In this document: piece after piece, positions 1 through 64,000 of the stretch
Layout: the number at the start of each line of letters is the position of its first letter
How positions within the stretch are numbered: position 1 is the stretch's first letter
Assembly: GCF_963853765.1 (NCBI RefSeq)
Contig: NC_088857.1
Span: forward strand, 49,414,001-49,478,000
Origin: Magallana gigas
Lineage: Eukaryota
DNA: 64,000 nucleotides
Direction of reading: 5' to 3'
Position numbers and translations under genes: made by a program
The notes under the pieces: model-generated
The model's input: the letters and a program-made list of their open reading frames with translations, nothing else
What the model was told of the DNA's origin: nothing
The model's database searches: none

Positions 1-3000
1 AGGCCGAGTCCCGGATGAGGCAGGGGAAGGGGTCCGAACCACCACAGCCCCCCTGGGAGAATCATCCACAAGGTAAAACCACACTCCCAACACTCTACGC
101 ACTTTGTTCATGTAGTGTATGTCATTGCACCATTCAATTTACATCAATAACATTTTAAAACTTTGCTGAAATACTTGTTGTGCCTCATTATCATTAGCAG
201 GAGGGACTTACCCATTTTTAGATTTATTGATAATTACTAACAAGTAGAATTTATAAAGAATGTGTTTGAGAGAATTTAATAACAGCAGTCATGGGGAAAT
301 AATGGGTAACTACCTCCACATCTTGACTATACATGTTAAGAACATACAATATAGCCCAAAATACTGGGAGTAATTCATGATTACTGATCGTGATTGAAAT
401 AAATAATGGACCGCATTACATGTAAAGATATGGTGAAGGGGGCTGGCGTGTTGCAATGTATGTTCACTAATTAATAAAAAACATGTATTTAAAGCTTTCA
501 AACTAACTATTTACTGAAAAGGGTAAGGGTAGTTCATTGCTGCAGAGATCTGATCAACATTTGTCTGGCATCTCTGTATATTGCTCTGTCTGACTTCTTT
601 ATGGAATATGGAGGTTGTTATTTGTGAAATAGATGTGGAAGCAACCAAGTATAAAGAAGTCTGGAATTGGTTAATGCCATGACTATCGGGTCAGAAAAAG
701 GACACAATAATGAAAATGGGGTTGTTCAGTTAGTTTACCCACACATAATTTTAAGTACATAATAACACAATACAAATAATTTGAATATTTGCATAAAAAC
801 AATATTCATTTGAAATTTTTTTCATTTTGTATTCCATTGAATTATTAAGCTACTGGTTCATGTACTAGTACATGTAATAATATTTTGGGCATTGAAATGT
901 TGACGTCTTGTATAACCTGGCTATTCAGTATTGTTTGCTGGTAATGTCACATGTTCTTTGTTTATTGTTGTACTGTGGAGGGATAAAACTGTTACCTACA
1001 CAACTAAGTGATACATGAATTCAGGGATTTTCAATTAACTTAGAAGAGATTTCTAATTTTTAAATATGAAAAAAGAAATTGATTTGGAAAATGGGCAAAT
1101 GTTTTAAGAATCTCATCACCTTTTGGAAAAGCTTCACAGAATAATAAACTTATATGTTCAATGTTAAAACAATGTTTGAAATATATAAATACTGGTGGAT
1201 AAAGTCACAAGACATTTAAATTACCATGTTTCAAATGACAAAATTTGTAAAAGTCAGTGTGTACTTTGGTTTCATCAATATTCATTGAATACCAATTTCA
1301 TGGATTTGGTTGTTGAGTTGATCCGTAAAATTTAATTTCATTGAAGTGCAATTTCTAATACTAGTAACAAATAGTAATGATAAGATAATTTTCCATGGAT
1401 ATATGTATCATTGAAACTGATTTTCATTCAATCCACAAAAATTGATGCCCAGGAATAATGATAACCACAGTATTTAGAACTTATTCACTGCAATAACATT
1501 TTGTACATCAAACCATCTAATATAGGCATTCTTAATCTAGCGATCATAAAAAAGTATCCCACTGTACCAGATAATGATAGAAGTACTGTAAGGCATCAAT
1601 GTTAATCACTAATCCAACTGATGTATGTGTGCTGTTTGCTTTTCCACCCTGATGTCTTCATTGCACTGCTCTCTACTACAGCTTTTACTTCTGAGGAGAT
1701 GACCCGATTCCCTGTGTCGAGAGGGGCGTGGCCGCCGGCTCCACCCCGAGTGCCAGGTCCCAGACAAATCCCCCACCCCACGGGTAGGTTCTCCATCAGT
1801 AGTCTGAGGGGTTTACTGCTGGAAGATTTGTGCATGAACCATAGATTGACAACGTTTAGTCTTTTCATCAATACAGATTTTTTGTTTTCTCTGTATGATC
1901 ATTTTCTAGGATTTAGAAACCATGAAAATTATTTTTTGTCATTTAGTGCATGAAGACTCATGTAGAAAATCAATTTTGTTATCTGATTGTTATATATGAC
2001 AGTCTATTTGTAACAAAAAGGAAGAAAAAAACATCTGATTTCTTCCACCCATTTCACATTATCATAAGCTTTTTATGGATGTGTCACAAATCAAAGCACT
2101 TCTATGTTCAAGCACTGCTATTATGCATTCTCTGTTTTGCCATTAAATTGTTTGTTTCCTGTAAAATTGTTTAATTGTGAAAATCTAACCAAGGAATTGT
2201 TCTCTCTCTTCTGCACAGACTAACTTCTTGTACACAACCCTGTAGAATTGTGTGATCATTAGAGTTCATACTTTTATTTTTGTACTTTAGGATCAGATAT
2301 CTAACGTATTCTGTTGAATGAGAACTCCGTTTATGTTTAACAAAAATTAATGCATTTTTACTATGAATTGGTAATTTTAATAAACTTATTAATAAGTGTC
2401 TAAACTGAAATATGATAAAACATTCATTAAAAAAAAATTCAAAACTGTTATCTATTATTTGTTACATGATCTGTTATCTTTCGTTTGTAACATGACGAAT
2501 GATCTATTTTCTTATATAATCAGTTATTGTTTGAAAGTACATCTATATCTCCTGTCTTATTCAGACATGGAGAACTTTGGTATGCGTCCTCCATACAGTG
2601 AGGGGGTACACCCTGGACAGATGAGGCAGCCCCGCCCCCACGGCCCTATGATGCCAGAAATGTACTCCCCCAAACACTCTCCACAGATGTCCCCAGGACA
2701 GCTCCCAAGTCTCAGGCCAGGCCAGGTAAACCTATCATTCAGTCCTAATCTGTAGCCATGAAGTGAAAAACCTAATTGATTCAAAGATTCGCTCTCCTTA
2801 TTTGATATAAATTTTGAGAAGTGCCCTTATAATTTTTGTGAAACATGACATTAAATAATTCCTGTGTCAAATAAGTATTGTGAGGAAGAGATGGCAAATT
2901 GGCCCATATACAAGACAGTGGGATATCATTACAATCTGTATTTAATTTTGACAGAATCCATTAGCTGGCCATGATCCTAGATCTCAGTTCCCCAACATGA

Positions 3001-6000
3001 TGGAGCACCGCTTCCCTGTCCCTGGCCAACAGGTGCCCCCCAATCAGCAGCAGGTGCCCAACATTTCGGGCCAACCCCAGACTTACAAGTCCTACCCCCC
3101 AGAGACTGGGGAACAGAGTAGGATCAACCCAGGGGCCATGGGGGAGCAGAGGAAGATGAGTGACCATGATCAGAGAGAGGAGGAGAAATCAGTGGAGACC
3201 AAGGAAGAGAAGAAAGAACTGGTGGAAGACAAACAGATGAATGAAGCTGACATTGAGGAGCTTCTAAGTACATAAATATTCCCCAATCAATAGTATCCTA
3301 GTATCTATGAGATGATTTTTTCCTTTGAAAACAAAGATATGATTTTTAAAGAAATGTATGGCATTTAGTTCTTTAAGTGTTCTCAAGATTTTCATTTTCT
3401 TTCCCCATAGGTTCTGATGGAACATTTGACATCATCAAGTTTGTGGACACAGATACTGAACTGAATCTGGATGAGAACAAGAGTATATTTGATGACCTTG
3501 ATGATGTTGAAAGTGGTTCTATGGATAAGGGAGACTCCAAAGAAGACATGAAGATGACGAAAGAGAAGATGGACTCAGATCTGGATTCATCCAAATCAGG
3601 AGGAGGAATTCCTGACTTCCAGTCCAAGTTTTTGGAGTTCAGTCAGAAGAAGAATGAGGAAAGAAAGATTGGTGCCGAGGGCAGTGGCCAGATGAGTGAA
3701 ATGGATAAGAAGGACCAGCAGAGCATCAGTCAGATCGCTGCACTGCTACAGCAGCAGAGCTCAGAGCACATGCCTCCTACCCTGGAGAGGAGGGATTCAG
3801 TCAAGTCTGATAGCTCTCTGCCCGGGAAGGAGCAGCTGCCCAGAACGCCTGGTTCTGGACCTTTGACTCCATCAGGAAAACAGCCAGGGGTGGATCAGGG
3901 ATTCCCAGGAATGGGATCCAGAGGGCCATACTCAGCAGGAATGCACTCCCCTCTCCATCAAATGCAGAGTATCCCCACCCAACCCTCACCAGGTTCCACC
4001 TACCCCCCAGGGCAAGGACCCCCTACCCCTGGCTTACCATCACCCAAGATCATGCCTTCCCCCAGGAGCAACATACCATCCCCAAGGACTCCAAGTGTTC
4101 AGTCGCCCTTCAATCCCATGAACAGTCAGCAGTCTCCATTCCCGCAGACCCAGTCTCCCTTCTCCCCAACTGTCTCTTCTGCCCCACAGTCACCATACGC
4201 TGCCAACAAACCACAGCCATCCTTCTCACTTCCTGTCGGCAGCACTAATCAGCCGGGATACTCCACAGTGGAAAGTGGAGTACCCGTTCAAAGCCCAGGT
4301 CAAAGGTCACCCAGAGGAACCATCACTCCTACAAATCAATACATGCAGGGAACCTACGGTCAGCCCATGATGCAAGGACCCCCTAGAGCTACAACACTGA
4401 CTCCTACACCAACAAGTATACTATACGGAGGACAGTCTGGTATGGCACAGCATGGAATGAGGAATCCTGTACCTGCCTCTATGAATGGAAGTCGACCACC
4501 TTTCTCAGGAGCATCTGCCCATCCGATGGGCCACAGCATGGAGACGGCCACCTCACAGATGCACTCGATGGATCCGTCTGCTGTTCCACACATGGCTACC
4601 TCTCAGTCCTCCCACACGCCGGGAGACATGCAGGGTCATCCCCCCTCCAGCCAGAGCACCGCTACTATGCCACCATATGGAATGCCCGGTCAAAGGATGC
4701 CAGGAATAAGGCCTCCAATGGGAATCCCCACCTCCTCAGTTCCATCCTCTGCCCCCGGGGCTCCGGGAGGGGGTCGGCCCCAGCTTCTACAGGACCAACC
4801 TCTGTTGATACAAGATCTGTTAGAACAGGTAAGGAAATCCATGGTTTACTTACTATTATATCACTGCCACTAACTGCACATTAAACATTCTGTATCATTC
4901 TGCACCATATACATAATCATAATTGTCATCTTGTCAAGTACTACTTTGAGAAAGCATTATCATATTTTAGTATGAAGATGGTAGCAGGAAGATTAAGCTG
5001 ACACAAGTATGTTTTGTATAGGACATTGAAAAAAAAGTTAATTCACTCAAAAATTAATGTTCATAAATGTAGTAGTTAAATGACTATTGGAAGAACAACA
5101 CTTGGTCTAATTTGTATTTACTAACAAGTCCAAACTACTTGTGTTTGCTTACTTATAGGAGAAACAGGAGCAACAGAGACAAGCCCAGCAACAAGCCATG
5201 GGCATGATGCAGCGCCCACCCCCCGAGGCAATGATGGGACAGCCACCGAGACCAGGGATGCCCATGGGCCAGTATAGACCTCGCATGGAGGGGATGAGGT
5301 GTGTATTTTATCAGACATTGAATTTAATTCTTATTACTATGCTTCTAAATATGCATGAGATTGTATTGGTGTATAACAATTGTCCTAGGCACCCTGTGGA
5401 TCCTAACTGGAATGTCCAGCGACCGTATGGACAGCCGGAGATTCCCCCAGGACAGCCTCAGTTTGTGAGGATGCCGGGACAGCAGATGCCTCCAAGGATG
5501 CCTGGACCTTATGTTGGTCAGCCACCGGGGGTTGTTGGCCCCATGGGGATACCCACTCCCCCACCCCCTCCTCCCCAGCCCCCTATGACAGGTCAGTATT
5601 CATTTCAGTCCTTCAGCTGGACTAGGTATCCTACATCAGTTATTTATATTTTGAGCATCATTTTACACATGTGTAAATGAGGTATGCTGTGTTATGCACT
5701 AAACTGTTTTGATGACTCTGAAAATCCTTTTTGACAATCCCATTTGATATCAGGGGAGTTAACTCCTGAGCTGGAGAGACAACAGCAGCAGTATGAGGAC
5801 TGGCTGATGAAGCATGGCAACTATCTGGAGATGCAGGTCAAGACCCTGGAACAACAGATCGGCAAGTGCAAGCGCACCAAGAAAGCCATCAATGCAAGGA
5901 ATAGGCAGGTGAGAGTCGGCTTTCTTTTCCTATGAATAAAAGTGGAAGGTATAAACATTAAGATATAGGTAATATTTATGTATGAAATTCTCTGCACATA

Positions 6001-9000
6001 GTATTGTACATGTGTTGTACGTGGCACAAAACATGTTCTATTGTTATCATAAAAATTATTATTTTTAAATGAAACGATATACATGTACATATGACTGGAT
6101 CAATTTACTAATTTTTGTAAGAGTGAAACTTGCTCATATATTTGTTGTTGTTAGCTTCACTGAAATTGCTTCTTGAATTATGTCAGGCAAAGAAAACGGG
6201 TAGAGAGCCATCAGCAAACGATGCGACAGAGCTGGAGAGAGTGACACAGGAGCAGGCTGGTCTCCAGAAACAGCTGGAAAGCTACCGCAAACAGGTCAAG
6301 CAGCACCAGATGCAGACCCAGGACTACCGCACCAAGAAACGGGTAAGACAGACTGGGAAATTTACTGTCACTCTGTTAGCATCTCAGGTACCGGTATATA
6401 TTAGATGTATGTGTAAGCAGTGACTGATTAGAGGAGGGTGTTAAGAAAGCATAACAATTGGATTGAGCATAGATGTTTTTACAATTACTCAGAGAGCACC
6501 TGAAGCTAAATGTGTATTAGATATATTTGTTAGCTGCAAATGATTTAGAAAAAGGTGTTATGACAGCTTAATGATAAGATTGAGCTATTCCACTTCCTAT
6601 ACCGGTAAATTAATGTAAAGTCGAGTCTGTGACAAGTTAGGCCTACTTTCAGGAGCGCTATGGACAGGATTGGGCCTTCAGCCAGATGCCCCCAGTAACA
6701 GGCCCTGCCATTATGAATGTTCCGCCTGGGGGGTTACAACCCCGAATCCCCGGTCAGCAGGGCTCGGCGAGACTGACTGCCTCGGCCAGACAAGCTTATG
6801 ATGAGTACATGCAGGACAGGTTAAGGCAGAACCAGCAGATCCCCGGGGCAGTGGGTGGGCCGCGTCCCAAACACACAGTGGTAGAAGTAAGTGACTGGTT
6901 ATAGATATGACCCAGGTTATGTGGTTCTTAACATTCATGGAGAAATTCTGTCAAGGAAAAAAGTCTCAAAACAAGAATTGAAGTTTAGATAAATGTAAGC
7001 CATGCAGATTTTACTGATTTGGATATGTCATCCGAAATATCATTTTGACAGAATTTTTCCCTGAAAAAAAAAAATGAAGTGATTTACCAAGAATGATATA
7101 AAAAAAATATGTTTGTTTTGCTAAGCATTAATTTGTATCACTTAATATTGCACCATTCGTGATGGCAGTCAAAGTGAAAATTGTAAAGAGATCATTCTGT
7201 AGTTCTTAACCTTTTAACATGTTTTTGATGCTGTGAAAGCAAGCTGCTTTGAGGAATGACTGCAAAATGTTTTCATGCATTTACCAAGTGAGAAAATCAT
7301 AAAATCACTGAATGTGGCAGCTTTGTATTAACCACTGAGGATGGATGTGGTATATGTAGCATTTTTTTAATGGTCTAACCAATACTACTTATGATCCAAA
7401 TAGTAGATAATTCATGTCCCTACAATTCAGGATAACAAGACTAAAGTGGCAGGGCCCAAAGCCATACTACAGGTGAGATAGTCACATTTTCTCTGTATCA
7501 GGCCTTAGCATGACACACAAAACAAAACGCTTCAGCTAACAATCTGCTGAATCCAGACAGATCCAAATAACCCGCCCACTACACTGTTACTAGGGTAGCC
7601 CTGACTTGTCTCCGTTTCTTTGTTGTTTTTATGTCATGTTGTTCTCGTAACATTTGGGGTCGCTATGGAGTCAATCCTGTTGTCCCCGTAATTTTTTTTC
7701 TCTCGTTCGTGTTTTATGTACTACATATTTACGGCCATTCAGGCAGCTTCTGCCATGACCTAAGATATTAAGAGATTGTTTTCTTTTGCATAGTTCTTTC
7801 AAATGAAAATGCAGTACTTAATTAATTAATGCTTTTTGTGTTGTAAGTAAATGATAACCTAACTGAACTTGAGTAATATTTTATTTAAACACAATGCTTA
7901 ATGTCTGATGGCCAGAACAGAATGCCTACATTTAATCAGTTATCAGTTAAAGACTAAAGTTCAACCAAGGTTTAGTTGTGTACCATTTTTGGAAATGTGC
8001 ACTTCTTGGCTACTGCAATTTAACATCTCTAATAAAATGGAAATGAGCGAGGGGGTATGTTTTATTGCAGTATTCTAATCCTGGGTAACAATAGTTTGAT
8101 TAACATCACACCTGCCTCAAATGTTAAAAATTAACAGGCATGACAATTCATAGTTATAGGACGGTATGACTAGACAAAGTGTATCTATGTGTTGTGAAGA
8201 CTTGCTTTGGTAAGGAGAATTCAATGAAAGTTGTTGAATTTCATTGCTAGTGGCTATCATTTGGTACAGAAGCATGTACATAAAACACAAGATTAAGTTA
8301 CATTGTATGTTGATTGTTTGTTTTATTCAAGTAAGTATTAATGGGGGCTAAAAAAATTTATCTTGCCCTGTATCCCTTTACTCGGTGAATATCTGGGCTA
8401 ATTTTGATTTATATATCAAGAGAGAGAGACAGAGAGGAGAGATTTGCTTTTTTGTTTACCGCTCAATCCAATGCACAGAGTAAGTTTGCTTTCTCTAACA
8501 CTCGTAAACTGCAATATCTCAAACTAAATTATTGTGTGTTTACTAAAATCTTCAGTCTTTGGCATATTTTCTTTTAATCATAAGAATTATAAATACATTT
8601 TGTATAATTAGTCTTAGCTTGGAAAAAAGTCCAAACTTCTAGAAAGATTAACATCCAGCTAGTTGGACATATAAAGCAAGTTATTAATATATATGTGTTT
8701 AAAAAGCTCATCATAAGAAAGGAAGCTGTGAAAAAAAAAGATGTCATTTTATTGCACTGTCCAAAGTTTAGTTAGTTCGAGTACTCGGTGATGTTCATTT
8801 AGTCTGAGTAAGAAAAACTTCCATTAGATCACAAATTTTGTTCTGATATATCATGTTATAGTTGTAAGTGTTGCATCAATGTACCCTTATTTTTTGTATA
8901 TACATGTATATATGGCATTTATATATATTTTGGCAGTTATATTTATTTCTCTTTCATTGCCATTTGTTAACTAACAGCCTATGTACTGGGCTGTGTTTGT

Positions 9001-12000
9001 ACACCTGGTTGGTGATAAATTCATTATTAGTTCAATGTGAAACTCATTTTGTAAAAGAGAAAAAACCCATTCATTTTGTTTAAGACAGGCAGGGTTCATC
9101 ACACATGGGCCAATCAAAATTGAGGATGCTGGAAAATTATGGGGTTTTTGGGGGGAGGGGGGATGTGATGATAGAAAATTACAATACATGTCATTTTTAA
9201 GTCTGCTCATACCTTAAAAATCAAGTTGGGAAGTTATAGTGATCTTTAATTTGGACATCATTTTCCATGTCTCTATCACAGTCATGATTAATCATTGGAT
9301 CTTTGCAAAGAGATATTGGAAATGATTCCTATCAACTAGGGGACTGGAAAAAGTAAATTGAATGTTCTAACCTTGTTTCAGGATAACAACCCATTCAGTG
9401 AAGAATACCAGGAAAGAGAGCAAAGAGAAAGAGTTGGCTGCCTGCCAAAGCCTGGGCCTGAACCTGGTATGCATCTCCTTATTCATTAAGCAATTGGTTG
9501 TAATAATTCTTCTTTCTGCTAAACCTTTGCAGACATGCAGTGTTTGGAACTGGGATCTGATAAATGCAGATTTAATATTATTCTACATAAAATCGCAAGA
9601 CTATTAACATGAAATCATATTTATAAGATTCATTATTGTATGAAATCTTGAAAATATACTTAAGTTAAGGCTTAGCTCTAGAATGAAAATGTTATGAAAA
9701 CAAGACATAAAAGTACAAGAAATTATTAAAATCTAATTTCTGCAGTGCCCAAAGCAGAAACACTCAGTAAACTTGATTATCTTAATTTTGATACAAAAGT
9801 CCTATGTTTCATGACACAAAGTTTATACGTCTGGTCTTTCATTAGTAGAAAAACCAGAGATGATGAGACAGATGCCACCGTACTTTGACCCCAGAACCAT
9901 GCCCTATGATCAGACAGGAAGGTTCCCGGCCCCTAGGATGCCAGGCCCAGCGGAACCCATGCAGCGGTTTCCAGGTACAAAACCTTAACATTATACATGT
10001 ATCTATCAGTATACGTCCATGATACAACTTGCTGCACTTTTTGCCCCCCCCCCCCTTCCCCCCCCCCCAAAAAAACCAAAAAAACATAAGAAGTTCATAC
10101 TTGGTAAAGGGTTGCCTGTAATCCCAAAGCACCAGTACTATTAGTGGAGATGTGTATACCTCAATTCATATTAAAATTATTGTTCCAATTAGTCGAGTTA
10201 AGTCAGAAAAGATTCTTCATTTTCAATTTCATAAACGAAGATGGTAAGAGTGGATTAAATGGTAAAAAAAAAAAAAAAAAACCAAATTAACTTGAACAGA
10301 GATCTATATCAAGTAACATTTCCCTTTTAATAAGTTGATAGTTAACAAAGCAGGCATACCTGTTTCATGTACATGAACTTGTTCTCACCAGGTCCTGGGC
10401 AACACATGCCTTTTGATCCATCAGCGGCTAGGATGCCTGGCCCCCAGGACTCTACCCCCAGACACCAGTTCCCCCCAAGGATGTACACTCCCATGAACCA
10501 AGGACAAGTGGAGGGGGCACCTGTTGGACCACACCCACAAATGCCCTACCAACCAGGCAAGTATCGGTCCCTGTATAACAAAAGGCAACTATAAGCTATC
10601 TTTGGAATAGTGTTTATTATACGCTTTTTACTGACTGTTTCACATTTCATTGTATTGTTTAGGCATCAAAAAGTAAGTATTGGGGAATTGATATTTCACA
10701 TTTTGTGTATTGTTGCTGTATTTTGATATCTCTTTTACAATTGTTTTATTTACGTTAGTTCCATATTGTTATTATTACCAATGTAACTTTAAAGAGCAAA
10801 GTTCATTTTTTTTTCAGAAATTTTATGAATATTTGAAGTTCATATTGTGTTCACCTGAAAATTTGAATAACTTTTTTTTTCTAAAAGGTCAAATCTTTAA
10901 TTCTTCACTCATATCTTCAAAAATTTATGATTATAGACAAAGGAAAAGTGTATTCCAGATAAGGTGCAAAACACATATGAACCCAGAAAATGCTATTGAT
11001 GCTGCATTTTTTTGTATAATGATTTCATTTCCATCGCAATAATAGTTTAAATGATAGTTGTGAAGGTTTTTCGTAAGAGTATTAGGTTGTTCTCTGATCA
11101 AATAAGTTGGTAATTCAAAGACTGAAATGACTGTATTCATGGACAGGTACAGTTGATGTTATAAGGGCTAAGTTCATGCATTGATCTGTTTGTTATTTCT
11201 GTTACATTTGGTATATATATATATGACAGAACAGAGGAACAGAATAGTTCAAGAATTGATGTCAATAAAGTTTTTGTTATTTTTTGAGCGAGTTCTCCTC
11301 GGTTTTCAGTAAATGTATCTATATGTAAATGTAACGAGGCATATTTATATGGAATATTAGTGTGAGGATGGGTTGTCATCTAAAGCGATACTGGTTATCC
11401 CATATTTTTAATTTAAGTTAACATTAACAATTTTGTAATTAATTAGTTAGGTTAATAAACTCAGGTTAAGATTTTATTATGGACTCTGGGTTTTCCGTTT
11501 TGGTCATCGCTGTGCCATTTGTATTAGTGAAACAGGTTTTTCATTTCAATGGTTGCTTGCATTTGTTTTGATGCAAACTTTTTTTTTCTGTCTGCTAATT
11601 AATGAAATTGAAGATTAATACTAAAGAGAACCAATCTGGATGTTCCAGGTTTTTCGACACCTGCGTCTGACATGGGTACGAACGTGGAATCGGGCGAGAA
11701 AAAGTCAAAGAAACGTAAAAAGAAGAAGAAAGCTGCAGAAAGTAAAGCATTCTCAGTACATTGATTGGCACACTTTTTTGACTGTATTCTTTTATGCTTT
11801 TGTATATAGAGGTTTTTTTCTGTTTTCTTATCCCATTCCCTGCACCTTGCTATATTTTACATTCTTACCTATGTAAAAAGTGCACTTATCAGTCTTGCTC
11901 TTAGTTAATTTTGTGAAAGAAATGCTGTTTGATGTTTGAGGGATAAATAATCTAATAGTATTCTAATGATACTTGAATCATAATAGCAATGAACTTGTAA

Positions 12001-15000
12001 AACATTTCAGAATGGTCTAATTAGCATTTTGATCTTTACAAGGTTTAAGTATTTTTTTATTCTAATCTAAATTTTTACCAACATGGCCTTTAGCATGGTT
12101 TTCAAGATTTATTTATCTTTTTTTTTCAATTTATTCAAATGCTATTTTAGACTTGTAATTATTTAAAGGATGCAGTATTTAGTATTTTGACTGTCTTGCT
12201 ATAGCCTATACAGCAATAATGTTTGTTACAGTTAATTACAGTAAAACTGCATATATAAATACATTATTCAGAAAGGGTATTGCCTATCTGTGTGTATCCC
12301 TGCATATACTCTAGCTTCCTCACATATATAGATACTTCATTTTATCAATGGACTTAATTAACTCTTCATATGCTCTGAATATCTTAATCTTGTTGTACCT
12401 TTCTCTGTGTTTACTAATATAACATCTGTTCTATATTACACAAGCAGATTAAGAATTTTACAAGTAGAGGCACATTCTGTCCTGAGACTGTAGTCTTGAC
12501 CTGTTTCCTTCATATATCATTGCTTAACCTTCTGTCCCACATAAAGAAGCAAAAGAAGGATCAAAAAAGTGTGCCGCTGGGTGTATCTGTGTTGTGCTGT
12601 GTATCGTAGCTCTAACGTTTCTTGGCTTTTTCACAGGAAGATGAGATTCTATCCCTTTGATTATTATTTTTTTACGTTGTTTTTTAACAAGTGCTATGTA
12701 ATGTGTATGTAGTATTAATGAAAATCTGGATTTTGTTGAATTGTATCAACAAGATTGACTTGCATGCTATTAATATAAAAATGATTGGGTTTACATTTTG
12801 AATTCAGGTGTATTATTTGGCATTCCTGTGTTAGCCTGCATTGTGCACTGTTCCCCTTTCTCATTCTGAGAGCTTTAGTTTCTGATTCATCTTTTAGATG
12901 TGTGGTTTGGATTTTTTTCTCTTATTTTATTTCATTGTTGGACATTTTGTTTAATGTTTTTTTTTCTGTTTTTAGTAAATTGCTGATACTAGTGTTGCCA
13001 TGAAAGACAAGAAATTTTATTTAGATGCAAATAGGAGGCCTGAAAAATACAGGGCCTGGATTTATGTACTAACGTGTTCATTATAGATAGAAACAGACTT
13101 CCATTGTTTAATTCTGTTGGTCAAATCTCGAATATTGATGGAGATTTCATTATAGTCATATGTAGTGGCTAAAAACTCAAGTCAACTAGCTTCAATTGCT
13201 TTAACCTGCTGGGCATATAGCAATCACTATTCACTTATCAATTGTCAGTCAGCCATATTAGCCAACAAAAGTGCAGACATCTCTCATATTTTAATATTTA
13301 CTTCCTCCGTGTTCAGGATAATTCCCATTTGATGTCCAGGTCAACTGTTGAGGCTGTCCCTTTCAATTGTGTTTCTTTGTCAGTTGAAAAGTGAATATCA
13401 GAAGAAGTCTTTTCAAGATGTTATATGGAAGTTTTATATACAAAGAGATATTTTTATTTCTCCACTTTAAGTTAGAACTGGTAGTTTGTTAGGTGTTGAG
13501 TTACTGAAAATAATCTTTTGATGCTTGGTCAATAGGATAATGAAATTAGAGGGTGAATAAGAGATCCAAGGTTATAAATGAAGTGTTTAATTTGAGTTTC
13601 AATCTGACTTTATCAGGATTTTCTCTGTGTCCAACTAATTTTGTTTTTGTTATGTTCTATTAATTGATGTGTGGCATGGAAACAAAAAACTCAAAAAGTA
13701 ACATTTTGCAGCATCCTTGAGAAAACTGCATGTTGAGATATTTGGTGTTTAACTATAAGAGGCCCGTATTTTCAGAAGGAAGGTTGTGCCATCCTAAAGC
13801 TGATGCTACATGTATGTGCTGATTGGAACCTATGACTAATGCAAAGATAATGCAATTAAATCTGCATATGATCAATTTAATTAATGTTTCAACTGTTTTC
13901 CTCCAAGTGAATGCACTTTAATTTTACACACTCTTTCTTAACAGCAAAAATTTAAACCTTAAGTTTACATCTCACAGATATCAATTTTATGAATTTTTGA
14001 TGCATAAGTTTTTTGTATTTATATAAAATACAACTATGGGCTGAGTATGAATTCATGAATTGTACAAGAAATGGGGTAGTCAAATATTACGAAGGGATTG
14101 GCAGCCCAGATCAGAGGTTAAGTCTGCTCTCTATGTGCCATTTTGAATAGGTGAAAAATTAGACATATACAATGTAGTATAGTTGTTGTGGAATGATGGT
14201 CAAGCATTTCTGTTGTGTGAATCCTTTAAGAGCATGTCTGGTTCTGCCTATGTCAGTCCAAACATCTGTAGAAGTACATGTAAAGTAGATCAATGGGAAT
14301 GTCTGTATAGATTTACGTGTTTTGTCTGTAAACATTTAATTGAAGTATGTTGCAATAAGTAGATATCAAAATCGAAGTTTTAAAAAAATTGATTTTTTTT
14401 TTTTACCTTAAAATTTTGTTGATGTAAGATGGTATCATTCGTTTTCATGTGAAGATACTCAGATATAGAAATGATCTTGAAACGCTTTGTTTATTTGTGC
14501 TGACTCTGTTTCTGATTTTATTCAGGTCCAGCTGCTACAACGGTAGGCACTGCCGAGCCAAGGCCACCCGTCCAGTTTACTCCTCAGTCTGAGACCGAGA
14601 AACGCATCATGGAAATTCTAAACAATTCAGCGGGACTGGCAGCCCGATCTCAACACGAAGCTGTGGACAAGTCCCCAGGGAAGGCAAAGGCTGGGGACAC
14701 CCAGGGATCCCCTGCCACAGAGCAGAAACCTGAGGGCAGGAAACCAGAGGAGGGTGAGGGCGCTCAGAGGGTGACCTCTGTAAGTGTGCCCGGCCCCAGC
14801 ACTCAGCCCACCTACACCACTGCTGTCTCTCATCCAGCATATCAGAGTGAGAGCAATGACCCTGACGATCAGCAGGAGGAGCACATTCTGCCAATGAATG
14901 TGATGATTCATCAGAGCATTCCTCAGAGTGCAGCTATTGCCTGCTCTGTACCCCCGGTCCAAGTGTCCCAGAGTCAGCAGATGGAGGCAGCTCGGATCCA

Positions 15001-15979
15001 AGAATCGGAGTCAATGCCTCAGACAGCTGCGAAGTCAGTAGAAGGAAGTGTTCAGTCTGATCAAGGGCATACTCAAGAGAGACCACCGATCAGTGGCAGC
15101 TCAGAGGCACAGCCTGTGTCTTCAGTGAACAGCAATGTGAACACTGTGCAGGAACCAGAAACTGTCAGCACAAATGTGCAGCATTTACCTCCCCACTCCT
15201 ATCCAATGACCTCCCTCCCTGGTCACCCCCTTCCTCCTCCCAACACCCAGGAAAGAATGTCTCCCAGGGGCATGGTTCCTCCAGCTTATATGGGTGCTTA
15301 TGGCCATTTTCAGGGCAGGATGTCACCACGACAGGCACACTATGGTGGTGCCCCTCCATCATTAATGCCTGTTTCACAGAACCAGTCACCAAGGCAGTCT
15401 ACCGCCCCCTCCCCTGGAAGATACTCACCCAGACAGGCTAGTCCCTCCTACCCTGGGGGTCCATCCCCTGGGCGTTACTCACCCCGACAAGGTTCTCCTG
15501 GAGTATCTAGGCCTCCCTCGAGACCACCTTCCCAGCCTGGGTCAGGATATGCACCCCCCAGGCAAGGCCCTACCCCACCAATAACTGGCTATCCGAGCTC
15601 CACCCCTCCTGCCTCGCCAAATGTCACTTACTCTCCAGTTACAACTTTCAGTGCTGTGTCAGTAGATAATTCATCAAGAGTGGAAACTTCTGTAGCTCAT
15701 ACAACAATAAACTCAAGGCCTAATGTTTCTACAAGTACTGTTCAGTCCGTCTCCCAAAACACACCCACAGACTCTGTAGCCCCTCCCCCAGCTACGGAAT
15801 CTGCGAGTGCACCAGTAGTGGAACAATCAAATTTAAAACTGCAAGATACCAATACTAGTGTAAATGTTAGTCAAACAATTCAAGCTTCTAGTGCAAGTTC
15901 TGTGTCCACCTCAGAGACAGTGACCACTGCCTCAGAACAGTCACAGGAAGTCCCCAGCAGTAAAGATGCCGACCAGTAG
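1..15979 (+). CDS. KMT2C: KMT2C/KMT2D (MLL3/4)-like histone methyltransferase complex protein, 5'-partial; about 1639 aa lie in the window and no SET domain is present
   Basis: Phase-consistent exons: <1-72, 1682-1783, 2565-2725, 2955-3267, 3411-4828, 5159-5298, 5389-5591, 5754-5908, 6187-6342, 6653-6886, 7431-7472, 9382-9466, 9846-9974, 10392-10556 (GC donor), 11649-11741, 14526-15979 (TAG). The translation contains RPQLLQDQPLLIQDLLEQEKQEQQRQ, QYEDWLMKHGNYLEMQVKTLEQQIGKCKRTKKAINARNRQAKKTGRE and DNNPFSEEYQERE. These match human KMT2C blocks I recall (RPLLLEEQPLLLQDLLDQERQEQ; QYEEWLQETQQLLQMQQKYLEEQIGAHRKSKKALSAKQRTAKKAGRE; DNNPFSESFQERE). Invertebrates have one gene, so the C versus D label is nominal. 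Confidence 0.88.
1262..1472. mobile_element. MITE of about 210 bp with imperfect TIRs (TA-CTGT...ACAG-TA class)
   Basis: Left end TACTTTGGTTTCATCAATATTC versus right end GAATAATGATAACCACAGTA; TA at both ends; no ORF. Confidence 0.55.
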
Positions 15980-16983
15980 ACTAGTCGCTGACCAGTAGAC
16001 TACCTGTAGTCACTGACCAGTAGACAAGTCACTGGCTGTTGTTAAGTGTGTATATGATTTATGAAAGATACTTTATGCATAGTTTATTTGATTTATTTTA
16101 ATATTATATCTGCAAATAATAAATGGTATGTGATCTGTTTCTTGTTTTTGTTCACTATGAGATGATCATGGTACTCTGTAAGTTTCCTACCATATAAAGG
16201 ATGTAAGATCATTAAATGGTGCAATATTGAAATGGGGTACCGAGTAGCCAAAATGGAAACTCTGTTTTAGATATTTATACCCCAAGCTACAAGTTGAAAG
16301 GTACATGTATAATGTTGGTTCACCAGTCTGTCAGCCAGGTCATCAGTCCTGTTTATTTGTAAGTGTAACACCTATAAAACCTCTGCACGGAATTTTGTAA
16401 AACTGTGTACGTATATATGACAAATACATATGTAGACGTGCATATAACATGGAAAATTCAGTTCCATTCTTTTTTTTAAGGATTTTCAGCGCTTTTGAAT
16501 ATTGACCATTCACGCACACACGTACTTCATTGAATTTTTGTACCTTAAAAGATGGCTTGGCATTTACCATTTAAATGTACATGTTTTTATTAGTAATAAT
16601 AGGCGATGCCATGTAATTGTATACTAGTATCAGTGAATTTAGACCCTTTTATTTTTTTTCTACTCTTTCGTATACAGTATAAAACTGTAAATTACCTATT
16701 TCTTGTAGATGTTGTTCACTGAACCAAAATTTTGACAAATTATAATTCAACGGCAACCGTAAGAAAATATATCGAAACCATCCATATTGATATACATGTA
16801 GATAATAATTATTTGAATTCGAGAGGATGTCAAACGCTTGCAGAAAAGGAAAATACACGTTACCGTAAAATATACATGTACACCGTGTATCAATCTCATT
16901 GTGCGTCTCTACATCTGTGTTATCATGGAAGAAAGAAAACGTCAAACTATCTTTTAAAATACAGAGATATCAAATACTAGTAT

Positions 16984-17206
16984 TAGAACCATTTTAACAA
17001 GACCTTGGACTTTCGGTAGAATGTAATAACTATTTTTTTCTTGCATCAAAACAAGTTAAAAGGGAGGCTGGTTTCAAGTGAAATATACACAGATTGCGTC
17101 AGCTCAAAAGCTAAGGGCCATAGGCAGCAAAGAAATACACAGACCTACGTCACATTGCTATTTGACACAACTACCCGAAGTCCAAGCTCCTGTTAAAATG
17201 GTTCTA
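16984..17206. mobile_element. MITE family A, copy 1 (TA-flanked)
   Basis: TIRs TAGAACCATTTTAACAAGACCTTGGACTT and AAGTCCAAGCTCCTGTTAAAATGGTTCTA. The internal CCTACGTCACATTGCT is shared with copies at 17970, 21592 and 23602. Confidence 0.75.
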
Positions 17207-17969
17207 ATTGAAGTCGATAATGGGAGGCACCGTCTTCGATGCACAAAATGCTGGACTTTCGGTAAGACGTAAATGTGTTCTCGCCCATTTTTTTGCAAAA
17301 CAACTTTAAAGATTTCACAACCTTGTTTTTTCATTATGACGTTAGCCCGACGTCATCATTTACGTCTGAGAAAAGAAAATGAAAATGCATTGATTGACAA
17401 GACAAGCTGATTTTAACATATATTAGAACATGTAAATACTAATTAGACATCATTATGAGTGTTATCGAATGCACAAATGCAATTAATGAAAGGTTGTGGA
17501 GGGAAGAAAAATGGCTATTTTTCTTTTCATGAAACTCTTGGTTAATCAATACAAAAATAATTTCCATACAACTATTGACTTAATAAGTTTGGAATCGTAT
17601 AAATTAATTAGCTTAAGGCAAAAGAATTTAAATAGTAAATCGGTAGTTAAAAATACAGAAGTTATAATTGTAAAAGAAGCGAAGTTAATGCATACGGTTC
17701 AATTAATTTTCTTTTCTAAGCATGGAGTTCCAACGCACAGTGATACCTTATCTTATAGAACAAAATGTGACAATATATGTCACGTATTTAAATTTTTAGC
17801 ACTTGATAATTATAAATGTTTGTAAGAACTGCATTTAACTTTATGAAATATTTCCTTTTATGTTTCTGAAGATCATTTGTCAAAAAAAATGTATGAGTTT
17901 GTTATGACAGTCAACTCTTCACGTCGAATCCTATTGCGACTTCAGCAAACCCGCGAGCTACGTTAAATG

Positions 17970-18047
17970 AAATGGACAGACCTACGTCACATTGCTGTTT
18001 AATTCACACAACTTCATAAAGTCCAAGCTCTTGTTAGAATGGTTCTA
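17970..18047. mobile_element. MITE family A, partial copy (one end only)
   Basis: GACCTACGTCACATTGCT...AAGTCCAAGCTCTTGTTAGAATGGTTCTA matches the right half of 16984-17206. Confidence 0.65.
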
Positions 18048-18125
18048 TAATAACATTGAAAGATATTGGGGGGAAAGATGGTCTGGGGGTTAAATTAGTC
18101 AATTGATGCATTGTGACGCCGTTGA

Positions 18126-18133
18126 TGACGTCA
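18126..18133. promoter_or_regulatory. Perfect CRE/ATF palindrome TGACGTCA upstream of the unrecognised ORF
   Basis: The motif is seen about 60 nt upstream of the ATG at 18192; function is not shown. Confidence 0.25.
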
Positions 18134-18191
18134 TAATACGTAGGCGTCGATAGTATTGTTATGTTTGTTAGTTAGCTCCAACAATTTCAGA

Positions 18192-18920
18192 ATGGCTTCA
18201 GGTCAACCCTTGCCGTCTTTGATAATTCCTGGTTTTAAAATACCATTAAATGGGATTGGTGAATATAACATTAACGGAGTCACCGAAGAATTCTCCAATG
18301 GGATCCAAGCCAATTCAAAGGCCTTCCAAAATCGCTTCCCTCCGATATCCCATCTTCAAGTTCAAAACAACCAGAGAAGGAAGGCCCCGGGTAATTTCTC
18401 CAACCTGTGGTCATATGGAACTCCGTTTCTTGTCAAACTTCTCTTCACTGGAAATCTTCCGCAGACGTTTTTTGATGAACTGTGTTCTGCGATTCAAGAC
18501 CCAGTCAACAGAAAGAAACTGTGGCATAGAAAAGAGACGCCTGTGGAAAAGTCTAAAGACTTGTGGGAACCGAAGGACTGGGCCAGACTTCGCGATCACG
18601 GAAGGCATGTTGTTTTGAAGATAATCGATGCTCGTCTTCGGCAGAAGGAGAAAATGCTTCAGACACAGAATGCAATGCAAGAAAACAGCAGAGAAAGAAC
18701 AGAGGCAGTTCTGATGAAGAAAGCTGGCATGATGAGCAGCGGTAAAAAATCATACCTCAGCAAGATTGAACAGCAAGCTGAAAAAATAAGACATACTCGC
18801 AGAATCAAACGTGCCCCTACTAGAGAAACGGAAACTCCCCATAAACCAGCGTCCATCTTCAACCTTACAGATTCTACTCTCTGCAAGACCCCTAATTTCT
18901 GCAATAATTATCGTCACTGA
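18192..18920 (+). CDS. Uncharacterised 242-aa protein encoded in a single uninterrupted exon
   Basis: A 729-nt ORF (MASGQPLPSL...NNYRH) in AT-rich surroundings, with ordinary amino-acid composition and a K/E/R/Q-rich, probably helical C-terminal half. A TTTCAG acceptor-like site sits just before the ATG. No family recognised. Confidence 0.55.
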   Translation: MASGQPLPSLIIPGFKIPLNGIGEYNINGVTEEFSNGIQANSKAFQNRFPPISHLQVQNNQRRKAPGNFSNLWSYGTPFLVKLLFTGNLPQTFFDELCSAIQDPVNRKKLWHRKETPVEKSKDLWEPKDWARLRDHGRHVVLKIIDARLRQKEKMLQTQNAMQENSRERTEAVLMKKAGMMSSGKKSYLSKIEQQAEKIRHTRRIKRAPTRETETPHKPASIFNLTDSTLCKTPNFCNNYRH

Positions 18921-18984
18921 GTAAATGTGCATATTGATGTATGTACTAGTAATTAACAAGCTGAAGATGTGCGAGGTTAATATA

Positions 18985-19892
18985 TATATATTTTGTCCAC
19001 ATTGCAAATCTAGTGTTGAAGATGAATTCCATTTTTTATTTGTTTGTCCTCTATACAGAACATTGCGCAGATTATACATGAAAGAATATTATTATAAAAA
19101 ACCTTGTATGTTTAAATTAATTCAACTTTTTAATACTGACAATGTTAAAGATCTCTGTTATCTTGGCAAATTCATCTCAAAAAGTATGTTATTAAGGGAC
19201 AACTGTATTACATAATTGTAGTCTTTTGTTTTGTCAACCTGTATATGTAACAGTAAATGTTATTATCTGTACATGCACAGGTTCTCCTGTAAATACACTA
19301 CCACCTCAGGTTATACATATGTCATACTGATAAGCTGTAAAGCTTAAAGGGACTTGGACACGATTTGACTTAAAATTTTCAAATTTTATTTTTCCATTTT
19401 CAATGTTGATACTGATAAATGTAGAAGTTTATAATGCTATGTCAAAATTTGAAAGTCAAATGTCAAGTTATAAGCAAGATACAGAGATCATAATTCTTTG
19501 TTTTGTAAACAAACAAGAATATTGTCATTTTTTACATATGTGTTGTATTGGTGTAAGTTTCAATCAAATGTATCTTTCTTTTCTTGATAATAGTATTTAT
19601 GAAGATACTGAATTAGTTTAAATTGTTTTTACATGTCATTTTGTCAAAGAAATGGCAATTCTCTACATTACATTTTTCGTAAACAACTATAAGACTCGAG
19701 CTTTGTTTACATAAAGACCAATTCATACCTCTGTATCTCGCTTGTAATTTGACTTTAACATTTAATATTTTGGTCAATCATTTAAAATGCACCAGTAAAC
19801 CATTTTCTACATAAAAAATAAAAATAAAATTTTTGATCTTAAATCGTGTCCAAGTCCCTTTAAAGAAATAAAGAATTGTTGAAAAAAAATAT
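18985..19892 (+). mobile_element. 5'-truncated non-LTR retrotransposon (CR1/L2-like) 3' end, interrupted by a MITE
   Basis: CPHCKSSVEDEFHFLFVCPLYRTLRRLYMKEYYYKKPCMFKLIQLF resembles the C-terminal CxxC..EDExHF..C motif of invertebrate LINE ORF2. The tail AAATAAAGAATTGTTGAAAAAAAAA resumes at 19864 after the MITE. Confidence 0.7.
19348..19859. mobile_element. 512-bp non-autonomous DNA transposon with TTAA target-site duplication and purine termini (Kolobok-like)
   Basis: TTAA(19344-47)|AGGGACTTGGACACGATTT ... AAATCGTGTCCAAGTCCCT|TTAA(19860-63). TTAA TSD with 5'-RR ends is the Kolobok signature; piggyBac ends begin YY. Confidence 0.8.
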
Positions 19893-20052
19893 ATATATAC
19901 ATGTTTGTCTAATAAACCCGGAACTTTCAATTGATATTGCATTTTTAATGAATGATAACTTGAACAAAGTAATATAAGAAACAACGGATTTAATTTATTA
20001 TGGTTTACAAATAAAATAACAAAAACAATTAAGATTAATTTTGTTAATAGCG

Positions 20053-20055
<3 letters not shown>

Positions 20056-20115
<60 letters not shown>
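20056..20115. repeat. (TC)n microsatellite
   Basis: About 30 perfect TC units just downstream of the HTATIP2 stop codon. Confidence 0.95.
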
Positions 20116-20118
<3 letters not shown>

Positions 20119-20159
20119 CGTATTATTTTGTTCATGATTTGACTATCATTCACGCGTCG

Positions 20160-22143
<1,984 letters not shown>

Positions 22144-22174
22144 CCTATCATATAAAAAAAAGACGTTATGCTAC

Positions 22175-22182
22175 TGACGTCA
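22175..22182. promoter_or_regulatory. CRE palindrome TGACGTCA about 30 nt upstream of the HTATIP2 ATG
   Basis: The motif is seen directly; function is inferred only. Confidence 0.25.
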
Positions 22183-22809
22183 TAAAAAAGTTTTGATGAG
22201 TTTACTGTAAATATAAAGTCAAGTTTTACATAGATATATGGAGAGAGAAAGAGAGCCTATTAAGATAAAAACAAATCATCTTATTTTTTTTCAAAAGAAT
22301 AATTTATGTACGTATCAATGTTTATAATAAAAAGGACAGTGATTTAATTTTGTTTCAATTTTATGTTCTGAATATGTACGTAGCCATTTCCACAAAGAAT
22401 GACAGAATACCGGTAGATTTTTCAATAGCTTGCTGGATTGCTCAATAGAATATATAAATATACAATTTGGTCAGCAAGGTATCATTAATAGGTCTAAATC
22501 TAGGACAGGTATTTACTCAGGTATGACAACAGTAAAGTGAGTTATAACTAATTAAGCGGTCACAGATTAGTGCTTTATAAATGTGGTACCAGAAATTGAG
22601 GGACCAAAATGTCATTAATGATTTTTACGGGGACAAAATTGCTTCTTTTTTTATAAAGTTTATACTTGAATAAATTTCCATTGTTTCTTCCGAATTGTTG
22701 AAGTACAAATTTAATATTTTTTCCGAGTAAATTACTCTAAGACGAATTGATGTTCTAGAACCCAGTGCTGTCCAGGTGAACATTCTTTTTAAAAGACTAT
22801 GGATAGTTC

Positions 22810-22934
22810 AACAATAAAATGCTTTATTTGGGGATTCATTCGGGATATGAAGGTAGCGGGTTAAGTAATTTTTTTCTGCAATGATCGCTACCTTCATAAC
22901 CTGCATGAATCATCAACGAAAGCATTTTATTGTT
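22810..22934. repeat. Degenerate palindromic (foldback) element
   Basis: AACAATAAAATGCTTT...ATGAAGGTAGCG pairs with CGCTACCTTCAT...AAAGCATTTTATTGTT. Confidence 0.65.
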
Positions 22935-23273
22935 TATATTAACATCTCTTTTTTAACTAATCAATAAATTGATTATGAAAAATAAGTAAAAATCACTAAA
23001 TTACTGTTAAAGTACATAAGTACGTTAGCTAAAAATAACAGCCAAATCGTTTCCTGTGAGACTGAGTCTCACTTACTTACACTCACTTACTTACAGATAG
23101 AGATTTTCAACATTTTATGTATTTGGAAACAGATATTCCTTGTACACAAAGTTATTTGTCCCTCATTCTATGCTTCATAAAATATCAACACGTAATGCCA
23201 TACGGAACTAAACTTAACTTTCATGTAACTATGTCAAAATCGGTCATAGACCGTAATGTACATGATTCATGAA

Positions 23274-23361
23274 ATAGGCGCTCCCCAGCTAATTTTGTAA
23301 AAAAAACGAACGATATCTACCTTAAAATTCTAGATACTATTAAATCTTATAGCACAGAAGG

Positions 23362-23403
<42 letters not shown>

Positions 23404-23434
23404 TCATTTACAAAATTAGCTGGGGAGCGCCTAT
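23274..23434. mobile_element. 161-bp MITE with perfect 28-bp TIRs enclosing a (GA)n tract
   Basis: ATAGGCGCTCCCCAGCTAATTTTGTAAA (23274-23301) and TTTACAAAATTAGCTGGGGAGCGCCTAT (23407-23434). Confidence 0.8.
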
Positions 23435-23601
23435 GATTTATGATATATACATACGATAGGGCAATTTGTGCTGCGAAAATTATACTATACGCGGAAAGCC
23501 ATTGTTTATAATAATGAGTACGATAGGTTACCAGGTGCTAATATAAATTGTCCTAAATTTTGCCCTTTTGATCTCTATTTGCAAACTATTGTATAGCTTA
23601 T

Positions 23602-23809
23602 TAGAACCATTTTAACAAGAGCTTCGTGTCAAAGGCAATGTGACGTAGGCCTTTCTATATCATTGCTAGCCATTCAGCCAAGGCTCTCTGAAATCAACAA
23701 GGTTTGTCTGGCTTTTGAGCTAAGACAGCGTCATTTTAACTTGTTTTGACACAAGAAATAGATTGTTACATCCTACCGAAAGTCCAAGGCCATGTTAAAA
23801 TGGTTCCTA
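23602..23809. mobile_element. MITE family A copy
   Basis: TAGAACCATTTTAACAAGAGCTT ... AAGTCCAAGGCCATGTTAAAATGGTTCCTA; internal GCAATGTGACGTAGG. Confidence 0.72.
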
Positions 23810-25470
23810 TATATGGTCTTTACAGTTCTAACTCCCCCCTAACAATCTTGTATGTTAAGTACATTGTATTCAAAACTAAACGTGATCAAAATAAATCACC
23901 TACCTTATATGACCCTGAAAACCTGTCTATGTAATGAGGTTTTTAAATACGTCCTGATAAAATCCTTTATCGTTATGTAAATTCATTCAGGGCGCGGATC
24001 ATAATATTAAGGTACCCTTGATCACAGTAACCCTTGATCGCAGGACTCATCAGTACTGTACATGTAAGACGATACTTACATATATTTTTAACATTTAATG
24101 AAGACTTCGAGGTCGTCTTTCAACGGTCATCGACATCCATTGATCAATGGTCGTTTTTTATGATCATCAAGTATGTAAACTCATAAACTGCAATATGCAA
24201 TATACCGGTAACCACAGGGACCAAGACCGTTTTAACATTAATTTCAATGTAACAATAACATTGAAATTAATGTAAAACGGGCTTGGCTCCTGTGCCGGTA
24301 ACATTTGGTCACAAGAATATTTCATTTTGCAATTCATATTTAATTAGTTTTTTCTTACTTGTTTTCTTCTTAAGAAGTGATTTATGTAATAAATTGTGCT
24401 TACTTGTCAAATTATAATATGACAAGCTTATACAAGTATATTGAAATGATTCGGCCGTAAGGAGTTGGGAGCATGGCGAGAGATGCATGATAAAAGCATG
24501 TTTCTTTAGGCTCACAGAGAGAGAGAGAGAGAGAGAGAGAGCATTTCAAAACCGATTTTATGTATGCTTTAGAAATATTGAATTACAAATTATTTTGTTG
24601 AATACCATGGAAACGCGTTTTTAGATCACGATATAAGTTTTTTTTAAAAATAAGTTTCAAAGAAATATGAAAAATTAAGTTATCAGAAACAATATTGGGC
24701 GTTAGAGGCGGGAGATTTAGTGTGATGGATAACAAACTAAGAACAAGGAAATATATAAAAATATCAATTTTCACTGAATTCCCTTCTAAAAAAAGATTTA
24801 CAATGGATATCGGTACTTCAATCTATTTATAGAAACTGAATTAATTATGCAAACCAAAATGTTCAAAAGGCAATAATTTTAGAACTTAAGGAGACCGACT
24901 TCAGTTTTCAATGCGTTGGTTTTTGTGCATTCTAGATAGTTAAATACGGTGTACTTTTTATGAATTTTTCGATATTATCTATAAAATTGAACACAATATA
25001 AACAAAATACAGATTAAATTATTTAGAGTTTTTATTATAGTAAAAAATAAAGAGTTTTGCTATTGTAGTTTTTCCGCAAAAAAAACTACATCAGCCTCCT
25101 CATTCATATCATCACTATTCAGTATAATAATCTCTCGAACCAAAAGTAGTCTGCACACTCGTGGACTGAATTTAATGAAACATTTTAATAATGAAATATT
25201 CGTTTGGCCCGGTGGTTTGAGCATGTATATGGTTTAATCACATCAAAACTTTATAACATTTGTGTTTCTTTACTAGAAAACATTAACTAGTAGAGTATTT
25301 GTGTGCTTTCATTATGTTATTAGGCAGTTAATTTTTTTTATATCCGAAATTGTTTTTCGTTCTTATCTTCTTCACTCATGTTACTCCGCATGCATTCACT
25401 CTATATAATACTATGTAATTTCTCTATAAAAGGGTTATGCCTGACACTTAAATGCATTATCTCTATCAAG

Positions 25471-28138
25471 TTATGAGTTCATGAGATACTGTGAAGACAA
25501 TGAAAATACAATCATCTACCAATCAATGATACATGGAGCAAATAGAATGCACCTTCAAAGGGAGATAATTTTAAGTTCCTTTCCTTCAATGTTAAAATAT
25601 AATTAAGATTATTGAGATGATCAATGCAAATTTTAGTTATTTTTGTTTATTCAATAATTGACATAACCGGTATAAGATTAAAATACATGTATACATATGG
25701 CATATGCTACATACAAAGTCAATCATCATACATCACTCTCAAACTGGCAAGCACAGATAAACATATCACTGTAATATATATATAAGTAATGTATCTAACT
25801 GAATCCATAGGATCCTTTGTATTTAAGGTTGATTGACTAGACATGATACTTCTGTTGATCTCATAACTAGCTAAAAACAACCACTGCATACGAAATTTTG
25901 AATGAACATTCAAATAAACATTATCAAAATTCATTATAATGCCTTTATCATGATGGAATTAGGGTACTGTATACAGGGTTATTTTTGCCCCATGTAATTT
26001 TCGCCCTTCTTCACTTTCAAACAGTTTCATCCTGTTTTGATTTCGCCCTGACCCAGTATCTTCAGAAAGATATGATTTGAAACATTAAAATTCGCACCGT
26101 CTTAAATTCACCTCCAGACAATAAGGGTGAAAGGAGCGAAAATAAAACAGGGGCGAATATTTCCTTGTATACAGTATATCATGATAGGGATCTAATCATA
26201 ATATAAAAAATAAAATATGCAAAGGCAAGAAAATCAAGGTGCACAAAGTAATAATACCAATCAACTAAAATATGAAATATATAAAACATTAATGCTTTAA
26301 TACCAGTATAAAAATAAATCTGACAAAATCTGTCCTTGCAAATAAATTAAAATTGCTGACTTTCATCCCTCTTTCTATAAATAGAAATAACAACACTATA
26401 AAAAGAATTTACAGGCTGGGAAATTCCTGTCACCTGACAAACAAGGTAGTATTGACTTTAAGTGTCTTCTCCAGTGGCTCCCAAGCCCAGAAATCACCTT
26501 GACCTTTGGACGGCCACACAAATATAGTTCTGGAGGAACATGAAGGATCCAGGGAGAGGAACTCCTCATACTCTATCGTGTACAATTCCATTTCCTGCTT
26601 GATTAAAAATAAGAAAACATCAAAATTTAAAAAAAATATATTTACAATCACAGAGGTATTTCCCCCATTTTTTTATTCATGCTGAAACAATGGCCAAAAT
26701 TGTTATCATCACTGATCTATGACATCCTTAGACCTATGATAAATTTTAAAATTAAGTACCAGTATGTCATACAGCATCTGGTGTGTTTCATTATATGAAC
26801 AGTTTCCCCCACCTTTTTTCCCCCAAAAGACAATGAAAAATGATATAATTATGCCATAGAGTTTTAACAACAACATATTGCATTCTGTGTTTGACATTTG
26901 GTGACTTTTAAGGAAACATCATTTTGGTTAATACACAATTACATCTACCTGTATAACATGGTTTGATCACATGCCGAATGTAATGATCTCCCCATAAAAG
27001 CCAAAGAATAATTAATTATTCCTTAAATACATTGCTGAAAACAATCATTTTTTTAAAAAATGGTATACATTTCATAGAACTGGCGAGTAGTTACTGTTAT
27101 GACTAGTCTAAAGAAATGGGAGAAATAATAATTAACCAGAGTGGGATTCAAACCCAAGCTTTTTCAATCTCTGAATCTCTAGTCAGGTGGTAAACCAAGT
27201 GAGCTCGAGCTCTCTGACGCCAGCCATTGAACCAGTCTGACCATCACTCTTGAAAAATAATATTTAACAATTCCTGAAATAGTGGATATATCTTTCATGA
27301 AATTAATTGCAAGCTTACATGCAACTTACTTTTAATGCTCTGTAATCCATATAGTTCTGTAAAATTATACAGAACAGTATCAAGAGACAGACGAAGACTC
27401 GGAGTATTGTATAATTGATATCCCAATGCCTACAAAACATAAAGTAATATTACAATTTTATAAAGTTATAACCAAATAGAAGTATCTGTATGAATTTAGT
27501 ATCTATGAATTTCTTCTAACTGCCTTGCTTATAGAGTATTTAAAACTTTTTACAATTCATTGACTTGTGGTGATAGCGGTTTACTGACCCTTTGTGAAAT
27601 ATTTCAATGCATCACTGAGCTTTTTGTTGATATTTGGGTCAATTTTATAAGTAATTGTTCAATAAACAACAAATTAGCATGACTACAAATCAAATCTTTC
27701 AATGTTTAAGAACATGCAACAGTAGTTGGCAAATAGCCTAATATTAATAATGCATGTACATATGCATCTTCTACAAGATATACTGCGTGGTAATATTCGG
27801 CCAACAGTTACGCGAGAAATGTGGTCATTGAACTTCTTACGTCACAAAGACTTGACTGGATTTAAATGAAAATGTCGAAAATGACTGTGGAAATGTTGCA
27901 AACAGGTTAGTATAACGTTTCATGATCTTGAATCATAATTCGTTACATTTCACAGATAACAGCTGTCATCATAAAATTACCACATTATACAGTATAATAT
28001 AGCATACTCATTTTCCACTTTCAATGCTTGTTTCTGAGCGTGAACTTTTCTTGTGCAGTTTTCACCAAAATTATCTTCTATGTTTGACAATGAACATCTA
28101 CTCTCATCACAGTCTGCACGAGTGTCAACGTCGGCCAT
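25471..28138 (-). CDS. Candidate uncharacterised gene of about 159 aa with one hydrophobic segment, divergent from NAPRT
   Basis: A hand-built GT-AG model, 28138-28008, 27429-27330, 26597-26434, 25866-25800, 25488-25471, stays in frame: MADVDTRADCDESRC...KVENEHWDINYTILRVFVCLLILFCIILQNYMDYRALKQEMELYTIEYEEFLSLDPSCSSRTIFVWPSKGQGDFWAWEPLEKTLKVNTTLFVSYEINRSIMSSQSTLNTKDPMDSYLMNS*. No homologue recognised. Other exon-like blocks near 27886 and 27690 do not fit this frame. Confidence 0.4.
25965..26176. mobile_element. TA-flanked MITE (TACTGTATACAGG...CCTTGTATACAGTA)
   Basis: Terminal inverted repeats seen directly. A related partial copy in the opposite orientation starts at 32532. Confidence 0.72.
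26945..27240 (-). mobile_element. Degenerate tRNA-derived SINE-like repeat
   Basis: The minus strand has CACCTGACTAGAGATTCAG...GGGTTTGAATCCC (B-box-like). Heavily diverged. Confidence 0.35.
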
Positions 28139-28264
28139 TAAATCTGTAAAAAAAATAAAATGATTGTCGCCCTTTGAAAATTGTATCGGAACACCTCGGG
28201 ATTTTAAATATCAGGTAAATGGTATAAAACCGACACACACTTTCTTTGGCGGATAGCAACAAAG

Positions 28265-31200
28265 ATGTCAGCAGGCGGAGATACAAATTTCTCTCGAGTG
28301 CTCAATAAAGAGCAGAATGGAGTTATTCAAGCTACATTAACAGGTATATTCTTGAGATGGTTAATTAATTGCATAGATTATTGTTACTGAAGATCGAAAG
28401 CGAAAGTAGTATGACCAGCATAGTATGAGTAGTGTATGAGAACAGCTGAGTATATTTAAAATAGATTGATTTATTTCTGCATCAGGGATTTTGTTGCAGC
28501 CTGAGAGCCAACAATTAAAAAAAAAAAGATCAATATTTTTATGAAAAAGCTTCTTACAAATTCATCTCTGCGACGGTAAATGTGTTGTGTGTATAAAAAT
28601 GCTTAGGTAAGCAGCTGGTATGGGGAAATATCGGCATTCGAAGTTCTCAGAAAAAAAGAAATAGAAAGTACTGCAAAATATCAATTTGCACAGATGGACA
28701 GACCAAATATTATATATTTACTATGGTAGCAATGTTTGTTGCAGTTAAGGAAAAGTTTGTTTAAGGAATATTTTAACTAGAGCTGCCTGAATAACGAGAT
28801 GTCAGATGAAATTCATGCATTCAACACCTTAGTAGGTCAACACCAGAGGATAAATGACCCAAATGTTTAAGGTCAATTTCACTTTCAAAGTGACTTAACT
28901 ATCAATGTGTCAACATCGAGTACAGTGTTAAGCCGGTGTGGGTGGTGAGTCAATGGGTTTGTAATATCAGTCAAGGACGAGAAGGGATAATCGTCAAGAA
29001 CCTGCAGCTGCTGAATTTTTAAGAATGCACCTATATATACTAGGTAAATTTTAATTAAGCAAATTGATTATTCAGTGGTGTATAATCTAATATGAAAGAA
29101 AAGTTATGCACAAATGCTATAGTTTTATTTTCTATTGGGATTAGTCAGTAAATTTTGTTGCATTTTTATATCATGTAAATTAAGCTACAATGAAATTTAA
29201 ACCACAAGTGGATTTGACAATGAATCAGCTTAACTCTGCTTAGCTATTATATTTTGAAAATGTTCATTAAAATAGATTTCAGTTGACAAGTTCAAAAAAA
29301 AAAAGCAACAGAAAACTAAGTTAAAAGTTTTGCTACAATGTATTTATGATAGTTGGTCTTATAGATGTATTTCTTAATTAATTTAAAAGTGACTTTATGA
29401 TTCCTAGAAAATCTACAATAAATAAGAAATAAGACCATGCTCAGGTTATTCTTATTGGAAATCCTTAATTGTATATTTAGATAAAAATTAATCAGGCTTG
29501 TAAATGCCTTTTGTGTGCAATGAACTTTTTTCTCTGAAAATCTTACGATGCATACCACCAAGTCTACCAGCAAAATATCTGAGGATACTCTGTTGACAGA
29601 GATTTTATTGTTTGAATATATATATATTTACATAATAATATGTCAATTAATCTATGAAGTGAATAATAATGAATTACGCTGCATTAGATTATTTAATAAT
29701 TTTAATTATCTGATTTAATTTCTTGTTTCAATTAAAAACAGTGGATCATTTTGAAAGTCTGATTTCCTATGGTTTTGAATGATAATTACCGGTATATTAA
29801 AAATATTTCCGAAAGTTGGAAATTTAAACAGGCAAAAGAGAAAAGCAAAAAAAAATGTACCAACCACTTCATTGAAATTGATTTGGCTTCTTTATTTATT
29901 ATTTGATGTGTTCTGACCTTGAGTAAAATATTTTATTTGTTTAAAGGTCAAATTTTTCATATAATTTACAATTTTTTATAAAATTAATATAAACTCAGTG
30001 ATTTTAATTTTCTCCTTTCAGTACTGAAGGTTCTGTCATTCAGGCCAAGGAGGAAATGATGACCTTAAAGCCTTTAATGCATCTCTCTAAATCCTTAGGC
30101 CAAAATAATATTATTGTTTGTTTGGAATATTGCCTTCTTCCTCATTGAAATAGATAAAAATGAAAAAAAAATTTTAAGTGGAGATTTTTATTATTTTTTT
30201 TAATTTAATTGATTAAACTTCAAGTTTGAAAAATAAGAAATAAATTCCTTCCCTCACTCCTGAGTCTAGAGACTTCCAGGCAGCAATTCCAAACAATCAT
30301 TTTTTTTAAGGATGGCCTCATCCATTGGCCACTATGCCTATTCCTATAACCAACATCAACCCAGATATTTTCTTGACCAACTAGATAGTGCAGAATAGAG
30401 TCACCCTATGAATCTTATTTTGACCATCACATCTTTGGGCCGCTTGTCTTAAAGACATTTACAATGAAGTCTTTTAAATCAGACTATTTTTATATCTTTC
30501 AGATTTGTACCAGATTACTATGGCCTATGCCTACTGGAAAAGTGGAAAGAGGAATGAAACAGCTGTCTTTGATCTGTATTTTAGGAAAAATCCATTTAAA
30601 GGAGAGTTCACTGTATTTGCTGGTCTGGAAGAGTGCATTAAATTTGTCAAAAACTTCAAATTCTCAGTCAGTGGTATGGGGTTTATATTACACTTATCAT
30701 TGCAAATGAAAATTAAAGTTCTTACTTACATGTAAATGATATAGACAAGTAATATTTGTTTTTTCAACACAGTTATATTTATTTTATTGTGTACATTTTT
30801 AGATATCAACTACTTAAAAACAGTTTTACCCGAAAATATTGAGGGTGAATTTTTTGATTATCTTCAAAATCTAACAACTGACGAGGTACGACTAATAGCA
30901 ATAGATGAAGGAATGGTAGTTTTCCCCAAAGTTCCCCTCATCTCCATAGAGGGACCTCTCCCCGTGGTTCAGCTAATGGAGACACCTCTACTGAATCTCG
31001 TTAATTATGCCAGGTAAATTACAAATGTGATAGTACATATTCAAAGTACATGGTACTCTACATAAAATTAATGTAAATATGCCATGTTTGCTTGATAGAT
31101 TTTGATACACTAAGGCCTAAATTATACAGAATGTTTGAAAAATTCCTGAATCGATTTAACTTTAATTCAAGAAATCATCTATAATTGTGTCAGATTTGGA

Positions 31201-34200
31201 ACTTTATTTTGTCACACTGTGACATAGATTTAACACTTTCCTTTGTCACTGGGACTGACACAGATTTATTGATGCTTTCCTTTGTCACTGGGACTGACAC
31301 ATATTTATTGATGCTTTCCTTTGTCACTGGGACTGACACAGATTTATTGATGCTTTCCTTTGTCACTGGGACTGACACAGATTTATTGATGCTTTCCTTT
31401 GTCACCCAGTGACACAGATTTTGACACATTCTTTTATCACACCAATTCTTTATTTTCTTTTGCAGTTTAGTGGCCACTAATGGGATGCGGTTCCGGCTAG
31501 CGGCTGGGCAGAACAAGACACTCCTGGAGTTTGGCCTCCGTAGAGCTCAGGGTCCAGACGGGGCCCTCTCAGCCTCCAGATACTGCTACATGGGTGGTCA
31601 GTCCCATTAATTAACACATTGATTTCTGTTAATATACTGTTTGTTCTTCAGAGAAAAACATTGATTTTCCTTTTGGTGTGTCTGTTTGCTTTAAATTGAT
31701 TTAGGGTTCACTTAAAAACTCAAGTACATTGACAAATAGGATTATTTAATGAGAGTATTGTGTCCTAGCCAACAAATCTAAAATCAGTAGATTTTTATGG
31801 GGATAGATTAATTTCCAAACAGATTTGTAATTGTTATGAAATTATTTAATGTATTTCTCAGCGAATGAATCTTTAAGTCCAAAAAATTTGTTCAATGCCT
31901 GTTCTGGCAAGTGATTGTGCACACTTTGAATCTTTGATTAGCATCTTCTCTAGATTGGGTACATTTCTACTGTACTTTAAACATTAAGTATAGACAAATT
32001 TCAACATAATAAATTATTTCTTGATCTGAAAAAAAAAAACAATACTAAAACTTGTTTATTTTAAAATTGATGTATCCTACCAATGCTTTCATTTGTATTA
32101 TATATTCTTATTAGTGGGTCAATTAAACACATAAATCTGTGCCAATTAGGATAGCTGACAATTTCTTTCTTAAAACTTTAAGCTTCTTACGAGTTAATGC
32201 TATGTTTTAACTTTCCTTGCACTTTCTTTTGGTTCTTCAAATTGGCCACATTGGTATTAAATGCTTTCATCCTCTTATAGAGTGTGTAAGGTACTTTATT
32301 ATAAGTCCCATTGACTTCCCTGGCTTTGTGTTATTGACTAAAAATAAATATTGTGTTCCTGTTTAAGACTTTTTATAAATAATTTGACCCCGGTGTCTAC
32401 CAGTATATCAAATTTCATAAAATTGTTGATTAACATCTGAAGTTTGGACAGAAATTGAACCTATCATATGGTCAATTGTTGGGAAGTTAACTTTGTCACA
32501 ACTATGATGTTTCTTTATTAAACTTCTCTAATACTGTATACAGGGAAGTGTTCGTCTTCGTTTTATTTTCGTCCCTTTTGTCCTCCTTGTCTTAGGGCAA
32601 ATTTAAGACTGGGCAAATTTCAGTGTCTTAAATTTATCTCTTTTTAAACACATCTGTGTCTGGGCATATTCAAGACTGCTGAATCCTTGTTTTTATTTAT
32701 GGTATATAACTTTTATTTTCAGGGTTTTTTGTATGTACATGTGTATATATGTAAATATTCATCCTTTGAGTTATAATTATATGTTTTGCATTGTTGTATA
32801 GTTGTATGTTCTGAAATAATCCTCTTGTGAGGGAAATTAAGTATGAATGAATGAAAGGACCCTTCCATTATCTTGTTCATGAGGTTAATGATTGGTGCTA
32901 ATTATTAATTATGACCATCATCATCATTCAAACATGACCATGCATATACATACAAGTTTACTGGTATTTGAGATGCAAAGAGTTCATAAATGAATTTTGT
33001 TTAAATATATTTAATACGGTAATTCATAATCAGATTATATTAGACAATTCAAGTGACTTCATGATAAAAATAATTATGCTGATGGAGTATCTATCCATGA
33101 ATATGGTCTACTTTAAGTGCTGAATAATATGAAACAGAGGATGAAAGGAGGAAGTTTACCAGACAGGATGGAATCTGATTACCGTAGTAGTGTAAACACC
33201 AAATACCGGTATATCAATATGTTAAACTTCCTGGATTTTTTAAGGCTGTCCAAAGTTGATTTTACATTTAATGTGGCTTGTAATGTGCCCAAAATCATTG
33301 TATTTCTTTTTTAGTTCCAAAAAGTAAATCCAAACTTGAAAGATTACCAGTAATAATGAAAACAGGGTTTGTTTATTTGTTTCAGAATAACTTTACATTT
33401 TTTTCCTAAGCCTTATATGTTCATAGGCTACATCAAACATAAAATTTACTTTGAACAGCCATAGGGGATGTCATTGTGTCTGTTACTGTTAATTGAGCTG
33501 ATATATATGTTATATTTGTAGGTTTTGACGGAACAAGCAATGTGCTGGCTGGGAAGCTGTACAACATTCCAGTGAGGGGTACTCATGCCCACGCCTTTGT
33601 CACCTCGTACTCCAGTTTGTCAGATGTTCAGGAGAAGGTGAAAACATTACCCGGCCTGATTTAAATCTGTAACATTATGTTGTAATGAAATCGGATCCCT
33701 AATCGAGTGACAATAATACAAGACTAGTATGGTACTTTAATAAAGTCTATGTAAGGTGGAATTATAGTAACTGTTATATAGAAGCTTCCAACTCCACTTA
33801 ATATTAGATCACCTGAGAGGAATTCTCAGCTGAGCTTTGTTGTTTTGGTATTTGTGTCTGCATTTTCATTAACTTAACTCATTTTCATTTTTTTTTCTTC
33901 TAAACCAATCCAAACTTGACATAATGAGTTCCCAGGTTATAAAGGGCTTTCAAATTGATCAATTGAAAGATCATGCCATCCTCTTGGAGACAACATTTTA
34001 GATATGACATCATACTTGCCAACCTCCAACATGTGAAAATCTGGTCATGACCAGATTTGGAAAGTAAAAAATCTGTCCAAAATGATCTGACTAAACATTC
34101 AAAGTCATGTATAAAATGCTTTTTAATAAACAAAAGTCTTCTAAGTCACTTACAACTTTCATTCCATCATTTACAGAGTTCGAAAGCAAGGTTAATGTAG

Positions 34201-37200
34201 CAGAAACTCTTTTTGTATTTTTTTTTAGCTGAACACAACCTTCCATTTTCTGTGTCGGATCACTTTTAAATTACAAAATTCAAAATCAGCAACTGTACCG
34301 GTAGTTAAAATACTTCTTTGCACTGAAATATTACACATAAGTTTTAACGCATAAGTTTTAACACATATTTTTATTGTATATACCTATGAAATGCATGGTA
34401 AGTATGTCGTGAATGTCATTACGCGCTATGACCAGATTTTTTACTTTCCAAATCTGGTCATGACCAGATTTTCACATGTTGGAGGTTGGCAAGTATGGAG
34501 ACGTGAACAACCAAACTTTGAGTAAAGATTGACTTCTGATAGTACAAATGGTTAACATGATTTGTTTAGTTAGGCGATACTTCTGGTCGTCACAGAAGGT
34601 ACTTCAAAAATTGATTTTTTTTCATTCTCGTTGTTTTACATGGAAATAACATCTGGTTATATCATTCACAATAATTTTCATAGCCAGTATTTTTTCTTTG
34701 TGAGAGATGCAATGTCTTACAGTTTAATTGACACATGTATATCAAAACGGAAGACCTTTTTGTTGCTTTTGCAACAAAAGTCTAGTTATTCTTGTAGTTG
34801 TACATGTATTTTCTTTTGATTATACAGGAATTGTTAAACAAAAAAACAGGCCAGGCAGAAAAATTTACCCCTGTATGTATAAAATGGCAGAAGAAGTTAG
34901 CACCTGTGTTAGGTAAAAAAAGTTCTTATTTTATGTAAAATTTATACTGTGTTATCTTAGTACCGGAAATTCTTTTTTGTATGATGTTTGCTTTATATTT
35001 TTTGCATGTTATTACTAGCTATATTTGTGAGGTTATTTATTTCATTCATGCAAAGTGAAAGACTCAACTAAATTAATTCAACTCAAGCCATATTTGACAT
35101 TTAATCAGCTGTAGAGGGAAAGGGGCTTTAATCATGAATCAAAATTAATAGCCTAATACTTACAGATAAACATTTATGTCTTAGGTATGTCAGTGTATGT
35201 TTTAGATTCAAAGTTAGATTTTCAGTTAACAACTTGGCCTCAATGGCCTGTTGGTTTCTTATCTTGTTCCACTTTTTTCTTGTAAATTTAGATTTTCTTG
35301 CTGACCAAGCATCAGAAGGGGAGCTAGCCGCTTTCATGTCTTACGCCCTCGCCTTCCCTAATGGTTTCCTAGCTTTGATTGACACTTATGATGTCATCAG
35401 GTACATCCTTTTACGTTAATTTACTTTGTCTGATAAAACGTAAATATTCATTGTTGATAGATGTTAAGGTATCTCCTATTTATTTAAGGTCTGGCCTGCC
35501 AAACTTCTGTACTGTTGCTATGGCTCTGAGTGACTTTGGGTATGAACCCCGAGGAATTCGACTGGACAGTGGTGATTTGGCATACTTATCAACGGTTGTC
35601 AGGGAGAAATTTAGGAAGATAGCAGACAAGTACGAGTTTGTATACAATGCATGTATCACTGTGAATAACAAAAATGTATAACACTGCTCTTATTGCTTCA
35701 TTAATTAGTTAATTAACCAGTGTGTAAATTGAGTGATTTGTATGTATGTTAATTGTAGACTACATTAATATATACACATGCATTAAATTTCTTGATTTCC
35801 TGCAGATTTGAAGTGCCTTGGTTTTCTGAATTGACCATAGTGGCCAGTAACGATATTAATGAGGACACTATTCATTCCTTAAATCAACAGGTAACATTGA
35901 GACATTAGTACAAACATTAATATCAACAACTGAATTATATAATTAATACAAGTACCTACAGTTCAAATAGTATTGCTGTGTAGAATTCCGGCACTTGTCG
36001 GTCTACCTTTATATGCTTAAGGTATCAGATAGACTACCGTAGATTTTATCTCAATGACAGACAATACAGAAAACTGAAGACTCTCTGCGCCTGGTTGCTG
36101 TGCATTGTATGGCTATCTGGTCCTTTACTTTTATACCATTAAATAATAATTGTAGAAACTTTTCTAAATACTGTGAGTTGTATAGTTTGGAAGGCTTTGA
36201 TATCTATAACTGGCTGCACACGCTTAAAAATTAGAGCATTTAAAATGAACAAGTAATTTTTACATGATAAATTCAAGTCCTTTGAGTGAATAACATGTAT
36301 TCTGTACAATCAGCTACATCAGCCTTATTGCACAGCTTTATTTCAAAGGCTCTACAGTAAAAACCTGCATTGTCTGTTGTAACCAAAATTAAGCCATTAC
36401 TTATACATTCATCCTGCCAAAACCTTGACTTACATTTATGTACATATTAGTAGTATGTATCCACAGCATTAAAAATAACAGCAGTGAGTGACACCATACA
36501 TCAGTGTCAACATTTTTCAGCATTATCAAAAACACAAATGACTAACATCGGTACTCCAACAGCAATCTCAACATTAAACAGCATCAATATAAACACAAAT
36601 GACAATAACACCATTGACTCAAACAGCAATAACAACATTAAACAACATCAACCTAAATGGCAATATCAAGAGCAGCATCAACAAAAACACCAACAACATT
36701 AAATAACACTCATACCAGTATATTTGCATATCCATTGTGCTTTCCCACTGTAAGTCCTTACGGTGGAACTGCAATATTTTTCTATAATCGCAATTGCTCT
36801 GTCTGTATACTATGACGTCATAAAGGTGTGACGTCATATACTTTTCTATGACGTTAAAGATTTAAACCACTATACGATACATTATGTGTTTTTCTCCAAC
36901 TCCATATAATTTATGTATTTGATTAAAACATGTCTTATGATAACATTTTAAAGGAATTACTAATATAACTTATCATTGATTCTGTTAACAAATTTGTGTA
37001 TATTAAAAAGATACATTACTGTCTGAATGTTTATTTTTTATGGAATAGCTAAATGTCAAGGTCTAGGCTAATACAGGGTATTTGCAAGTGGTAAAATGCA
37101 AATATAAGTAATAAACAACGATTATTTAGTGAACATGGCATTATGAATAGCAACTGCTCTGCTGGCATATTTTCCATGATGCGCTAGCGCGCATCATGGA

Positions 37201-40200
37201 ATATGCCAACAGAGCAATTGCTATTCATAACGCCATGTTCACTAAATAACGTTGTTTATTTCTTAAATGAACAGCAGCATAACCAAACACCAACATCCAT
37301 TCCATTTACAACAGCAGCATAAACAAACACCAAAAATAATAGTAAACAACACCCATTTCATTAACAACAGCAGCATCAACATAAACACCAATAACAATTA
37401 ACAAAACATATACCGATATTAACAGCAACATAAACATAAGCACCAATAACAGTAAACATCATCCATATTAATGTCAAAAGCAGTATCAACATTAGAAACA
37501 ATAACAATAAACAACACAATATCAATATCAATAGCAGCATCAACATAAACACTGCAATAACAATAAACAACATCCATACCAATATCAATAACAGCATCAA
37601 CATAAACACAATAACAATAAACAATAAACAACACGATACCAATATCAATAGAAGCATCACATGCATGCCAACTATCCCGATTTTTGCGGGATTCTCCCGA
37701 TTTCACGTCAAAAATACAAATCCCGATATCCCGATCGGGATTGTCAAAATGTTGATGCCATCAACATAAACACAATAACAATAAACAACATCCATACCAA
37801 TATCAATAGCAGCATCAACATAAACACAATAACAATAAACGACATCCATACCAATATCAACTATAAACATTACAATAAACAACATTCATACCAATATTAA
37901 CAGTAAACATAAGCACCAGTAATGATAAATAAGCAATACCCATACCAATATCAATAGTTAACATAACAATAAATAAACAACATCCAAACCAATATCAACA
38001 TTTAACAGCATCAACATAAACATTTAAAGTGTCCAAGTAGCGTAGTGGACAATGCACTCGCTTCTTAACGCTGCCACCAGAGTTTGATCCCCGTGATCGA
38101 CAGTGGCTGTATGTGATAGGGTATGGCAGTTGCCCACTTGGACATGTGGGTTCTCTCCGGGTACTCCGGCTTCTTCCCACATCAATGACCGACTCGCGCT
38201 AACATCAGTGCCAACGAGAGATATTAATATAAGTTGTAGAACTTGCTTATCAATCGTTGTAAAATAAATAAAGTTCAGTTTTTATCAGCATAAACACCAG
38301 TAGCAATGAAATTAACAACTCTACCCACAGCTAAATCATATTGAATAACCAACATGCTTAAAGTTGTATTGAAAAAATATCAGAAAATTTGTTAAGAGAG
38401 ATTGATACATATTCTGCAATCAATGAAGGAAAACAATTAATGCCATTTTAAATGAATATTAAATGGTAATTGCTCTTAGATGTTTTGTAAAAAAATCAAT
38501 CTGAGATTGTTCTTTAAATACATGTTCAAATTTTTATACCCCCGCTCCGAAGGAGAGGGGGGTATACTGTTTTACCCCTGTGTGTCCGTCTGTCTGCCCG
38601 TCTGTCTGTCCGTCTGTCTGTCTGTCCGTCCTAGCAAAAATTTCTGTCGCATTTATCTCAGCAACTATTTATCACAGATGCTTGAAATTTTTACGGTGTT
38701 TGTCAAGGCATGCTATATCGTGGGATGTATTTTTGTACCAATCGGACGTCAACTTCCTGTTAAATGAGTACTTTGGTTTTTTTTAGCCAAAATTTTCAAA
38801 CAAATTTCTGTCAAAGATTCCTCAGCAACTATTTATCGCAGATGCTTGAAATTTTAACACACTATTTGTTTTGGCATGCCATATTATGGGATATATTTTT
38901 GTATCAATTGGATGTCAACTTCCTGTTAAATAATGATTTTGTTTATTTTTTGCCAAAATTTTCAAACAAATTTTCGTCAAAGAATTCTCAGCAGCTATTT
39001 ATTGCAGATGCTTGAAATTTTTACACAGTATTTGTATTGGTATGCCATATCGTGGGATATATTTTTGTACCAATCAGACGTCAACTTCCTGTTAAATGAT
39101 GACTTTGGTTTTTTTTAGCCAAAATTTTCAAACAAATTTCCGTCAAAGATTTCTCAGCAACTATTTATCACAGATGCTTGAAATTTTAACACACTATTTG
39201 TTTTGGCATGCCATATTATGGGATATATTTTTGTATCAATCGGATGTCAACTTCCTGTTAAATAATGACTTTGTTTATTTTTAGCCAAAATTTTCAAACA
39301 AATTTTTGTCAAAGAATTCTCAGCAGCTATTTATCGCAGATGCTTGAAATTTTTACACAGTATTTGTTAAGGCATGCCATATCGTGAGGATATATTTTTG
39401 TACCAATTGGACGTCAACTTCCTGTTAAATGAGTACTTTGTTTATTTTTAGCCAAAATTTTCAAACAAATTTTTGTCAAAGATTTCTCAGCAGCTATTTA
39501 TCGCAGATGCTTGAAATTCTAACACACTGTTTGTTTAGGCATGCCATATTGTGGGATATATTTCTGTACCAATCGGAAGCCAGCTTTCTGTTAAATGTCG
39601 ACTTTGCTTATTTTGCATATTCACATCAGAGCGGGGGTATCACTAGTGAGCATTGGCTCACAGATATCTTGTTTTTATAGTTTTAGAGAAAATACTTTTA
39701 TGTAATTGTACTATTGAAGCCAAATTAAGCCCAAATCATGTATATTGTCCACAAGATTTTCGTACCTTTAAATTAGTTCTGATTGGTTTTATTAGGGTCA
39801 TGAAATAGACAGCTTTGGAGTTGGAACTCATCTAGTCACTTGTCAGAAGCAGCCAGCTTTGGGCGGCGTATACAAGGTAAGAAAGTAATCACAATATTGT
39901 ACTCTAATCATGGCCATGTTTGACTATATTGTCCTTTGGACTTTAGTTGTGATATGTCTACAAAATTTTTGTTCAAATGTTAACTAATAATATTACGCAC
40001 ATAAGGAAAGAAAAAAAAAGTGTACCTTATGAATTGCAATTTTGCAATATCTTAACAGGATAAATAAATCATTGTACAATGGATATAAGGAACTTTTGAC
40101 TTTCATGATTTCTTTCATTATCTTCAGCTGGTGGAGATCAACCGGACACCGCGGATAAAGCTGAGTGAAGATGTGGAGAAGGTGACCATTCCAGGGCGGA

Positions 40201-42276
40201 AGCAGGCCTACCGCTTGTTTGGAGCGGACGGTCAGTGACCCACTTCTTTGTGAATGGGCAATGTGTCTTCTGTGTGTAACTTGTTTGCCATATTTGCACC
40301 AGGAATGGGAACTTCAGCTTTTATTGTTACAGATAATAAATTTCCAGCTGTATGCCATCACAGTACAAAACATTTTGAATTATTTTAATCAAGAAATGAA
40401 ACCCTCGTTGTTTATTTTCAGGTAATGCTCTGGTGGACCTGATGATGCAGCCGTCTGAGGAGCCTCCTAAACCCGGACAGAGAGTTCTGTGTAGACACCC
40501 ATTCCAGGTCTGAGTTATTAATTGTTTAACTAATCTTTAATTAATACATCTAGGGACAGGGGCTAGGTATTCCTTACATCAGGACAGCTTTTAATAGAGC
40601 TTTTATACAGGAACCTTTCACATTTACTTACGTGATATATGCATGTAATATTTTGGCTGAATTGTACATGATGTACCATTTCTGATCTCAGTGAATTTCC
40701 AAAATGGAAATAACTTGTATTCAAAATTGTTCGTATGTGCTGAGAAAACTGAAGTTGTCAATGCTTATGGTATATTGCAGTCTTCATCTTGATTTTCAAT
40801 CCAGTGCCATCTTAATTGTCTTATGGGTATTCCATTTGAGACCCAGTCAGATTAAATGTTTTAACAGGTTCAAAGCCTCATTTGATAAAGTTAAGTTGAT
40901 ATAAAAAACGCCCAGTGAAATAAGTCTTGATATTTGTCTGTTTTACCTGCAGCAGAGTGTATCTGTGTTTAATGTTACTTTACAGGAATCTAGAAGGGCC
41001 TATGTGATACCTGCTAAAGTAGAGCTACTCCATAAATGTTACTGGGACATGGGCAAGGTAATTTTCAATGTAGAGAAATGCAGTAATTACTTTTACAAAG
41101 TGAAGAATTGAATATAGATGCGGAACAGCTGTGACTATTCTGACTTTTCTTTGGAAGTCAGAAATTCTACTACAAATATGAGAATTAAAAATATAGTGTT
41201 TTATTTTCAATAATGTTTCTAAGTAAAAAATACCTGTCTCTCTTATTGATACGAGGCCTATGAAATCCTGCTAACTGAAAATATGTTTTACAATGTTTAC
41301 CCCGGTACATGTATATCAAAATCATTTAGTTACCCATCTACAGCTACTTATAACTTTAGGTGGGATAGGGAAACATTTTGTGATTACATGAATGGTCTTA
41401 TTTATGCTGTTGCAGAAAACAGTGATCTTTTCAATAAAATGTAATGATTTTTTCTACCAAACCACCAGTATTGTAACTACATGCATATCAAAATTAAAGG
41501 TAATGAAATGTTCAAATTTTGATATAGAATGAACGCTACATTTTTGTTCATTGTGGCCAGTGTTGGCAAAGTGTTTAACAGACACCTTTAGTTAGCTCAC
41601 CTAATCTGATTATTGTAGTAGTGAGTGTTTCTTGTAAAATTATTGTCAGCCATTTATCATCATATTCATATTGTTACCTTTCTCACTTTAAATCTCCTGT
41701 TTAATACCGCAGTGTAAGATTCATGGAACAAAACTAGACCTAAGGAAACTTTTCCAGTAAATTTGGTCAAAAATGCTATTATATGAATGAGATATGAAGT
41801 AATTTCATATTTTTTGGTGATTAGGTGGTACAACCATTGCTTTCACTGTGTGACCTTAGAACCAAGGCCCTCAACTCTCTAAAAACCATTAGAATTGACC
41901 ACAAGAGGGTGCTTAACCCAACACCATACAAGGTATTAAATGTATTGAAACAGTTCAAATATTTTAGTCAGAAACTGTGTGTATATTTACAGAAGCATTT
42001 TCATTATCTTATAATTTAATCAGTAGAATTGCAATAGAGTAAGGAGAATGTCATACATTCTTTGTGCTGAAATGATATTTGTAGATGATTATATCTTGAT
42101 GACAGTTTAATATCAGATGTTATAATTGTACCAAAAAAATTATACTGTTTAAGAAGTGTCTTTATTCTTAACCAGACTTTTTGTTGTTGTAATTGTAGGT
42201 TTCAGTTAGCAGTCAATTATACACCTTTATGCATGAACTGTGGCTACAGAATGCCCCAATAGGAGAGCTGTCCTAG
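28265..42276 (+). CDS. NAPRT: Nicotinate phosphoribosyltransferase, 551 aa
   Basis: 15 in-phase GT-AG exons: 28265-28343, 30503-30673, 30803-31013, 31466-31596, 33522-33637, 34828-34912, 35292-35400, 35489-35629, 35806-35890, 39796-39876, 40128-40230, 40422-40507, 40986-41057, 41825-41932, 42199-42276. Motifs [82 protein letters not shown] and GGVYKLVE. Confidence 0.96.
30092..30319. mobile_element. Degenerate MITE-like element in NAPRT intron 1
   Basis: TAGGCC...TTGTTTGGAATATTGCCT versus GGCAGCAATTCCAAACAATC...GGCCT form imperfect TIRs. Confidence 0.4.
31236..31422. repeat. 39-bp minisatellite, 4 near-identical copies plus one partial
   Basis: Unit CTTTCCTTTGTCACTGGGACTGACACAGATTTATTGATG; ends about 43 nt before the NAPRT exon-4 acceptor. 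Confidence 0.92.
32532..32685. mobile_element. Partial MITE of the 25965-26176 family
   Basis: Starts TACTGTATACAGGGAAGTGTTCG...; the other TIR is missing. Confidence 0.5.
34011..34497. mobile_element. 487-bp non-autonomous element with perfect 65-bp TIRs
   Basis: CATACTTGCCAACCTCCAACATGTGAAAATCTGGTCATGACCAGATTTGGAAAGTAAAAAATCTG (34011-34075) is the exact reverse complement of 34433-34497. No TSD found. Confidence 0.85.
36480..38020. repeat. Degenerate AAC/ATC-rich minisatellite with nested insertions
   Basis: A recurring unit of about 57-60 bp like AACAGCAGCATCAACATAAACACAATAACAATAAACAACATCCATACCAATATCAAT, interrupted at about 36700-37265 and 37670-37745. Confidence 0.8.
37105..37265. repeat. 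About 160-bp near-perfect palindrome
   Basis: TAAGTAATAAACAACG...CCATGATGCGC(TAGC)GCGCATCATGG...CGTTGTTTATTTCTTA; arms of about 78 bp with few mismatches. Confidence 0.85.
38029..38280 (+). mobile_element. tRNA-derived SINE with V-domain-like core
   Basis: A-box-like TAGCGTAGTGG, B-box-like GAGTTTGATCCCC, central GTGGGTTCTCTCCGGGTACTCCGGCTTCTTCCCAC (V-SINE core as recalled), and an AATAAATAAA tail. Confidence 0.7.
38536..39671 (+). mobile_element. Non-autonomous Helentron (DINE-1/pearl-like) carrying about 6 Cg170-like 166-bp satellite units
   Basis: T-run flank; 5' subTIR ATACCCCCGCTC with a CTCCGAAGGAG hairpin; (GTCT/GTCC)n; units spaced 164-167 bp; 3' subTIR GAGCGGGGGTAT; 3' stem-loop GTGAGC-ATTG-GCTCAC; terminal CAGATATCTTG followed by a T-run. 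Confidence 0.85.
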
Positions 42277-45168
42277 ACTTTTACCTCCTGACCTTAAGGT
42301 CAATCCTACTAATTATCCAATCAGGATTAAGATAACAAGACCAGCAATACAGCCATTTAGTGACAAACCACTGAATTGTGGGGATAGTTTTTATTGTGTA
42401 TACCGTAGGACGTCTTTCCTCCCGACTTGATGGATAATCTGCTGACTCTACAGACCTTGTTTTGTGTGCAATATTTGTAGTAATATTTTGTTCAAAATAT
42501 ATTTGGATTACTTTAATTTCTTGTCAGGACTATGGATATTACCATCATGTTATATTTTATGACAACAGTCAGGTTTTATGATTTTATAGAATTTTATATT
42601 TTTAGTTCACTTGAAAACAATCAGTTTTACATACTGTATTATTTTCTGTTACCAATGACAGTTCACAGTGTGAGTTATATAGATGAAGTGCTGTTTAATT
42701 GAAAGATCTAGTGATCTTAATTTATTTGCAGTTTTAAATTATTACCTATGAGGTCATGCCCTTATGTATGTTTGTGTCTACAAGTAAAATGGTAGAATAT
42801 GCAAAAGCAAACTTGGACCTCTTTTAGAACTTTAAGGTACATGTACTTTATTTGGTCACTGTATTTAAAGAAACATTCCTTCTCTTTTAAAAAGGTGAAA
42901 GCCAAGTGTTACAAAGCTTTGTAATCAGAAACACTAAACAGATTTTTGATGTAGGTATTCCAGTGTTAATGTATGAGACTGCTTTGACCAAGATGTTTTT
43001 TGTCACCAATAGTCTCTGCATATCTACGTCCATATTTTATGAACACACCAAAATATGTATCAATTTTTATCTAACCTAGTTTCTGATGTGTAAATATTTG
43101 CACCCTTTGAGTTTCACAAATACATGCGAGTTGGTCTGGATTACAATCACTTTAGTACACAATATTTTCATATTTTTCTTTGTTATATAGATTTATTTTT
43201 AGAGAGCATTTAATAGTACATGTATTCAGCAAAAAGCATTTCATTTTCTTAACATGTGATATTTACTTCATCTTTGTAAGCGAAGGTTCATTCTGCTCCC
43301 ATAGCCTTGACAAATTCATTGAGGTAATACATGCATATGGATTCTGTGACTCCTAGGCTCCAACCAATGGTACGAAGACTAAATACAACACTTGTACTGT
43401 GCCCTAAGTTTGAAATGGGATACCTGTAGAACCATGCATCAATTGACCCAGAAATTTACAGCGAAATCTGATTGCGACTGATTCTTTTCTTTTGAATTTC
43501 TTGTATGAATAAGATATTCATGAAATGAAAACATTGAGTGATTGTCACCTTTATTTGAGCTGTAAGGGGTATTACTGTCAGAATTCATTATCATCTATTG
43601 CTTCACAGTGGTTTTCTCCCAGGGCCTTAGACTATGAAATATAAGTATACTAAGTTAAAAATTTAATTTGATTTTTTTTGTTCAAATGAATCTTTAATAA
43701 TGGTCAAACTTCAGCCCTTATTTTAATTTAACCATAACAAACCTGCAACAGTAATTGCACTTGAGTATTAAAACCATATCATAAGTTATATTTATTTTAA
43801 AATTTGACTTTAAGTCCATTTATTATTGATGGTGTTGGGGCCTTGATATTTAATGGGGATGGGAGTGAACTGAACTCTTTGCTTGGAATGATTTAGTGTT
43901 CACTTTAATTCCAGATCTTATGTGACATTGTATGTATGGCGAGTACTACATTGTGTAGGGGTTGATCAAACGCTTCTCTTTCATCACTCACAATGTTCCA
44001 GAAAGAGAAATATCTCAAGATTCACTTTGCTGTTACTGTGTATTGTTCCTCTTGATGAAAAAGTTAACCTTTTTCTAGGTGTTTGTCATTATCTGTTGAG
44101 AGTTTGGATTTTGTGTCTGCACATTGCAAGGTAGATGCTGATTGATTCTAAGGTTACAGACATTGACATGACTCAATGAACAAACTCCTTCCAGGGAGCT
44201 GAGGTATTGGGAAAGGGGAGTCCAGTTTGTGGACTTATGTGTGATGTTGTTCCCTGTGATCTTGGAAGGAATCAGTTTTTGGACACTTGCTTCCAACAAA
44301 TTGATGTATTTCTCTTGTATTTGCTGAAACCTTTAAAACTGGAGTTTGTTTTAATAGATTAGATGTTACAGATATTGGGAGTACTTTTAAGATGTGATAT
44401 TTTATTATTCTGTAATGGTACGTTTAGCTGATCCATTTTGTAACCCCCATTAAAACAAAAAAAGAATATGTTTTATACCAATATACATGTGTAGTAAAAT
44501 ACTAATTTTATTTGTCAAAAGGTTCATACTTTGTTTTCCAAGGGAAAAGGCTAAGTTATTTTTTTCAATAAAAATAAATTAAAATGAATAGGCCAGCCAG
44601 TGAATATAGATAACAACTGAATTAAAATATGCTTTATGTTGCTTTTAAATTAATCAATTCAAGATACCTTGCTGAAAAAGTTTTAACAATGTTGTTTTAT
44701 AATATTTGCAACTTTGTCTCTTGTGATATACCTGTATGTCATTATTTGTAGTGTAAGTGTCCTTGATCCATGTACACATTGTTGTCTGATATCTAAAACC
44801 TTTAGTCATCTAGAAACCAAACCCACCAATATAAAGTATTTGAATCTGCTAACCACAGTTGTTTTTACCTTAATATTTGTAAAATGTGTATAGATAACTT
44901 GATTTAATGTCTGTATGTTCAGTGAATTTATACTTATTTGTAGAAGGACGATGTGCTGGTTTTAATTAGACTGAATCTTATATTTTGTTTGTTGATGAAA
45001 AGTGTGCTGTTTAATGACTTGTTATTAGTGGTTTGATATTCAATGTTTGTTTAAAGCAATAAAAACAATTTTATTTGACAATTTTGATTGATTCTCAACG
45101 ATAAAAATTGCAATGATTTTATCTGACTTGAGCTTAAAGCTAAAGTGAGATAAAGTTTTACATAGGAA

Positions 45169-45376
45169 TACTGTAAACATATTATCTTTGGCGTGTACGA
45201 TATTTGGCGGAAATTTGTTTAGGAACAAGTTGGCGTAGATTTGAATAAGCGTATTCCTGAATGTAACTATTCTTATACATGTATGCATGGCATTTAGCGA
45301 TGTACTTGATTTAGCGACAAAAAACCACCAAAAATGCTAATTAGAATACACAACCAAATGTAATACATTTACAGTA
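45169..45376. mobile_element. TA-flanked MITE (TACTGTAAA...TTTACAGTA)
   Basis: Terminal inverted repeats seen; 208 bp; no ORF. Confidence 0.65.
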
Positions 45377-45581
45377 TATAAAAATCTTAAACTTCTCAAA
45401 AATCATTGGACCAGAAAGGCTGAAAATTCCGTGGAAGCATCTTCAGATATTGTAGATTCAAATTTGTTCAAATCATGATCTCTGGGAGTAGAGCAAGGCC
45501 ATAATATTGGGGAGGGAATCATGTATATGAATAGGGAAATATCTTAAGAATCTTTTTAAAAACAAAAAAAAGCAAAAGGTT

Positions 45582-46320
45582 TTTTAGTTCACAGAGACGA
45601 ATTGGGGGGGGGGGGGGAGCTTATGCTATACCGTCGGCATTTGGATCTGGTTAAGGTTTTTGTTACAGGTCCTGTTACTAAGTTATTACTTGTCCTATTA
45701 CTTGTCCTATTTTCACCAAACTTGCATGGACCTACCTATGAACTTTAGAGACATGGATGCTGAATCTGGACCATGAATTTTAGATACTGGAGGAGGTTAA
45801 GGCTTTTGGAGCAGGTTAAAGTTTTTTGGCGCAGGTGCCCTTTCATAGCCATTTCCAAGTTACTACTGGTCTTAACATCACCAAACTTGCATGGATAGTG
45901 CATCTTATGATACTGATGCACTTGACAGCTTGAAAGCTGAATCTGAGCCATATACGTTTTAGATGCTGGATGAGATGTTTTTGAACCTTGTTTAAGTTTT
46001 TAGAGCAGATGCCCTCTGATGATTATATCTTAGTTATAACTGGACCTTACTTCACCAAACTTGCATAGATGGTGCGTCTGATGCACTCCACAGGCAAGGG
46101 TGCCATAAAGGTTTCAGATGCTTGAGGAGGGTTAGTTCCGATGTTTAATAGATAATAGTACTTTTTCAAACTTGCATGGTTGATTTTCCTATAATATACA
46201 TTGTAAATGAATCACAGAGGTAGCTTCAGATACAGAGCCTGATCTCCACTATCAAGGATACTAAAAAAATCCTACGTTACTCAAACTTTCTTGATAGATG
46301 TGTTTGTTGTTAAATGATAT
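45582..46320 (+). mobile_element. Degenerate Helentron-like element with internal tandem units
   Basis: Starts TTTTAGTTCAC after a T-run. CACCAAACTTGCATGG recurs about every 165-170 bp (three times, plus a partial fourth). Confidence 0.5.
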
Positions 46321-46442
46321 AACATGTTTCTTATGATACAGTATTTTACAATATGGTATATTGTATTATATGATACAATATGGTATCATATAACGTTATA
46401 TTGTAAAAAAAAAATAATAATAACATGATACAATGTGATATT

Positions 46443-46824
46443 TTATTACCTAATCAAAGGGATTTTGTTGTTTTATTACAAATTAAATATTTGCGTCTAT
46501 TTTGAACTGCCGGTCAATAGACTGCGATCTATTAGACCGCCGGTTATTAGACTGCGATCTATTGGACCGCCGGGCAATAGACTGCGATCTATTGGACCGG
46601 CAACGTATATCAGAACGAGTGTATGTTATATTATTACCTAATCAAAGGGATTTTGTTGTTTTATTACAAATGAAATATTTTCGTCTATTTTTTATGTGTA
46701 TTCAGATTTGAAAGTGATCTATTGAATTGCCGGTCAATAGACTGCGATCTATAAGACCGCCGGTCAATTGACTGTGATCTATTGGACCGCCGGTCAATAG
46801 ACTGCGATCTATTGGACCGGCAAC
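46443..46824. repeat. Two approximately 188-bp tandem units, each with 3-4 copies of a 30-bp hairpin
   Basis: Head TTATTACCTAATCAAAGGGATTTTGTTG at 46443 and 46631. Subunit GACCGCCGGTCAATAGACTGCGATCTATTG with a CAATAGA/TCTATTG stem. Confidence 0.8.
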
Positions 46825-46969
46825 TTATTTTAGAAAAAGTGAAAGATTAAAAGATAACTTTATTATGTTTATTTTACTATTGTTCTTAAAATTTATCTTC
46901 ATGGTATGAAAACCTTCTGTAACTTATAATTGTAAACACAAACTACTAAACGCGGAATTAGGTAATAAA

Positions 46970-47729
46970 ACAATTATTTAATGCTCGAACAGTCAATAGT
47001 ATACAGTTGTTGACTTGGGTCGAGGGCAACAGCCGGTCCGATAGATCAACTGTTGCCCGAGACGCAGTCAACAACTGTTTTGTTATACCCCTTCTAATCA
47101 ATAACACGTTTTCGCGGAATGTGACGTCACCGGTCAACAGTCTTTTTTAACAGTCGATTTTAACAGTTCCAATCTAACAGTTCCAGTCCAACAGTCAAAA
47201 TGCTGGACTTTTTTCGTATAGAGTTATATAGTAACTGTTTTACATGGGTATAACAAATCCGATTTTTTTCTCTTGGTGCAGGGAACAGCTCAGTATGATC
47301 TATTGCCCGAGGCCGTTGGCCTCGGGCAATAGATCATACTAAGCTGTTCCCTGCACCAAGGGAAAAATATTCTGGTTTGTTATACCCCTGTACAACAGTT
47401 ACTATATAACTCTATACGAAAAAAAGTCCAGCATTTCGACTGTTGGACTGGAACTGTTAGATTGGAACTGTTAAAATCGACTGTTAAAAAAGACTGTTGA
47501 CCGGTGACGTCACATTCCGCGAAAACGTGTTATTGATTAGAAGGGGTATAACAAAACAGTTGTTGACTGTGTCTCGGGCAACAGTTGATCTGTCGGACCG
47601 GCTCGCAAACTGTTGCCCGCGGCCTTCGGCCTTGGGCAACAGTTTGCGAGCCGGTCCGACAGATCAACTGTTCCCTCGACCCCAGTCAACAACTGTATAC
47701 TATTGACTGCTCAAGCATTAAATAATTGT
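46970..47729. mobile_element. 760-bp foldback (palindromic) element with nested hairpins
   Basis: ACAATTATTTAATGC at 46970 pairs with GCATTAAATAATTGT ending at 47729. Centre GAGGCC-GTT-GGCCTC (loop 47315-47317). An extra hairpin in the right arm is centred on GGCCTTCGGCC (47621-47631). Confidence 0.85.
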
Positions 47730-48259
47730 ATAATATAAAACTTTTTGTATATTATGATATTGTATCATGATATTGCTATATCAATATACATATATTACAT
47801 GGCTACGAGGGCGACTTAGCAGAATATTTGCCCTGGGGTGACAGGGAAGCCCTGGGTGTTATGTCGCCCGATGCCGAAGGCAGAGGGCGACATTACACTC
47901 CAGGGCTTTTTTGCAAAATGTCGATCGATGCTTTCAAAAAGAAGATAATTTTTCAAATTAAACAATTACAGTTAGTTTCTCTGAATAGCAGACACTGTCA
48001 TGAAATTTTTATTTTCGAAGAACTGTTTACGATTGCTTAGCTAAATTTCGAACCCCACGTGATTAATATGCAGAATCATTGCACGCGAGGGTTATATAAC
48101 AGTTTCGGGAGGGCAATATAACCATTTCCTGTGAAATATAACTTTTCCCGGGAGGACAATATAACTATTTCCGGTGTGAATCAGCAATTTTCAGGGCATA
48201 GTAATAAAATTATCTCATTTGTGACATAACGAGAAAACTTGTTCGAAAATGTTATATAT

Positions 48260-48780
48260 AATATTGTATAATATTGTGTAATATATAATATCATATTGTA
48301 TACAATGCATTATGTATAATATATGATACAATATTATACAAAATATATGATACAATAGTAAAATTTATGTCATGGCATCATATCATACAATTTATTATCA
48401 TGTGTTACAATATTACGGGGTATTATGTTATGATATGATACTATATATTATTTTATTATGATATTGTATTATGTGATGAAATACATTTATATATAACACA
48501 ACAAAATATTATATCATATTTTATCATTATGATCCAATATCATATCTTGATATAATGTCATATGTAATAATATCATATTGTTTCATTATATATTACATTA
48601 ATATATTGTATCATATGTTATATCATATGATATGTCATATGACACAATATTGTATAGTATTATAGGATGCAATATCAAATTTCATATTACTATGTTGATT
48701 AAAATTGTATTTTACAATACCGTTTGAAATTCACGTTTGACTATCAAACAATATTTTAACATATGATATGCGATATATAT
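48260..48780. repeat. AT-rich degenerate (ATATGATACA)n-like tract
   Basis: Low-complexity sequence; similar pieces at 46330-46440 and 47730-47790 flank the palindromic elements. Confidence 0.7.
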
Positions 48781-48787
48781 ATAGAAT

Positions 48788-48916
48788 ATCACACTTTTGT
48801 TTTGATCTCGGCCCTGGTATCAGCCCGAGCGGTTGGTATCGGCCCAAGCCCGAAGGGCGCGGGCAGATACCATCCGAGGGCTGATACCAGGGCCGAGATC
48901 AAAACAAAAGTGTGAT
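48788..48916. repeat. Palindromic element head with 38-bp perfect outer arms
   Basis: ATCACACTTTTGTTTTGATCTCGGCCCTGGTATCAGCC and GGCTGATACCAGGGCCGAGATCAAAACAAAAGTGTGAT around a GCCCGAAGGGC core. Related TATCAGCCCCGAG and TCGGGGCTGATAC motifs at about 49690-49780. Confidence 0.8.
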
Positions 48917-51610
48917 GTTGTTTATATCATATATCTAAAATCAAAGACTTTAATTCAAATTTAAATTCCAAATTAGTAATATGATTTATCATGAAGAAGC
49001 TATAGATTTTTTAACTTGTTCGTTTTTATTTCTTTTTATATGTGTTAAAACTGTAAGAGTTGTCGGACTTTGTTGACAAACCATCGTCATTTGAAATACA
49101 GTAGAAGGGAGTCTGTCGTCTGAAATCTTCTAGAATTCAAAATTATCGAGAGAAAAACTTCCCTCCTACGCAGCTTCGTTATGAGTCAAATTCTTTCACT
49201 GGGATTTCGTAAGTTTCCCGTCAGATTCCATTCATAAAGATCCATACTGTTAGATTCTATAGCAACTAGAAAGTTGTTTGCGAACGTTCATAAGCGGGTC
49301 CATTTCTTTAACACCTTAATTTTTACAGTCTAATCTCTGGTTTTCTAAGATTAAGTCTCGTTCCATCCTTCTCTATATCCTCCATAATTTAAACGTTGAT
49401 TGATATTAAATAAAGCGTGCTATTGTTCTAAATACACAAGCGTTGTGTAGGTTACCTCCCCTTACTTGGATACACATCACTCTTTGGCGCTATTTTTGAA
49501 TTATTATTTTTCAATTTTCAGTAATAGATAAAAATATTTAGACGTGTAAGGTGATAATTTGTATTATATATTCGTAATTCTATCGTTATTTCACAAACTA
49601 GTCTTAATTTAAAGCGGAGATATATGGAAATTATCGATTTCAAATTTGAGGGCAATACACCCCCTTGACGACGGGCTGAGACAGAGAAATATCAGCCCCG
49701 AGGGCGAGACAGCCCTAGCTTCCGGTTGCTGTCTCACTTAGTCTAAAACACGTGTATCGGGGCTGATACACAACTAGGTATATGATATTGTGTAAAATCA
49801 CACTACAGTATCCATGAATATCAAAGATCATTAACTATGATTTTCATTTTTAAAATATGATAAAGGTGGTCTCATAAAGGTGATGTCTCGTCTCGGTGAT
49901 CTTTGTAATCTGTAAATACCTAATAGTATGTTTAATGTTTAACAAAAGATTATTAAGAGATCTATATAGATTCAAATTTTATTCAAATCATGATACCGGG
50001 TGTAGGGCGGAGCTATACAATATCTCTGGAGGGGGTTCAATTTTACATGGGAATAACTAGAGATATAGTTCTCGGTCAACTCCGCTTCCCATAAACTGAA
50101 TGGAATTTATGGGGAGCGGAGTGGACCGAAGATGACTAGAGATAAACCTTTAAAAATCTTTAAAAATAATATAACAGCAAAAGTCTTTCAATGTTTATCT
50201 TCAGATTATGTGGAGAAAATTAAAAAATCTTTTTAAATAAAGTCTTATTTACTAATTTATCAAGATATTTTGTATTTGATGCCGTAATGCTGATTTGATG
50301 CGAGTTATGGTTTTGTTGCTCAGGTGAACGATGTGGCCCATAGGCCTCTTGTTTAAAGGTGTTTTCAGGTCAACTGTGCAAAAAATTGAGATTTTCTGAT
50401 CAAACATTGTCTAGCTCAATCTGTGTTAGTCTCGAGTACCGGTAAACTTTTTACATCTTATTTTTTTCGCCAAGAACTACCCAGCTTGTTTTAACGCATC
50501 TTTGGATGAGGGGACATTTTTAATTTTTTTCAAGTTAGATTTTTTTGGTCCCAAACAAAACTTATGCATATCTCACAAATTGTAGGTTCATGTTTGTGTG
50601 GTCTGATTTAACTAAAAAAATATTTTATACCGTATAAAGAATGTTACTTACTTAGAAATTCTGAAAGAATTATTATAAGATTGATTAATTCCTAGCTCTC
50701 TGATTGGCTCATATTCAACTATCTAGAAAAAACAGAACGTTATATAATATTTCCAAAAAAGTTTTCTCGTTAAATTACAAATGAGATATTTTTATTCCTA
50801 GGCCCCGAAAATTGCTGAATCACAAACGTAAGAGTTCCATAAAAATCGAAAATCAGAATGTTACGACAGCGTCTGTTATTCAGAGGAACTTACTTTGTTT
50901 AATTTGAAAATTTTTCATTTTTATTTAAAGGATCAATCGACATTTTACAAAATCTTCTTTCATTGGTAAGATATGACGATGTGTTTAAAAAAAATTAATA
51001 CACTTTTACACTTTTAATAGGATAAATATGTTCTTACTCTGATTTTGATTTTTAAAAATTTAAAAACTTGCCTCCGGCTCGGTGATTATTGTACTTCTCG
51101 GGTAGCTAAATCATCGTATTGACCTCAAAAACAGCAATAATTATATAAAATATTTATCGTCAGTCGCCTGTGATACCTATTTATCGCGATTGTAAACACT
51201 TAAATGTGAAACAAATGATCGGGTAACCGTATACAAACTTTCTGAAGTAACTTTCATTCAACAAAGGCAGTGGTTTGAAGAGTATATTAAATTTATTGCT
51301 GATGTCATGATATTTATACAACATTTATTGATACTGATATTACATTTCCGTACAAATATACAAACACGTAGAATGCTATCAAAGTACATCAGCTGTGTAA
51401 AAAAATACATTTAACATATAAAACGTAAAAATGAAGTAAGCAATTAAAGTACATAAAAATCTGCTCAGGGTTGTCTAGTCATAATATACAAAGTGCGATG
51501 TGCATTTTGTATTTCCCGCCACTTAAATCGCACATCGTTGACGCGCAATAGAGAACTTCTGACAGAAATTTAGGTAAAAAAAAAGTCTAAAAACTACATG
51601 AATTCGACAA

Positions 51611-54600
51611 TTATTTGGAACACATGCTGACAAAGAGAAGAATTCCTGAAATGACGTAGAGACATCCACTAGCGGTGGTGAGTGCGAAGGCCCATTGTAA
51701 GTAATCCGTGTCTACTTTCGAGCCGTAAATGATGACGCCCAACATAATAACACCACCTGTGATAAAAAAAAATTAGGGCGATAAGAAAAAACAAAACTTT
51801 ATCATGATATGACTGATTAACCTGATGCATCAATTGAATGCCTTACCTGTTCCCAGAGTAAGGATGGCCGTTAGAAAGGCGACTATTTTATTCCCCGATG
51901 TTTTGGACACACACGTGTACAGAACAAGGAAGAGGAGTCCGACGATCGCAGCAATCAGACCGATGGCTTCGAACACTCTCGTAGACTCGAACCAATCCGG
52001 AACTAAAACAAAAGAACCAAACAGTATTATCTGCGTTGTAAGAGTGGTTATATAGAATTTTACTATATGGAATCCAGTTTGTAAGTACGTATTATACGCG
52101 GGGTGGCCTGGTGGATGACGGATTTTGGTATTATTTCAGATAATGCCCGTGTTTGTCAGAAAAAGATTATAGGCTTTATTTTTTGATAAAGTAGATTTCC
52201 TCTGCCATAAGTGACGCTTGACATCAGTAGAATGTGATTTGAGGGGACGATAATGAAAACCAACAGCCTGTCGTGGGGGTGGGGTGGCTGGTCAAGGCGG
52301 CGGCTAAATCCCCCCCCCCCCCCTCTCGAATTGATGAAGGTTTGTAAAGGGTTTTTTAATATTAATTCATCACGTGACGTCGCTGGTCTTCTGCCATCTG
52401 TTACGGTTGTACTACAGAGCTCTTAAGGCGGCAATGGATGGAGATGTTTCTGGATCGATCGTTCGGGAACATTCCTGCTGCTTGGCTGCTTACCGAGAGC
52501 TTAATTGCTGACAAACACAAAGTGCATACTCCCGGAATTGAATCTCTTCAAAACGACATCACTCTTTTTATCTTATGGGAATTAGGTCACAAATATATTC
52601 ATTTGATCCAAACTCTTGGCAAACAAAGACTTCGATTAAACATTTTGACTCCGGTAGAGCTTCGATTACCTTGGGATTCATGCATGAACACTTGTTGAAA
52701 GGAAAACACATCGATATGTTTGATCTTATTTTGAAGTATACATGTACACAAAAAGGATAAATATTTCATTAAATTCTGTGAGTATAATACATACTGGCGG
52801 GGGTGTACGACGATATAGTTATAAGATGCGGATCCGTAATTATACCCGCCAACCCTGTATAACTGGGAAATGTGGGTATAAGCTGATTTAAGACCTGAGT
52901 TCGTAGATGTTACATGTATATTAATAAAGTTTAACTAAGCAAAGTCCATGGTCGGTAATACACAATGAGAATACATGTCAATGCCCAACATAGCTTGGCG
53001 CGACTTTCCCTCGTCGATCCCAATATCCGGCTCATGCTTAACAGCCATATAACGGACATCCGTGAATATTCCTTGTCCTGAGCATACTCTCTCCCTACTA
53101 GGCTCAACTTTGCTCATACTTACTAAAAGGTTACTTGCAGGCTAAGGATGTGTAGAGACCTTGAATCAAGAATGGAGGTCAAATGTCAAGGTGAGACCTG
53201 TGGTAAAATCCTTGTCCGCATTTTACTTCTCCAGTAGCATGCTTGTTAAATAAAGATTGTGCAATTATGTGAATAGATTTCTAAGTCTGAGGTTTGCGCC
53301 TTACATGCTTTCTGTCCAAATGCCCTTTTAATATTAAGCTGCACGGGCCTCTTCCAATGGTCACCATCTCATGTCTTTAAACCATTATATATCGTTCAAG
53401 CCAAAGCAGTTGGTCTTTTATGACCTTTAATCCAATTTAATTTTATGGACCAAGATCACTTGGATTTTGAATTCATCAAAGTTTTCCACCAATTAATAAT
53501 TCATGGAAGTATGTGTCCAGTACATGTATACTGCAGAAACTTGGCTTCTGTCACACTTACAATTATAAGGTTATTTTAGTTTCTACATCACTATTAAAAG
53601 ACTTAGTCAATGCTAGCCTGAAGTATATATTTTTAGTTTGTTCATATATATTTGAGAATTTAAAAGCATGTTAAAACAGTCAACTAATCGTGTTGTCAGA
53701 CAACGACGTAATTAGTTTCTGTACGTGGGGGCGGGGTGGGGTGAATCTATAACTTATAACTTAGAGTTCTCTCATTTATATTCCAATTTTTACATACTCC
53801 CAAAAAAGTGGGGGGGGGGGGGGGCAACTCCAGGATAATTAAATTTTTACTATGTAAATCTAAGAAAATAATTCGGTGCGAGAAAAAGGGGGGGGGGGGC
53901 AGGCCCCCCTCCCCCCCCCCCCGATGCTACGTGCCTGATACACATGTAGAATACACATGTAGATTGTTGATTTCTGTGGATCCGTCCGCCACTGGTTATT
54001 TCTCTCTTGGTTCCAACTGTACACGCATTTTCCGTAGTCAGTGTCCCCCCAAAACAATTTAGTTCTGTCACATGTTTGTTGTCATACAAGTATTAAACGT
54101 CAGATCTATTCATTAAGGGCTTGATCTTAACCGACACGATTATCACGAACACAGGAAACCCCATACTTGTGTGTGGACACCTTAGAACAATGAAGACTGC
54201 CATCAAGTAGCTATAGAATATTTCTAGATCTCTTAAATTAACATAAATATTTCGCAGAAGGATTTTTCCGTAATTAGGTTAGGAAAGACTTGTTATCTGT
54301 ACTAGGAGCACACCCATCCCGCGGGGTTACGAAGCGGCCATATACATATCGACAGATTAAACCCATTAAAGGTTCAACCAAAATCAAGGTAAATATGTAA
54401 CGAAAACGAAATAAAATTCTTGTTCTACCCCTCCCATCGACCTTGCGCGGAGGCGATATGTTTCAACGCGTGAGCCTGCAGGTAACGCGAGCTGAAAACA
54501 ATAAACAAACGAATGTCGAGGCCGCCGCCTCTAACATTCCTCACATTCCTTGCATCTTTTTTTTTAAATTAGAAAAGTAAGAGTCGCTGAACATTAAAGC

Positions 54601-55059
54601 ATTAAATGATCTTGCAATTTAATTTAATTTTCATTAAATTCTTAAAAAATTGTCAGTTTCTAAGTTAGTTGATCCACCACGTTTCAAGTCCACATGGTAA
54701 AATTATTGATCTTCCTTTATGTAAAAAATATGAATTTTTAGCAAAAATTTCCGCTATGATGTTAAGATGAAAATTTGAGCAAGTTTTTGCGGAAAGATTT
54801 GGATTTGGAAAAAAAAATGATCAGGGCAATACTAGTACGTACGATAGGAGTCTTTTCCCACTTCATCCAAATCCGTGAAGTAGCTGCAGCCATCCAGTCC
54901 AAGAAAGAGCCCACAACTTTGCCAGAGGCCGCTGTTTCCTCCCAGGGGATAATCCCTCCAATAAGGGGCACCGAACCCCACCAAAAACACCACAAAGGCG
55001 ATTATTATGAAAACAGTCGCTACTTTCGTAGCGGCTGGGGCGTTTCCAAGTTCGACCAT
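51611..55059 (-). CDS. Claudin/PMP22/EMP-family tetraspan membrane protein, 172 aa
   Basis: Exons 55059-54843, 52002-51847, 51756-51611, in phase. MVELGNAPAATKVATVFIIIAFVVFLVGFGAPYW...NSGLWQSC...C...LPDWFESTRVF...YLQWAFALTTASGCLYVISGILLFVSMCSK*. W-GLW-C-C first loop and four hydrophobic segments. Confidence 0.9.
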
Positions 55060-55481
55060 TTCACTCCGTATACTACCAATATCCAAGTGAGCTCTAGATG
55101 GCGAGTTGCATGTACAGCGGGGCCGCGTGGGTGTGTGTGATTAAGACACTCGTTCACTGCGTTTAGACTAGGGTTAAAAAGAATATTACAGTGGGATAGG
55201 TAAAACAGTTTTATAGCAAGAAATGACAAATTGTCATAATACTGAGCTATATTACATGATGATGGGAAACACAGCCCGTCATTAGTGCGTTGCTCGAGAG
55301 TGTGTCATATTCACCATTCAACAATTGTTTATTCTTAGATTCCCCTCTTTGATATTGGCTGATTAAGTCGTATTTTGTGCCAAAATTGCGTTGTAAAATT
55401 TGAAAGTTAGATTCGATCCGAAGATTGATATCTTTATTATGCAAATGCGGCATATTTCATTCAACTGCGTTTTCACATTGT

Positions 55482-55485
<4 letters not shown>

Positions 55486-55530
<45 letters not shown>
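55486..55530. repeat. (GA)n microsatellite
   Basis: About 22 perfect units. Confidence 0.95.
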
Positions 55531-55532
<2 letters not shown>

Positions 55533-55783
55533 ATTTATTCGTAATCCGTAAACACTGTAAACGCCGAGAAGGGCGTTTCCGTTCTAGTGTAGTGGTTAAC
55601 AAGGAAACATAACTGTCGAATGTATTGCTTATATATCATACTGAGCAAAAACCACTGAGTATTTTTATTATGGTTCACATCACATTACATACAGCAGACG
55701 GCAATCAAGTAACCAATGACCACTTAAAATGTATTCACCAATCCCCCCTCCCCTCGAAAAACGATTCTTTTCTTTTTTCAAAT

Positions 55784-55814
<31 letters not shown>

Positions 55815-56388
55815 AATAACATGTCCGTAGCCATGATTATGCCCGGAGTACAGGTGCTTGGAGACAGGACCGATCCCACTTTCTATTCCCTACTTCCAAG
55901 TGTCTAGATTTCCGTGACTTTACTACTTTTTTTGAATTATGATGGATCGTCTCTAAACCTTGTAGGTGAAAATTGTCCCAATTTTAACAGTAAATGTTTT
56001 TTCATGGGCATTTCATGCAGACATTCAGTGAAGGGAATTATCAGGCCAGACAAGTGGTCAGTATTTTTACTGGTAGTTGTAGTTGGATAGTACATTTTAA
56101 CAAATATCCATCTGCAACGTGCCTCAGCTGGCGGACGAGGTTGGCAACCTTGTTCTATTATATAAAGCGGGGGTCTGATTTTTTTAAAAAGTTTGTTTTA
56201 AGTAAGTTTGGGTAATGTATGTATAAATTAGTTAAAATGTCATAATAGGATAATTTAATAAAAAAGAAAAGAGTAAAGTCCTGGGATCTAGATACTTGGG
56301 GGTGGGGGGGGGGGGGTGGAAAGGGGTGGGTGGTCGGTCCTGTCCTCATGCAAATTTTACGAAACCAGTGAGATTTTTCTGTATATTT

Positions 56389-56561
56389 CATGCGCGGATC
56401 TAGAGGAGGGGGGTTAGGGGGTCCCCCTCCCTTCAATTTTCTTTAAATTTACATTATAAAATTACAAAAAATATGCCGCGGACCCCCCCCCCCCCGAAAA
56501 ACTCAAATAACTGTCGGACCACCCCCTCCCCGGCGGGTATTTTTTTGGGGATCCGCGCATG
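56389..56561. mobile_element. Short GC-rich MITE with CATGCGCGGATC/GATCCGCGCATG TIRs
   Basis: Perfect 12-bp TIRs and internal poly-G/poly-C runs. Confidence 0.7.
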
Positions 56562-57283
56562 TATTTCATGAATTTGCCAAGCACTTTTTCGTATATTTTA
56601 GCACGATTTGATATTTCTATTTAATCAAAGTCAAAAAATGCGTCAGCAGAAATATTTGGAGAGAGAGAGAGAGAGAATTTGTAGTGGTCCCGTTTTTCTG
56701 ACATATACGGGTTTACAAAGCGAGAGACTTTCCGCGGTAATGAAATTTCTCTACCAAAAAAAAAATTCCCTGCATAATAAACTCTTATTTTAGCTCCTGG
56801 GCTAGCATTTCCATCAGAAACGCGTGGCAGGTGATCAAAATAATGCGCAGTACCGAATCAGTAATTTACTCCGACCTTGGATTTACTGCGTAATCAAAAG
56901 ATAAAAGGAATTTCTTACCAGCAGACTGACTCGGGGTTAGTAATGGAGACACGACTTATCCTACTCTACACGTGACTCATTACACTCATGAATGTACATG
57001 TAAAGTGGGGTCAAGTGATCTATAATTAAATGCATGCTCACATGGTGTATCATACAAGTGGGATAATGCGCATTTATTGTATGGATGATGCAACAGACGA
57101 CAGTATTTCTGACGTAAAAAATTATGGAAAATCAGACGTTCTTTTTTAAAACTTTCTAGAAGAATCTTTGAAGATGCCGAGCATGTATGTAAGATAATCA
57201 GTGAACATCTTGTATGCGGTTATAAGATTACATAAACTACACAGATCTATATTTGTTTGTAACGATTTTATTTTTATGATACC

Positions 57284-60200
57284 TCAATGAAACAGTTTAG
57301 AGGCTATGGATAGTCCAACAACCAATGCAAGGGTCGAACTGATTGGTTGCCATGGAAACGTAGCGCCATTACAATTATCCGTGTCACAGATACATTCTAG
57401 CAGATCGCGGGACTCGGTACAAGTGTCACGGGTGAAGTTTCCAAAGAGTTTGGTGTGGTTGTGGTAGGTATTGTTATAGCAGCTTCTGACTACCAGGTTA
57501 CCTATAAATAGAAATTAAAATGGAAAAAAGTTAATCCTTCGCAACACGCAATATTGGTTACTGAAGGATCCACCTTAAATTTTATATATATATAAACTTT
57601 TACGCTGTAAACTGTTATTGAGTAAAAAAAAAAATATAGTTAAGCTTTGGAATTTGACTTCTCTTTCTATATTTTTATGCAGAGCTCTCCTTTAAAATTT
57701 AAGATCAATATGGTCTAGACAGGCCACGACCATGCAGCCCTGTGAATCCATATATCGGCAATACGTTACAAACGCCAAATGATTACAGGCATATGTCTGT
57801 CGTCAGCAGTTCAATTCAATTTATTATCCTTGAGCTTTACAACTCATCGGAATACAAATTATAATACATATAAAACAAGATATCTGTGAGCCAATGCTCA
57901 CTAGTGATACCCCCGCTCTTATGTGAATATGCAAAATAAGCAAAGTCGACATTTAACAGAAAGCTGGCATCCGATTGGTACAGAAATATATCCCACAATA
58001 TAGCATGCCTAAACAAATAGTGTGTTAAAATTTCAAGCATCTGCGATAAACAGTTGCTGAGAAATCTTTGAGGAAAATTTGTTTGAAAATTTTGGCTAAA
58101 ATAAACAAAGTACTCATTTAACAGGAAGTTGACGTCCGATTGGTACAAAAATATATCCCACGATACGGCATGCCTTAACAAACACTGTGTAAAAATTTCA
58201 AGCATCTGCGATAAATAGCTGCTGAGAAATCTTTGACGAAAATTTGTTTGAAAATTTTGGCAAAAAATAAACAAAGTCATCATTTCACAGGAAGTTTGAC
58301 GTCTGATTAATACAAAAATATATCCCACAATATGGCATGCCTATACAAATAGTGTGTTAAAATTTCAAGCATCTGCGATAAATAGTTGCTGAGAAATCTT
58401 TGACGGAAATTTGTTTGAAAATTTTGGCTAAAAATAAACAAAGTCATCATTTAACAGGAAGTTGACGCCGATTGGTACGAAAATATATCCCACGATATGG
58501 CATGCCTATACAAATATTGTGTATAAATTTCAAACATCTGCAATAAATATTTGCTGAGAAATCTTTGACGAAAATTTGTTTGAAAATTTTGGTTAAAAAA
58601 TAAGCAAAGTCGTCATTTAACAGGAAGTTGACGTCTGATTGGTACAAAAATATATCCCACGATATGGCATGCCTATACAAATACTGTGTAAAAATTTCAA
58701 GCATCTGCGATAAACAGTTGCTGAGATTTCTTTGACGAAAATTTGTTTGAAAATTTTGGTTAAAAAATAAGCAAAGTCGTCATTTAACAGGAAGTTGGCG
58801 TCAGATTGGTACAAAAATATATCCCACAATATGGCATGCCTTAACAAACACTGTGTTAAAATTTCAAGCATCTGCAATAAATAGTTGCTGAGATAAATGC
58901 GACAGAAATTTTTGTTACGGACGGACAGACAGACGGACAGACAGACAGACGGACGGATGGACGGACGGACAGACAGACACACATAAGGGTAAAACAGTAT
59001 ACCCCCTTTCCTTCGGAGCGGGGGTATAATTATATACAAATGTGCAATGTGCAGTAAGTGAGTGGACATATTAAGACAATATAATCATGTACATATCTTA
59101 AGATATGAATGGACATAAATGTATGATAAGTAGCTTAAACTGTAGTATTATTACAATGCTGCGCTCTCATTTTGGAAGCGCTAGACAAATATTTTCCTAA
59201 ATTATTGAGTTCCTTTGTATTGTTAACACTTAAAAGTTAAGCTAGCTTAAAAACACTTGGTTTTTTGTAATAAAAACTGTCGTCAGCAGACTATTATATG
59301 TGTCTGTTTGGGAGGTTAACTGTTGAAATTGACACCCCGAAAAAAACTATTGACAAGCGACGCGAAGCGGAGGTTGACAATGGTTTTCGAGGGGTGTCAA
59401 TTTACGCGAATGTAACAATTCGTTGTGTTACCCGTTGCCAAGTGTGTTGCTAACGCTGAGGGTAATAGGACGGATAACCAACTGCGTCTAAATCAATCAG
59501 ATTTCAGTATTTAACATGAAAGTATAATAAGACAATATGGCATACCGTAGAATTGGTCCTCTATGACGGCCTTTCTGCAGCCTATACCGTTAGAAGCACA
59601 CGCCTTGCTGAAGTCCCCGCTCAGTGTTTCACCACATGCCGTGTCCGCGTTAGAGTTACAGACGTGGCATGATATTGCAATGGCTGGAATATAAAACAAG
59701 TACATGATATTTCAGTTTCAAGAAGACATTACTGTATTGCAAAGGCTGGAAGAACATTACATAAAATTGCAATGACTTGGAAAAGTTAAAAACTATTTGA
59801 AATTGCAATGGCTGAAAAGGTACATGCTATAAAAGCAGTACGTGAAATGTAATGACTGATTGGTAGGAAAGATTTTTTTTAATGGAACTAGATTAGGATT
59901 TTCATGATTTTGGAATTTGGGAATTAGGTTTTTTTCTCTCAAAATTTCTGAGGATCAGTCTAGCCCCCCACTTTCAATTTGCTTCCGACGCCAGTGATAG
60001 CTGGGAGAGACGATCTTATAGTTACTTGCAAAGACTCACATACTATTGAAACGGACGGGAAAACATTATATGATTTTGCAAGGACTGTGTAAGACGATAT
60101 TATATAAATAGTGCCTGTTTGGGAGGGTAACAGTTGAAATTGAAACCCCGAGAGAACCATTGTCAACCGACGCGAAGCGGAGGTTGACAATGGTTTTCGA

Positions 60201-61660
60201 GGGGTGTCAATTTCAACTGTTATCCTCCCACACAAGCGCTAATTAATTTTTTATACTGAATGTCTTAATTTTAGAGAAATTTTTACTGCTTTTGAATAGA
60301 AATGACGTGAATTCTACGGGGAACTGTACGCGCATACTTTATGCGCATGAAGCAATTCGTTGTGTTACCCGTTGCCAAGTGTGTTGCTAACGCTGAGGGT
60401 AATAGTATATAAATAGTGCCTGTTTGGGAGGGTAACAGTTGAAATTGACACCCCGAGAAAACCATTGTCAACCGACGCGAAGCCGTATCGTGGGATATAT
60501 TTTTACTGCTTTTATATAGGAATAACGTGAACTCTACAGCGAACCGTACGCGCATAATTTTCGCGCATGTAACATTTTTTAATGTTACCCGTTGCCAAGT
60601 GCGTTGCTTACGCTGAGGGTAATAGTAAATATTATTAACTGCGTCTTAACCAATCAGATTTCAGTATTTAACATGAAAGTATAACAAAACAAATTATCAA
60701 CTGCGTCTAAACCAATCAGATTTCAGTATTTAACATGAAAGTATATTATATTTTTATAATTAAATTATATTTATAATTTTTATATATTTCTTTTTATTAA
60801 TATAGTATATTAATTATCAACTGCGTCTAAACCAATCAGAATTCAGTATTTAACATAAAAGTATAATAAATTTACATGATATTGCAGTAAAGGGGGGGGG
60901 GGGGGGTATTGTCTATATTTTGTGGGGGGGAAATCGCGCGAGAGTGAAAAGTCTTTGCTACATAAATAAGTTAGAACACAAGATTACAATACAATAACAT
61001 TGACGCCATGTTGACAGAAACTTAAACACTGGATAGAAATAACTGATCAGGAATTAGGCCTACAGGTCAAACTATTAATAATGTGTTTATATTGACAGGT
61101 TGAAGAAAGTGGCGAAAAAAGCACACGGATCGAGATAATAAAAAATACAAACAAATCACAGGAGTCGCAGGAATCTTATCAAGGATAACTTAAGTCAAAT
61201 AAGTAAACAACTAGCCATGAGCTTCGCTCACTTTTAAAGGTAAAAACCTAGCCATGAGCTTCGCTCACTCAAGTGAAAACCTTGCAATGAGCTGTCGCTT
61301 CGTGAGTAGGTTTTTACTTAATTTACTTTTAATAATACATGTAAAAAAAAATTATTGATAAGATTGCCGACTCATGTGAAAAAATGGACAATTCGTACAC
61401 GTATTTTAAATTGATAGGGTGAAGAGAAGCTACATGTCAAATTTTCACAAATTGATTGTTTGAATTAGCTCTCCATCTTCGCAAGTACATGTACTAACAA
61501 CGAAAGCCACCCCTTTCATATTCATATAATGAATTAAAATGAATGAACTTAAATTATACGTATTTTAAAAGGGTCACTTACTACCAGTAATAAGGCAGAA
61601 TATCACGCAAAAGGTGGGTAAGCACAAGGATAAAATTCGCGCTGCCTCTACTCTCCACAT
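57284..61660 (-). CDS. Ly6/uPAR (three-finger; quiver/sleepless-like) secreted or GPI-anchored protein, 144 aa
   Basis: Phase-1 exons 61660-61582 (signal peptide MWRVEAARILSLCLPTFCVIFCLITG), 59683-59546 (ISCHVCNSNADTAC...AC...GCRK) and 57501-57284 (VRSCY...TC...ECICDTDNCN plus a hydrophobic GPI-type tail). Ten cysteines in LU-domain spacing. Confidence 0.87.
57876..59027 (-). mobile_element. Second non-autonomous Helentron with about 6 Cg170-like 166-bp units, in Ly6 intron 2
   Basis: Reverse-complement match to 38536-39671: same subTIRs, (GACA/GACG)n tract, stem-loop and units spaced 165-167 bp. Confidence 0.85.
59290..59527. mobile_element. Hairpin-headed repeat, internally deleted copy
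   Basis: Head GTTGAAATTGACACCCCGA...CGCGAAGCG...TCGAGGGGTGTCAATTT, and tail GTTACCCGTTGCCAAGTGTGTTGCTAACGCTGAGGGTAATAG...CAATCAGATTTCAGTATTTAACATGAAAGTATA, shared with 60095-60870. Confidence 0.7.
60095..60870. mobile_element. Two tandem copies of the same hairpin-headed repeat plus triplicated 3' module, in Ly6 intron 1
   Basis: Heads at about 60100 and 60410. The module AACTGCGTCTAAACCAATCAGATTTCAGTATTTAACATGAAAGTATA occurs 3 times between about 60635 and 60870. Confidence 0.7.
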
Positions 61661-61674
61661 GGTTGCTCATTCAG

Positions 61675-61682
61675 TGACGTCA
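61675..61682. promoter_or_regulatory. CRE palindrome TGACGTCA about 15 nt upstream of the Ly6 ATG
   Basis: The motif is seen directly; function is inferred only. Confidence 0.25.
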
Positions 61683-61969
61683 CAGGTGTAGCCACATTTT
61701 ATAATGCTAGTGGTTTAGACCGGACCGGGAGTATTGTGCGACAGTCCCCATCAAGCATTTGAAGGTATGAAGAATCGGGGCGGGGGGGGGGGGGGCTCTT
61801 ACTTTTTCTCGCGGCAGTTTTCTGAAATTGACAAATAGAAATTTGATTTTGAAGGAACTGCCCTCTTACTTTTAAAAATGTAATTTAACGGTATGAAAAA
61901 TATAATTTTTTTTTGGAAAATCTAAATATATTTGTATTTTTAGATTTATTTTCAGACAGATATACTTAG

Positions 61970-63030
61970 ATTATCATTCGTAAACTAAAGTTTACAAACG
62001 TAAATTATGGTTTTGCTGATGTAAACTATAGTGAACGGATCGTTATTTATAGTTTTCGAATCGTTAACTATAGTTTACGGTTCGTAAACTATAGTTAACA
62101 ATGAACTATTGTTAACTATAGTTTAGCGTTCTTAAAGTTAACAGTCGATAAACCTGGTTTATCATCTGTGAAACTTTATTTCATGCCGTAAATCTATATT
62201 CTACATCTGTAAACCATAGTTAACGCAATCATTTATTTTTCAGAAGTGTAAAACCATAATCAACACTGAAAACAACCATTTGCGATTACATAACATAATT
62301 AATCTGATAAATTTCACGATTGTGAAACTATGATTAACAATTCTCAAATATACAGTACCGATCAGACCCAACCTAACAGAAAGTAAACCCCAACTAAACC
62401 CGAGGTTTACTTTCTGAGTTTACTCTGGGTTTTTGGGTTTACTAGAGTGGACCCAGAGTAAACCCACAGTGGACACAGAAAGTAAATCCAGTCAGAAGTA
62501 TACCCCTGAAAGCAGACGCTAACTGTGTATTCGGAATATACAAAGGGTAGGAATTACAGGCAGTAGGATGGTAAGATAAAATACTAGTCTGCTTCACACT
62601 TCAGTGCATACAGTTGACCTCAAAAGCAATTTCAAAAACCCCAAGTAAACCCAGAGTAAACCCAAAGTAAACTCCGAATGGACCCAAATTTTCAAAAAGT
62701 AAACCCAGAGTAAGCCCCAAGTCAACCCAAAAAGTAAACCCAGGGTTTAGTTGGGGTTTACTATGGTGTTAGGTTGGGTCTGATCGGTACTGTGGTTAAC
62801 GAAGGTAAATAGTAGTTTACAGATGTGAATATATCTTTATCAGCAAAATCTATCGTTAACGTTAATTGCAGACGGATAAACTAAGATTATCATTCGTAAA
62901 CTATAGTTTACAACCGTTAAAAATAGTTTTACGGATGAAAACTATAGTTAACGAATCGTAAACTATGGTTTGAAGTTCGTAAACTATAGTTAATAGTCGA
63001 TAAACCTATAATTTATCGAATGGGAAACTA
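61970..63030. repeat. Degenerate array of the palindromic unit GTAAACTATAGTTTAC, split by a MITE
   Basis: Many variants (GTAAACTATAGTTAAC, TTAACTATAGTTTAC) occur on both sides of 62352-62793. Confidence 0.7.
62352..62793. mobile_element. 442-bp MITE with perfect 27-bp TIRs and internal AGTAAACCC repeats
   Basis: ACAGTACCGATCAGACCCAACCTAACA and TGTTAGGTTGGGTCTGATCGGTACTGT. CAGT start after TA on the left is Tc1/mariner-like; the right flank is TG. Confidence 0.8.
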
Positions 63031-63363
63031 TGTTTTAGCTCATTTTTGTGAATTTGGCGTGTCATACATGGGCCACATCGCTCATCAGAGCTACGTTAGC
63101 CATCATAAAATCAGCTTTATGGAGTCATATACAAATTATCTAGGCAGTGTAATAGAATAGACCATGTATAAAACTATTTTCTCCAGATATTCCTATGTCA
63201 GACATTAAGCTCCTTTTGTAACAGGATGATTTTTATAGCCATGTCACATATTAACCATTGCAGTGCTCAATATAAACCCAAATAAAAGCTTTTGTGCGTC
63301 CCAAGAATTGGGCCCATTCTAAACAATTAAGAATCAACACTATGTAGAAATGCTTGCATATAT

Positions 63364-63501
63364 NNNNNNNNNNNNNNNNNNNNNNNNNNNNNNNNNNNNN
63401 NNNNNNNNNNNNNNNNNNNNNNNNNNNNNNNNNNNNNNNNNNNNNNNNNNNNNNNNNNNNNNNNNNNNNNNNNNNNNNNNNNNNNNNNNNNNNNNNNNNN
63501 N
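63364..63501. other. Assembly gap (N run)
   Basis: 138 N characters. Confidence 0.99.
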
Positions 63502-63637
63502 GACACGAACAATAGAAATTGTCAAATTTTCGGGACAACCAGTCCCTTCTTCAGGACCAAAAAATAAAATAAATTTTTTTGGTCCTGAAGAAGGGACTGG
63601 TTGTCCCGAAAATTTGACAATTTCTATTGTTCGTGTC
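63502..63637. mobile_element. Perfect palindrome (63-bp arms) containing a Penelope-type minimal hammerhead-like core
   Basis: Arms 63502-63564 and 63575-63637. The plus strand has CTGAAGA(63585-91)-A-GGGAC-TGGTT-GTCCC-GAAA(63608-11). Confidence 0.5.
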
Positions 63638-63723
63638 GTTAGCCATTTTTAGTGCTTTTTATATTCAGTTTACTGGCTTAGTATCTATATATTAGATCCG
63701 ACACTTTAAAGATGCCTAGTGTT

Positions 63724-63869
63724 NNNNNNNNNNNNNNNNNNNNNNNNNNNNNNNNNNNNNNNNNNNNNNNNNNNNNNNNNNNNNNNNNNNNNNNNNNNNN
63801 NNNNNNNNNNNNNNNNNNNNNNNNNNNNNNNNNNNNNNNNNNNNNNNNNNNNNNNNNNNNNNNNNNNNN
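63724..63869. other. Assembly gap (N run)
   Basis: 146 N characters. Confidence 0.99.
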
Positions 63870-64000
63870 ATAAAATCACAAATTGATCCTATTAACCGCA
63901 AACGTTTTCGCCATTCCTGGCTCTTCAGGCAGTTGTGTACAAATGACTAATATGTAACGTAGTAACGTCAATAAGCAAAAGTTCATTGTGACGTCATAAT

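What the first reader, a model, noticed from the sequence alone, without database searches (positions are those of the whole stretch)
9382..16130. KMT2C/D orthologue appears to end without ePHD/FYR/SET domains: a possible independent Lpt/Trr-type gene split in a mollusc
Seen: after the conserved DNNPF-ERE block (9382) the in-phase spliced frame runs only about 640 more codons of low-complexity P/S/T/Q sequence and stops at TAG 15977-79, with AATAAA near 16118. No zinc-finger, FYRN/FYRC, WIN or SET exon is recognisable in the remaining 48 kb, and a complete same-strand gene (NAPRT) lies downstream. Established: vertebrate KMT2C continues roughly 1,500 residues past this block to a C-terminal SET domain (from memory), and Drosophila encodes the protein as two genes, Lpt/Cmi (PHD/HMG half) and Trr (SET half). 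Inference: this lineage may have split the gene separately, at a breakpoint placed after the coiled-coil block, leaving a non-catalytic COMPASS scaffold.
Basis: partly seen in the sequence, partly recalled or inferred. Interest (0 to 1): 0.75.

Follow-up and report, generated by a model that had tools for sequence, protein, structure and literature searches.

The report
Oyster KMT2C/D gene split in two
In the Pacific oyster the large enhancer-marking histone methyltransferase KMT2C/D is encoded as two genes on different chromosomes, a chromatin-reading half (in this window) and a catalytic SET half, as in fruit flies and planarians but cut at a different place, and the same split occurs in pearl oysters and mussels but not in scallops, clams or snails.

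Summary
The window lies on a 57.3-Mb chromosome-scale contig (C5) of Magallana (Crassostrea) gigas. It holds the 3' third of a KMT2C/D-type gene whose upstream exons encode two PHD clusters and an HMG box. From the DNNPF block at 9382 the frame runs 641 codons through five exons to TAG 15977-79.

- RNA contigs confirm the 11741->14526 junction and a terminal exon with 3'UTR. No junction leaves that exon.
- RefSeq isoforms (3,611-3,704 aa) end at the same stop.
- The only KMT2C/D-type ePHD-FYRN-FYRC-WIN-SET-postSET gene in the genome lies on another contig, at C2:52,991,882-53,003,266. It sits behind a septin gene and has its own ATG.
- Neither half has a second copy.

In M. californianus the two halves also sit on different chromosomes. 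Scallops, Solemya, Mya, four gastropods, an annelid and a nemertean have one 5,300-7,200-aa protein.

The fission is independent of the dipteran and planarian ones, cut about 1,300 residues further C-terminal than in Diptera, and probably arose once in the mussel + oyster ancestor. I found no paper describing it. The gene models themselves are already in RefSeq. The scan's earlier notes held only this same finding.

The parts
1..71 (+). coding exon of the Lpt-type (reader-half) KMT2C/D gene. The gene begins upstream of the window at C5:49394200.
   Evidence: exact match to RefSeq M. gigas isoform P0361 residues 2054-2076. Boundaries are whole codons, +-2 nt.
1681..1782 (+). coding exon
   Evidence: exact protein mapping
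2564..2725 (+). coding exon
   Evidence: exact protein mapping
2955..3269 (+). coding exon
   Evidence: exact protein mapping
3413..4828 (+). large P/Q/S-rich coding exon (472 codons)
   Evidence: exact protein mapping. ORF listed.
4971..5006 (+). coding micro-exon
   Evidence: exact protein mapping
5159..5299 (+). coding exon
   Evidence: exact protein mapping
5390..5593 (+). coding exon
   Evidence: exact protein mapping
5756..5908 (+). coding exon
   Evidence: exact protein mapping
6187..6342 (+). exon encoding the conserved coiled-coil block (ANDATELERVTQEQAGLQKQLESYRKQVKQHQ...). In Anopheles this block sits in the Trr-type half.
   Evidence: It matches Argopecten residues 3278-3331 and Anopheles P0013 residues 110-158 (E 6e-11).
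6653..6886 (+). coding exon, skipped in isoform P0360
   Evidence: exact protein mapping
7431..7472 (+). alternative 14-codon exon, present in isoform P0357 only
   Evidence: exact protein mapping
9382..9466 (+). exon with the DNNPFSEEYQEREQRE block, the start of the finding
   Evidence: It matches Argopecten residues 3431-3447.
9846..9974 (+). coding exon
   Evidence: Boundaries were set by AG/GT sites and split codons.
10392..10556 (+). coding exon. The likely donor is GC (AG|GCAAGT).
   Evidence: RNA contigs join its last 24 letters to 11645-11649 (table 7). CCAGG stands on both sides, so the joint is ambiguous by 5 nt.
11649..11741 (+). coding cassette exon (K-rich). One RNA contig skips it.
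   Evidence: junction 11741->14526 (GT..AG) in RNA contigs of runs X9 and X2. A loose end at 14523 shows the skipped form.
14526..15979 (+). terminal coding exon: 483 codons, P/S/T/Q-rich, no Pfam domain, ending in TAG 15977-79
   Evidence: All four RefSeq M. gigas isoforms that were checked end with exactly this translation.
15980..16514 (+). 3'UTR, with AATAAA at 16118-16123. The main 3' end is probably near 16.13-16.2 kb and a longer form reaches 16430-16514.
   Evidence: RNA contigs span 14526-16430 (X2, then adapter) and 14946-16514 (X9). PolyA+ raw-read depth drops after about 16.0-16.2 kb and is zero or near zero at 16.4-16.8 kb.

Best explanation
This is a real gene fission of the single KMT2C/D (MLL3/4, 'MLR') orthologue of Magallana gigas.

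The protein is Lpt/Cmi-type and carries two PHD-finger clusters, an HMG box, a long Q/P-rich disordered region, the coiled-coil block, the DNNPF block, two further small conserved blocks and a fast-evolving S/T-rich tail. It then stops and is polyadenylated.

The catalytic half is a separate gene at C2:52,991,882-53,003,266, about 11.4 kb, encoding roughly 2,300 aa. The protein has about 1,050 aa of disordered N-terminus, then conserved blocks including an acidic patch, then ePHD, FYRN-FYRC, a WIN motif (GCARTEP), SET and post-SET.

Shown here:
- The two loci lie on different chromosome-scale contigs.
- Each half is single-copy.
- The domain contents are as listed above.

Inferred:
- As with Drosophila Lpt/Cmi and Trr, the two proteins probably assemble non-covalently into one COMPASS-like complex. 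The SET half would supply WDR5 docking, catalysis and probably UTX binding.
- The cut fell inside the roughly 1,900-residue unconserved linker of the ancestral gene, at about residues 4,360-4,640 of the 7,001-aa Argopecten protein. It was probably made by a chromosomal rearrangement.
- It probably happened once, in the common ancestor of Mytilida and Ostreida, after scallops diverged.
For: Locus evidence:
- FYRN and FYRC Pfam hits in the genome occur only at C2:53.00 Mb, C8:50.78 Mb and C2:9.52 Mb, none on C5 near the window.
- The C2:52.99-53.00 Mb locus carries ePHD, FYRN/FYRC, WIN, SET and post-SET with a stop.
- Its first ORF starts with ATG at C2:52991882, with an in-frame stop 12 nt upstream. 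Septin exons end about 17 kb upstream on the same strand.
- There is a single KMT2C/D-type SET exon and a single PHD-cluster-2 exon in the genome.
- PHD clusters and the HMG box lie upstream of the window on C5.

Transcript evidence:
- RNA contigs show the 11741->14526 junction.
- They also show a continuous terminal exon plus UTR at depth 160-200, against 10-19 in the intron.
- No junction leaves that exon.
- RefSeq M. gigas isoforms end with exactly this exon.

Other species:
- Reader-half-only models exist in C. angulata, O. edulis, S. cucullata, Pinctada imbricata and Mytilus californianus.
- SET-half-only models exist in three Mytilus species.
- The M. californianus halves lie on contigs of 140.8 and 117.9 Mb.
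- In Pinctada the homologous terminal exon ends the gene, and no SET-half exon lies in the locus or in 10 kb downstream.
- Unsplit proteins carrying PHD, FYR and SET occur in Solemya, Pecten, Argopecten, Mya, Haliotis, Patella, Littorina, Physella, Owenia and Lineus.

Breakpoint and phylogeny:
- By length arithmetic, the oyster and mussel breakpoints fall in the same stretch of the Argopecten protein.
- Mytilida is sister to Ostreida, with Pectinida outside (PMC4936043).
Against: - Its start rests on the ORF, the upstream stop and the analogous Mytilus models.
- Physical association of the two proteins is inferred from Drosophila only.
- Mussel and oyster tails and heads show no significant similarity. 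A single origin therefore rests on phylogeny and approximate breakpoint position.
- Synteny could not be compared, because the 10-kb flanks were too short.
- Some 'half' models in other molluscs (Biomphalaria, Bulinus, Batillaria, Mizuhopecten, Ylistrum) are probably fragmented annotation. For Ylistrum and Mizuhopecten, other scallops have unsplit proteins. For Biomphalaria and Bulinus, the related freshwater snail Physella has one. Batillaria has no such check. Database architecture alone is therefore not proof.
- Arcida, Limida and Pinnidae were not sampled.
Confidence: 0.9

Rival explanations
1. The fission is real but arose twice, once in mussels and once in the oyster and pearl-oyster lineage. 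The long disordered linker would be the only place where the protein tolerates a cut.
For: - The Trr-type N-termini of oyster and Mytilus show no similarity.
- The Lpt-type tails are alike only at composition level (z about 1.9; 11 of 300 shuffles reach the score).
- The split has recurred in other animals: Diptera and planarians (PMC10570056, PMC6128892), and possibly Dreissena.
- The position of Mytilida was unstable in Lemer et al.'s smallest matrix.
Against: - By length arithmetic, both breakpoints map to about the same 300-residue stretch of a roughly 1,900-residue linker.
- The taxa that carry the split form a clade in the best-supported phylogenomic tree. One event is therefore the more parsimonious reading.
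Confidence: 0.33
2. It is an assembly mis-join or an incomplete gene model. On this reading the SET exons really follow the window's last exon, or lie in an assembly gap.
For: The window has two short N runs at 63.36-63.87 kb. Many mollusc KMT2C/D models in databases are fragmented.
Against: - The terminal exon has an in-frame stop, a 3'UTR and AATAAA, and RNA contigs end there.
- A complete NAPRT gene follows.
- The SET half has its own ATG behind a septin gene on another chromosome-scale contig.
- The same architecture recurs in independent assemblies of five other genera. In M. californianus the two halves are again on different chromosomes.
Confidence: 0.03
3. One protein is still made, by trans-splicing or a rare alternative splice from an upstream donor to the C2 exons.
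For: None was found. The raw-read depth was low (1-20x), so rare events cannot be excluded.
Against: - The only junctions and loose ends on 11.4-16.6 kb are the normal 10556->11649 and 11741->14526 joints, a cassette-skipping form and an adapter.
- The first exon of the C2 gene opens with ATG just after a stop, and no obvious acceptor is needed.
- Annotated Mytilus SET-half proteins start with Met at the equivalent place.
Confidence: 0.02
4. The window gene is a truncated duplicate or pseudogene, and a full-length KMT2C/D exists elsewhere.
For: None.
Against: - Own-genome searches find only one PHD-cluster-2 exon and only one KMT2C/D-type SET exon. The other SET hits are 42-55% identical paralogues.
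- The gene is expressed and spliced.
- It is conserved at 84% identity over 1,840 aa with Ostrea and Saccostrea.
Confidence: 0.01

Closest known systems
Drosophila Lpt (Cmi, 'lost PHDs of Trr') plus Trr, the dipteran split of MLL3/4
   Same: The partition is the same in kind. The PHD clusters and HMG box are in one gene and ePHD, FYRN/FYRC and SET in another. Both halves are single-copy (PMC7608747, PMC10570056, PMC9813062).
   Different: - The breakpoint differs. The Anopheles Trr-type protein carries the coiled-coil block at residues 110-158.
- The oyster reader half is therefore about 3,650 aa. From memory, not checked here, Drosophila Lpt is about 1,500 aa.
- The event is independent. Other arthropods are unsplit (Strigamia, Chamberlinius, Ostrinia, chelicerates), and so are most molluscs.
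[quoted passage not shown] 2018, PMC6128892)
   Same: This is another spiralian with partial orthologues of MLL3/4: a PHD half, and halves carrying ePHD, FYRN, FYRC and SET.
   Different: - Planarians have two SET-half genes, the oyster one.
- An annelid, a nemertean, gastropods and most bivalve groups sampled are unsplit. The planarian and bivalve splits are therefore separate events.
- The planarian breakpoint was not compared here, because no planarian sequence was in hand.
Unsplit molluscan KMT2C-like proteins (Argopecten irradians 7,001 aa, Pecten maximus 7,016 aa, Solemya velum 7,165 aa)
   Same: They are collinear with the oyster reader half over Argopecten residues 6 to about 4,085-4,220, and with the oyster SET half from about 5,454 to the end. 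They have the same conserved blocks in the same order.
   Different: They are one gene and one protein. The oyster lacks continuity across Argopecten residues of about 4,360-4,640.

Membership tests
KMT2C/D (MLL3/4, MLR) orthologue, reader half (Lpt/Cmi type) | Two clusters of PHD fingers (a quartet and a triplet) | tested here: met
   PHD-type exons lie at C5:49396898-49398900 and 49400895-49402121. Pfam PHD hits were found on three of them. They are collinear with amphioxus and Argopecten PHD clusters.
KMT2C/D (MLL3/4, MLR) orthologue, reader half (Lpt/Cmi type) | HMG box behind the second PHD cluster | tested here: met
   Pfam HMG_box, E 3e-7, on RefSeq isoform P0361 at about residues 1618-1669. 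The exons are at C5:49407111-49407523.
KMT2C/D (MLL3/4, MLR) orthologue, reader half (Lpt/Cmi type) | No ePHD, FYRN, FYRC or SET in the same gene product | tested here: met
   - Stop at 15977-79 with a 3'UTR, and no outgoing junction.
- No SET-half marker in the window.
- Precomputed Pfam lists for the oyster proteins lack FYRN, FYRC and SET.
- PF13771/PF13832 hits are listed for the Ostrea and Saccostrea reader-half models. These come from a first ePHD-like module next to PHD cluster 1, not from the C-terminal one: the C. angulata model's residues 456-537 also match the C-terminal ePHD of Argopecten.
KMT2C/D (MLL3/4, MLR) orthologue, reader half (Lpt/Cmi type) | Orthology to KMT2C/D rather than KMT2A/B or another PHD protein | tested here: met
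   The best database relatives are all named KMT2C/2D-like. There is 48-50% identity over about 1,500-2,000 aa with the N-terminal part of unsplit scallop KMT2C-like.
KMT2C/D (MLL3/4, MLR) orthologue, reader half (Lpt/Cmi type) | Associates with the SET half in one COMPASS-like complex | not testable with these tools
   Inferred from Drosophila Lpt-Trr only (PMC7608747). No complex prediction was run, because the contacting regions are unknown.
Trr-type catalytic half (the partner gene on C2) | ePHD, adjacent FYRN and FYRC, WIN motif, SET and post-SET, in that order | tested here: met
   - Pfam zf-HC5HC2H, FYRN, FYRC and SET hits.
- GCARTEP WIN-like motif, and post-SET CCCGAPGCRKWMN followed by a stop.
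- Collinear with a complete SET-half protein, P0003, from residue 293 to its end.
   - ATG at C2:52991882, with an in-frame TAA 12 nt upstream.
- A GATGGCGAC / ATGGCCGCC motif lies about 140-160 nt upstream; it recalls the YY1 site as I know it from memory, not tested here.
- The nearest same-strand gene upstream is a septin.
- No RNA 5'-end data were obtained.
Same evolutionary event as the dipteran Lpt/Trr split | Breakpoint between the HMG box and the coiled-coil block | tested here: not met
In Anopheles it is at residues 110-158 of the Trr-type protein. Intervening lineages are unsplit.

The most novel reading that the evidence does not exclude
The fission is a single, very old rearrangement that can serve as a rare genomic change uniting mussels (Mytilida) with oysters and pearl oysters (Ostreida), to the exclusion of scallops. 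It is at least the third independent cut of KMT2C/D in animals, and it lies at a different point of the central disordered linker. That would make bivalves a natural experiment. Scallop (one protein) can be compared with oyster or mussel (two proteins).
Probability: 0.55. Interest if true: 0.6.

Novelty: new member of a known kind. Interest (0 to 1): 0.52.

Why it matters
KMT2C and KMT2D are the main enhancer H3K4 mono-methyltransferases and are major cancer and developmental-disorder genes. Much of what is known about their non-catalytic roles comes from the natural Lpt/Trr split of Drosophila.

A further independent split, cut about 1,300 residues further C-terminal, shows that the central linker is a general 'safe' cutting zone. 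Close relatives that are still unsplit (scallops) give a comparative system for asking what covalent linkage is for.

For bivalve systematics, the character supports the contested mussel + oyster grouping.

For practical oyster epigenetics, the gene named 'KMT2C-like' on this chromosome encodes no methyltransferase domain. The catalytic partner has to be looked for on another chromosome.

Tried and rejected
- **Second or nearby SET half.** I looked for one near the window or as a paralogue and found none.
- **Same breakpoint in oyster and mussel, by sequence.**
  - BLAST of the oyster SET-half N-terminus against the Mytilus N-terminus gave only E 0.2-0.8.
  - Both are uninformative because the regions are low-complexity.
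- **Synteny at the junctions.**
  - Oyster septin and STIM exons were not found in the 10-kb flanks of the Mytilus SET-half gene.
  - NAPRT was not found within 10 kb behind the Pinctada reader-half gene.
  - These genomes have longer intergenic regions, so this says nothing either way.
- **Other loci.**
  - The scallop loci could not be fetched: P0198 is over the 5,000-aa limit and P0169 is not on record. The same was true of the Mytilus reader-half locus (P0208 not on record).
  - The Ylistrum 'partial' model was shown to continue downstream. Exons for Argopecten residues 3471-3677 lie in the flank, but the flank ends before the breakpoint region.
- **Oyster SET-half protein in the databases.**
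  - The representative search returned only fragments for the oyster's own SET half. The top hit was 251 aa at 100% identity.
  - No annotated full-length oyster SET-half protein could be cited.
- **Literature.** Searches found the fly and planarian splits but nothing on bivalves. The library lacks most subscription journals, and Chauhan et al. 2012 could not be read.
- **Rfam.** It found nothing at 16.5-17.6 kb.
- **Complex prediction.** None was run, because neighbouring or partner status alone is not reason enough and the contact regions are unknown.
Full report
**What is in the window.** The window is G000:C5:49,414,001-49,478,000 of a 564-Mb assembly in 29 contigs.

RefSeq proteins named 'histone-lysine N-methyltransferase 2C-like [Magallana gigas]' lie on a contig of exactly C5's length, 57,274,926 bp. 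They map residue for residue onto the window. The organism is therefore the Pacific oyster.

From the DNNPF block the coding exons are 9382-9466, 9846-9974, 10392-10556, 11649-11741 and 14526-15979. That makes 641 codons, ending in TAG 15977-79, with AATAAA at 16118-23. The last exon has 483 codons, is rich in P, S, T and Q, and has no Pfam domain.

**The gene is the N-terminal half of KMT2C/D.** The 20 kb upstream of the window on C5 carry the first and second PHD-finger clusters and an HMG box. The C. angulata protein P0205 (3,686 aa) maps collinearly from C5:49,394,200 to window 15,976.

The protein aligns at 48-50% identity over its first roughly 1,500-1,840 residues with the N-terminal part of unsplit scallop KMT2C-like proteins. 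It then aligns through the coiled-coil block (window 6187-6342), the DNNPF block and two further small blocks.

**The transcript ends here.** Public RNA-seq contigs from two studies show the GT..AG junction 11741->14526. They also show a continuous piece from 14526 to 16430 (followed by adapter) or from 14946 to 16514. Depth is 160-200 there, against 10-19 in the preceding intron and 0 at 16.6-16.8 kb.

Stranded polyA+ raw reads fall about 7-10 fold after about 16.0-16.2 kb. No junction or consistent loose end leaves the terminal exon. All four M. gigas RefSeq isoforms that were checked end with exactly this exon.

**Where the SET half is.** Pfam FYRN and FYRC searches of the whole genome hit three loci, none on C5 near the window.

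- C2:52,991,882-53,003,266 (+) carries, in order:
  - a 687-codon first ORF that opens with ATG, 12 nt behind an in-frame stop;
  - a 363-codon P/Q-rich exon;
  - several conserved blocks;
  - ePHD, FYRN-FYRC, a GCARTEP WIN-like motif, SET, and post-SET with a stop.
- Septin exons end about 17 kb upstream of it on the same strand, and STIM-like exons (named by eye, not tested) follow about 12 kb downstream.
- The other two loci are a trx/KMT2A-like gene (C2:9.52 Mb, FYRN and FYRC 8 kb apart) and a FYRN-FYRC-only locus (C8:50.78 Mb).

Searching the genome with the SET exon and with a PHD-cluster-2 exon shows that each half exists once. No SET-half marker matches the window.

**Not an artefact.** Reader-half-only proteins of very similar length are annotated in independent assemblies:

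| Species | Length (aa) |
|---|---|
| Crassostrea angulata | 3,686 |
| Ostrea edulis | 3,685 |
| Saccostrea cucullata | 3,552 |
| Pinctada imbricata | 3,673 |
| Mytilus californianus | 3,938 |

The oyster C-termini are homologous. In Pinctada the homologous terminal exon ends the gene, and no SET-half exon lies in the locus or in 10 kb downstream.

SET-half-only proteins starting with Met are annotated in three Mytilus species, at 1,946-2,363 aa. In M. californianus the two halves sit on contigs of 140.8 Mb and 117.9 Mb.

**Who is unsplit.** Single proteins with PHD, FYRN, FYRC and SET occur in the following species:

| Species | Group | Length (aa) |
|---|---|---|
| Solemya velum | bivalve | 7,165 |
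| Pecten maximus | scallop | 7,016 |
| Argopecten irradians | scallop | 7,001 |
| Mya arenaria | clam | 6,577 |
| Haliotis | gastropod | 6,245 |
| Patella | gastropod | 5,825 |
| Littorina | gastropod | 6,325 |
| Physella | gastropod | 6,707 |
| Owenia | annelid | 5,342 |
| Lineus | nemertean | 6,313 |

Deuterostomes and many arthropods are also unsplit. The unsplit state is therefore ancestral for molluscs.

Several short models are best read as fragmented annotation, because other scallops or, for the two planorbid snails, the related freshwater snail Physella have unsplit proteins. These are Biomphalaria, Bulinus, Mizuhopecten and the 'partial' Ylistrum; the short Batillaria model has no such check. 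For Ylistrum the downstream exons were seen directly.

The taxa that carry the split form a clade, Mytilida + Ostreida, in the phylogenomic tree of Lemer et al. 2016, with Pectinida outside (PMC4936043).

**Where the cut lies.** The positions below are on the 7,001-aa Argopecten protein and come from length arithmetic.

|---|---|---|---|---|
| Oyster | aligns to about 4,085-4,220, then about 140 more residues | about 4,360 | first anchor at 5,454 is residue about 816 | about 4,640 |
| Mytilus | last anchor at 3,880, then 570 residues | about 4,450 | residue 1,120 aligns to 5,707 | about 4,590 |

Both cuts therefore fall in the same part of a roughly 1,900-residue unconserved linker. This fits one event but does not prove it. 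The new tails and heads are too diverged and too low in complexity to align.

**Comparison with known splits.**

- *Diptera.* In Drosophila and other dipterans the PHD clusters sit in Cmi/Lpt and the SET domain in Trr (PMC10570056, PMC7608747). The Anopheles Trr-type protein carries the coiled-coil block at residues 110-158 (E 6e-11). The bivalve cut is therefore further C-terminal and independent.
- *Planarians.* They have Smed-LPT plus two trr genes (PMC6128892). Because an annelid, a nemertean, gastropods and most bivalve groups sampled are unsplit, that split is also separate.
- *UTX-binding patch.* An acidic patch block (…EHEFGDLDEEFPML…), about 450 residues before the ePHD, stays with the oyster SET half. 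I suspect it corresponds to the UTX-stabilisation domain of Rickels et al. This was not tested here.

**How it most likely works.** By analogy with Lpt/Cmi and Trr, the two oyster proteins should join in one COMPASS-like complex. The SET half would bring WDR5 docking, catalysis and probably UTX binding. This step is inferred, not shown.

**Novelty and limits.** The gene models are already in RefSeq under the name 'KMT2C-like'. I found no paper that notes a bivalve split, but the library is incomplete. The scan's earlier notes contained only this same finding.

The weak points are three:
- There are no RNA data for the 5' end of the C2 gene.
- There is no synteny test.
- Arcida, Limida and Pinnidae were not sampled.

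Noticed in passing
window 16983-17208: A MITE-like dispersed repeat of about 225 bp lies just behind the gene's 3'UTR. It has terminal inverted repeats of about 36 bp. The first look of the own-genome search gave 2,888 candidate copies, and the 40 that were scored are 72-83% identical. RNA contig depth there is 1,600-4,600 on both strands, and many reads run off into unlike sequence.
   Followed up: partly
protein P0213 (Dreissena polymorpha LOC127844448, 5,330 aa): This zebra-mussel model has the PHD and HMG half. It extends through the block that is the first conserved block of the oyster SET half (Argopecten 5764-5835). It then ends without ePHD, FYR or SET, although the related Mya arenaria has an unsplit 6,577-aa protein. 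It is either truncated annotation or a further split at yet another position.
   Followed up: partly
window 10556/10557 and 11645-11649: The intron after exon 10392-10556 seems to use a GC donor (AG|GCAAGT). CCAGG stands at both sides of the joint, so aligners place it ambiguously. One RNA contig skips exon 11649-11741. RefSeq isoforms also differ by exon 6653-6886 and by a 14-codon exon at 7431-7472.
   Followed up: partly
Exons are recognisable at about 30478, 30745, 31425, 33497, 35138, 35379, 35759, 40089, 40905, 41825 and 42089.
   Followed up: partly
window 18156-19215 (+): A 254-codon ORF of unknown kind is followed by a 96-codon ORF with a CPHC...C motif, which resembles the zinc-binding tail of non-LTR retrotransposon reverse transcriptases. 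It is probably a retroelement remnant between the two genes.
   Followed up: no
'Tyrosinase-like protein 2' entries oddly appear as members of the same 90% protein cluster as the KMT2C-like isoforms.
   Followed up: no
G000:C8:50775651-50778243 (-) and G000:C2:9519601-9529273 (-): These are the other two FYRN/FYRC loci of the genome. The C8 locus has FYRN and FYRC, and the SET-exon search hit nothing on C8 (TBRG1-like by eye). The C2 locus is trx/KMT2A-like, with FYRN and FYRC 8 kb apart and a SET exon at C2:9519601.
   Followed up: no
L015:6716-6745 (= G000:C2:52991716-52991745): An ACATGGCCGCCGCGATGGCGAC motif lies about 140-165 nt upstream of the SET-half ATG. It resembles YY1-type core promoter elements (AAGATGGCGGC) and is a candidate for the promoter the SET half acquired after the split.
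   Followed up: no
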